In this document: in pieces, positions 1 to 64,000 of the stretch
Layout: every line of letters starts with the position of its first letter
Position numbering within the stretch: position 1 is the first letter of the stretch
Source of the DNA: Chiloscyllium plagiosum
Taxonomy: Eukaryota
DNA length: 64,000 nucleotides
Assembly (NCBI RefSeq): GCF_004010195.1
Contig: NC_057753.1
Span: 14,111,937-14,175,936 of the forward strand
Reading direction: 5' to 3'
Translations under genes and position numbers: made by a program
The notes under the pieces: model-generated
Told to the model about the DNA's origin: nothing
Databases searched by the model: none
The model's input: the letters and a program-made list of their open reading frames with translations, nothing else

Positions 1-51
1 TGAATATCGTCCCTTACCAACAAGGCCACCCCACCCCCTCTGCCCCGCTAC

Positions 52-974
52 TTAGTTTAAATGTAGCGGTGTTGCAGTAGAAAACCTGCCTGCCAGAATA
101 CTGGTCCCTAACCTATTAAGGTGCAACCCGTCTCTCTTCTAGAATTTATGTTTACCACAAAATATACCCCAGTGATCCAAGAACTTAAATCCTTGTTTCC
201 TGCACCAGTTCCCCAACCACACGTTCAAGTCCATTATCTCCCTGTTTCTGGCCACACCAGTCCAAATAACTGGAGGCAAACCAGAGATAACCACCTTGGA
301 CGTCCTGCTTTTCAGCCTTATTCCTAGTTCTCCGAAGTCTCGCTGTAGTATGTTCCTCCTCTTCTTCCCGACATCATTTGTGCCGACATGTACCACCACC
401 TCTGGCTCTTCACCTTCATCCTTGAGGATTTCCTGCACTGTGTTCGCGATGGCTTTCACTCTAGCACCAGGAAAGCAACACACCATCCTTAAATCCCGTC
501 TGCTGCCACAAAAACCCCGGTCAGTTCCTCTCACGATGGAGTCCTCTATTACCACGGGTCTGTGCGATGTCCGACTCTTCCGCTCTGCCTCTGCGGCAAC
601 TTTTGATTGACAAACTTGGCCGCCTTGCGAACTGGCAGTGTCATCAGTCTCTGCTTCCAAAAGCTTCAACTTGTTCCTGACAGGTACTTCCCCCGGGGTC
701 TCTTGCACCTGTCTCCTCTCCGCCTTCCTCATTGTCTGCTCTCTTCTGCTCTCTTCTGGCATGATTGGTGTAATAACATCGCTAAGGTCTTGTCCAGAAA
801 GATCTCATTTTCTCGGATGAGCCGAAGGTCTTCGAGTTCTTTCGTCAGCGCTGCAATATGCTCGGTCGATTGCTGAATGTGCACACACTTTCCACACATA
901 TACGAGCCAGACACACCAGAGTCGTTGACCTCCCACATCAAGCACGTAGCGCACTGAACCAGCTGGGCAGTCAT
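52..974 (-). mobile_element. CR1-clade LINE ORF1 (zinc-finger/leucine-zipper N-terminus plus SGNH esterase domain), disrupted
   Basis: ORF 729..974 has CATC...CGKC followed by a heptad segment (IAALTKELEDLRLIRENE). After a frameshift near 770, ORF 139..762 has esterase blocks VVIEDSIVRG (GDSL-like), CFPGARV and VVHVGTND. Past an in-frame TAG the frame continues KRDGLHLN to a TAA at 52-54. Confidence 0.9.
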
Positions 975-1354
975 GTCTTCACCCTCTTCAACTGTGGTGT
1001 ACTCACTTCACTCAACCTCCTTGTCAAAGAGTCCTGAGCTGAAGCCTCATTCTTCGATCTAAACTTCCTTCGACCCTCTTTTTGTGTCACGTCTGTGGAC
1101 TCTTAATTAAGGTGAGAGGAGGAGGGAGGGAGGGAGACCCTACTTTGTAGGACCTGGGGTTTAGAACACTCCCACTCTAATAGTAATCACTTACTTTCCC
1201 GACCGGCTTTGCACTCCGTCTGAACTTCCGCCCAGCTCCCGCAGCTCTCTGTTGCGAAAAGACCGTTGGCGTCGAGGTAAGTTCTTTATATAGTAATCAC
1301 TTACCTTCCCGACCGGCTTTGCACTCCGTCTGAACTTCCGCCCAGCTCCCGCTG
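975..1354 (-). mobile_element. CR1 5' UTR containing two ~62-bp direct repeats
   Basis: Lies directly upstream of the ORF1 ATG. TAGTAATCACTTAC(T/C)TTCCCGACCGGCTTTGCACTCCGTCTGAACTTCCGCCCAGCTCCCGC occurs at 1181-1242 and 1291-1352. Confidence 0.7.
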
Positions 1355-1399
1355 TAGGATGTAGGAAGATAAATAAGCATTCATGAAATTAGACTTCGC

Positions 1400-1850
1400 T
1401 GCGAGGAAGTCATAGTTAATTCTGACCATATTCAGCTCCAGTTTCCTGCCTGGTCGCATAACCCTTGATACACTTACTGATTAAAAATCTGCACATCTCA
1501 GCTGTGAGTAAAGTTATTGATTCTACCTCAATAATTCTCTGCATTGAATAATTCCACAGATACACTACACTGTCAGAGAAAATGTAGATTCTCGTCTCTA
1601 CCTTGAAGCTTTGCTTCACTATAATGATTTCTGGTCCTTCACTCCGTCACAATAAAAATATATATTTTTCGGCTTCAACCCTATTCGGTTTCTGACAAAC
1701 GTTTTTGAGACAATAAGGTCGCCTCTCATTCTTTTACCGCCAACGAATATCAGCCCAATCCATTAAATCTCTCCTCGTTAAAAACAAACCCTGCATATAT
1801 GGAATCAAATGAGTGGCGCTCTCTCAACTCCTTACCATCAGCTTTATAAT
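1400..1850 (-). mobile_element. Old CR1 LINE 3' fragment (ORF2 C-terminus)
   Basis: ORF 1416..1619 reads FSDSVVYLWN...EVESIT...RFLISKCIKGY, matching the CR1 ORF2 tail FSQRVVxLWN...KGY. Confidence 0.7.
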
Positions 1851-3258
1851 TCCTCAGTAAAGGGGATGACAGTTGTTAAATTCTTGTCATATATGTTATT
1901 GTCAAGATATGCAGATTTTAATGCTGCGATTACACAAGTCTGTAACTGGGTCAGAGGAGAGCAGCAAACAGAATCTACGGAAACTGGGGAAACCGCAGGC
2001 TCAATTTAAGTGAAGTGTGTGTTGATTCTCAGTTGCACTCAGAACTGGTGGTTCAGAAGTAGCGACGGTCAGATTTTTTAGAAGTCTGTGACCATGCTGC
2101 ACCTGCTCATTGTTCAATGAGACTACGATAATGAAAAAACAAAGTCGAAAAAGCTTCAAAAAGATACAGTCATGACGCCTCCGACGATGGAATGAGTGAC
2201 TTTCCTATCTTTGGGTCTTTGTAAGAGTTATTTAATATCATAACTTGCCCAACGTTTGATTTTTTTTAATGAAGAGCTGATGTCCCCTTTGCACGTTTTA
2301 AATAATAATTATTTAATCCTCGTCTTCCCTTATTTCTCAGTTCTTTAAATCTGCAATTTAAATAATACAGCTAACATTTCTTGGAATTGTTTCTGTTTCA
2401 TACTTGTGATCTGGATACTGTTTTGTATGTAAAGACAGTTTTCATATTAAAGGACAAAACATATCGAAATGGTAGTTCCTACTGGGTTTTTTTTTGTTAT
2501 TTGTTCGAATGTTGGTGGAAACCATAAAATACCATTTTCGCGTGCCACTTCTCTTTGTAGCATCACCATCAAGTAAGGTACCTGTTTTCAGGTAAATTTT
2601 AATTGTTTTGTTCCCAGAAAACAAACATTTTCTGGCAGCGACTGTCTATCGTGAAGTCCTTCAGTTTTGCTTGTACACAACCGTAGAATTTAACAGAATT
2701 CAAGCCCCTATTCAAAATAAAAGAAACATTTGTGTCCTATAAATTTTAGAACTTCAGTTGGAGGGGATAGATTCACGAGAAGTTAAGAAAAGTTAATGTT
2801 AGCAGGTTTATACATTAAACTTTTATATTCCTTTTCCAAATAATAAAAGCTCACAAGTCAAGCCACGTACCTGAATGCCTCGAAAATGTAACTTTGTCAA
2901 ATAACTGACCTACAATGTTGACGTGATGACAGAGGCAGAGAAAACTCCCAGATAGTGTATGAATGCATACACTGTGTTTCCAGAGATTTGAACTCTTATA
3001 TATACGAGAATTGCATGCAATGCTTGAAATATAAAATTTCAGCAACAGCACGGCAACCCATAGGAAAGTTCATTGAGGCCATGTCATATCAGGTTTATAC
3101 TATAACAGGATATAATTGAGTTTTTGAACGTTGACATTTCATGTCTGATATCAACAAGTAAACCCACACCAGGTCAGCCTGGTCTTATGCGCAGACTGAG
3201 GAATGCTGTTGGATCTGACAACTGCACGGAATGAAAACTGTAAGGGATCCACTGAGCA

Positions 3259-3297
3259 GGTTTTTGTACGGTCCTCACTGATCTTGGTTTCACTGTG
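3259..3297 (-). other. Recombination signal sequence, 23-bp spacer, consensus (V1)
   Basis: Minus strand: CACAGTG (3297-3291), 23 nt (3290-3268), ACAAAAACC (3267-3259), immediately after CAVE. Confidence 0.97.
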
Positions 3298-3804
3298 TCT
3301 CTACTGCGCAGAGATAGGTGCCAATGTCTGTCACTCGAACGTCATGAACATTCAGAGTGCTTCTCTTCTCCACTGAACTGAACTGAGCAGCAATCCTGTC
3401 CCGATTGCTGGTACCGCTCACCAGATGCTTCATGGTTCCGTCCGGGTATTGAATGTACCACTGTAGGATCTGCCCTGCTACTGTGGTGGTACAGGTCAAT
3501 ATTGCAGTGTTTCCCTCGATAACGATCACTAATTCTGATGACTGTGACACCTCGTTGCTACCTGCAACAGCTGAGAAGAATTGAAAGATAAACTGAAATA
3601 ACATACTTTAGGTATAACAGATTGTAATACAATGCAATAGAGTTCAAAATCAGATGATATAAAATCATGCAGCAGCAAAATCTGTCAAACACAACATATC
3701 ATCATATCACATGCATGTTTCCAACAGAATCAACAGTCACACTCACCAAAAGAGAATAGTAAAGAATTTATGGAGACGAGCAGAAAAGTTAAGCTCAGCT
3801 TCAT
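3298..3804 (-). CDS. TRAV/DV: T-cell receptor alpha/delta-type V gene segment V1, open (leader exon 3747-3804, V exon 3298-3570)
   Basis: Leader MKLSLTFLLVSINSLLFSF with G|GTGAGT donor; TTCTTCTCAG acceptor. V exon AVAGSNEVSQSSELVIVIEGNTAILTC-TTTVAGQILQ-WYIQYPDG...STLNVHDVRVTDIGTYLCAVE. Canonical Cys, Trp, DxGxYxC and a 23-RSS. Confidence 0.93.
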
Positions 3805-3984
3805 ATCGAATCTTCTTTATTTCTGTGATACAACTATCTGTAGATTTTGACCAGGAGACGCTCCTTGAGAAATCAACGCTGGTTAATACCCAACTCTGCT
3901 CGATACGACGTATTGTGTAACCTCTGGACGTGGGTAACCTGTACATGTGAACACAAAGTGAAGTACTGAGAGAGCGGCAGCATG

Positions 3985-4085
3985 TGAGTGGTGATGTCGG
4001 AGTGCACTTGTGTCAGAGCTTCCTGTCATGTGACCTTATGATGCAGCAAGTGTAGCATCGCTCTGAACCAGCGTGACGCCACTCA
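3985..4085 (-). promoter_or_regulatory. Putative V1 promoter motifs (CRE/decamer-like, ETS, E-box)
   Basis: About 190-280 bp upstream of the leader ATG: GGTGATGTCG (3990-3999), CTTCCTGT adjoining GTCATGTGAC (about 4019-4034), and TGACGCCA. Motif matches only. Confidence 0.35.
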
Positions 4086-4329
4086 ACCAGGACAGGAGGC
4101 TGGGGGCTTCGCTGCTAACATTGATCTGCATGATTAGCACTGACTTTCAGTGAATTCATATCTGGCTAGATGCGGGTGGGTCAAAGGTCCACGACCATAT
4201 GGTATATGGCGTGTGTGTCCAATTGCATTCTGCAGTTTCATTTTTTTTAATACACTTGAAATCTCTTGGGTCAATGTCATATCAATGGTTTCATGTAGTT
4301 TGCACCCGTACTGAAAGACCATCGACTAA

Positions 4330-6420
4330 AAAACATAGGAGTGGAAGTTTCCATTCAGGCCTTCGAATCCAACTATCAATCAACAAGATGAATGGTCTAA
4401 TACTCATCAAAATCACATTGCTGCCTTTTTATATAAACTTCGATACACTTATTGAAAATATGTCCATTGGAACTTTGAATAGAAGAGAGCAGGTAGAACA
4501 GTACAGCTCAAGAATATGCCATTTGAGCCAAAATGTTGTGTCAAACATGATTCCAAATGAAATTAATCATTTTTGCCTGCCCTTGGTTCATTCCTTCCAT
4601 TCCTTGCATATTTACTTGCAAACCTGAATGACCCTAAAATGTTCTGTCAGCATCTGCCTGCAACAGCACCCCTGGCAGAATGCTACAGATTCTGAACACT
4701 CTCTGTGTAAGAAAAACTGCCTTCAAGTCTCCTTTGGACTTTCCCCTTCTCTTCTTAAATGGATGTCCCGTTGTATTACACATTTCAATTCAGGGAAAAG
4801 AATTGTGATCGTTAATCTTATCTCGGCATCTCATAATTTTATAGATTTCTATCAATACTCCCCTCAGCCACCGCCACTCAAGACAAAGTACCTTGAGATT
4901 TGAAAACCTCTCCCCAGAATTCATACTCTCTAATCCAGGAAGTATCCTGACAAACCTCTTCTGGATCCTTTCCCATGCCTCCACATCCTTCCTGTAATGT
5001 GGAGACCACTCTTGAATGTAATACGCAACGGATAGCCTAACCAAAATCTTATAAAGCTGCAGCATGTCATCTTGACCCTTGTACTGAATTCCACAAATAA
5101 TAAAGGCAAGCATGCCATGTGCCTTATCTGCCAACCCACCTACTTGTATGACCACTTCCAGTGAGTTATGGACTTGAACTCCAATATCATTCTGTACATC
5201 AATGCTCTTCAGAATACTGTCATTAACTGTGCACTTTTTCATAGCATTTGAGTTCTCAAAATGTAGAAGTCGCACTTAGCTGGATTAAACACTAACTGCC
5301 ATTTCTATGCCCATATCTGCAACGACTCTATACCCTGTTGTATCCTTTGGCAACTTCAATACTATCCACAATTCTACTGATCTTTGCATCGTCTGCAAAC
5401 TGCAACCTGGAGAACACCATTAGTCATGAACCTCCAACCTGAAAAATGCCATTCCACCGATACACTTTATTCACTATGGGAAATGTTGTGAAAATACCGG
5501 TGTTGGACTCGGGTGAACAGAGTTAAAAGTCACATAATGATAGGTTATGGTCCAACAGTTTTATTTGGCGGCTAAAGCTTGTACTTCCTGGTGTTGTGTG
5601 ATTTTTAATTTCTATGTGCAAGCTTATTCGGAATACACACAGCCAAGTCACCAGGGAACCCATGCATCTTAGTCTTCTCGATTAGTCGACCATGAGGGAC
5701 TTGTTGAAAGCAAGACTAAAATCCATATAAACAACATCCACTGCTCTACTATAATCAAACCGCTTTGTCACCTCGTCAAAAAATTCAATCAAGTCAGTAC
5801 GGCATGACCTGTCCTGCAAAAAGCTATGCTCGCACTCCCTAATTAGGCATGTATTTCCAAATCTCTCCAACATCTTCCCAACCATCATTATGTGAATCAG
5901 CTGCCTTTAGTTTACTGGATTATACCTCCTTACCTTCATGAATAGAGGAATAACATTCGCTGATTAGTGTTTTCTTGGAACTCTCCAGTGGTTAACGAGG
6001 TTACAAAGAACTTGGGCAAGGTCCACGCAATCTTCTGAGGTAGAAAACCTGGGGTAGATCCCCGTCGGGCCCTGGCGGTCTATCCATCTTTATGCTCTCC
6101 ATGAGATTCAATATCACTTCTTTCTTGATCCCTCGTTATCCACTCGTTTATAATGAATTCCTAAAATACCGTGCATTTCTCCTTAACCTTTCTTGCCCAG
6201 ATCAATTCATGTCCCTTCCTTGCTCTCATAGTTCCTGCTTTAGTATTTTCCGGCTATTTTGGGATTCCTCATGGTGCCAGACCGATTTTAATTTCCTAAA
6301 TCTAATGTACGCTTATTTTTTCTCCTTTTGACGAAATTCATATTTTCCCTCGTCCCTTCATTTTCTATCCTTGTTCTTTCTCCTTCCTGGAATATACTGG
6401 TCATGAACTCGTTAAACCTG
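4330..6420 (-). mobile_element. CR1 LINE ORF2 (reverse transcriptase) fragments, decayed
   Basis: ORF 5682..5888 (SCRTDLIEFFDEVTK...AVDVVYMDFSLAF) and ORF 4790..5275 (LQLYKILVR...WSPHYRKDVEAWERIQKRF...LRGVLIEIYKIM), followed by a CR1-type 3' tail. Confidence 0.9.
5483..5615. mobile_element. Short inverted-repeat element, probably the terminal repeat of a second Penelope-like family, nested in CR1
   Basis: CCGGTGTTGGACT...AGTTAAAAGTCACATAATGATAGGTTATGGTCCAACAG is followed by the inverted CCTGGTGTTGTGTGATTTTTAA. A related copy lies at 37843-37929. Confidence 0.5.
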
Positions 6421-6774
6421 GTCATTAGAAGTTAGGCCTTAGAATCTGTGAGTATTTGCATTCACTACATTATCGCTAAGCGAGTATTTTAACTCCAGAC
6501 AAATAAGCAAACAGCCTATTTTAACTGTCAGCTATGCCATTTCTGTATTTGGCATCATCAGTTGTCCTTCAAATGAGAAAGAGGAGAAAGAGCAGAAATT
6601 TCAATCTATGATGGTGCTAATGTTTAACTTAAATGCTACTAAATGAAACAGCCAGTGATGTTCGTTTCTGAATCACTGCTGCACATTTGAGGTGTAGATG
6701 ATCTGAACATATGCAACTTTACCCTGATTCCCTAATACAAAATGCTCAAAAAACAGGATCCCCTAGTGTATGTG

Positions 6775-7270
6775 GAAGTGAGGACTGCAGATGTTGGAGC
6801 TCAGAGTCGAGAGCTACAACTGGAAAAACACGGCCGTTCAGGGAGCATCTGAGGAGCAGGAGAATCGACTTTGACAGGCCGCCTACTTGCAGAACGTTTC
6901 AGCGAACACCTCTGGGACACCCGGACCAACCAACCCAACCACCCCATAGCCCAACACTTTAACTCCCCCTCCCACTCCACCAAGGACATGCACGTCCTTG
7001 GACTCCTCCATCTCCAGACCATGGCAACACGACGGTTGGAGGAAGAGCGCCTCATCTTCTGCCTGGGAACCCTCCCTCCTCCCAACCTTTTATCTTAGCC
7101 AGCTGGACACTGTTTCCTCATTCCTGAAGAAGGGCTTATGCCCGAAACGTCGATTCTCCTGTTCCTTGGATGCTGCCTGACCTGCTGCGCTTTTCCAGCA
7201 ACACATTTTCAGCTCTTTCTGGCAAAAGCCCTCATTCAAGAATGAGCAATCCTAATGAACGGATTATGAC
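6775..7270 (+). mobile_element. Penelope-like element remnant: inverted 5' terminal repeat, GIY-YIG endonuclease C-terminal part, 3' terminal repeat with hammerhead motif
   Basis: ORF 6871..7098 reads TGRLLAERFSEHL...PIAQHFNSPSH...RRLEEERLIFCLGTL (GIY-YIG C-terminus). Flanked by inverted copies of the GATGCTGCCTGACCTGCTG repeat. CTGAAGA-A-GGGCTTATGCCC-GAAACGTC at 7124-7151. Confidence 0.85.
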
Positions 7271-8249
7271 CAAAAATAGATCGCACAGTGTTAACGCACA
7301 TGTGCATTAACAAAATAATTCACCACGTAAGTTTGTAATAAAGAACTGCGCGGCAACTTAACAGAATCTGGCATATGGCAAGAGGCGTCGAAAATTTGAG
7401 AGAATTTAGTGAGCTGCTGTTGATATCTCTTGCTGCTATCCATTCATAATCGTCTCATGTTTCAGGACGAACTCAATGTTCGACCTGACTTTATTTTAAG
7501 GAGACACTAGATGGAGCAGGAGGTACGTTGTTGAATAATTCAAATAAAATAGAATCCCTGACATGCTATGGAGATAAGTGCAAAACTGTGTCCAGAAAAA
7601 TAACATGTTACACAATGATGAAAATGGAGGAGTCATAACTCAACAGAGCGCACTCTGATCCAATTAACATTCAGGATTTATTCGGAATCTCACAGATATA
7701 ATTATGCAGAGAACACTGAATAATTGTGAGCAAAGAACAAAATGCTTGCAACAACTAATCGATAATTTGATAATAGAGCACATGAACTTTAAACTGCCAG
7801 TGTCTTCAAATCAGTAACGAGAACAAAGTGACAAAAAAGGAGATGAGAAGTATAGCAATAGGACACTAACTTTCATTGAGAACGAGAAACTTTATTCATT
7901 AACAACGTTCATACATTTGGAACAAAAACGAAGTTGTAAGATTCATGTGATTTCTCAATATGATTATCTTGAATATTTTAAACATTATAACATGATTCCA
8001 ACAGCACTGGATAAAGCAGTCGCGTAAAACTTAAAGTTTGAAATGATCATTTGCCAATGAAAGCATTCTCTTCCGAAAACCCATAAAATTATCAGGTATA
8101 AAATCAAAATTATGCCTTTCTAGTAATTGAGAGTGCTCTTCCACTCGGTAGAAGGTGAGAGAGTTCTGAACGCTATTTTCCTGCCTTTCTCCATTTACCT
8201 GGATCCTCGACCAAATAAGAAACTAATAAGACAATAAGATATTGGATGA

Positions 8250-8930
8250 AAGAGCACAGCAAATGTTAGGATCATTAGGAATATGGATACGGGTGCAAAC
8301 CAAAGCTCTAGAAGGCAGAAAAGATTGCAAATGGCATACTTGCCTTTATCTGACGGGGCATTGTGTGCAAAAGTTGGCAGATCATGTTGCAAATGTATAA
8401 AAATTCAATTTGGTCACATTTGGAGGTGTGTGTGCAGTTCTGGTCGGCACAATGTCAGATGTAATTGAAGTGTAAAAGTGTTTTACTAAAATGATGTCTG
8501 GATTATTCGGTATGAGAAGAGGTTCGAAAAACTAACCCACATTGTTTTCACTGGATAGTTGGATCCCAGGTAATGAGATGTGACAGAAGGATAGTAAATC
8601 ATATAATGCATAATTTGAGTATTTTTCCCAAAGTGGAAATCTCAAATACTCAATGGCATGGGTATCAGATTAGGGGAGGAAAGTTTAAATGAGTTGTGTG
8701 AGGCAAACTTTCTTTTCAACAGAGAGTGTTAGGTGCCTGGAAAGTGCTGCCAGGGGAACTGGGAGATGATACGATAGCAAGTTTTGATAATTATTAAGAC
8801 AGATACATGAGCAGGCATGGAATTGAGGAACACTAACCACGTGTAGGCAGATGGGATTAGTTTAGAAAGGTGTCGTGTTCTGTTCTGACATAGTGGATGA
8901 AAGCGTCTTTCCCTCTGAGGAATTGATCTT
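8250..8930 (+). mobile_element. CR1 LINE 3' fragment, decayed
   Basis: CR1 3' motifs GCAAATGGCATACTTGCCTTTAT, TGTGTGCAGTTCTGGTCG and CAGAGAGTGTTAGGTGCCTGGAA. Confidence 0.75.
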
Positions 8931-10613
8931 TATTTTAATATTTCCAATTGTCTGTAAAACTTGCAAAAATAGGTGTTGCCATGCTAGTTATCACAGGAAA
9001 CTGAAATCGTTGAACAACCTGCATCTTATAGAAAGAACCCCATATAAACGCTTATGGATTTGGAACTAAAATATATTTATAGTGGTTGGCATAAAATTTA
9101 TGAGACCTGGAAATTGGGTGGTCGCATATTTCCGAGTATCGGCCTGTCTCCTCCTCTGTTTCTTTTCTGACTGCAGCTGTATAGATGATTATTAATAATC
9201 TGTGCTTCTTACAAAATTTCCTTGACTTTGGTTGTCTTTAGGATTTTTAGAGATTGTGCAGCACCTCTTCAATGCATACTTATTTGAAAATAGAATCAAG
9301 GTGAGTACTTAAATTTCAGTAACTATCCCATTGATGCTCATGAGCTTATCCGATTCAAATGCCTTTAAAATGTTTCAAAGAATCATAGCAGAGAAAAGGA
9401 AGAGATTTACCCTGTTTCTAGGACAATATATATCCTTCTATCGTAGTAATTAAACATATGAATGGTTAACTCTAACAGTGGTTTGTTGTACTTTTCATAG
9501 TGGAAACGGACAGATGCATTTCACTGCACTATGAGGGATTATTGTTCAAGAATGCATTAACTGAATGTCAAAAGCTTTTATATGCTCATAAAGTGCGAAG
9601 AGCGTGGGGCAACTCCAAGTCTTTCGGCATGTTGACCCATGTTTGTTGTAAAGAAGTTACATCGAAAACAACATTGATGATAATTGTCACATGAGCCCGA
9701 TGGCATTTGACACAACTATCAGATGTTTGAACATACTACCATTAAATTTCAGCATGAACTTCAGGCACAATTGTAGCTTTAAAGCATGCAGCCCAGAATC
9801 AGGATGTGATTGCATCTCAGTGAAATGAGGATGTTGCATAGAAAGCTGAGATTAATTTCGATAGGTATAGATGTGGTGGGATTGCACAGACCGCCCGAAA
9901 CGTCTGATGAGAAATCAATCACTCTGACTCGCTTTCTAATCGTTATGATGTTACACACTATCTGATTATCCTTTAGAGAGAAAATTGCACAGTGGTGACC
10001 CATGTGTATTAACTGATAGAAAGATAATTCATAAGATTTCATTATCATTCGTCTGAATAATTGCTTGCATTTTTGTTTTCAAGAAGAAGCAGAAAGCATT
10101 AAATTCGTAATTAAATTTAATGCTACCACCGTCCAGAATAATTTGCACTTGATATTAGACCAGATGTCTTCAGCTGTTCAGCATTAGAAGGCGCATGGCA
10201 TGCAGTTTTTCTTTCTTTCTTATTAGTAAGTGAAGGCAGCCAAATTAAAATAACACCATTTTTTTTCTGAGTTACTGGAGTTCCCATCAGCTGCAACTAT
10301 CGGGTAACTTGGATGATTGTTGACCATAGGGTAAAGTCTAAAACTACAGTGAAACTAAATCTAGTAGCACAGCGATGACTTTTCGTTGTGTTTTCTAGCA
10401 TTGAGAAAGCACTTTAACGATTCCCCACACGCATACAACAAACACACAATGTATATGCAAATCCAAGCGTGACATTCACACACAAGCAGATTAATATTTC
10501 AAGCACTTCTTTCCAACGTTGTTGCAATGCAGTTGAGAATTTATGACCACGGCACAGGCTAGTACACCAGGTCAGTCAATTTAGGGATTTTTTTGTATCT
10601 GCATTTCAAGGCT

Positions 10614-12010
10614 CATAAGGTTTCACATAGTAGGCTCATTCAGAAAGTAAGGAGGACATGCAATACATGGAAAACTTTCTGTCTAGATAAAGAATTGGCT
10701 GGCCCATAAAAGACAGAGCGCGGCGCCAGCTGTGGGGCGGCACGTTGGCACAGTGGTTAGGACTGCTGTTTCATAGCACTAGAGAGCTGGATTCAATTCC
10801 CGCCTCAGGTGACTGTTTGTGTGAAGTTTGCACATTCTCTGCGTGCATGTGCTCCGGTTTACGTCCACAGTCCAAAGATGTACAGGTTAGGTGAATTGGC
10901 CATGTTAAATTCCCCGTAGTGTTAGGTGTAGTGGAAGGGGTTGGTGTGGACTTGTTGGGCAGGAGGGCCTGTTTCCACGCTGTAAGGAATCTAAACTATT
11001 CAGTCTGGAGCTCGATGGTCAGTGACGCTTTGCAGGGTTCTATGACCTCTTTTCTTTGTGAACTTTACAAATGACTTGGATGAAGAGTGGGTTAGTAATT
11101 TTGCCGATGATACGAAGGTTGATCGAGTTGTAGATAGTGTGACAGACTGTTGTTGGTTGAAACAACATATTGACAACATGCAGAACAGTGCTCAGAAGTG
11201 GCAGATGGAGTTCAACCTGGAAATATGTGAAGTCATTCACTTCGCAAGGTGAAATGTGAATGCAGAATACAGGGTGAAAGGCAATATTCTTGGCAGTGTA
11301 GAGCAATAGTGGCATCTTGGGATCCTTACCCATAAATGCCTCAAAGTTACCATCCAGTTTGATCGGGTTGTTCAGTAGGCATACAGTTTGCTTGTTTTCA
11401 TTTGCAGGAGGATTGCGTTTAAGAGCCAAGTGGTTATGCTGCATCTCTATAGAATCCTGGTTACACTTGGAACATTGTTTTCAGTTCTGGTCGCTGCATC
11501 ATAAGGAAGATGTGAAAGCTTTAGACAGGATGCAGAGGTGATTTACTAGGTTGCGGCCTGGAATGGAGGGAATGCACTATGAAGAAAGATTGAGGGAGCT
11601 AGGGCTTTTCTCACTGAAGCGAAAAAGGATGAGAGGTGACTTGATAGAGGTGTAGAGGTAAAATGTTGAGAGGCATAGTTACAGTTGATAGACAGATAAT
11701 TTTCCGATGACAGAAACGGCGATCATGAGGAGGGAAATTTTAAGATAATTGGAGGAAGGTTATATCAAAGATATCAGAAGTAGATTCTTTTCTCAGAGAA
11801 TGGTGGGTGCGTGGAATTCACTGTCAGCAGTGGTAGTAGATTCAGATATATTCGGGACATTTACCGACATCGGCACATGAAGATTAGAACAATGAAAGGT
11901 ATGCCAGTTATTCTGATCTTAGAGTAGGATAACAGGCCGGCACAACATCGTGGACCGAAGGACCTGTGCTGTGCTGTAATGTACTATGTCTTTTGTTCTA
12001 TGGTCTATGA
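10614..12010 (+). mobile_element. CR1 LINE 3' half (RT C-terminus and tail), interrupted by a SINE
   Basis: ORF 11058..11252 (NDLDEEWVSNFADDTKV...KWQMEFNLEICEVIHF) and 11317..11541 (HLEHCFQFWS). Tail ...GGACCTGTGCTGTGCTGTAATGTACTATGTCTTTTGTTCTATG. Confidence 0.9.
10734..10995 (+). mobile_element. HE1-like tRNA-derived V-SINE
   Basis: tRNA head GGGCGGCACGTTGGCACAGTGGTTAG...GGATTCAATTCC, V-domain TGTGTGAAGTTTGCACATTCTC...CCACAGTCCAAAGATGTACAGGTTAGG, and a CR1-like tail GGGCCTGTTTCCACGCTGT. Confidence 0.88.
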
Positions 12011-13699
12011 TACGTGTGAAATTACATCTCTGGAAATGCAATTGCACAGCTTCAGGTGGAACATGTCGACATCTGTGTTTTTGCACGCACACACAAACAC
12101 CATAACTATTCAAAACCAAGTGTGACATTCATACGCAAGCTGATAAATGTTGCAAGCACTTCTTTCGGATGTTGATGTAATGCAGTACAGAGTTTATGAA
12201 CATGGTGCAGGCTAATACACCAGGTTAGCCCATTTAGGGATTTTGAGTGCCTGCATTTTAAGGCTGTGTCACGAAAACCTCTGTGTCATTCAGAAACATA
12301 AACAGGATAAAAACAAATACCAGAGGAACATAATCATCACAGTACGACATGGGAATAATGCACAAAACTACAATGCATTCCAGTCTGGCACAAAATGCTG
12401 CAGAATAGTGCTCCATTCTAGTGTTCCATGGATCTAATTCATTTCTTGAAATGTATTGCATGTTTCTAAATGTACTTTCAAAATACAAATTACTCCCCTA
12501 CCAGCAGGTCTATGAGAAATATTACTAGACATACGAAACTAGTTGCAAAACTTAAATATTCCTTAAATAAAAAAAAATAATACTTCCACAAAGTGCTGCA
12601 GCATTTTGTTAGAATGGAGTGTGTGCTTTACAAAATATCACATGGTCAAGTGCAATAATAACTCAAATAACATTCCGTTTTAGGCAAGCCAATGTCTCGT
12701 GTAGAAATTATGAATTAATTGACTTCACGATTGTCAGGAATTATACAAACCTACTACAAAGAAGGACTTTTTGATCGTGTTAATGCCAGCCAACAATGAA
12801 GCATCGAACACAGGACAATTTCCTAAGTTATCAGTGAAGTTGATATTTACAACACCACCCGCATGCCCAAGTACTCTCTATGTATAATGTGGGCTTCCAC
12901 AGGAACAAGTGTTCATGCAGTGAATTTCATGTCTCTATTATATTTGGTAGAAAATAAATTGAATCACTTCTGACTATACATACTCTTCATTTAACGACAA
13001 CGTTCTAACATCGTAGTCGTCTCATTATCATTTCCTGCTTCCTCGAACGCACAATCTGAAGTTTTCTGTAATTAAGTGTCTACGCTCCAGATGACCAAAC
13101 TGATATTTATTGAGCTTCACCACTAACTTGCAGCTGCTAGAGCCAATGACTGTGCTAATACTTATATTTCACTAGCTCATTCTTGAGTATTTCGCCTACT
13201 TGTTCAGACACTGTCCTGCAAAGGTATGCACACAGCTCAATTTAATCCTGTTTTTCTAAATTTATCACGATTTTCATAATTTGCCCAGCAAACGCATTTT
13301 CTGGTGAAGGTTCAAATGTGACAAATAATATAAAAATCCTTTGTTATGAGACTGAAACAAGGCCCAGTATGATTTTTTTTTACTTTTTGACTCTGTAAAA
13401 ATGGGAGAACAGCAAAATTATTGCAGTCAGGTTAACAGTCAATATCTTGAAAAAACCCGCCTGTGGTGATGTTTATCACTGAGTAAGCGTATTAACCTTC
13501 TGGACCATGAAGTTCCACGCATTGGAATTTTCAGTGGAAATTGCTTTTAATGGATGGAAGATGCTGTATTTAAGTGTTGGAAAAAAACTAATTTTCAAGT
13601 GTACCAAGGCGGGTTGTTTTGTCCTGTTTTCAATACTTTCTTGAGGTTGGTTGGCGTCAAACTCATAGAAACAAGTGAAAACAATTTTATTGTACGCCT

Positions 13700-13990
13700 G
13701 ACGTGTCACTGGCAGATGTGGAGAATTGTTTGTGAATTAGCATTGCAAGTCTATTCCACCATTCAATACAATCATGGCTGATCGTAATCCCCAAGTCCAT
13801 TTTATCGATTCTTCCCCATGTCCTTTTATTACCTTACTGATTAACAATGTGTCCATCACAGCTGCGAATATAGTAAACGTTCCAGCCTCCACAGACTCCT
13901 TTTGCAAATAATGCAAAAATTCCACCACTCTGCCTTAAATGGGTGATCCTTTATTCTGACATCATGCTCTTCCAATCCTAGACAATGTTA
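13700..13990 (-). mobile_element. CR1 LINE 3' fragment
   Basis: ORF 13737..13928 reads ...VEAGTFTIF...DTLLISKVIKGHGE, followed by a CR1 3' UTR. Confidence 0.7.
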
Positions 13991-14291
13991 CATTTAACAG
14001 GATTTACTTCAAATTTGTTTTAAATCGGAGGATAAAGACAAACTCTCTCCCCACGCTGTCACTTCGTGACAACCACGTGAAAATCTCATATCAATCCGAA
14101 GATTGGGTTGCATTTGGGAGATTGATAGATATAAGGATGGTTGTGGAAATGGCACACAGCAACACATCTGAGTATTGGGAGCTGTTCAGAACTCAGCAAT
14201 GGAAGACGAAAGCGTTGACCAAAAACGGGGATAAACAGCTCATTAGTGTTATCTTATTTGCAACATGTGAACTGATTGCAAAAGATTGGAT

Positions 14292-14498
14292 ATGGAAATG
14301 TGTTGCTGGAAAAGCGCAGCAGGTCAGGCAGCATCTAGGGAACAGGAGAATCGACGTTTCGGGCATTAGCCCCCTGAAGAAGGGCTAATGCCCGAAACGT
14401 CGATTCTCCTGTTCCCTAGATGCTGCCTAACCTGCTGCGCTTTTCCAGCAACACATTTCCATCTCTGATCTCCAGCATCTGCAGACCTCACTTTCTCC
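14292..14498. mobile_element. Palindromic Penelope-derived mini-element with a 15-bp target-site duplication
   Basis: 81-bp inverted arms at 14292-14372 and 14382-14462 (1 mismatch). TGCAAAAGATTGGAT is duplicated at 14277-14291 and 14499-14513. Confidence 0.9.
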
Positions 14499-14519
14499 TG
14501 CAAAAGATTGGATGCCTAT

Positions 14520-16680
14520 ATAAATAAAAAGTTAACAAAAGTCTTGGCTACCTAATGTCAGAAACAGTCACATTTATTAGGAACAAGAAAGCAGTGATGG
14601 AAAAATAACTACATATTTAGCTTGTGCCCTCACAAATGATAAAACATATCAATCTTCCAGAAATGTTGAACTGCAGAGGGTCAGGTGAGGAACAAGTGAA
14701 GAAAATGAACATTTGCTGTTAAACGTTTTGGGAAGTATATGGAATTACAGATCGATAAATTCCCGTGGCCTGATAAACTATATCTTAGAGTATTAAAAGA
14801 CGTGGTTCAGGAAATGAGAATACATTAGCAGGTATATTTCACGATTCTATAGTCTCTGATACGGTTCTTATTGGTTTGAGGATAGCTAACATAAAATCGT
14901 TATTTGGGAACTGAGATTATGTTAAAAAGGGGCATTAGAAACTGGTTAGTCTGACATTTTCCCGTTGGGAAATCTTCAGTTTCCATTATGAAAAATGTAA
15001 CAGCAGATTATGTGGAAAAAAGTGACTGGATAGTACAGAGGCAGCATGGATTTCCTGAAAGGAAATCATGCATGATTAATCTTTTGGGCTTTTCTTGTAG
15101 AGAATGTAACCGTTGCATTTCATAAGGGGGAGCCAGTTGAAGTAGTTTGCAGGGATTCTCAGAAGGTTTTCAACTAGGTCCCACATAAGAGATTAGCATG
15201 TGAAATTAAAGTGAGACATGTGCACTGATATTCATAGAGAAACGGTTGGCAAACACAAAACAAGTTTTAGGAATATCTGGCCATTTTTGAGGAGCATTCA
15301 GTGGCATGTGGGGTGCTCCTGGAAGTAATGGTAGCTCCCCGGCAAGTCACAATATATGTCAATGATTTGGGTGAGGGAGACAAATTTCTTATCTCCAGGT
15401 TTTCAACGTTAGGTGAGAGGGCGAACTGTGAAGAGGAGAAAGGGATCCTTTATTGCTTTGGAGAACTTGGGTGAGAAGCAAAGCAGGAGAAAATGAGGAT
15501 TGTAGGTGCTGGAGGTCAGACTAGATGTTTTTGGTTCTGAAAAGACAACAGAGCTGGTTAGACAGCATCCGAGGAGCATTGTAATTGACATTTCGACCAT
15601 AAGCCTTCCATTAGGATTGAGGCGTGTATCTCAAGGGAGATGAGATGTAAATGGGAGGGGGTGAGGCTGGGGGAAAGTACCTGGGATGCGATAGGCAGAG
15701 GAAGTTCGGGGTAAAAGTGATAGGTCAGAGAGGAAGATGGAGCACATAGATGGGAAGGAAATGGACAGGCAGGACATATCAAAGGATCTGTGCCAAGTTT
15801 GAAGGTTGGATCTGAGATAAAGTGGGGGTAGGGAAATGAAGAGACTTGTGAAATCCACATTGATCTCCCTGTGGCTGGAGAGCCCCAAGGCGGAAAATTA
15901 GCCTTCATTCTCCAGGTGATGGTTGTTTAGGGTTTGGCGGTGGAGGCCTGGGACTTGCATTGTCCTTAGCGGAGTGGGACGGGCTGTAAAATTGGCTGGT
16001 CACAGGGCAGTGGGATGTTTCGTGTATGTGACCCAGAGTTGCTCTCTGAAACTTTCCTCAAGTTGGTGATGTGTATTGAAGTAGAGGTAAATCGCTGTTG
16101 GATGTGGAACGGTCCTTTGGGGTTTTGGAAGGAGATAAGGGAGAGGTGTAGGCGCAGGTGTTCCACTTCTTGGGATGGCAGGGTATACACTGGCATTGGA
16201 TAGTGGGTTGGTAGGGGGCGGGAACCTACAAAATGGAGTCACTGAGGGGATGGTCTTTCCGGAATGCAGATAAGGGTTGGGTTCGGGGTAGAGGTAGAAG
16301 CCAAGTAAAACTACACTATGGGTAAACATTATGTTCTAGACCTAAGCAGCAAAAACAAGAAGGCAAAAAGTTACCTGAACGGCGATAGATGGAATAGGTC
16401 GACGAGACCTGCATGTCCTTGGCCAATGGTCATTGAAAGCAAGCATATAGGTGCACTGGAAAATGAACAAGGCAAAAACCTTCGTAAGGATAGAATTGGA
16501 GTGTGGCAGAGATGCCTTGCTACAATTGCTCCCGGCCTTACTGACAGAACAACTGAAGTATTGTGTGCAGCCTCAGTTTCATTAGTTCAGAAATGATGTT
16601 CTGGCTATTGAGGAAGTTCAACGAAGATTTAGCAGGCTGACTCGTGAGATGGCAAGATTTGGGGTTGAATCACCTCTGCA
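14520..16680 (+). mobile_element. Decayed CR1 LINE ORF2, split by a Penelope-like insertion
   Basis: Degenerate RT motifs GATAAATTCCCGTGGCCTGATAAACTATATC (KSPGPD-like), CAGCATGGATTT...GGAAATCATGC and AATGATTTGG. CR1 sequence resumes after about 16290. Confidence 0.75.
15490..16290 (-). mobile_element. Penelope-like element 3' portion, decayed
   Basis: Reverse complement of the terminal repeat and GIY-YIG region seen at 6871-7215 and 62655-63475 (GGAGTGGGA..., CAGCATCCGAGGAGCA...GACATTTCGACCATAAGCCTTCCATTAGG). Confidence 0.75.
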
Positions 16681-16749
16681 GGGATTAAATAAGAATAATT
16701 AGAAATGAATGGGATTAAAAACTGGTGGGAATGAAATAGGGAGCAGCTA

Positions 16750-19275
16750 ATCAGTGAACACTAAGACGGTACAATGGCGAAGGTTTGTGCCAATGCTTCA
16801 TGGATCAAAACGAATAGAGATTCCACTGAGGAAAGGTAATTCCAGGAAGGCGATAAAAGCATTGTGTTTAAGAAGGAAGACAGAGTCAGCATCAAATTAC
16901 AAGAAGAAAATACAATGAGTAAAACTTGTGGTAAATCGAGCGATTGACAAAGCTTTAAAATTCAAGGAATTACAGAAAGTATTAAGAGAGAGACAATAAA
17001 CTTCAAGAGTAAATTTGGAAGTCATGTCAAGACGGACAGCAAAAGCTTCTGTTTGCATATGAAAATGAGGTGTAAATCAAGAGTGAACATTGGCCCCGAG
17101 GAGAATGAGACTTGGAAAATTAGAACAAGGAAACATGCAGAGGTGCTGACAAAACGCGTTGCAAGATGCTTCATAGTACAAGGCATTGATAGCTTTCCAG
17201 ACTTAATAAATATTTCAAGGGCAAACAACGCGAGATAATAAATGCAATAAGTATCACGAGAGGAAAGCAAAGTGCCAAAGAAATTGCGGGGATTAAATGC
17301 CGATACGTCAATTTGACTCAATGGAATACAACATAAAGTATGAAAGGAAGTAGTCATAGAAAAAGTGGGTGACATGTCAGTATTATTCCTGAAATCATGG
17401 ATTCCAGAAAACTGCTCTGAGGTGGAAAAATTCTAATGAAACACATTTATTGAAAAGAATGAATATGCCTAAAAGAGAGTTAGATGCAGGCTGGTTAGCT
17501 TAACGTCAGTTCGTGGGAAAAATGCAATGAAAAAGGCAATACCAGAGCATTTAGAAATGTACAATGATATGAAACAAATTCATCATAGCAGATTTTGAAA
17601 AGGAAAGTATGCTGAATAAATTTACGAGAAATATACAGGATGTGACAAACAGGACAGGTGAAGAGGGAACACTTGATGAGATAACGGTTTGGACATTTAG
17701 AGATATTTAGTAAGTGCAACACATCAATCTAATTAAAAAGTTAAGAGGTCCTGAAACTTGATATAATAAATTGACCTGTATAAAGGATTTATTTCCTCAG
17801 AGAAGGCAATAAGTTTGAATGGGAATGGGGGGATTGTTTTCGAGTTTGCAACCTTTAACTCCTGAAAATGCCACAGTGATTAGTTATGGGATCACATTTA
17901 TTTCCAATATATCTTAGTACTCTGGACAAGTTTGGAGATAACGTAAAAATAAATGGAAAAAAAACCTGTGATGTGGGTATAAAGCGGGTTAAGTGAATGA
18001 GCAAGTGGAACAAGAAGTGCGAAATTGTGAGCTTATGCTGTTCGGCAGGAAAACTAAAGGAATTGAATATTGTTTAAATAAAGAAGCCTACAAAAAGCTT
18101 TGACACACGGAATTTGAGAATCCCTGCATTTGAATCACAAAAAAAAACCACGCATGCACGGTCAGTGTTAAATATCGAGGCAAATGGAATAGTGGATATT
18201 TTCCAAGGGGAAAGGAATGTAAACGTGTGTAGGTATTGCGAAAAGTGCAAAGCCATTAGCCATACGACATCTGGAATACTATGACAAGGACTGAATCACA
18301 CATGAAAGGAAATACGTCTTGGCACTGGGGGATGTCCAGAGAAGATTCACTCAGCTGATTACAGATAAAAAGGGAAGGTATTATGAGGAGATGCTGAGTA
18401 GATTGCGACTGCATCCGTTGGAATCTAGAAGAATGAGTGTCGATGTTATTAAAAATATAGAATATTCTGAAGCAAGTTGACAGAGCAGGCGTGGGCCTGT
18501 TGCTTTCCCCTTAAGAGAGATTTTGGCACAGGGGAAACATTTCAGAGTAAGTTGTCGCCTTCAAAGGCATAAATGTGGAGGAAATCCTTCCCTCAGATTT
18601 ATTTGAATTAGTGAATTTTCTTTTACCAGAGAAGAAGGTCGAAGCTGGGCCATTAAGTATTTTCGTCGTTGATGCAGACAGATTATTAGGAAGCAAGATA
18701 ATAAATGATTCTGGCCAAAACAAGAAATTTTATTTCCGGATTATCAGACGTGTCGTGATCTAACTCAATGACAAAGCAGACTCAATAGGAACATAATATA
18801 CTCTGCCTACTTCGTATTATTATTCTTATGGTCTTTCTTTTGAAGAGAGAATTCATCGATTAAAATTACATTCAGCAGAGTTTGAATAATGACGGGACAC
18901 CTTGTAGAAATCTAAAACGTTCTGTGGGAACAGATAGAATAAATGTAGGAACAAAATTCCTGCTCTGCAGGCAGTCCAGAACGAGGAACCACAGTTCGGG
19001 GATATGGGGTAACCCACTCGTGAGAAATTACTTCACCACGAAAGTGGTGAGCCTATGGACTTACCTATTGCATTATTCAGTTGAGGTCAAATATCGAATG
19101 TTTTGAAGAGGAGTTAGATATGGATTTAGGGACAAAAACGAAAACGAGTTTGCGGAGAAAACGGGCACTGGCTCCTGAGTAGCTGATTGGCCATAATTTT
19201 ATATGTCAGAGATTGTTTGAAGGAGCAAATGGCCTATTCCTACTCCTAGTTTCTACTGTTTTTATGTTTCTATGT
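16750..19275 (+). mobile_element. Tandem decayed CR1 LINE ORF2 fragments
   Basis: ORF 17053..17238 (KSRVNIGPEENET), ORF 18575..18763 (LVNFLLPEKKVEAGPLSIF...DRLLGSK) and ORF 18882..19106 (RTRNHS...YFTTKVVSLW). 3' tails near 18830 and 19275 (ATGGCCTATTCCTACTCCTAGTTTCTA). Confidence 0.75.
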
Positions 19276-19399
19276 CCCTATTGACATTTTATTCAACTAG
19301 GTCAGGATTTCCAGTTGCAACGCTAAACCTCCAACTGGACTGACACAATAAATATTTAATCTCTGCCTTAATATTTCCATTTTTATAAAGACGTTGCAT

Positions 19400-22300
19400 C
19401 AGTATGTTTTGCAGTTGTGTCCATCTATTTTTATTTGCTCGATGCACGCTGTCGTGAATCATTAAGCTTCCATTGCATCAGTTTACATTAACCTAGCCTT
19501 GTTAGCATCATCAATGTCATGGATGGTCTCAGTTGAAATTAACTTGAGATTTCGATTTGTAATCAGTACTTTAGACATTGCCTCGATTATTATGAATTTC
19601 GATTCTATGTTAGTAGTCACACAGTTAATAAAGCTAGAATCTGTAATGTTAATGAACACACTTGGGGATGTCTGACTTTATGTTAGCATTGACGCTGTAC
19701 AATAATCGTAGCTTTACACCCTGTTCCAGTTATTTTGAATTTTAGCACTCTTTCATTAATCATGGCATCACTCTACCTCAGTTATTATAAATGCAGAAAC
19801 AGTGTCAGTAATTACTTCACGAGACACTAATTATTTGATATTAATAAAGGCCTGCAGAAGTATGATTGCACTATAATCTTTTAATTTATTAGGAATCCAA
19901 ATAGAACAGTAATCGCTGCATGAGACCCTATCACAATTAGTATCATACCTATTATATGCATACCTTGTGAAAATATCACTGTACTGGTCCCTTTCCTCTA
20001 TCATTACGAATTCACATCTTGTGTCAGTATCACTGCACTGTGCCCTGAATTAATAATTACGGAGCAAAACACTTATCAGCCATCACTCCCCTCAGCACTG
20101 TTTAAGTTCATATTAATTTCAACCCACCGTTCATTAATCAGCAACTGCCCCAGTTTCTGTCAGCATAAAACTTGACCTTCTGTCCGTTCTCTAGCCCCGT
20201 CTCAGATCCTGTATCAGTAAGCAACGCAATCAGCTGGAAATTAATTGTTATAGTATAGATCTTGCTTCAGTAATTATCACTTCACAGATCCTAACTGTGT
20301 TTATATAAACTTAGGTCGCGTGAGAGTAATCATTTCACAAAACCATATCTGCACAAAACGTAGTATGAGGGGCCACTGATGTTCGGGGCCTGCTGCGAGC
20401 TTCCGATTTACAGTGAGAAACACAGGAAATTATTTGAAAGAAAAACTAAATTGAAACGTATTCTAAGATGACTCATGATTTGACTGTACCAGGAGAAAGA
20501 CAAGCATGGCAGACTCCAGAGATCACTGTATCTGTAACGCATATCTGAAAACAATTCAGCATAATCTAGTTCTTCACATTCTCGCCAACAGGTCTTGGTT
20601 TACGCAACTATACAAGACCTAGATCTGACAGTGCACAGAAGCCAGGGTATGTATCTTGTTCTTGCATCATAAAGCAAGTAATACCCCAATAAATGAAAAA
20701 TCATGAAATGAATTTTAAGGGTAATGGCACTCTTTCTGGTCAAGTTCCGGGCAGTGATATTTCGTTGCACGCAGTTTAACTAACAGTGAACTTCCAAAGG
20801 ATTCTGGAAATTATGCATACATACATAATAGTATTTTCAAAGGACATGTTACCACAAACATGCAGTTCAGACTGAATTCACATCAAATATGGAGATGTAG
20901 TGATTACGGTAAAATTGCATGCAACTGTCACAGAATTATTCCCAATCCTTGTAATTTTTTTTAATTAACCCATTCAAACGTTCATCGAATTGCTTCCCAA
21001 AATGAGCGTGAAATCTGCTTCTGAAACTTTTTCAAGTAATGCAAGCTGAAAAAAATGGCATTATTCTCTTCATTTCCTGCTCAAAGGAACTATCTACATG
21101 TCTAAGATCTATCAACGCCCAGTCTAGATTAAGGTATTGTCTTCTAAATTATTTTCTAAGAAATCTCTTTTGCTATTTATATAGTTAAATATACACACAC
21201 AAAACAATAAATGAGTAAAGGATTCGATGTACAAAAATAAAAACTGAGCGATTGGAGTTACAAATGGAAAGAGATGCAATGTGTCACGAGATGACGGTTG
21301 AGGAGTGCTGAAGTACACAAACACATTCACACATACACACAAGTGCATGTAGACATAGAGAGAGAGATACACACACGCGCATATTAATTGAAAATGAAAA
21401 GAAACAAGGTGTGAGGTATAAAACTTACAGTTTAAAATCACTGTGGAAATCCTGTGACTGATTCAATGATGCCATCATTTACGTCCTGGAGTGGAAGTTG
21501 CAAACAGATTTTAAAAATTAATTTGTAAGTGACATCATGTGTGATCTGCGACTTTGCTCTGCAGTTACTGCACTGCACTTCCAGATGCTGCCTTAATTTA
21601 TACTTGTGTAGGACTTGTGTCAGTAGACAATGTATCAGTTATTAGGAGCACCGATCCCTGTCACAAAACTGGACCATGTCTTATACAAAACATAGAACAC
21701 TCAGCAGTACAGCACAGTACAGGCACTTGAGCCCGCGATGATGCATTATCCTATTCTAAGGTACATACCATACATAAGCTAAGGTACACACCGTACAATT
21801 TACTATTATCCATGTACCTACTGAAGAAATGCTTACATGTCCCTAATGCAGGTGACTCTACTACCACCGCTGTCAATGCGTTCCACGCACGCACCACTGT
21901 TTGTGTTTAGTTGATTTTAATTTAGACCATCTATCAGTATCACTGCAGCATACTCTGTTTCAGCTTCATGGATATAAATCCTTTTGTCGTCCCTTACTGG
22001 TCCCTCTCTCGAATTTAAAAATCGAAACACAACATTGGGCAAGTAAAGCAGGAGAGAATACCTACGTTTATGTCAACCTTGATCCGGTATTATAATAATA
22101 TTTTTAGTCTCTGTCTCAGTTACTCTGAATTTAGACTTGCTAACAATAATCAGTATCCACGGCACATGACCTTGCCTCTGTATGAATGCAGATATTGTTT
22201 TGGAAATGATTGCACCATGCATTGCCTTAGTTTATATTAATTTCGACAGTTTGTAGAAAAGCTGAACTAGACCTGTTCAGTTAATATCGTTGCAGGGCCC

Positions 22301-22470
22301 GTTTCCGTAATACCTGCACTAGATCCTGCCTGAGTTTATACTAATTAAGACTCTGTGTGGCTTTATCACTGTATCAGATTCACCCGTATTTCACGTTAAC
22401 TTGGACCCCGTCACAATTTCACGAGATTATTTTCGGTCTTCATTATTAAGAATCCAGACCACACATCAGT
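19400..22470. repeat. Highly degenerate ~52-bp minisatellite in two blocks (about 19400-20340 and 21560-22470)
   Basis: The anchor GTTTATATTAATT-TAGACC recurs at 19481, 19532, 19585; 19729, 19781, 19834; 22066, 22119; 22230, 22280, 22334, a spacing of 50-54 bp. Confidence 0.7.
21690..21905 (-). mobile_element. Short CR1 3' end inserted in the minisatellite
   Basis: AACATAGAACA...AGTACAGCACAGTACAGGCACTT and ATGCGTTCCACGCACGCACCACT, the reverse of the CR1 tail. Confidence 0.65.
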
Positions 22471-24862
22471 GTCAAATATAAATTTAGGGATGTAAGTTAT
22501 AAGCAGATCAAAAAATGTTAATTTGTAATTGCCACCACACGTGATCTGGGATTCTGTAATGAGTCTATGACCACATAAATGCCAGGTCACGTGTTTCCAA
22601 CAAATAATAGCCCCTGATTTATTTTCAACTCAAAAGTGAGAAGTTGACTTTGGAGCAAGCACTGGTGAAACAGTAAGTTTTGTTGCCTGAGTATCGGGTG
22701 TCAGTAATATGATATCATCCCTTTTTCTAAATGTTTGTGAAAAGCCAAATCACTCTCAAAGTATCAAGAATGGCATACAGTTTAATACCTCTTTAAATAT
22801 TGCAACAAAAAACATCTTTTGTCACAAAGTAATTAAAATATTGCTAGACTTAGGTCCAAACCTCTTTTTTTTTCTCTCTCTGCCTCGCTCTCTCGCTCAC
22901 TCACTCTTTCTCTGTCCATTTTCGTCTCTCTCTATGTCTCTCTCTTCCTCTATTACTCGTTTTCTCTATCTTCATCTCTGTAAAAATCCCAACATGGCAG
23001 GTTTGACAACATTACTTCAAGTCCCTAATGAACCTGAAATAAAAACATTTTTAAATTAATGTTATAATATCGAAGACATAATGTGAAAATATTTTATTAA
23101 TCTTTCGAAGGACAAATATTGCCCAACAAAATCGTCAAGACTTATAAGGAAATTCAGTTCCACATTGATTTCTTTTTGCCATCTGGCTGCTTTCACCAGC
23201 GAAATACCTATAAAGAAACCACGACCTATACTCAAATATGAATATTAGTGCCATGCAGTAGAACTCCAACGAGATGCAATAACAACTTTTCCAACTGACA
23301 GTGAAAGCTGACAGTGTCAGAAATACTCAGCTCCCTACACTCAATTCGAAAAATGCAAAGTATTGCTGCTATTCGAAAATTGATATAGAAGCAATACGCT
23401 GGGAGTACTCGGCATGCCATTCAGCCTGTGTCGAGAGGGTTGCATTTGCACATTTCTGTCAAATCCAACAAGTTCTTTGATGCCATTATAAGTGACAGCA
23501 TAATATTGACTCAAACAATACTGTTTCATTAACTCTAAAATCCCAAATTTAATTTAACCAATCACACTATTGTTCCTGCAAACTTGAGGTTTCAAACATT
23601 ATTGCTGCTTTTACAATTTAGAAAGTAATTAAACTTCAACCAATATACGTAAATGATGTTAACGAATTTTGAAGCGTGTTGTGGGAATAAAAGATTTTTT
23701 TTAACGCCAACGCTGTTTATGGACCACGTTCAAAACCGACGGCCATAACAACCTAGACGGACAAGAGTGGTGAATATATGGATGCAGCATAATCTGCTAG
23801 ATATCCTCCAAATCTCTCAAAATAATGACATGGAAACAATTCTGCCTTTCTTTCAGTTGCACTGAGTTGAACTCCTGGACTTTCCTCCCTCACAGTACTC
23901 TCAGTCGATCTGCAGCACATGGACTGAAACGGTGCAAAATAACAGATCAGCACCACCTTCTAAAAGGAAATAAATGCTGCTCAAAGCAACGACTCCCGTA
24001 TCACACGAGCGAACAAAAAAAGACAGTGCTTTTCATCTTCTCAAAATTAACACATGAAAATACAAGTTGTGATAATTTGACAGCAAGAGTTAATCTAGAT
24101 TGATTCTCTAGTTATGATAAGTTTGTCCAAATTATATTAATAAATGACAAATTGACCTGAATACACATTTCGTGTAATGGTAGCCTTTTTTTTTTCATGA
24201 TGGAGCAGCAGACATTTCAGAACAGATTTTTAAAATTACTTACATTTACTTTAAATAAATAATGTCTGTATTAATTTATTTTCAAGGAATTTTATTCATA
24301 GTAAACAAAAAACAAACGTTTGTAAAGTAAACCATTGCTTCACAGTAAATAATCAATTATGACGTTTTGATTTGGATATTAACTTCGTTGCAGCCAGTGT
24401 TTATGCAAATAAATACATAGATGGAAGGCGGTAAATACATAGATGGTATTAGATTATTGTTCAAGAAGAAAATATAACAATTTTTTCCCAGCTGGATATC
24501 ACAAAAATAGAAATATAAATGCAACTAACTGAATCACCATAACACTTCCAAGACCAAGAACGAATGGTCAATGAATGCTGGTCTCGCCAGCGACTACAAC
24601 CTCCAAAAGCTGAAAACATATTCAAATCAATATAAAACAGAAACAAGAGAAAAGAAGTCTTTTCTGTCTGTTTCACAATCTGACTTTCTTCAACACCCCT
24701 CTCGACCACCGTCCACCGACTTTATTCCAAATGAAGAGAAGTTGAGACAAGTCACTACCTCACCACATAAGCTCGAGAAACTAGCTTAATGGATTAGCAT
24801 TTGTAAATTGAGCTTCAAGTTAAGATCTATCATCAGCTTCTACTGACTTGTGAGTACTTAAT

Positions 24863-24959
24863 TCCTGATGAAGGGCTTTTGCCCGAAACGTCGATTTTGC
24901 TGAAGCTCCTCGATCCTGCCTGAATTGCTCTGTGCTCTTCCAGCACCATTGATCCAGAA
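24863..24959 (+). mobile_element. 97-bp Penelope terminal-repeat insertion beginning at a minimal hammerhead motif, 15-bp TSD
   Basis: TTGTGAGTACTTAAT at 24848-24862 and 24960-24974 flanks TC-CTGATGA-A-GGGCTTTTGCCC-GAAACGTC. Confidence 0.85.
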
Positions 24960-25719
24960 TTGTGAGTACTTAATGCCTTATGTATATTATTGGGTAAATG
25001 TCATGCAAGTTTTTCATGCGAGATTTATCCTTGAAGTCTCCAGAAATATGGAAACATCGAAAGTTTGCAACATGTCCTTCCTCTGTCATCCTTGTGATTG
25101 AAAATTTAGTGTGGAGGTGTATCAAAATAAGAATCCTCTATAATCAGTATTGAAACAATTGGGCATCAATTTTTAATATCTATGCAGGTGATTCTGAGGA
25201 AACTCTTAGAGTCATATAAGCTGAGGAACAGGCCCATCAGTTCACCATGTCAATGCTGACAAACAATTTCCAAAGTACGCTAGTCCCATATACCTGTGCT
25301 TGGCCATAGCCTATTATGTCTTGGCATTTTAATTACTCGTACAAAGCCGTCTTGAAAAAGTGTGAAAGTACCACCACTGTCACAGGCAGTGCATTCTGAA
25401 TTTATATAAACTTCTGGGTGAAAATACTTGCCTCAAATCCCCTCAGTAAATTTGTCACCACAATTCAAACTTATTTTTTCCAGTATTGAACAAGTGTGGG
25501 TGAGGTTAATGTATTCGTAAAAAATGAAAATAAATCGATAGTAAGATATGAGGCAGACTCTAAAATTGTAGAATCTATGTGGGTACAATTGAGCTAACGA
25601 AAATATAAATGAAGACACAGTTGGACAAATTTAAAGGCCTTCAGTCAGGAGCTGCGGTGCAAGATACACCAGGAGATGGAAACGATGTGCAAGAAGATCA
25701 TCTTTTTGCCCTCCCTTTC

Positions 25720-27140
25720 AAATGGAATAGTTTCAGATGCCTGGGGGGAGGGAGGAAAACGTTATTCCCTTGTTCAAACGAGAATATGGATAATCCTGGC
25801 AGTTACAGACCAGTTAGTCTTACGTATTTGCTGGGCAAATCATTTGGGAATATTCTGAGAAAGGGGATTTATGATCATTTGGAAAACCATCGTTTGATCA
25901 AACATATTCAGCATGGCTTTGTGAGGGGGTAAGTCATGCCTCACAAGCCTTATTCAGTGACAATACACAACGATGAATGTAGCGCAGTGGCTGTGGTGCA
26001 CATGAATTTTAGCAAAACGCTGGATAAGTTTCCCTTAATGTAGGCTCATTCAGAAAATATTGAGGCATGGGCTAAAGGGAAATCTGCTAATCTGGACACT
26101 GAATTGGCGAGCCCATATAAGACAGAAGGGTGGTAGTAGATGGAAAGTATTCAGCCTGGATATCGACGACGAGAATTGTTCTGCAAGCATCTGTTCTGGG
26201 ACATCGGCTCCTTGTGATTTTTAAAACTGACCTGGATGAGAAAGTGGAAGGGTGTGTTACAAATTTGGCCGAAGACACGAAAATTGGTGGAGTGGTAAAT
26301 AGTGTAGAGGGTTTATGTAGGTTGTAACGTGACATCGGGGAGAAAGCAGACCTGGGCTGAGAAGTGGCAGATCGAGATCAATCTGGAAAAGTGTCATGTG
26401 ATTCATTTTGGTCGATCGAAATTGAATACCGAATACAAAGTTAAATTCGGGATTATTCGCAGTGTGGAGGAACAAAGAGATCTCGGGGTCCATGTCCATG
26501 GCTTCCGAAAGGCTAACATCCATATTGGTAAGTTTATCAAGAAGGCGTATGGTGTGTTGACTTTCATTCCCATGGGTGTTGAGTTTAATAGCGATTATGC
26601 TGCAGCTGTGTAGATGCGTGGTTGGATCACACTTCGATTATTGCGTTTAGTTCTGGTCACATAATTATAGGGATGATTTGCAAGCTTTAGAGAGGACGCA
26701 GACGAGATTTTCCAGGATTCTGCCTCGATTGGAGGGCGTGTCTTACGGTTTTCTCATTGGAGTGAAGAAGGTTGAGAAGCGACTTAATAGAAATGTACAA
26801 GATGGTGCGAAGCATAAAAAGAATTACGAGTCAAAGACGTTTTCCCAGGGCGAAAAATAGCAATCTCAAAAGGGCATTATTTTAAGGTGATTGGAGGAAG
26901 GTTGAGGGCAGATTTCAGAGATTGGTTCTTTACACAGAAAGTGGTTTGTGTGTGGAATGCACTGCCAGCGGGTCTGAAAGAGTCAGATACATTAGGGATA
27001 ATTAAGTGACTCTTGGATACATGCATGATAGTTAAAATGAAGGTTATGCAGGTTAGTTTGATCTTAGAATAGGATAACATTTTGGGATAACATCAAGGGC
27101 CAATGGGCTTGTTCTGTGTTGTACAGCTCTATGATCTATG
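25720..27140 (+). mobile_element. CR1 LINE ORF2 3' portion
   Basis: DNPGSYRPVSLT...QHGFVRG, VLQASVLG...NLAEDTKIGG, WAEKWQIEINLEKCHVIHFGR and ALERTQTRF. Same tail family as the copy at 10614-12010. Confidence 0.9.
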
Positions 27141-27169
27141 CTCTCTGAAAAGCCAAGTGACAGCGATCA

Positions 27170-29595
27170 TGGGGAATTGCAATGTTCAGATGGGCTGGGA
27201 AAATCGGGTTGGTCAAGCATTGCAAGTAAGGGAATTCATGTCATGTCTACAAAATATTCTTTTAGAGCAGCCGTGGTGAAGCCCAATAAGGACCAAACAA
27301 CACTAGTTTTGGTGTTGTGTATTAAGGCAGACTTGATAAGGGAGCTGAAGGTGAAGGAATCCTTTGGAGGCAGTGATGATAACATGATTGGTTTTATCCT
27401 GCAATTTGAGAGGGAAAAGATAGAATCAGAGGTCCGGCATTAAAGCTGAATAAAGTCAGCTACAGAGGCATGAGGGAGGACCTGGAGAGGAACCAGCAGA
27501 AAAGACAGTGGAACAACAATTGTCAAGAGTTTCTGCGAGTAGTTCAGGAGATGAAGCAGAGATTCATTCCTAGGGAAAGTAAAGCATGTCACATGGCGGA
27601 TGAGGTAATTTATCCTGACTAACAAGGGTCATCAAGGATAGCATACAAGCAAAGGAGAAAGCATATAATGTGGAGAAAGGCAATGGTAAAATAAAAAGGA
27701 ATGGGAATCTTGCAAAGAGAAACAAAGGACAACAAAGAAAGAAAAAGGGACGGAGAAGATAAAAGATGAGTGTAAGCCAGCTCAACAATAAAGAAAGACT
27801 GTACTAGATTCTTTAAATATATAAAGGGCAAAAGAGAGGCAGAAGTGGAGATGGGGGCCGTTGGAAAATGACACCAGAGAGATACTAGTTAGGAACAAGG
27901 AAATGGTTTAGGTACTGAACAATTGCTTCACGCCTGTCCTCACGGTGGAAGGCATGAGTACTATACCAAACATTCAAGAGTGAGGGGGCAGAGCTCAGTA
28001 TGGTGGCCATCACCAAGTAGAAGGTGATAGAAAATTTGAATGGCCTGAAGGTGGATAAATTCTTTGGTCCAGATGGATTACACCCAGAGTTCTAAGGGAG
28101 AAATCTGAAGAGATAATGGTGGCATTAATGGTGCTCTTTCAGGATTCGCTACAATCAGGAGGGTCCCAGAACACTGGAAAATCAATAACGTGACACCCCT
28201 GTTTAAAAAGGGAGTGCGGGAAAAATGGAATATTACAAACCGATCAGCCTAATTTCAGTCATGGATATGACCTCAGAATCCATTTTGAAGGATGAAAGTT
28301 CTGAATACTTGGAAGTGTGTGGTAAAACAGGGCAAAGTCAGAATGGCTTCATTAGGGGGAGGCAGTACCTGACAAATCAGCTCGAATTCCTTTAGGATGT
28401 AACCACTAGGTTAAGTCAAGGAGTGCCAACAGATGTTATCAACCTGGACTCCGATGTGCCGCACAGGATGCTACTGAGCAAAAGAAGTATCCATGATGTT
28501 AGAGGCAAATTGCTAGCATGGATGGGGGATTGGCTGCCTGGAAGAAGCTGAGAGTGAGGATAAAATGGTCCTCAGGATGGTGGCTGGTGTAAAGTAGTAT
28601 TCTGCAAGGCTCAGTGCTGGAAGCAAATTTTTACTTTATACCCTAACGTTCGAGATGAAGGAACGAAAGGCAGTCCGTCTAAGTGGCAGACGACAAAAGG
28701 ATAGTAAGAGAGAGAGACAGCATTGAGGAGGCGGAGAGGCTGCAGAGTGATTTTGACAGGTTAGGAGAGTTGACAAAAAGTGGCAGATGGAGTACAACGT
28801 GGGCAATTGTAAGGGCTTGCACTTTAGTAACAAGAACAGAGGCGTGGACTTTTTTTTTAATGGGGAGAAAATTCAGAAGTCTGAAGTACAAAGTCACTTG
28901 AGAGTCCTCGTCCAAGATTGTACAAAGTTAAACTTTCGGTAGGATTCAGTGGTTTGGAAGGCAAATGCAGTAATGGCATTTATTTTGAATCGAATTGAAT
29001 ATAATACCAGGGAAATACCACAGGTTCTGGTGAGGAAACAAATGGATTGTTATGCGCGGTTTTGGTACCAATATCTTAGGAACCATGTGCTGGCCCTGTA
29101 GGTAGCTCAGAGGAGGTACACGAGAATGGTTCCAGGAATGAAAAGCTGAACGTGTGAAAAACGTTTGAGGACTCAGGAACTGTACTCGATGGAGTCTAGA
29201 TGGATGAGGAGGAATCGACGTAACACATGCAGAATGCTTAATCACCGAGACAGAATAGATGTTGGGAAGGTCCTTCGATTGGTCACAGAGATGAGAACCC
29301 AAGGGCACAGTCTTATAGTAAAGGAAAACCTGTTACAACGGAGATAGGGGAAACCTTCTTCCGCCAGAAAGTAACGAATCTATGGAATTCATTGCCACAG
29401 AAGGCTGTTGAGGCAGGTTATTGAGTTTTTTTAAAAAGACTGAGATAACTAGGCTCTTAAGTATCAAGGGGATCAACGTTTAAGGAGAAGGCGAGAGAAT
29501 GGGGTTGAGAAACTTATCAGCCATGATTGAATGGCTAAGCAGACTTGGTGTCTGAATGGCCAAATTTTACTCCTATGTCTTATGTTCTTATGGTC
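27170..29595 (+). mobile_element. CR1 LINE ORF2 (end of endonuclease, RT and tail), decayed
   Basis: ESFGGSDDNMIGF (SDHN-like), ADDKRI...ERLQSDFDRLGE and QELYSMESRWMR. Tail AATGGCCAAATTTTACTCCTATGTCTTATG. Confidence 0.88.
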
Positions 29596-29599
29596 AGCA

Positions 29600-30090
29600 A
29601 CGGGAAGTAATCTCACGATCTCTCCGATCTATGCCTCTCATAATTTCGTGAACATCAATCAGATCACCCTTCCAGCTTCGTATATACCAAGGAAAACAAA
29701 CCCAGTCAATCCAATCTCCTCTCATATTTTACACTTTACAACCAAAGCAACATCTTGGCGAATCTCGTCTACACTGCCTTAAATTAAATCACGCCATTTC
29801 ATTAATATGGCCTGCATCTGTGGCATCATCAATGTTTTATAAATGTGTAACAAGTTTCTCTTTCACTTATCTCTCCAGTTCTACCAATTAAGGAAAGCAT
29901 TTCACATGCCTTCATCGCCACCCTATGCACTTGGACGGACAACGTCCGAGATTTATGAATTTGTGCACCAACGTTTCTTTCTTTTCTTCCTCTGTACTCT
30001 CCAGCTACATATCGTTCCCTAGTTAGACCTCCCAAAGTGCGTCACTTTGTCAGTTTCAGGATTAGTTTATATCTTTGACAGTTCTGCCAT
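29600..30090 (-). mobile_element. CR1 LINE fragment
   Basis: ORF 29829..30035 reads ERNVGAQIHKS...VHRVAMKACEMLSLIGR (RDLGV...KAxGMLxFI-like). Confidence 0.7.
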
Positions 30091-30276
30091 TGTAGAGGTT
30101 TAGGGAAAACCCATAAAATTATGAGTAATGTAGATAAATTTGATTGTTGCGAAACAGTTCCCTTTATTAAGAAGTAAATAAATGCTGGGATATATAGTTA
30201 AAACATTCAGCAGAATAATTACGGACGAACATCCATTGAGACCACGCTTGTACACGCTTCCTATGCATGTATGAAT

Positions 30277-30401
30277 CCAGATGAAGGGTTTGTGCCAGAA
30301 ACGTCGATTCTCCTGCTCCTCGGGTGCTGTCTGACCTGCTGTGCTTTTCCAGAACCACACTGTCGACTCTGATCTCCAGCATCTGCAGACCTCAATTCCT
30401 C
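30277..30401 (+). mobile_element. Penelope terminal-repeat fragment with a degenerate hammerhead core
   Basis: CAGATGAAGGGTTTGTGCCAGAAACGTCGATTCTCCTGCTCCTCGG...GATCTCCAGCATCTGCAG. Confidence 0.8.
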
Positions 30402-31939
30402 ATTTATTTATTTACATATATACACAGAGACACACATACCTTCAATCTTTTTAGATTTTTACAGCATCTCAACAACTCCATGCCTCTCTTTCTCTACATT
30501 TGTCTTCATCTATTCAAATACTCTCAATGTGCAGTTTCTTTCTCTGACATTGTCGCCAACTATCTTTGCTGCTCTTAATAACATAAACTTCGAGCTCTCT
30601 GACTTTTGATCTTTCAGTATGTGCATTGTACTCTCTGTCCTTCGAAAAATAAATTCCACTTAGTGCTCTCTTTCTTCTGCTGTCTAGGCAACACTGACCA
30701 AGGACACAAGTCGTTTATTTACAAGGAGGTGCCTGGTTCATCCGTGTTAGTAATACAGAGAGTAAGAGATTTGAGTAGTGAAACGCAGCGGGAATCGAGT
30801 TGGTAAGGCAGCGTGAAGGAGATATGGGAGACATATTTGAAAGTGACGTTTCACTTTCCAAATAAGGGAATAGAGATTGTAATATACAAATATCCAATTC
30901 CCATTCAGACTTTCTTCTGGTTGTCTGCATGTTTCACTCAGCATGTAAACATTAATATGGCCTGCATAGGCCAGTGTCCATGGCCTATGTATTCCACCAT
31001 TAAATTTCATACAAGCAACGTGTGAAAGTATGACGTCCCATCTAAAGTCAACAACAGATTTCAAGGCTGTTTTCTTAATAACCATTGGGACATGAGCATC
31101 GGTGGCCGCACACAACATTTATTCAACTTCACTTTTTTTCCCCGAGAGAAGGTGTTGATTTGCTCCCTTCTTGAACTCTGCTATTCATGCGCTGTTGGCA
31201 AACCCACCAGGGTGACAACTCCAGGATTTTCGTTTCTTTAACCTAGCCAGAGTGGATTCACAAATAACAGCAGCCTACAAGTTCAGATTGAATAACATCT
31301 TTAAAATATGACAAAAAGCAGAAATTTAACTGCCAAATGAGAGTTTAAGATCTGTAAGGTATATTCCACTGGTATGAAGAAATAACTCTTCAACAATTGG
31401 ACCGTTTCTTTTAGCTGCCTTCCCTGGCTCACTGTGCCATTTTATGTCTCTTTGGAATGATTTTTAAACTGTCTCGGTGTACACCAACATTATTGAAGTC
31501 AAATTATCTGAAGTATTTTCCTAAAATGCACCAACTGTCCGCCTCTGAAATATGACAAAAATGTAAACAGAGAAACATTGATGAACATCTTTGCTCATTC
31601 ATCCTAAACCGGGGGATTCGACTGATCAGTCATGTAGACAGGCAAAAAAAATTTTTCACTACTGACTTCCACTACCACAGCCACGTTAACACTAATTTTG
31701 CAAATTTTAATTTAATTGCCCTCTATCTGAATCATGTCTTTCTTTATAACTGATATAACCTTTCGTTTTATCAGCATTAATTAACTGTGCTAAACAAAAT
31801 GCCGAATTAATGGAATATTTTGAGTTTTGTTTTGGTATGGCATGTTAATATAGTTCGGTAGTTTAACAAAAAAAAAGCTCACGTCCTCATTTTGTAAACA
31901 ATTTTAAATCTCTTAGCGATAAACGCTATCCTTTAGTGT

Positions 31940-33648
31940 CCTTCGTGAGGCATACATGTAATGATGTTTCGATGGTAAATTGAGAGGAAGTGTTGCCATT
32001 TATTTGTCAATCAACCGACATGATTTTGTAATGCCATGCCTCCGTGACTGATAACTAGAAAGAGATATTGGACAAAATGGCCAGAGTTGATTGGAAGGCA
32101 ATGGAGCAGGGAAGACGTCGGAACAGCTGTAGTGGGAGGCTATGTGGGTAAAATTGGACTTACAGCAGAAATTCATCCCAAGAAAGAAGGAACACGCGAA
32201 GGGAAGGAGGAGGCCACAATGGCCGAAACATTCTGACAGGGACTGCATAAAAGCAAAATAAAAGATATCTAATGTGGTGAAGATTATTAGGAAACCAGAC
32301 GATTGTAAACGTTTAAAACCTGCAGAGGACAATTAATGCAAACAATACATGCAGTGAAGATGATACATAAGAATGGCAGCTGCTCATGTCAAACAGATTG
32401 CAAGGTTTAGATTTAGATACATAAAATATAAAAGAAGGGCAAGAATGGGCATTGAGCCAGGGGAAAATGACATTCGAAAAGTAGTAGTGAGGCAATAAGA
32501 AGTAGCAAATGAATTGAATACGTACTTTGCATTAGCTTTCGCAGTGGAAGACAACAGCAGCATTCAGAACGGCAGGAGAGTCAGAGGCAAATTTGATTGC
32601 AGTGACTATCACAAACGTCAAGGTGCTGGCGTAACTGAAATATGCAGCAGTGGATAAATCATACAAGCCGGTTGGACTGGATTGAGTATTCTGACAGAAA
32701 GGAAGATCAGGATATTGCAGTGGTAGTGGTGGTGAAAATTCATGAATCGTTGGAGTAATACAATATACTATAGGACTGAAAAATGTTTGCTCTAACACCA
32801 GGCTTTACGAAGGGAGAGAGGGAGAAGATTGGAAATTGCAGGCCAGGTAGCCTGGCCTTGATTATTGGGAAGATTGCAGTATCCATTAGTAAGGATGATA
32901 TTAGAAGTGAATGGAAGATAATGCTGAGTATGCATGCTTCGACAAGAGGTGCTCATGTCTCACAAGTCTATTGGAATTATTTGAGAAGGTAATAAGAGAG
33001 TTCCACAAAGAACAACCAAATGAACGTGACCTATTCGGATTTCCAGAAAGTCTTTGACCAGATGAGCATGCATTTCGAGAGGGCAAAAATGCAAGAGTAG
33101 AGACATTATTCTGACGTGGCACACTGCTCTGGTCAGATCATATTTCGACAGCTGTGAGCGGTTTTGGGCCCTTTTCCAAGGAAAATGGTGCTGGCGTTGG
33201 AGGGGATCAGAGGAGGTTCTCAAGAGTGATGCGGGGAATGTAGGACTTGTCTTATGAGGAAGCATTAAATATGTTGGATCTGTAGAAAAATTAGTTTAGA
33301 ATTATAGGGGAGATCTTATTTAATCGTACATAATGAGAAGCCGGGATGCAGTTGAAGAAAATAGGATTTTCCTACGACTAGGAGAGACTGATACCCTAGG
33401 GCAAAGCCTGATCATGAAGGAGTGACTCTTTAGATCTGAGACCAAGAAGAATTTCCTCAACCAGAATACGCTGAACCTATGCACCTCGTTGCCTCACAAG
33501 ACCGACGAGACTAAATTATTTAATAACTATAAGATCGAGAATAATAAGTTGATGATTAGCATGGGATCACAGGTTAATTTGAGAATCCAGGAGACAGGGT
33601 TCACGAACCATATTAGTCATGACTGAATAGGGGAGTAGTATCAAAGAA
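31940..33648 (+). mobile_element. Decayed CR1 LINE ORF2
   Basis: ORF 32783..32992 reads KGEREKIGNCRPGSL. Further degenerate RT and tail motifs continue to about 33640. Confidence 0.75.
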
Positions 33649-34116
33649 TCAATAGACAATAGGTGCAGGAGTAGGCCATTCCGCCCTTCGATCTTGCATC
33701 ATCATTCAATATGATCTTGGCTGATCATCTTTAATCAGTATCCTGTTCCTGCCTTATCTCCATAACCCTTGACTCCACTATCATTGAGAGCTCTATCCAA
33801 CTCTTTCTTAAATGAATCCAGAGACTGGGCCTCCACTGCCCTCTGGGGAAGAGCATTCTACACAGCCACCACTCTCTGGGAGAAGACGTTTCTCCTCATC
33901 TTTGCCCTAAATGGTCTACCCCGTATTTTTAAGCTGTGTCCTCTCGGTCGGCACTCACCCATCAGCGGAAACATGTTTCCTGCCTCCAGAGTGTCTAATC
34001 CTTTAATAATCGTATATGTCTTAATCATATCCCCTCTCAGTCTTCTAATCTCAAGGGTATACAAGCCTAGTCGATCCAGTCTTTCAGCGTAAGGTAGTCC
34101 CGCCATTCCAGGAATT
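33649..34116 (-). mobile_element. Young 5'-truncated CR1 LINE 3' end
   Basis: ORF 33858..34106 MAGLPYAERLDRLGLYTLEIRRLRGDMIKTY...RGHSLKIRGRPFR...FSQRVVAV is barely diverged. Tail ATGGCCTACTCCTGCACCTATTGTCTATTG. Confidence 0.92.
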
Positions 34117-35167
34117 CGGTTCGAATGTTTTATGATCTTAAAGTAAAAACTAGAAACATGAAAAATGAAAATGAAAAAAAGAGGATGAAATTTGAATGGC
34201 GAAGTATTAATGAAAATATGTACGGCAGAATTACTGTCAGACGACAGGAGAAGTGTCGACTCGAAAAATTTAAAACAAAATGAAAAATAGACATCACAAT
34301 GTACATAGGTTCTACATCAAGTAAACTTAAACACTCAAATAGTTTGCAACGTTATAAAATTATTTTCCTTCTTCATCAATTAAAGGCTCGCCATATTTTG
34401 TTACTTTGTTGTATGAGCTGAAGTATATCCAAGCAGAAAGGTTTGGAAATATTCACAAAGAGATACATAAACATTTTAATCTGTTCATTTTGCAGAATGT
34501 GTAAATATTTCAATGTCACAACAGAGAGCTTGCTGATGCTGAATGTCGCAGCGTTTCCAGCTGGAAAACAGCGGAAGATATTTTGGGCTGACACTTTGAA
34601 GAGATATACGATGCAGATCTCGACTTAGCTGTTTTCACTCAGTGTGTCCCAATGACAGGATACTGTCTAGAATCCTTTGGTTGTATCTACTGTGGAAACA
34701 AATTACAAATGTCACGATTCTAGAATATGTATTGAGGCAAACCAGCGTGCTGTCAGGAGAATAGTTGAATTTTATTCTCCTTGTGTCATGTTCAGTCTCA
34801 CAATAGCTGTCTGTCAAACATGGAATGTTGCAAAGCCTAGTGTGATTATATTTTGATTCGGGCATCTCAAAATGAACATGGTCTATGGCGAAAAATAACA
34901 TTTGACGTATACCTTGCCTTACTTAATTGCTTTTATAGAGTTATTTCCACTTGTATTTGAACGAAAACTGTTTTTGGAAAATAAACATTAGCTCCACACA
35001 CAGATGGCATCAAAGTATATGCATATTTCCAAAGAAAATTGAAAGAAGATGTAGAACAACAGTATTCAGCCAAATCTCTCTTTGAATGCTGAATTCCAGT
35101 ACTATTTTCTCTATTGTTAGGAATTTGCCAAACCCTACAACCTGAGAGCTGGTGAATATGCCTTGCT

Positions 35168-35206
35168 GGTTTTTGTACATGCTGACAGCGTCCCTGTAAC
35201 AGTGTG
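35168..35206 (-). other. Recombination signal sequence, 23-bp spacer (V2)
   Basis: Minus strand: CACACTG (35206-35200), 23 nt, ACAAAAACC (35176-35168). Confidence 0.93.
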
Positions 35207-35640
35207 GGGCGCAGTGCACAATGATACGTTGCAGAGTCAGAGACACAAACTCGAAGGATTCTTAGTGGAACTGTTTTTCGTTCTTTGTCCAATGATGCAC
35301 TGAATCTTTGACGGAAATTTTGAGCGGTCTCGCCTGGACCATTGTCATATCTCTTCAGCATATATTTCAGAGAACTCCCTGGATATTGAATATACCAGAA
35401 GAAATAAGGAAAAGTATCAGTCGTGGAATAACTGCAGTTCAGTGTAATGGTCTCTCCTTCCTCAACTGTTAGTTCAGACGGAACCTGGGATACTGAGTCG
35501 ATTCCACTTGTACCTGAAATATGAACATAAAATGTATATTAAAATTGGGAGCAAATGCAAGCAACAAGCACGAGTCATAAAAATTCACACTCACCAGGCA
35601 CAAGGACCAGTAGCATCAGTACGAGCCGTGAATAATACAT
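35207..35640 (-). CDS. TRAV/DV: T-cell receptor alpha/delta-type V gene segment V2, open (leader exon 35595-35640, V exon 35207-35513)
   Basis: Leader MYYSRLVLMLLVLVP with G|GTGAGT donor, 81-bp intron, ATTTCAG acceptor. V exon GTSGIDSVSQVPSELTVEEGETITLNCSYSTTDTFPYFFWYIQYPGSSLKYMLKRYDNGPGETAQNFRQRFSASLDKERKTVPLRILRVCVSDSATYHCALRP. Confidence 0.95.
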
Positions 35641-36689
35641 GATTTCTCGTTTAAATGCAGGTAAAAATGCTGCTGCATTATTTAAACGTGATAACCGCAG
35701 TGCTTAGCGTTGAAGTGTGAAAGTAGGTGGAGATATCGTCAAATGAGGAAAAAGGAAATGCAGTTCTGGGACATGATTGGCTGATATATCATTCCTGCCA
35801 CCATCTGTGCATCAATCTATGTCAGTTGTGTCCAATTACTGCATAATATCAAAAACCTCATGGCAAGCAAATTTCTCTCTTTGCGTGCATCTTTCTATCA
35901 GTATACGCATCTGTCTCACTAATTTTGTTTCTTACTCCGTTTCCCATCGATTTCAGTCCCCTGTCCTATTTCTCTCTCTACCAGGTCTCTAATCTTCATT
36001 CAACTGTTTCTGTCCTGGCTCATTGTTAAAAGAAGTGTGAAGCTGTTAACGCTGTCAAGGTATTTCATTTAATAATTTTACAAGAGCTGCTATTTTACTG
36101 TGTTTAATAACACAATACACAACCACGATGGCGATAGTTGCCTTTCAAACTGCTGATTTACGATCAAGTACGATACTTTTCAACAGAAGATTCTTCAAGA
36201 ATTAGCGAGGTGCACAGTTATATATGCTGCAGAAGTTTCACATAAACTGATGCCTCGATTAGCTTGCCAATTAAATGCTGTCACAGATAGCGTCCTGTGT
36301 TGCCAGAAGCAGCTCATAGTGGCTCGCGGGCTATCAAATGGAATGGACGAGGGCTAAGATTGTAAGGTATAAAGGACTTTGTTCAGCTCAGTATTGGAAC
36401 CACACAGGCAACGAGAGGGAGGTAAAGTTATCTCGTCACCTTACTTACAGCAATGGAACATGCCCTTCGGACTAAAATGTCTAATTCAGATTTTGAAAAA
36501 GACGAAAGCGATTGGAGGAAGTGCGAATTCACCAGAGAGATTCCAGAGCTGAGAATCTGTCATGAAAACAAAGTTTAAAAGCACAGCTTGATTTCGTTTA
36601 ATCAAATAACATGGTAGTGACAGTTAATTGACTTGCCGGAAATTCACTCACTTTGAATAAGTTGATCGCATTTTTGCATTCATTTACAG

Positions 36690-36995
36690 TGTGAGGGCAT
36701 AACTGTATAGGGCAGTATTTATTGCAAATTGAAAAGGGCAGATAAGAGTAAACCATATTGCTGAGGGTCTGGGGTTACATGTTGTCCAGATCCCACAAAG
36801 ATGCCAATTTATCTCCCTGAGGGACACGGGTAAAGCATTTTTTTTTAAAAAATAGACAACTTTTTCGTGGTCATTATTACAGACTTAATTCTATGTTTGT
36901 ATTGAAATAAAATACGAACTCAGGTTCCCAGAACACTAGCTGGATCTCTGGATTAATCACTTAACAAGATTACAACGGGGCCACCGCCTCCCCAG
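36690..36995 (-). mobile_element. Old tRNA-derived shark SINE (family not assigned; related pieces near 58110-58240)
   Basis: GGGTCTGGGGTTACATGTTGTCCAGA...TCTCCCTGAGGGACA resembles TGGAGTCACATGTAGGCCCGACC at about 58214. Similarity judged by eye. Confidence 0.5.
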
Positions 36996-37842
36996 TGTCA
37001 TGGTTTCTTCAGCAGAAGATTAAACAACAAATGAACTTAACTGTAGAGGAGGGTAAAATCAGGAAAGGAGAGTTTTATTTACCTAACTGTGATATGTTAC
37101 GATCTGGAATACAATATCTCAGTCTTTTTCATTCGTGCATCCTTGCTTGCTATGATCTGCGTTTATTGCTCGTAAACAAACTTTTTCACTGTGCGTCAGT
37201 ACACATCAATCAATCAATCAATTAGTCCGTAAACAACATGAAGGCGGAATAAGATTAAATTATACATTTACAAAATGGGGAAACTGAAAGATGAGTCATT
37301 CAAGTCAAACGAAAAGGCAGTTTCACTGCTCAATTTTAGATGCTCAATTTTATTCTCTTCATAGTTGGCCAACACGACTAACCATGGCCCAAAGTCCTCT
37401 CAACTAGCTGACTTTCGAGGCGCCTGAGCAGTGAGCAGGTGCAGGATGTGGGCAACATATTTCAATGCTCAGGAATTGTTCTTTTAATTCCATTGTTGCA
37501 TCTGCGGCTGTTTGTGCCACTTTCAGTTTTAAGTCTGAGGCTTCCTGTCTCATTACTTTGCTGTGTTGTGTTCTCCTTGACCCAATTGATGTTTGCAGTG
37601 AATTGGTACCTTTGGGTAATTCTGGAGCAATGGCAATCGCGACATGGATCAGTGATTTGGATTCGCCAAGCGATTTCCTGTGTTGATATGTGAAAGCGTC
37701 TGGAATTCTCAAAAGAAACCGATTCGTGCATTTCCTCACAATAATAGCTCAGACGGCATTTTTTAAAAAATGCATTCAGCAATGTGAGTGAGCAGTTGGC
37801 TTAACTCCGTTCGCCTGCAGCTAGCTCCAATTTCTTTGACAA

Positions 37843-37929
37843 GATGTGGAGGAGCTGGTGTTGGACTGGTGTGGACAAAGTCAAAAATCGCACAATATGA
37901 GGTTATAGTTTAATAGGTTTATTTGGTAG
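37843..37929. mobile_element. Short terminal-repeat insertion (same family as 5483-5615) with a 9-bp TSD
   Basis: CTTTGACAA at 37834-37842 and 37930-37938 flanks GATGTGGAGGAGCTGGTGTTGGACTGGTGTGGACAAAGTCAAAAATCGCACAA. Confidence 0.65.
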
Positions 37930-38599
37930 CTTTGACAACAGCAGATGTCACTGGTGGTAAAATATGTTGGTGAGGTTCCAACATTAATACGAATGAGGAT
38001 AATGCTGATTGTTGATATCATTATTACTATTTGTTACAATCGAGCTATTTTGTATTAGTAGAAGATCCAATGGCTGAAGTAAATGTCGTAAAAATAATTG
38101 TATTTATGCTGAAGTGCACTTTCTATGCAAATGAACCTCGTCCTTGTGTACTCTCGTGCAATCACCACCTGGGATGCATAACGACTACCAGGTTTTATTC
38201 TAATTTCATAGAACTGAAATATCGAATATTAAGACCCCGAATTTGCCAAATGTCTCTACGCAATGAGGACTGCACGTTACAGCAGAGACATAGAAAAGAG
38301 ACTTCCAATTGGTCAACTACAAGGCGACTTTATATGGAAAAGTTACCTTTTCAAAAATCCCTTCAGAGTGTTGCTGATGTGTACTTCTCGATGTTTCTCA
38401 TCTCTTCGGAAATAAACAAATTCGGGTTGCACAACAGTTCCTCGTTAATAGGGTGCTGTTAATTCTCTTGAGTTTGTTTACACCAGGTTCTTCCTTCAGA
38501 GGAAAAACTTTACCACAAACACATACCGCTTTCAATTTCTGATTTGCATTGTCAATGGAAACACAAACAGATTGATTGTGATAAGCGAGAGTGTGGTGC

Positions 38600-38725
38600 A
38601 GGAATCAAAGACTTTGTCCGAAACGTCGATTCTCCCGCTCCTCAGATGCTGCCTGACTCGCTGTGCTTTTCCAGCGCCAGACTCTCGATTTTCATCTCCA
38701 CTATCTGCAGTCCTCACTTTCACCA
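38600..38725 (+). mobile_element. Penelope terminal-repeat fragment
   Basis: GTCCGAAACGTCGATTCTCCCGCTCCTCAGATGCTGCCTGACTCGCTGTGCTTTTCCAGC...CTGCAGTCCTCACTTT. Confidence 0.8.
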
Positions 38726-40274
38726 AATTGTGATAATGTCAATGGACGAGTGATTCAGAGGCCCGTAAAATGCATTGGGTTCAAAATGTCTGAGTTCGAA
38801 ATGCTCCATGGAAAGCGGAAATTGAAGGCAATTCATAAAATCCTGACTTCGTATCGAATTTCGGTTTGCTGACCGTGATGCAATAATTGATTGTTACAAA
38901 AAAAAAGTCTTTCTATAAACAAAATAGTCATCCCTCCTCGGATTGGCCAACGTGTGACTGTAAACCTCACAGTAATGCATCTAACTCTTAATTGGTTACT
39001 GAAAGCATCAGCCAAGGTACTCAGTTTAATATATATAATGGATGGGGGAGAAATCTAAAGACAGAATAAATGTAAGTATTTACGATGTACAACAATGAAC
39101 ACATATTGGCATTCATGAATGAAGCTGGATGAAATGAATTCCTTTATAGCAATATGGACACGTGTGATTGATAGATAGATAAACAGCAGCCCCTCGACTT
39201 CTTGCCCAATAGTACCCCTGTGGGGTGAGATGCACTTGTACAAACATCGCTACTCAGAGGTAAATACAAAACGGAGAATGTGAATTTTCATGTTTACACC
39301 GCACTGGTAAAGGGAAAAGTGATTGACAGGTCGACAGTTCTAAATGCGGGGCTTTTTGAAGATTATTGCAATACAAGTTATCTCCACAACCATGTTACCT
39401 TCATTGAATAGAGCTTTGTGCCGAGTCAAATTTAAGCGTTTGGACAATCAATAATATGGAATAGTTAACAATTACAGTAAAAAGGTAGAAGAAAATAGAC
39501 CAATGATGTTTAACTCCAAAATCGATTTTATTCATAAAATCTGAAACAGTAAATTGCAAAACATTTCAAATTTCAAACTGAAAATTATAAACAATCAGAT
39601 TGTCTCTATCTGGCGTGATCTACTTTTCGCTACCTGAATAAAATTTCATATTCTTGATAATTACATTGAACATTCCAGATCAAGCATGCAAGTTAAGATG
39701 AAAGCATTCACATTTTAAATTACAGAAGCTACTGTCGGATTCAATGTTCCTTCAGACAACGTTCACACAAACCCACTGACAACTCACCCACCCTTCCCCC
39801 GAAAATTCTGTTCTATTTGAAAGTAAGTAAAGTTCTAATTCAGTTAGACATAACTTCAAATCTCTTGAAATTCACACATTAATTTCAATATCAGACATGC
39901 TAGTCAAGGGGACTTGCAAGCACTCCAGCTACTCGTTGTCAAATAATTGAAAAGGCCCCAATCAGCAACCTTTGCCCTAACAAAAGGTATCATGAACTAC
40001 TGTATGTCCAGCAGCAAGACAAATCGAATGTACCTTTCAGATACACCTGGCCGTGATAACACAAATCATGAAATGTCGTGAGGGTCGTCTGCAGTAGAGA
40101 GCAGAAGGATGAAAGTGACGTTTTCCCCCGAAGATGAATTTTGCGTGATATTTTGTTATAAAATGTTTATGGTGCGAAGATGAATCATTGTACTGTTAAA
40201 AAGTGGCCATTTGTGTCTCGCTAACCTCAAGACAGCTGAACAGCCAATTGTTAACGATTATCATTGGAAACGTA

Positions 40275-40480
40275 TCCCAGAGGATGTAGTGGAGGCTGCT
40301 ACAATTGCAACATTTAACAGGCATTTGGATGGTTATATGAATAAGAAAGGTTTGGAGGGATATAGGCCGGGTGCTGTCAGGTGGGACTAGATTGGGTTGG
40401 GATATCTGGTCGGCATGGACGGGTTGGACCAAAGGGTCTGTTTTCATGCTGTACTTCTCTATGACACTATGACTCTATGG
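40275..40480 (+). mobile_element. Short CR1 3' end
   Basis: GTAGTGGAGGCTGCTACAATTGCAACATTTAA...GGTTGGACCAAAGGGTCTGTTTTCATGCTGTAC, ending in CTATGACA/CTATGACT repeats. Confidence 0.8.
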
Positions 40481-41298
40481 TACGGGACATCTGTCTATGC
40501 CTGTCACTGGGCTGCCTCACCGCCCACTAATAAACTGCCCCTTCATCGATGTTCATTTCACTTAAGTTCAGATAGCCAAACTTTTGGGATTTGTCAACAG
40601 TTGTTAAATATAGTCTTTGTATGTTGATTTGCTTCAATGTTGCTGATTTCATAATCATTCAGTGATGAGTCTGTGCTCGCTTCTGCAGAAACTATTCCAT
40701 GGTGTAAAAATCCAGTAATTCATATTCACAGACTAACTGCACAGCACCAAAATTTTGATCAGCCATTGCCACTGTACATTAATTACTGGAAATAGACAAA
40801 GTCTGCCTGTGAACAAAAAGTGAATTATATGTAAGCAAAACAAGGCCTACTGGAAATGCTTATTTCACAATTCTGAATTTGCATCTTGAAATCCACAGTT
40901 TCTATGAAGGTTTTTGTTTCAGATTGTTACAAGAATCGAAGCAGCGTGAATTTCAGTGTTGAAAGTGATTAAAATTGAACATTGCTGGCGTGTAATCGCA
41001 GCGTTAGGATTAAACATTTGAGTTATTTATTATGCATTCTCTGACCATACGAATGATATAGTCTGCTATCTGAAGCGACAATTAAACCAACTCTTCAACC
41101 TGCCATTGCATATGATATTCCTATCCATACCAACAATGTTAGGGAGATTTTCATCTCTTACGATATGGTGATTTTATTCGACTTGGCGATCATCGTTATA
41201 TTTATCATCTTTTGTTAAATTACCATGACTGCAATCAGTATGAAGTATTATTATTTTATCTATATTAATATCTTACTGAGTGTGATGGGATTTTCAGT

Positions 41299-41529
41299 TG
41301 TTGAAACTTTATTGCTGGAACAGCACAGCAGGTCAGGCAGCATCCAGGGAACAGGAGATTCGACGTTTCGGGCACAGGCCCTTCTTCAGGAATCCTGATT
41401 CCTGAAGAAGGGCCTGTGCCCGAAACGTCGAATCTCCTGTTCCCTGGATGCTGCCTGACCTGCTGTGCTGTTCCAGCAATACAGTTTCAACTTTGATCTC
41501 CAGCATCTGCAGACCTCACTTTCTCCTCC
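41299..41529. mobile_element. Palindromic Penelope-derived mini-element with a 12-bp TSD and a hammerhead motif on each strand
   Basis: 95-bp inverted arms at 41300-41394 and 41397-41491 (1 mismatch, 2-nt loop). GGGATTTTCAGT is duplicated at 41287-41298 and 41530-41541. Confidence 0.92.
41397..41434 (+). ncRNA. Minimal type I hammerhead ribozyme motif (mirror copy on the minus strand at 41357-41394)
   Basis: GATTC-CTGAAGA-A-GGGC(CTGT)GCCC-GAAA-CG-TC-GAATC: helix I GATTC/GAATC, CUGANGA and GAAA core, helix II, and palindromic ACGU helix III as known for Penelope-like elements. Confidence 0.7.
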
Positions 41530-44500
41530 GGGATTTTCAGTAGCAACACAATATAGTTCCACATGATTAGATATGAATCCCAGAAATGTACTGCTGGAAC
41601 ATAAATACAGATCCTGGTTCTTTGAACTGCCGATCAAGCCAATGTCAATCATGAAAAAAGTCATAATTCCAATGTGTCCAATAAAGCAGTGTAGGTAACA
41701 TGGGTAACAGAGATATAAACAGACGGGAGATCAGCGCAATGTTCTCTCAGCAGTGTGAGCACACCACTTTCTATCTCGGATTGCAATTGAAAACATTGAA
41801 ATATATATGTCCACAAAACCCTCTGGTGGAAGAATTCAAAACTTTGCAGTCTCCAAAATGCACAAGTAAAAAGTTACAATCGATCTCCAGGCCAATTTCT
41901 AGTGCCTCTTATTGACAGATATGTTGCAACTAATTCAAATACTTAATCGATCATGGTGTACATGTAAATTATGTCACATCAAGCATATTTATTTCTTGTT
42001 CTTTTTTCTTATTAACGACATTGCTTGACGTTTATCATATCCTATTCTCTCGATAGTTTCCTAACTTGCCTTATTGTATTTCTTCTATGTGTAAGATTAC
42101 TGCTTATGTTCTTTTTTATTCCTGCTGTCAGTCGATCCAGCAGGATTACTCTTCCATGCCATTTGCCTATGTTTCTGGCTTCCTTCACGGCATATCTTGC
42201 ATCTTTTTATTTCATATTCAGTGTATTAAAGCACACTTAGTCAGTCGTAACGTTATACCAAACGTTTTGTCCAAATTGCTGATTGAAAAAATTGTTATGT
42301 TAATGCAATCTTTATTTCTTTCTGTACTTCGCTCTCAGACTCAAAGTGTTTGAAATTGGTAAAGCATTTTGAAAGGAAATTCTTTCCGTCTGTCCTTCAG
42401 AAGCTAGCAGATGCATGCAGTTCCTGCCAGCAGATGCAAAGGTCATTATCAACATTTCATTAATTAATGTGCCATTTAACATTAATTTGGTGAATTGCTC
42501 TTTAGAAGTGTCTTGCCATGAAGTGAAAACATTTCCCACGCTTATGTCAGAAGCTCCAGATTAAAATCCTACCGCAGGATGTGTTAGCATCTACGTCTGG
42601 TTAGGTACCCTCAAACAGCTCTGATTAAAAAGGTTGGCTCTGCTGCCATTTCCTATTAGCTTTTCTCTTTTCAGAAAATTCATTGCGCTTTTACACATGA
42701 AGAAGGGTGATTTAATGGTGGTGGATATTTTGAAAAGCACTTCGAGGTATGTGATTGAAGTATTGGATAGAAAAAAAGTAAAACTTTAATTGAATTTAGT
42801 CCTCACGACAGAGTGTATGGGAAAATAATTTGATGAATCTTGAATCAGAACGGGTTAAACTAAAAAAAGCTAGCACAATTGTTTCACTTAAATAATAACA
42901 TGAAATACAGTTCTCCATTTAAATTCACAATGTGTCACGCAAAGTGTGTTGGTCATCCATTTCTCCAGTTGGCATATTTTCCGTGTTCTGCTCATACTAT
43001 GAGTGCATATTTATTCCCACTCTCTCTCTGACTTGCATAATAACTTTATTTCATCGGTCTATGTTTCCACCTTTCTTCACGTCACATCTTTACAACTGTA
43101 TCATCGATAGTCAGAACATTTAAAATACATTTACTTTATCTTAGGATTGTGGGGAAAGACTTAACAAAGAAAATCAATGTTACGTCTTAAAAACAGAATG
43201 TCTATTAAAAAGACGTTACACTTGGAATCCGGTTCTTCTGCACCATTACAAGCTGAGGTTGACGAGGTAACAGCTCAGGAGTAGTTAGATGAAATCTTTC
43301 ACATCACTATTTTGTCTCCATAATATTCATCTGACAGAATTGGACAGCAGAAACAGCTTTACAAATCTACTTTTGATGACTTGACTCTGATAGAGAACTG
43401 CAAGTTGGTAGAGACTAAATAGGCAATTCAATATATGAGGTGAAATTCTGAGCAAAGTTTCCATTTTAATTCTCAATTATACCTGATGAATTTTGTCTAC
43501 TTATTGGAAATTCTGAATTTTAAGATCCACTCAGTGGACTCAAGTGAATTTTTGAGAATCATAACGAATGTCGCAGAATCTAGTTAATTCTCTCCTTGAT
43601 TAACAAATTCAACTGGCGAATCACATAATGCAACAAAAACTCTAAACCTTAATAATAACCAATGCCTTTCTGCATGCGTGCAGAAACTACTTCATTGTAA
43701 GAAGTTTTACAAATGCAAGTGAGGACTGCACACTGTAAAGGAAGTCTCTCTCCTTCCAACTCATGTCGAAAAAATCGTCCCGATGAAGTCACAGAGCTGG
43801 TTTCAGGCTCAGGCACTGGCGTGAGAAGTCTTGGAAGTCTATTCTGGGACAGAGTATATAGAACTCCAACAAATACAAAACTCTCTTATTGTGCTTCAAA
43901 TAACTTGGACACTTGTGAACTTTGCTTCTGGTTCCCGTTTATTTCTATTTTGTTCGGTTCCCGAAGATGCATTTGATTAAATACAGGTACAGCGTTTGTA
44001 AGTGTATCCTTCAACGTTGATACGCAGTGTGAATTCATTAAGCCTGTACTTAAAAAGACAACAATGCATCTAACTGTATCAACAGTGGTGATGATGGGAT
44101 CATATGCCACATTTTCCGAGAGGAGAAAGGATGTAGTACAATGTGATTGTGCGCTGACTGTGACTGCTATGTGGTCTCAATGCATTTGTATATTGGTCGG
44201 CAGGGGGTAGTTTCTTGTGTATATAATGGATCTCTACTGTTCTCCACATCATGCTGCAAATGCTCGACTGCTGTGTGAAAGGAGATTGCAGTAGATCTTG
44301 GATCTTGTCACATCTTGGGTGATCTACCTATATGGACGGGTCTCTTCTATAGCCATTCCCTGCATGCCCTCAAATCCATTACATTTTGTTTACTTTGAGA
44401 TTGGGCTGATTGTTTCAGGCAGTGCAGACAACTTTTAAATAATCTTAGTGTGACGTATGCTGTTGCGTTTTTCACGTTTTCAGCAACTTTTTTATTCTAT

Positions 44501-44739
44501 GCTTTGATATATTCTGCTCTCCCTTAAATCCACAGGCAAATTGAAGTTTGCCTCAATGGCTATGGGATTTGATGCATTGGGATCAACTCGCACTTATTCA
44601 GGAATTCAAAACTTACTTCCTTCTCTCTCTGTCTCCAAACCTAGCTTTTCACTGACTCAGTGTCCTCTGTTTCCAGCTTTCATTCTCCATGGTTTATACT
44701 CTCTATTTCTAACACATTTTGCACATATTTTGCATGAAG

Positions 44740-45405
44740 TTCACGGATACCGAGACGAAAAGCTGGAAAAAGAAACCACCAGAATGAATGGATTGTTAGA
44801 AGGACAGAGAGTATCTTCAGCATGCAGAGAGATGAAGAGCTAGGGAGTTTACAATGTAAAAAGCGAGCATCAAATAGAAGAACGTTCTAGAAAAACATCT
44901 AAGCCATAGGAATGGACAGAAAGAAGTCCTGAAAGAAGTTAACGGAGTAGGCGAGGAGTGGCGACCTTTGCACAGAGGGAGAAGCATGAAGAAGACACGA
45001 TAATGTGAGGAAATTGAGGGAGTCAGAAATGCATTGGAGGGAGTGAGGATAAAAGCAAGACAGAAACGTAAATGGATATGGATATAAGGAAAGAAATTAA
45101 GTCTCCACAACATGATATTGGAAAGATACTATGATCAGTTGCTTGAGTCAGGTGATCAGATGAAGGAAGAGGCGATTCACCCTTTCGATCACATCCACAG
45201 GATCACAGGAGAGACAGAGAGAGAGAGAGGGGGTGGAAGAGACATCCTGACACAGAGACGCACAGACTGACAGAGTCGCAGAAAATAAACCAAAACCAAA
45301 CTGCAACAAATCGAGACAGTCACAACGATAGAAGGACACCATGAGAGGAGAAGAAGATGAAATATTCTGACAGAAATACATAAGCCAGGATATTGGCCAA
45401 TAAGA
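44740..45405 (+). pseudogene. Decayed purine-rich coiled-coil coding relic, possibly TRIM-family
   Basis: The frame from 44881 has only 2 stops in 120 codons: ...LERYYDQLLESGDQMKEEAIHPFDHIHRITGETERE...KLQQIETVTTIE, then after a frameshift DTMRGEEDEIF*QKYISQ. Confidence 0.3.
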
Positions 45406-45584
45406 TGTTTGTACCTCACCTGCCATTCAATGATATAATGGACAGTGGCCCACCTCAAATGCACCATTCAGTGTTATGGGAAAATAATAGCACAATCCCA
45501 TCAGTATCCATATTAACCAACGCTGACATGAACACTTTCAGGTATTGAACATTGATCTCTTCAGATGGAGAATTTCAAAACCTG

Positions 45585-45895
45585 TGGGTGGCAATTTGGT
45601 TCAGAGGTTGGCACTAGTGCCTCACAGTGACTGAGATTATGGTTCAGTTCCAGCATTCTACGACTGTCTGTGTGAAGTTTGCACGTTGCTCCAGTGTCTG
45701 CGTGGGATTCCACTCGGTGCTCTGGTTACCTCTCCCAGTCCAAAGATTTGCAGGCTAGTTGGTTTTGATACGGGAATATAGGGCTGCAGGAATACGGTAG
45801 AGAGTAAGGTTTGGGTAGGAAGAATGTCGGAGAATCTATGCGGACTCAATGAGATGAAAGGCCTGCTTCTACACTGCAAGAGTTTTATGATTCTC
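45585..45895 (+). mobile_element. HE1-like V-SINE, older copy
   Basis: GGGTGGCAATTTGGTTCAGAGGTTGGCACTAGTGCCTCACAG head, GACTGTCTGTGTGAAGTTTGCACGTT...CAGTCCAAAGAT V-domain and GGCCTGCTTCTACACTG tail. Confidence 0.85.
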
Positions 45896-48237
45896 CGTGA
45901 AGTTATGAATGCTAAACTATTTCTGACAGCGCAAGTCAAACAGTTCGTTCAAAATCCGAAGATGGGCAGAAGTTCCCCTTGAATAGACAGAGGGTTTAGT
46001 GGAAGTGTACAGTAAAGATTGGGAGGAGGGAAAGTGGTAGCACGTGTCCTACAGCGATTCAGAAATTAACACCATAACTTGATCTTGACAGAAAATTTCT
46101 GATTCTCCTAATGAAATGGGTTACAGTCTCTGGAGGGCGTCATTGAGCTTCCCCAGCCTCTTACACGTAAATAACAGTCAGCCATCATTCTTCACACGTA
46201 AAGCAAATGTTCATTTCCCTATGTCTCATATTCTCAGCCCAATCCGTGAGGGCAAAGGAGATCTTCAAGGATTGAGTAAATAAAAGAAAGATCGTGAAGC
46301 TGGGACAGAAACGAAACACAGAGCTGAAGGTGATGACAGAAAATAGTTGGAAAGAGAATTGCAGTTAAATGCAATGGTAATTAAGACGTGTGTAAATCCC
46401 AGTTAACAAATTCTGACCAACCATAGTAAAACCATCTCAATGTAAGGAAAGTAAGCTGATTAAGGAGGAGACAAAATGTGCTCACGGTTAGCTGCTAGTA
46501 GGAATAAAGGAATACTAAACGCTGAGTTGTCCTTGAAAGAAAACTAATGTATCAATGAGATTGAGCTTTAGGATTACCCTCGTTCTGTTCTGTATTATCA
46601 GTTGCATACACCCAAGGAAGAATGTTGTAGAAACCCAGTTACTCAGAGAAATGTGTTTTAACGGATTGGGCATGTACTGCATGGGAGAGTGCTGGACAGG
46701 AATTCAACAGCAGGATTGAAAAGAGAGTGGATACATATTTTAACGTTTGGACTTTAGAATAGTAAGGAGATATGTTGAAGAGTAATGAAAACTAGGTAGC
46801 TCTTTCACGAGCAGATATAAATGCAATGGGCCAAATGGCCTGTTTCTACACTAATATTTTATCACTCCATGATTGTATGATATACCGTACCATCTGCAAA
46901 GTGTTTGACGATTCGATCTGCCTCTCTATTGCTCTTTTCAGGCTCTTTATGTCAACCTCACCAGACGACTTTCCATATAATATCATGTCATCCATAAGTT
47001 TATTGGTTGTACATGCTCATTTCTTCTTCAATTCATTAGCTTACATAATAGAAACATCGGACACAAGCACTGATCCCTGTGGCACAACTGTCATCAACGG
47101 TTATCATTCTGAAGATATCCTCATCTTCTGTGGTTATGTTGTTGTCTTTGATCACTACGAAAACCTTGCTCCCAACAGGAAGGAATGGCTGAGTGGTGTT
47201 ATCATTTCTAATGCTGTACGGCAGATGACGGAGTCTGATTTCAAGTTTTGAGGGAAAAAACACAAGAATTAAGAGTTTAGAGATAAGCGTGAAACCATGC
47301 TGTCTGGTTGGCTGGCACTCCATCAGTTGACAATTTACAGGTAAAGTCTTCACAGGCCCACGAGAACGAAGGAGTGTTTTTGCATTCGACAGAGATGAAT
47401 GGCACTCACTTAAACTGAGCAGCAGTACTCCTGCCAGGGGTGGGATTGAGAATGAGCTTTCTTTATAACAAGGTCACGCAGAAGACTAATTCAAGCCGCT
47501 CTGAACATGGTACTTTACATCATATATCAGATGTACAGCCAGCCTAGCTAAGCAACTCTCACCCACTCAGGCAAACAAGCACATATATACAGGTACACTC
47601 ACTGGGTGAGGGCGGTGGCTGCCGATTTGTGGCTGTGCTGGTAACTGATACAAATGCTACGTTATCAATATGCCATACAGTCAGCCCTAATCCGAGGCTC
47701 TCAATCAAGGGCGAGACAGTAAGCCAATAATGAAGGGTCGTGGGCTCATGGGAAGGGAAGAAATCGAGACAGAGTCCAATCAGTCGTGCTGAAAGGGTCA
47801 AACCTGGGAGAGTGATATGCTTCAGGCGGCATACAGAAAAAATAATACCTGCCCAGAGTTCTCGGGAGTGACATGAGTAGTCAATCTGTCGGCACTAATG
47901 AATTGGGCAACACAAATATTGCAAAAAACTAGTGGAGCAGGGAAGGCTGAATATTGAAAGTACGGTTATTGGGAACCTGTTAACTTACTTCTCATGCATA
48001 GAAACTATTATATCATAGGCTTGTGGCTTGGTTTAACGACAGGGGCTGTAACCCAGATTGATTTGAGTCAATTCACCAAGAATAAGCTCTCCTCCTCCAG
48101 ACCACCCCGCCCCACAACATTAGATTGTTATCCCTGACACAAGGCAGTGAGGTGAGAACATCCAAGATACGACAACTATACATTAAGAGCGGGGTTTCTA
48201 GGATGGGCAGCTTCAGCTATCCGACTGCCCTGTGAAA

Positions 48238-48679
48238 ATGAAGACAGCAGCAATCCAGTTACTCAGCATCTGAGTATTTCAAACAGGTAAATGAGGAGTT
48301 TTTAGACACCATGTTTTAAACTACCACTAGATTGACAGTTCAGAATCGAACTCTGTTTTGCCTTTCAGAACTGAGTCAGAGTGTTTCTGTCACTCAGTCA
48401 CCCTCGTCAATTGTTCAGGCAGAAGACGAGGCAGTGACTCTCAACTGTACCCATGATACTACATTTAGCAATTATGCATTACTCTGGTACGGACAGCACC
48501 AAAACACACAGCCTGAGTATAATCTGTGTAAAGATACAGGTGGTGATATAAGTTTAAATAAAGTTTTGCTGAAGATCGCTTCTCTGCAGAACTTGAGACC
48601 TCCAAGAAAGTCTCCAGTTTGACTATCACTGAGCTCGAGCTAATTGACTCTGCCGTGTATTACTGCACTTTATCAGACA
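48238..48679 (+). pseudogene. TRAV/DV: TCR alpha/delta-type V pseudogene V4 (leader 48238-48286, V exon 48369-48679)
   Basis: Leader MKTAAIQLLSI*VFQT has TGA at 48271-48273 and a G|GTAAAT donor. V exon SVSVTQSPSSIVQAEDEAVTLNCTHDTTFSNYALLWYGQH..., a frameshift near 48560, then FAEDRFSAELETSKKVSSLTITELELIDSAVYYCTLSD. Confidence 0.92.
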
Positions 48680-48718
48680 CACGAGGATGATAAACAGTCT
48701 TAGCTCTGCACAAAAACA
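48680..48718 (+). other. Degenerate 23-RSS (V4)
   Basis: CACGAGG (48680-48686), 23 nt, ACAAAAACA (48710-48718). Confidence 0.8.
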
Positions 48719-49939
48719 GTCTTTGGAATGTAGTTTAGCCTCTATCTGTGGACTGAATGTGAAGTCCCCTACAAATACAACATGCTATCAAGAAGCTCAA
48801 AATCGCACAGAGAGGAAACCAAAGTAACCTCTAATCAAACTATTTAATGGCACTGCTGAAAAAATAAAAACTGCAGACACCAAGTGCACTTACTGATACG
48901 GAAGTGAATCATTTGTGAGCACACCCATGTTGATCTCCTCCCTCAACAAGTTACTTTTAGTGAGATTTGTGGAGAGTAATTTGAATTTCAATGAAAAGAG
49001 CAACCCAAATAATCAATTTAATGCGAATTATTCCACCTCTGACATTCTGGGAAAGTGGGAATCAAATTATAGTCTGTCAGTTAACAAAGAGTTAATGAAG
49101 TATTGTCTCACTGGGAGACTGAGTGAAGTAAAACAGAAATCGAGGAGAATACAAATTTAGGCCTGTTTTACCAATCATTTTCTGACATTGTGAAATGTAC
49201 ACAATGTGTTCAAGCCATGCATGATGCAAAAACTCACTCTGAGTAGACACTCCCTTTTCACAAATTGGGGCTTTGAATCGGGATATTGACACTGGCGATT
49301 GAGAAAGGGCTGCGAAAACTGAGAGGTCGGCAGGCATAGGTAAACAACACTGGGAGAGAGAAGAAGGTGAGGCATAACCACTGAACGGTTTTAAATGTAA
49401 CCAGAGGACCCAGTAGTGGGTATTTTCAGCGATTCTGCTCGAACTTGCTTTGCAAGCCGTTCTATCATGTAAGGCTTTCTACCGTTGACGTGTGTTTTTG
49501 TGGTTATTCTGGGACAAGCAGTGTTTCGAACGTGTACCTTGCATAATTTACTAATACTAAACTCAGACTTCGTTGACCGTACATTGAGGAATCGTTTGCA
49601 AGAAATGTTTGACATTTATCGGGAAACCCAATTTTCCACATATGTTCATATCCAAGATTCCCATATTCACTGCCTTTGTATTTTCCCACTTTGAAAGTTC
49701 ATCAAGGCAGAACGATATTGAAAACACGTATCTCTTTTTTTTTCCAAGGGCAAGATCAATAACAATGAGCCTGACTGATATGAGCCTGCGTCTACTTTAG
49801 TTTAGGGTTATGTTCAGCATGGTGTGCTGGAGTCTAAAAGTCTGTTTCAGTGCTGTGTGGACATATGACTGCTTGAGTATGACTCTAAGTGAAGTAAACT
49901 GAACATCTTCATAAATATTCAATAACCAATTTTAGAGCA

Positions 49940-51370
49940 AAGTACAAAGAACAATACAACACAAGAACTGTCCCTTTGTCCCTCCAAGCCTGCGCCAAAA
50001 GATTTTGCATTCGTTCAGTTGCTTCCTGAATGCTGCTAATGTGTCTGCTCTCACCATGTCCTCTGACAGGGCGTTCCAGGCACTCGTCACCGTTGAGTTA
50101 AAAACATGCCTGGCCTTTCAATTTTAAACATCCTTCCACCTACCTACCACGCCCCACGTCCACACCAACGCAGCTTGAAACTGTGTTCCCTAATACTTGT
50201 CCTATGCACCTCGGGAAAAGCCTCATGTTTTCCAATCTAGCCGTCCCATTCATAATCTGACAAAATTTTATCAGCTCGTCCCTCAACCTCCTGCATTCCA
50301 GTGAAACCAAACCCAGTCTATCCAATCTTTCTTCAAAGCTAAACTCCCCCATACCGGACAACCTCGTGGTAAATATTTTTATAACATATCCAAAGCATCG
50401 ACATTCCTCTGATTGTGTGGAGATCAGGACTGTGTACAATATTCCAACTCTGGCCTAACTAAAGTTCAATAAAGATGCAGCACAAACTTCCTATTGTTAT
50501 ACACAATTGCCCTTCCAATCAAGGCAAGCATGGCATAGATCCTTGTTGCTACTTTAACTACTTGCTCTGAAACCTTCAATGATCTGTAGACTGCACAGAC
50601 AAATACATCTGCATAATCATACTTGTATGGGTTAAAACATTCACTGTACAATTTCTATCAGTACTTTATTGTCCAAAATGTAAGGACTCATCTATTGGGA
50701 CTTAATTCTACATTCCATTGATCCATCCATGCCCCAACTGATCTATGTCTTGTTGTTTCCTCTGACAGATCTCCAAACTATTTGTAACTTAACCAATACT
50801 GCAAACTTGCCTAGAACAGCCGCATTTCCAACCAAATAATTTATGTGGACCACGAGCAACAGAGGCATCAACACTGATCCCTGTAGAACAGCTCTTGTCA
50901 CAGCACTTTTTTTCAGAAAAAAACATCCTTCCACCATAACCAGCTTTGTCTTATGACTAAACTCGTCCTGTATTCATCTCGTCAGCTCACACCTGATGCC
51001 ATGTGACATCTCCTTTTTCACGAGTCTGCCCTGAGGTATCTTGTCAAAGGCTTCATTGATTTCCACGTAAACAACGTCAGATTCTTTCCCCTCATCAATC
51101 ATCTTTATCACATATCCAAAGCTTTGATCAAGTTAGTGAGGCACAACTTTCCCAGCAAAAACGAAACAAGTTGTCTCTTGCAGAAAAGTGCATATGCTCC
51201 AAATCGTGTACAGATCTTCTCCCGGAAAACTTTTGCAATAATGCCCCTACGCGTGCCGTGACGTTCACAGGCCTGTAACTTCATGGAGTATTGTTGCTAC
51301 TCTTCTTAAACATTGGGATAATATTTGCTATTCACCAGTCCTCTGGGACCTCACCTGCGGCCAGGGGTTC
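49940..51370 (-). mobile_element. CR1 LINE ORF2 3' portion, decayed
   Basis: ORFs 50743..50937 (VLQGSVLMPLLLVVHINYL), 50466..50651 and 50140..50439 (EERLDRLGLVSLECRRLRDELI). Confidence 0.88.
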
Positions 51371-51486
51371 TTTATTTTGAGGTAACACTGGTCAATGCAA
51401 GATCAGACTACTTATGTTTATTACAGTAACTCTCTCTGAACATGAAATACAATGTTAACATTTCAGTTCCCTCATAAACAGTGACT

Positions 51487-51499
51487 TGTGGTTACCACA
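51487..51499. promoter_or_regulatory. Inverted pair of RUNX consensus sites upstream of the V5 leader
   Basis: TGTGGT-T-ACCACA palindrome about 140 bp before the ATG at 51638, with CCAAT at about 51510. Confidence 0.4.
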
Positions 51500-51637
51500 G
51501 CGGCACCAACCAATTAGTTGAAATCAACTCACTTTATCAGTAAGTGGCATTATACAGCTTTGCTATCAGCTTCCTTTTTCTTATAGTCTGCATGTTATTA
51601 CGACACACGAAACCATTTGTACTCTGAAGCAGCAGTC

Positions 51638-52703
51638 ATGCAGATGCTAGTCCTTGCTCTCATCTCAGTTAATCTCATGATCGGTAAGAGGGATATTTTA
51701 GACCTAAACTGTTGATTTTCAAGTGAAACAAAAGAGAGAGGATCAGGAGTACATATTGATCCAGCAGTGGGCCTGGATGAACCCGCACCCGTTAATGTGA
51801 GCCGTTTACAAGTCTTTGATATAAAAGAATAGAGGCAAAACACAATTCAAATACGAATAATAAATATGATACTAGAATTGAGGGATGCAAACTATCAAAG
51901 GAAAGATTGAGATTCTTAGCTGTGTCAAAGGGAACGCTGAGTTGACACTGAATATAAATATTGAAACTGATGAAGATGTTCAATGCTTTGAAATAGAGAA
52001 GGTGCTTCGACATTTTGATGACTCTAAAATTATCGATCATAAAAATAAGGCTCGGCCAGAAGGCAATACGAATTCAGAAAAAAAATCCTTCCGCTTTAGA
52101 GTATGGAACTCACTGCCGAAACGAAATGCTGAATCACATATATAGATACATAAAGAAAAATTTCGATACATGGTGGAGCCAATAAGAAAAAGTGGGATGT
52201 GTAAATTTAACAAACAGACATAGCGAAAGAGATTGTTCATGGGATATGTCAGCACCAACACAGAACAGAAAATGTTTCACGGTATTTTCTTCTCGAATAT
52301 TCATTTATTTTTATTATTAACAAAACGCATTTTTTGCATCAATACTACTGCTCAATTGAAAACTTTGTTGATTTTTTTTTCTTTCACACCATGTTCCAGA
52401 ACAGAGCAATGGAATTTTTGATACACAGCTTGAGTCCTCGCTCACACATCCCGAAGGAGAAGTTGCTACTTTAAGCTGTACCTACACTGGCGATGCTTAT
52501 TCTTTATTCTGATACCGTCAGTACCCAGGAGGACAGCCTGAGTTCGCCTTCCAGGGATACACGAGTGGCAGCAATTCATTTAAGGCAGATTTTGCTCGGT
52601 ACCGGTTTTATGACACAGTTCAGCAGTCAGGCAATATGTATCTATTGACCATTTCTGATCTACGTCTTTCAGACACCGTTGTTTATTATTGTGCAATGAG
52701 ACT
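51638..52703 (+). pseudogene. TRAV/DV: TCR alpha/delta-type V pseudogene V5 (leader 51638-51683, V exon 52400-52703)
   Basis: Leader MQMLVLALISVNLMI with G|GTAAGA donor; ATGTTCCAG acceptor. V exon EQSNGIFDTQLESSLTHPEGEVATLSCTYTGDAYSLF*YRQYPGGQPEFAFQGYTSGSNSFKADFARYRFYDTVQQSGNMYLLTISDLRLSDTVVYYCAMR. The invariant Trp is TGA (52510-52512). Absent from the ORF track. Confidence 0.92.
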
Positions 52704-52742
52704 CACAGTAGTAAGAATGAGTGAAAGTCTCATACAATAAAT
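52704..52742 (+). other. 23-RSS with weakened nonamer (V5)
   Basis: CACAGTA (52704-52710), 23 nt, ACAATAAAT (52734-52742). Confidence 0.85.
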
Positions 52743-54967
52743 ATAACAGGTTTCTGGGTCACAGCTGCTGCCAGTTAAGGGCTGTTTTTCAGAGGGCCTC
52801 AGACAATAAAACTTCAGCACAATGCCATGCAGAAAACTGTAACTCTATGCCAAAATATTAATGAAATCTGTCACTTGGAATATTGATTCTAATTATAGAA
52901 TTCACTGTGAGGACATAAGTTCTAGCTGCTGCTTTGCAGAACTGTGAGAATATCCCATGCATATAAGGAGTGATACCAAACAGGTAGTCTGAAGCGAGTT
53001 ACAGCCATGTGCAGTTGTGATCGAAAGAAATGTTGTCAGAGGAAAGAGTAATATTGCTTTCAATAGGTTATTATAAAGTTAAAATTTATTATGTTCATAT
53101 CGAAAAGCTGAATTGAAAAGTTGCATTTCATGCAAAAAGTTCCTCCAGTTGTGGAAAATCTGTACAAATTGGAGTGCCCTAAATAAGCTCCTCTCAATAC
53201 CAAAGACACGATATGTACTAAAAATGAAGAGTCCATAATATAAACAATTTCTAAAGGATTATTTTACATTCCTGAATAAAGGCTGTTGAACAAAGATTAA
53301 TAGATGAAAAAGCTATAAGGATCAAGTGACATTTTCAAGACACCAGGGCAGTCTGTCTAAAAACCAAATTAATGCAATAGACGAATTGAAAATAAACCAA
53401 ATATTTGCTGTAAATAACAGAAATAGTTTGCGAAATTTCCATACATCAGGTATGTTCCAATATAAACATGAAATATACCTTGCTGTCATGATTAATGTTG
53501 CATTCATCATTGTTAATGGCGGGAGCCAATTTTTTGAAAAAAAAAGTCACAATATCTTGAAAAGGTGAAATTGTATAAAGTACCAAATAAATATTGTGAA
53601 TTATGTTTGGAAAGTAATTAATGCAAAGGGAACAGAAAAAGGTACATTGATGTTGCATCTGATGTTCTTATTTATATATTTCTGAATTCAGTGTGCTACA
53701 TTAATAACATTAAAATATTTGTGTTGCTCCGCAGTCTGACGACTATCCAATTCTCCTTGTCCCACTGCAGCAGTTTCTCAGTCGATGAAATCTTTCCCTC
53801 ATCTCATTCGCTGATAGATACGGAACATCTACTCCCCAGAGCTACTGTGTCTAAAGAATTAGATTTTGAATGAGGGGGCTTTAGCAAATTGAAATACATA
53901 AAACAGTAGCAGATGGTAAGGTAAATGTTATGGTCACTACTTTGTCAAAGGACAAATGCAACAGCAGTTGTGTTGCCCAATGGGAAGCACAGAGCATAAA
54001 TTAAAGATTTATATTGAAATTTCAAACAGTACCACAGCAACTGTCTTCTGTAAGACTGAGTGCTAAAATTACAAAGTACAGTGAGACAGGCAAAACATCT
54101 TTTGTTAAATTATTGTTTTGTTTTATGCAGCGATTTCAAGGCAAGCTGATCTATCTCGGAAAAAAAAAGCAAGGACACGCAAATAAAGTGAAAGTTCTTT
54201 GAACAGTATTGATGGCAATAAAAAGTTGATATCTTACCAGATAAACGGACTGAAGAAGTGAAAAATATATGAAGCCCCCGTGGCCATCATGTTTGCAGAA
54301 CAGGTGGTAAATTTGAACAAATGGAGTTCGAGCTGAATATGGTTTCATATCGGATTTTGGATGATGTTAAATCATATCTATTCCTGGTGTTAATTTAACC
54401 ATTCCTACCAATGTCACCAGTTGAGATCCAATGAGTTTGCAGCTCTTTAGTACTGCAAACTCTGCTGTCCCAGAATTAGACATTAGAACTCACAGAATAG
54501 GAACTGCAGGAGGGCCTTTGGCCCTGCGACCCTGCCCAGACATTCAACAACATCAGTTATCATTCAAATCCATTATTCAGCCGCATTCCCCAATTTAGAA
54601 CTGAATTAAAATTTACACATCTATCAACACTGGTCCTTAGAACACGTTGTGAATGAACAAAGTCTTCTCTCGAGTGTATACAAATGACAACGAGTTCGAG
54701 ATTGACATTAATTTTGTTCTTTATCTTGATTAATCAATTAATTGTTAGAAATATAATTGATAGTCAACATTCGAGTGCCACAGTCTGTCATTAAAAATGA
54801 TCTGTTCACTGTGAATAAAAAGCGATTACACTAATATTAATATCGCAGAATCGACACTGCAAAAATTAACAATTGGGCAACCTTTTCAAAATACGTTTTT
54901 ATTGTACTAATGCTTCACGACTCAGCTCAAGGATCTGATCAAGAAAGCGGAGGTGAGAGTGCATAAC

Positions 54968-55006
54968 TGTTTTTGTGCGGGCTGAGAGTGCCTCTGCATC
55001 AATGTG
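54968..55006 (-). other. Recombination signal sequence, 23-bp spacer (V3)
   Basis: Minus strand: CACATTG (55006-55000), 23 nt, ACAAAAACA (54976-54968). Confidence 0.92.
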
Positions 55007-55447
55007 GGCCTCAGCGCACAGAGATACATGCCGGAGTCAGAGATGTGAACCGCTGAAATATATAATTGGACTATTTTCTTTTCTTTGTCCAAATATGCAG
55101 TAAACCGGTCGGAAAAATGAGAAGACTTCTCCCCTTCATCCTTGTTGAATACCTTCAGGATATATTTTGGAGATTTTCCTGGATACTGGATGTACCAGAA
55201 GAGAGTTTCCCCACTATACTTTGTGGAATAAGTACAGTTCAATGTTACGGTCTGAATTTCTTCAACTGGCATTTCAGGTAGATGTTGGAATGCTGAATCT
55301 TGGCCACTTATTCCTGCAAAAATGAAACACATAGAATGTGTCAACCCTTTGTGCACTTATCTTTGAGGATACCCACAATGACGACTTAAATTCCGACTTA
55401 CCAGACAGCGAGATTATTAGTATGAGGGGACAATACAATGAATTCAT
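55007..55447 (-). CDS. TRAV/DV: T-cell receptor alpha/delta-type V gene segment V3, open (leader exon 55402-55447, V exon 55007-55313)
   Basis: Leader MNSLYCPLILIISLS with G|GTAAGT donor, 88-bp intron, TTTTTGCAG acceptor. V exon GISGQDSAFQHLPEMPVEEIQTVTLNCTYSTKYSGETLFWYIQYPGKSPKYILKVFNKDEGEKSSHFSDRFTAYLDKEKKIVQLYISAVHISDSGMYLCALRP. Same architecture as V2. Confidence 0.95.
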
Positions 55448-57454
55448 GATATCTGGCTCAAAAGCAAATGTTGCGTCTTCTCATCTGATACCAGCAATTG
55501 AACGTAACTCAAGGGCTGGCGTTACATATTGGGAAACTGAGCAGACATTTCCGCGCTGCTATTTGTTCATTTCACAGATTCGACATCATTTTTAGACCAA
55601 TCACAATTAACTGACAGCGAAAGGCAACTAATTCTGTCCAATCACATCCCTTGTTGATTTCGTGTTATCTTCATCCCTTGAACAAAGTCCAATTTTCGGG
55701 CATTCGGTATCTTTTCCTCGATTTAACTATATTTCTCTCATTTCTTTTGAAATCCAATGCCTCTATCTTTACAAACGTGATTGTTTATCCAAATGAAAGA
55801 TAAAAAGAATGAATAATTCAAAGTTTACGTCATGTACAGATACGTCTGCTACTCAAGTCATTTTTAGTGTATAGTCTCGAAAAGGAAATGATAAGCAGTG
55901 GCCGGATTGTGAACGGACTTACTGCCTAGAACGGTCATTCATTGCTGATAGATTGCTGAATTTACTCAGTCACTATTCTTATCTGAAAAACTTCAGAATT
56001 CGTCAGCCTTTGGACCTCCTTGGACATGTGATCACCTTATAAAGGTATCCTTCGATTGATGGACAGCAGGTCCAGGAATCATATTGGAACATATGGGTTA
56101 TCTTTTCACTGAGGCATCTTCTAAAAAAACGGAAAGAAAATGCAGGAAGGTGAAACTACGCACTTCGACCCACTTCTCCATTTAAATCGAAAATGAATTA
56201 TCTAAACGAGGCCTGCTTTCCTGCCGGCTCTCCATCATCATATTCTCCCTTGTAGACGAAAACTGTGGCGAAATCCGTCTTTAATATATTCAGCAAAAAG
56301 TAACTTCCACTGAATGGACTTCCAAAGACTAACGATTGTTGACAGTTTTATTTCCCCTAAAATCAACTTTGTCCAATCTTCATTTAAATGGACTGCTGTC
56401 AGACTTTAAAATATGCCCCAAGATCGAGATTCCATGATGAGTGAAAATAACTTTGGACCCTTTTACACTTAAGTCTGACCAGAATATTTGATGTTTCATA
56501 TTTCAGTTGTTACACCATGATGTTCGGGAAACGTTTGAGAAGTATCATTGATTAAAATGATCAACAAATCCCACGCTACCAACTCTGTCAAGCCTCGGAT
56601 ACAATGAGGGAAAACGCGTCAGGGCCTATCGTCACATTCATTCTTTTGTACATATTCTTTGGGATGTGGTCCAATGTGTTCCTGACGACGATTCTTGATC
56701 GTCGAATTGAAACAGATTTTTATGAGATCCTAGTTTCCCTCATTCACTGAGGGCACCGGCGTGCAGAAACACATGATGGTATCTGGCAATCTCACGACAT
56801 ACATGGAGAGGTGAAAAGTGATTATGCCGGGTTGAGTTTGCTGTTAAGATTTTCAAATCCAGGAGTTGCATCATCATTGTCAAAATTTGAGTCTCTAAAC
56901 ATGCATTCAAGAGATCTGTGCAGTTGCTGAAAACACTAGAACAGGTCATGGTTGTAAGTAAACGAGTAACATAGTGCCTAAATGAAATTACTGAAACTTT
57001 GCCCTTTACAACTTCGACTTTGCATCATGATTGAGGCACTGCGTTTCTGTTGCTCTTCACTGAAAATCAACAGTGGAAACATAGTAGAAGAGAGGGAAGA
57101 ACAGAAAAAATGTCGCCTGGACATAAAATAGGAAGCAAAATAACGAACTGGTATTTTACGTTGTTGATTTAGTGGAACAAAGCTGGGACCAAGTAAACAT
57201 TTAGAATCAGGCTGATTTTAATCCCCATGTTTCCTGATGAAATCCAAAGACACAGACAGTCAATAAGTCTCTACCAGAACTAGGAATGGAAGAGGGTCAA
57301 AAGGCCCAGGACTATTATCCGGTCAGACCCAGGAATTCTCTATATCCAAGCAATATTACTTCTTTGAACATGCACTTTCTGTAGAACTGATGGGGTTGTT
57401 TTTTGACTGGATAGCTCCATCCTACCTAAGTGGAATCAGATTTACATTCAGCAG

Positions 57455-57456
<2 letters not shown>

Positions 57457-57526
<70 letters not shown>
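57457..57526. repeat. (CA)35 microsatellite
   Basis: Uninterrupted CA run of 70 bp. Confidence 0.97.
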
Positions 57527-57529
<3 letters not shown>

Positions 57530-58899
57530 TTTGTTCCACTGTTCCGAATCGCACATGTGTTCTGGAAAGTACACCTTGAAAATAACTGTTAACCAATGAA
57601 AAGCTAAGAGATGCTTCCATTTTTTAATGGATTTTCATTACACGAGTAATGAGACTCAAACTGATGCACCAAGCATTTACCATTTACACCACTGGAACTT
57701 TACAAAGTTGATGGATTCAAAGAAGAGTATGTATGATTCAGTTTGTTAGCTGCACAGTGAGGTTAAACAAGGAAAGCAGCAATATTCTGGCATGACACTC
57801 ACGAATTCCCTGCTGCTGCAGATATTGGCGACTGCTGTTCCAAACAGCCATTCATTGTTCATTCCTAAAATGCAAGATCCTTGATGCCCAGCCATTTGAA
57901 TGAATGCATTGAACACAGGTTTAATCAGGTTATTTCCCACTCATGAAAGCACCAACCAACACTTACACAATCCCTGAGTCACACTGTCACAAATAAAGGC
58001 ATGTGATCTTACTGAACGGTTTTCGCAATGAAACAGCTTCATCTTCTTGAAAAGCTGAATGTTGTGAATTAGATTATTACTGAATTGATTGACTTGTTTC
58101 TTTTTTTCTCTTATTCATTCTTGGGATGTGGGCGTCGCCGGCTGAACCAATATTTATTGTGCATTCCTAATTGCGCAAAGGGAAGATAAGAGTCAATGAC
58201 ATTGTTGTAGCTGTGGAGTCACATGTAGGCCCGACCTCACAGGCCTTATGAATGTGCTGTGTTCTCGTCTGTGTCAAAGTAAAAAACGAAGCATAATACG
58301 TAATTGAAGATCCCTTATACATAGTGGATAGGATGCATTGGTTCTGCACCATGAAGCCCACCTTTCACATTTTGTCCCACTTCCTTTTTTTTGCTAGAAA
58401 ATTGTATAATACACGTCTATTCATGTTTTATTTTGTGGACCATGTATTTATTCACTGTCTCAACTTATCGAAATCGCAATGAAGAATCTCTAAATGCTCC
58501 TGAAAGATCGCCCTCCCATCTAGCTTTATGCTGCTTTGATAATAGAATAAATGACTGCATTTTAATCTGATATTGGCAGCAGCTGCACTACGCTTATTTG
58601 TGTGCTCCGTTAATCAACACGATCATTCAAGTGGCATGATGATATATGTCTCAATTTGGTGGGATTTAAAAGTAGCCCTATAGATCCCAAAGGCAGAGAC
58701 TTGACCACTGCACGAAAAGAAAGCTCAACCTGAATAAATAGTGTAGAGTCAGCCCAAAGTTGAATGTATAACAGATTGATATCGAGAACTGCATTGAACT
58801 CAACAGCTTAACTACCTATCTTCTGAGCTCGATAGCACTGTTGTGTGTTCCTGAGCTCTGAAATTTATTAAGGTACAAAACAATCTTTCATCCTTAGCG

Positions 58900-60730
58900 T
58901 GCATGGTTAAGAAAAAATAACAAAACCTTTTATTCATATATAAAGAGCAAGACTGTAACTAGGGAAAGGGTTGGCCCACTCAAGACAAAGGAGGAAAGGT
59001 ATGCGTGGAGTCAGAGAAAAATGAGTGAAATGCTCAATGAGTACTTTACATCAGTATTCTCTGAGGAGGGGGACATGGTAGATGTTGAGGATTGGGATAG
59101 AGTTTTATGACTCTAGCTCAAGTTGACAGACGACGGGAGGAAGTATTGGGTATTCTAAAAGGTATTAATTTGGGCAAGTCCCCAAGTCCGGATGGGATCT
59201 ATCCCAGGTTGATGAGGGAATCGAGAGAGGTTGTGGATATAACAGATACCCTTGTAGCATTCCTGAACACGGGGAAGGTCCCAGAAGACCAGAAAATTGC
59301 TAATGCTGTCCCCTTGGTTAAGAAGATTAGCAAAGATAACCCAGATAATTGCAGAACCATGAGCCTGACGTTAGTGGTAAGGACAATACTAGAGATGATA
59401 CTGAGGGATAGGGTACATACTCATTTGGAAGAAAGTGGGCTTATCAGCAATCAGCTGCATGTTTTTGTGCAGGGAAGGTGATGTCTCACAAACATAATAG
59501 AATTCTTTGAAGAGGTGAGAAAGTTGATTGACGAGGGAGGGGCTGTAGATGTCATATACATGGACTTCAGCAAGATGTTTGATAGAGTTCCTCACGGTAT
59601 GCTGATGGAGAAGGTGAAGTCGCATGGGGTCCAGGAGGGTCCGGCTAGATAGATAGAGTACTGGTTGGGTAACAGGAGACAGAGAGGAGAAGTGGAAGGA
59701 CGCTTCTCAAAATGGAGACCTGTGACAAGTGATGTTCCACAGGGATCTGTGCTGGGACCACTGTTGTTTGTGATGTACATAAATGATTCGGATGAAGGTG
59801 TGGGTTGCCTGATTAGCAAGTTTGTACATGACATTACGATTGTTGAAGTAGCAGATAGTGAGGTGGATTGTCACAGAATAAGCAGAATATAGACAGATTG
59901 GAGAGTTGGGCAGAGAGATGGCAGATCGAGTTCAATCCGAACAAATGTGATGATGCATTTGGGAAGATCGAATTCAAGAGCGAACTTTACAGTAAATGGA
60001 AACGTCGTTGGAAAAATTGATGTAACAGAGAGATCTAGTTGTTCAGGTCCATTGTTCACTGACGTGGTGACGAAGGTCAGTAGAGTGGTCAAGATGGCAT
60101 ATGGTATGCTTTCCTTCAACGGATGGGGTACTGAGTACAAGAGTTGGCAGATCATGTTACAGTTGTGTAAGACTTTGGTTCGGTCACTTTTGGAATACTG
60201 CATACAGTTCTGGTCACTACATTACCAAAGGTATGTGGATGCTTTGAATAGGGCGCAGAGGAGGTTCGCCAGGATGTTGCCTGGCATGGAGAGTGCCGCT
60301 ACGCGGAGAGGTTGCATAGAATAGGATTATTTCATTGGAAACATGGAGGTTGAGGGGCAACTGACTGAGGCCCACAAAATCATGAGAGGTGCAGTCAGGG
60401 TAGATAGCAAGATTTTTTTTTTTTGCCAGAGTGAACGACTAAATTACTAGGGTTCACGAGTTCAAAGTGAGAGGAGAAAAGTTTAGGAGAGAGAGTCATG
60501 GAAAGTTGTTCACGTAGAGGGTGGTGGGTGCCTGGAATGCACTGCCAGCGGAGGTGGTGGGTGCCTGGAATGATAGCGTCATTTAAGATGTATCTAGATA
60601 GATAAATGAATGGGTAAGGAACAAAGGGATACAGAGCCTTAGAAAATATGCAGCATATTGAGATAGATTATCTGGATCAACGCAGGCTTGTCGGGCCGAA
60701 GGATCTGTTCCTGTGCTATAATGTCCTAAT
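58900..60730 (+). mobile_element. CR1 LINE ORF2 RT region and 3' tail
   Basis: ORFs 59107..59481 (KSPSPDGIYPRLMRE...DNPDNCRTMSLT), 59665..59892 (VPQGSVLGPLLFVMYIND) and 59947..60324 (LLEYCIQFWS). Confidence 0.93.
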
Positions 60731-61560
60731 TTGTTTGTTTTATTGGGATAGCATACTTCACCTGGAAATAAGTGCGGTCGAGCTGGGGTGTGGGGTATGA
60801 TGATGGTGTGAGTTGTATCCATTAGGTCTCTGTGGAATCTTTGGCAGATGTCGTTCTGAAATGCAAAGAGCTGCCATCCACAAAAAAAATCACTCTGAGG
60901 AATGAGATTAATTGGTCTCTCAACTGTTATTGATAGGCATTGGGCACCAAGCAGTTTTTTTAATGTCTGTTTCCTTGCCTCCTTCTGCCTTTCTGTCTCT
61001 GATGTCTCTGGCTCTCTCTCCCTCTTTTCTTATTGCTGTTTCTTCTTTCTGAGTTTCCGTCCTTTATTATGTATTTCAATGCATTATCTCTGTTTTCTAG
61101 TCTCTGTTATTATACAGTGTATGTGAAAATACAAAGTTCAGAAAATCCTACTTCCCCACTGATGCTAGTTCACTGAGCCCCCTAAATCAATGTTGCATTG
61201 AGAGGAACATTCATAATTTCCAAAAGAATTCGCTTTGTTCTGTGACAAATATAAACTGAAGATTCATTTCGTTATTGCGTCTTTGTGTGGACATTTTAGT
61301 GTCAGGATCCTAAATGTATTCCCAACCATTTACAGTCTGGATCACGAGAGACAAACACAGGAAGTAAGGAAGATTTAAACTGAATTTGGTACGCTCATAC
61401 GTACTAAGTTATATCAGAATAGGAACAGCAAAGATAATTCCAACGTGGCATAAATGTGGAACGTGATTTTCCGTTAATTTGAGCACAATGACTTCACTGC
61501 CAGGCGTTTATTTTTTACTGCATTTCGTCAACAGAGGGAGCTACAACACCATGTTGATCT

Positions 61561-62655
61561 GTCAGAAATAGGAAAGGTGCAGTCACCTTGTTGGGTGTTT
61601 ATTATAGGCCCCCCAATAGCAGCAGAGATGTGGAGAAACAGATTGGGAAACAGATTTTGGAAAGGTGCAGAAGCCACAGGGTAGTAGTCATGGGCGATTA
61701 CAACTTCCCAAATATTGATTGGAAGCTCTTTAGATCAAGTAGATTGGATGGGGCGGTGTTTGTGCAGTGTGTCCAGGAAGCTTTTCTCACACAGTATGTA
61801 GATTGTCCGACCAGAGGGGAGGCCATTTTGAATTTGGTACTCGGTAATGAACCGGGAAAAGTGAAGGGCTTGTTAGTGGGTGAACATTTTGGTGATGGTG
61901 ACCACAATTCTGTGACTTTCACCTTGGTTATGGAGAGAGATAGGTGCGTGCAACAGGGTAGGTTTTACAATTGGGGGAAGTGTAATTACGATGCTGTAAG
62001 ACAGGATCTGAGGAGCACAAGTTGGGAGCATAGGTTGGCGGGGAAAGATGTCGTGGAAATGTGGAACTTTTTCAAGGAACAGATACGACGTGTCCTTGAT
62101 CTGTATGTACCGGTCAGACAGGAAAGAAATGGTCGTGTGAGGGAACCTTGGTTGACGAGGGAGGTTGAATGTCTTGTAAAGAGGAAGAAGGAGGCTTACA
62201 TAAGGTTGAGGAAACAGGGTTCAGACAGAGCAGTGGAGGGATACAGGATAGCCAGAAGGGACCTGAAGAAAGGGATTAGGAGAGCCAAGAGAGGGCAAGA
62301 AAAATCTTTGGCGGATAGGATCAAGGATAACCCAAAGGCATTTTATGCGTATGTGAGAAACATGAGAATGACGAGAACGAGGGTAGGTCCGATCAAGGAC
62401 AGCAGTGGGAGACTGTGTATTGAGTCCGAAGAGATAGGAGAGGTCTTGAATGAGTACTTTTCTTCAGTATTTACGAATGAGAGGAACCGTATTGTTGAAG
62501 AGGTGAGTGTGAAACGGACTGGTAAGCTAGAGGAGATACATGTTAGGAAGGAAGATGTGTTGGACATTTTGAACAACTTGAGGATAGACAAGTCCCCCGG
62601 GCCTGATGGGATATATCCTAGGATTAAGTGGGAAACAAGAGAGGAAATTGCAGTA
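61561..62655 (+). mobile_element. Young CR1 LINE ORF2 internal fragment (AP-endonuclease C-terminal half, tether, start of RT), 361-codon open frame
   Basis: ORF 61588..62673 contains GVYYRPP, MGDYNFP, PTRGEAILNLVL, GDGDHN, NPKAFYAYV, LNEYFSSVF and KSPGPDGIYPR. Confidence 0.95.
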
Positions 62656-63476
62656 CCACCTTCCACCCCATGAATGTCCCAATATATGTGAAATCCTTCG
62701 CTGTTTCCGCCATCTTCAGTCAGACCACACCACCTAAGATATAATTTCTTCCAACCACTACCTGCGTTCTGCAGAGACCATTCTCTCCACGAATCCCTTG
62801 TTATGGTTACACCTCCCCACCACCATCAGTCCACCCTACACATACTCAGTACATTACCTTGCCGCCACACGAGATATAAAACCTGCGCCTATACCTACCC
62901 CATCACCTTCAGCAAAAGCCCTAAAGGATAATTCCAAGTCTGCTGCAGACAGGAAGGCAATTTACAGAGCAGTACATGGAACATCTCTGGGATTACCGCA
63001 CCAAACAACCTCACCACCCTGTGGCCAATGACTTCAACTCCTACATCCCACTCACCCCAACGACATGCAAGTCCAAACCCACCCAATAACTGAAGGAAGA
63101 GCACCTCATCGTTCTACCTTGGCACCTTCCAACCACGTGGCATCAACATTGACTTCACCAGTTTTGAAATCTCCACTTCCCCACGTTCTCTTACATGCAA
63201 AATTTCAACTCAGCAGCATCCTCTTGACCTGTTTTACCTGTCCATCTTCCTTCCCACCTATCCACTCTACCCTCCCCACCGAACATCAAAATTAAATCAC
63301 ACCTGCATCGACCTATCGCCTTCCTACATATCATCCCCCAGTCCTAACCCAATTTATCTGGCATCAAACCTCCCGCTCCATATTCCTGATGAAGGGATTA
63401 TGTCTGTAACGTTGAATCTCCTGCTTCTTGAATGCTATCTGACCTACTGTGCTTTTCCAGTGACACACGTTTTGAC
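62655..63476 (+). mobile_element. Penelope-like element 3' portion (linker, GIY-YIG relic, terminal repeat), decayed
   Basis: Degenerate FRHLQSD.TT.DI...AF.RDHSLHESL, then PVANDFNS.SHS...MQVQ. Ends with CCTGATGAAGGGATTATGTCTGTAACGTTG...GACCTACTGTGCTTTTCCAG. Confidence 0.8.
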
Positions 63477-64000
63477 AGGAAATGCTGCAGATTCTGAGAA
63501 GGTGAAAGTCGGTTGGCTGCACTGAAAGCAATTGTTTTAATGACTGGTCCAGAGATGTGAAAGTAGGTAAATGCTTGGGTAGAACTGGTCAGGCACAGCA
63601 TTTTACCTAATGTTGAGTCCTGCAAGCTGTTATGCCTCCAAGTGGAAGATGAGACGTTGTTCCAATTTGTGTTAGCCTCTCTGAACTACTGTAAAGGCGT
63701 GGCAAAATTATGGTAATTTGCTAAATCTGACATCTACTCCATTACAATGCAGGAATGTGTCAGCTACACGCGCAAGGCTTTCCATAAATTTCTTCTGCTC
63801 TTGATTTTGTTTGAGAAATAAGGACATACACGTTGTAACTGCGAGAATTTTGCTCTTAATTTCAAAAATTGTGGTTGTGGGTATTCCATATAAAAGGTCA
63901 GTTGGGACTTGAGTGTTGCAATTTAGTCGAATGGTGCCAACCACACAAACTTCATATTCCCTCTCTTCTGACACTCGAGCATCAGCTTTAACTTATAGAT

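Follow-up and report, generated by a model that had tools for sequence, protein, structure and literature searches.

A conserved single-copy V segment of the shark TCR alpha/delta locus with a predicted two-residue CDR2, likely an ordinary short-class TRAV

A V segment in a 64,000-nucleotide stretch of Chiloscyllium plagiosum DNA (the window; C44:14,111,937-14,175,936), denoted as V1, is most likely an intact V of the short class of the shark TCR alpha/delta locus that lost three further residues at the CDR2 tip, and it is likely an ordinary TRAV; we give this reading a probability of about 0.78. V1 is a real, conserved, single-copy and probably functional shark TRAV, and no other mapped segment has so short a CDR2. 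The whole gene lies at window 3804-3298 on the minus strand with GT-AG splicing, and its features are as follows.

3747 to 3804, minus strand: leader exon of 58 nt, with the ATG at 3804 and a phase-1 GT donor at 3746; joined to the V exon in contigs of runs X7, X9 and X16
3562 to 3746, minus strand: leader intron, of 185 nt when the distal acceptor is used and of 176 nt with a second in-frame acceptor 9 nt upstream
3298 to 3561, minus strand: V exon, open frame, with a Pfam V-set match; 254 nt from the acceptor to the end of Cys104
3493-3491, 3460-3458 and 3310-3308, minus strand: conserved residues Cys23, Trp41 and Cys104, respectively
3467 to 3481, minus strand: CDR1 of five residues, a normal length for the short V class, by hand numbering anchored on Cys23 and Trp41
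3401 to 3433, minus strand: C' strand (residues 43-48), the two-residue turn that is CDR2 (3415-3410) and a short C'' (51-53), as predicted from AlphaFold and alignments
within 3401 to 3433, minus strand: site of the three-residue deletion of V1, from alignments
3259 to 3297, minus strand: perfect RSS with a 23-bp spacer, the heptamer starting at +14 from the first base of Cys104

V1 has the leader exon, phase-1 intron, exon with Cys23, Trp41 and Cys104, and 3' RSS with a 23-bp spacer that characterize a TRAV/TRDV segment, and it matched Pfam V-set with 35.3 bits against a cut-off of 26. An earlier note on this DNA had described the leader, splice sites and frame as intact, which agrees with the 58-nt leader, the GT donor, the AG acceptors and a frame open to 3298. 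Two in-frame AG acceptors place the exon start at 3570 or 3561. These alternative acceptors (window 3562-3571), 9 nt apart, were both used in public contigs, and the resulting leaders differ by three residues. The RSS, CACAGTG-23-ACAAAAACC at 3297-3259, has zero mismatches, an event expected by chance about 3e-5 times per window. While it is the sole zero-mismatch RSS among four RSS-like matches in the window, as the earlier note had pointed out, it is not special across the locus, where 11 of the 76 open V segments carry a perfect RSS, two of them at most 7 kb beyond the right end of the window. An RSS-like site with a 24-bp spacer at window 40948 on the minus strand has no V exon upstream and is probably a chance match or a relic.

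We mapped contig C44 over 1.658 Mb (1.458 + 0.2 Mb; about 0.95 Mb of C44:12.15-14.76 Mb lies outside the scan), and a V segment was required to have both a D-x-x-x-Y-x-C motif and an RSS. On the plus strand, a D at C44:14,552,203 is followed by eight J segments, a C1-type exon at 14,569,372 and 97 further J segments. This arrangement is that of a TCR alpha/delta locus, and V1 lies inside it, about 440 kb upstream of the D, J and C1 elements and on the strand opposite to the 97-J array; most proximal V segments are on the minus strand as well. The C1-type exon gave Ig C1 matches and is TRDC by position only, and a simple scan of the mapped locus gave no match for TRAC.

The count of 60 residues between the canonical cysteines of V1 versus 71 in V2 (55236-55018) and V3 (35436-35218), given in the earlier note, was reproduced. 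The spacing of V1 is 10 residues for Cys23-Trp41 and 49 for Trp41-Cys104, and that of V2 and V3 is 12+58. To read these numbers we took a length census of 76 open-frame V segments in the mapped locus, from which six with stops were excluded. The Cys-Cys length was 60 in one segment (V1, the shortest of the 76), 62 in two, 63 in 14, 64 in four and 68-72 in 55, giving a short class (60-64, 21/76) and a long class (68-72, 55/76). V2, V3 and the other window neighbours of V1 all belong to the long class. The number of residues between Trp41 and the beginning of the D strand, taken for 72 segments, was 20 in V1, 22-23 in the other 20 short-class segments and 26-30 in the long class, with the value 23 in 19 of the 72. 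The loss of two CDR1 residues and about nine CDR2 residues that had been claimed thus holds versus the long class, but versus the short class only three residues are missing; likewise, the five-residue CDR1 is shortened by two against the long class but is of normal short-class length. The phrase 'almost no CDR2/C'' region' is not borne out as worded, the deficit from the short-class baseline being three residues.

Several other V segments of the contig were recorded. In the window, a long-class V pseudogene at 48380-48666 (plus strand) has a frameshift and a degraded RSS and is 75% like the V at C44:14,217,675, and a second pseudogene, of the 10/59 family, at 52423-52698 (plus strand) has an in-frame stop just before the C-strand Tyr. 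At C44:13.40-13.53 Mb there is a tandem array whose unit is a short-class V (plus), a long-class V (plus) and often an inverted long-class V, and many of its short-class copies have a perfect RSS. At C44:2.53 and 2.42 Mb, some 10 Mb away from the main cluster of V segments, there are two short-class TCR-type V with a perfect 23-RSS. Four open 13/58 V at C44:14,256,473-14,351,747 sit on a long branch and, judged visually, are similar to nurse shark aV9 and to IgH-like V frameworks.

When V1 was searched against PDB sequences, the top matches were TCR alpha chains, in keeping with the TCR alpha-like character that the earlier note had read from its motifs. Each of the four alignments displayed (mouse-type alpha chains, e.g. 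226 and 5c.c7) had a single three-residue gap, and the S-G-T tip of V1 aligned with the same letters in the mouse alpha chains. The position of the gap is ambiguous: HMMER set it in C' in these alignments, and BLAST set it after the S-G-T tip in the alignment with P0014. Since V1 lacks three residues against the short class, P0014 (see below) and the mouse alpha chains alike, the V1-specific loss is three residues at the CDR2 tip and not 9-11. By the same count, ordinary V-alpha domains with solved classical MHC complexes are only three residues longer than V1. The IMGT-style numbering that had been proposed as a check was assigned by hand as in short mammalian TRAV and gave a CDR1 of five residues and a CDR2 of two. 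A two-residue CDR2 is unusual, as it lies below the 5-7 residues of nurse shark V-alpha (PMC5931798) and below the minimum of four residues in the human TRAV rows displayed from PMC7824213. Mammalian TRAV of the [5.5.3] type (mouse V-alpha11 in 5c.c7, 2B4 and 226; human TRAV22 and TRAV41) share with V1 the 10-residue Cys-Trp spacing, the short FR3 and the S-G-T loop tip, include its best PDB sequence matches and fall in the same broad tree group, but V1 is three residues shorter from Trp41 to the D strand and about 35-40% identical to them.

The best intact paralogues of V1 were 37-39% identical. In a DNA search with V1, the sole other match was 74 bases at 82%, which is a truncated relic with stops; this V1-like relic at C44:12,841,025 covers FR1-CDR1 only and is identical to V1 at 68% of the amino acids in a stretch of 28 residues. 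V1 is not alone in its low copy number, as the locus has other V families that are singletons or small. With the best intact paralogue at 38-39% identity, the proposal of the earlier note that V1 is a distinct V family stood up, and on these comparisons V1 is a single-gene family. For reference, families in the nurse shark were defined by at least 85% nucleotide identity in a set of nine TRAV families and 447 rows, of which the aV1 rows compared and the first two rows of each of the eight other families looked unlike V1 by eye (PMC5931798).

An exhaustive protein search identified P0007, which is 55% identical to V1 over 78 residues without gaps. In the reverse search of this genome, V1 was the best match of P0007 (E 1.4e-21), followed by a match at 1.1e-7. 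Because the gap is common to the orthologue P0007, which aligns gap-free with V1 at 55%, the deletion is old and not private; the search for relatives that the earlier note had suggested thus found the same deletion in P0007 and in organism C (see below). The closest named protein was P0014 (UniRef100_A0A4W3H7S8, Callorhinchus milii), 45% identical with one three-residue gap; its C-terminal end is as in V1 but, unlike V1, it has a full-length loop and a Cys-Cys length of 63. Further homologue searches with V1 at two length settings gave no match, which is weak evidence for so short a query. The suggested tree was built from 102 rows with few columns, leaving many forks open, and was rooted at its midpoint. 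V1 paired with P0007 (support 96/90) and fell in a group of 10/52-type V including rows of this shark and elephant shark and mammalian TRAV-like rows with moderate support (97/75 to 98/77), whereas the position of P0014 next to V1 was weakly fixed. The tree therefore places V1 with P0007 among short TRAV-like V, but it included no VNAR or NAR-TCR V rows. With its five-residue CDR1, its short FR3 and its grouping with 63-residue V domains, V1 fits the short (10/52-type) TRAV lineage.

The gene apparently has a counterpart in Chiloscyllium punctatum. In Supplementary Table 2 of PMC10322711, TRAV05 is a minus-strand gene of 494 nt with an intron at 59-240, an RSS at +14 and status F, which denotes a 'transcribed functional element'; the mapping used expressed TRA rearrangements that include a J and the constant region. 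From the table coordinates, the TRAV05 exon to Cys104 is 254 nt; the intron start at 59, the 254-nt exon and the RSS at +14 are all equal in V1, and both have a 58-nt leader exon and are single-member families (PMC10322711). A 254-nt exon occurs in one of the 45 table rows with a defined intron by our hand count, the next shortest being 272 nt (PMC10322711). The neighbours of V1 and TRAV05 match in order, strand and RSS offset: upstream of both, two 293-nt genes on the plus strand lie about 9 kb from each other; next come a minus-strand V about 30 kb on and a plus-strand pseudogene, and further along are a minus-strand 272-nt gene with an RSS at +13 and, directly preceding the first J, a 272-nt gene on the plus strand (PMC10322711). 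There are also mismatches, since TRAV06 lies between TRAV05 and TRAV07 and no counterpart of it was found in the window, the intron is 182 nt in TRAV05 versus 185 nt in V1, and the distance to the first J is 650 versus 438 kb (PMC10322711). The table gives coordinates and no sequences, and the apparent match of V1 to TRAV05 is one of exon geometry and gene order, not of sequence. The term 'CDR2' occurs nowhere in the main text of PMC10322711, where the short loop is unremarked, and short V1 motifs had no match in the paper supplements searched.

The earlier note had judged V1 probably expressed, and we found it transcribed and spliced in three public runs. Three of the four sequencing runs examined hold a V1 contig with the leader intron removed (X7, X9 and X16), although none of the matching runs is recorded as RNA; in the fourth, X24, there were no reads in the roughly 2% of the run sampled. 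The X9 and X16 contigs, from organism C, are about 97% alike to V1 without indels, skip 185 nt (distal acceptor) and end at 3305 and 3299, which is the V end. Such a stop is as expected if diverse junctions break the contig, which suggests rearrangement but is not proof. The X7 contig (window 3150-3926), the only full-length contig under the organism label of V1 itself, skips 176 nt (proximal acceptor), has no indels and reads through the RSS, and it is thus an unrearranged transcript. As to the rearranged reads that the earlier note had wanted, the contigs from X7, X9 and X16 gave spliced transcripts but no V1-J junction.

Considering these data, V1 would be joined by RAG to the J-alpha array, likely by inversion because V1 is inverted relative to the J segments. 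The C. punctatum table and the contigs ending at the V end suggest that a rearranged V1-J-alpha is spliced to C-alpha, and the domain would pair with a beta chain. Use with C-delta is possible too, since V families are shared between alpha and delta in the nurse shark (PMC5931798). The alpha-chain CDR2 touches the MHC helices (PMC5931798, PMC8559430). In V1, a two-residue turn between the kept C' and C'' would reach less far and make fewer contacts with the MHC helices, so that antigen recognition may lean more on CDR1 and CDR3. Contact with MHC need not be lost, because mouse chains that are MHC-restricted have the S-G-T tip too. The statement that V1 lacks the loop contacting MHC was overstated, as a predicted two-residue turn remains with the same S-G-T tip as in mouse alpha chains.

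The structure model that had been called for was computed with AlphaFold from a 67-sequence alignment consisting entirely of TCR-type V domains; the J-encoded G strand is absent from it. The mean pLDDT was 92.3, and that of the C'-turn-C'' block was 96. Strands were predicted at residues 32-37 (C), 43-48 (C'), 51-53 (C'') and 56-61 (D), with CDR2 as a two-residue turn. A 63-residue paralogue modelled likewise as a control (pLDDT 87.9) had C' but got no three-residue C'' call, and the C'' assignment of V1 is therefore soft. The top Foldseek rows were TCR structures with a TM of about 0.9, and the best fold matches were TCR V-alpha and V-delta, ahead of VNAR; a profile search of the PDB was dominated by multi-domain antibodies. 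In VIA, TCR chains came first (Z 13.1-13.4, rmsd 1.1-1.4, 85-87 aligned), and VNAR 8ht3 was at rank 41 (Z 11.3, rmsd 1.5, 82 aligned). The model predicts that V1 keeps a normal TCR fold, with C' and a soft C''.

These results bear on a VNAR-like origin, in which V1 would be a VNAR or NAR-TCR-like unpaired single domain that lost C' and C'' by descent or convergence. By the earlier note, the Cys-Cys length of VNAR is close to that of V1; both are short V domains of the Ig V fold, and VNAR does appear in the VIA list at the rmsd given above. VNAR has eight strands and is described as having neither CDR2 nor two of the beta strands (PMC4622739, PMC9514858), whereas V1 is predicted at high confidence to retain C' and a short, if soft, C''. 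Judged from the model, V1 does not have the loss of C', C'' and CDR2 that yields the HV2 belt of VNAR and NAR-TCR V. TCR chains scored about 2 Z higher in VIA, V1 is three residues from ordinary V-alpha, its leader is its own, and in the tree, which holds no VNAR or NAR-TCR V rows, it is nested within short TRAV. The scan of 1.66 Mb, which required the D-x-x-x-Y-x-C motif and an RSS, turned up no VNAR-type V. We rejected the VNAR-like convergence raised by the earlier note on the predicted C'/C'', the three-residue gap to ordinary V-alpha and the fold ranking, and regard this origin as very improbable. Equally hard to credit is an origin of the deletion in an assembly error or in private damage to a copy that is decaying. 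There is indeed a truncated V1-like relic with stops, and the sole full-length contig under the organism label of V1 is an unrearranged one, but X7, X9 and X16 have no indels, P0007 has the same gap, TRAV05 has the same 254-nt exon (PMC10322711), and the leader, splice sites and RSS are intact; on the gap-free contigs, P0007 and this exon the explanation was rejected.

Two further explanations concern what V1 is used for. Innate-like TCR alpha chains of the MAIT or iNKT type have a fixed V-J pairing, a restricted CDR3 and a non-classical MHC ligand. V1 could be a dedicated V-alpha of this kind, with its clipped CDR2 selected for a non-classical MHC-like or non-MHC ligand and with restricted J and CDR3, given its single intact copy, a deletion kept in the 55%-identical P0007 and in organism C, its perfect RSS and its place as the shortest of 76 V segments. 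The authors of the salmonid study consider it improbable that the CDR2-less TRAV3 docks on pMHC in the conventional way (PMC8559430). Against this, 78 of 118 J were found joined to salmon TRAV3-1, much as the ordinary TRAV19-5 had 79 (PMC8559430), the shark locus has other singleton or small V families, and V1 retains the S-G-T tip. We consider such a role unlikely, and it is just as doubtful that V1 is an old single-copy V-alpha whose two-residue CDR2, held by selection, defines a semi-invariant innate-like alpha-beta lineage with a non-classical MHC-like ligand. Less probable again is that V1 serves mainly as a V-delta in gamma-delta T cells, where no docking on MHC is needed and CDR2 would be free to shrink. 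The alpha/delta locus is shared and a 23-RSS suits D-delta too, bovine TRDV1 has a CDR2 of three residues or none (PMC2846910), and of the seven V-delta families in the nurse shark, five are present in alpha cDNAs as well (PMC5931798). However, the matching C. punctatum gene is marked as transcribed in the TRA repertoire (PMC10322711), and the best sequence matches of V1 are alpha chains.

An ordinary short-class TRAV with a clipped CDR2 tip has parallels elsewhere. All salmonid TRAV3 genes are reported to be without CDR2 and are expressed (PMC8559430), and some bovine and ovine TRDV1 genes are without CDR2 but in frame (PMC7824213, PMC2846910). Like V1, these are in-frame alpha/delta V with an absent or tiny CDR2; unlike V1, which keeps about two residues and is single-copy, they belong to multi-gene families in which CDR2 is wholly gone, by a nine-residue deletion in ruminants. 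The short CDR2 of V1 would be independent in origin from the salmonid and ruminant cases. No paper on a short-CDR2 shark TRAV was among those listed in the literature searches, and the family may already be described.

Taken together, V1 has no bearing on the origin of VNAR. Cartilaginous fish join salmonids and ruminants as lineages that keep an in-frame alpha/delta V with a minimal CDR2, and loss of the germline MHC-contact loop has likely been tolerated repeatedly. As V1 is single-copy, conserved and apparently part of a shark TCR-alpha repertoire already published, the J segments and CDR3 that it uses provide a test for innate-like alpha-beta T cells in sharks; a semi-invariant V1 lineage, if real, would be the first such lineage in cartilaginous fish.
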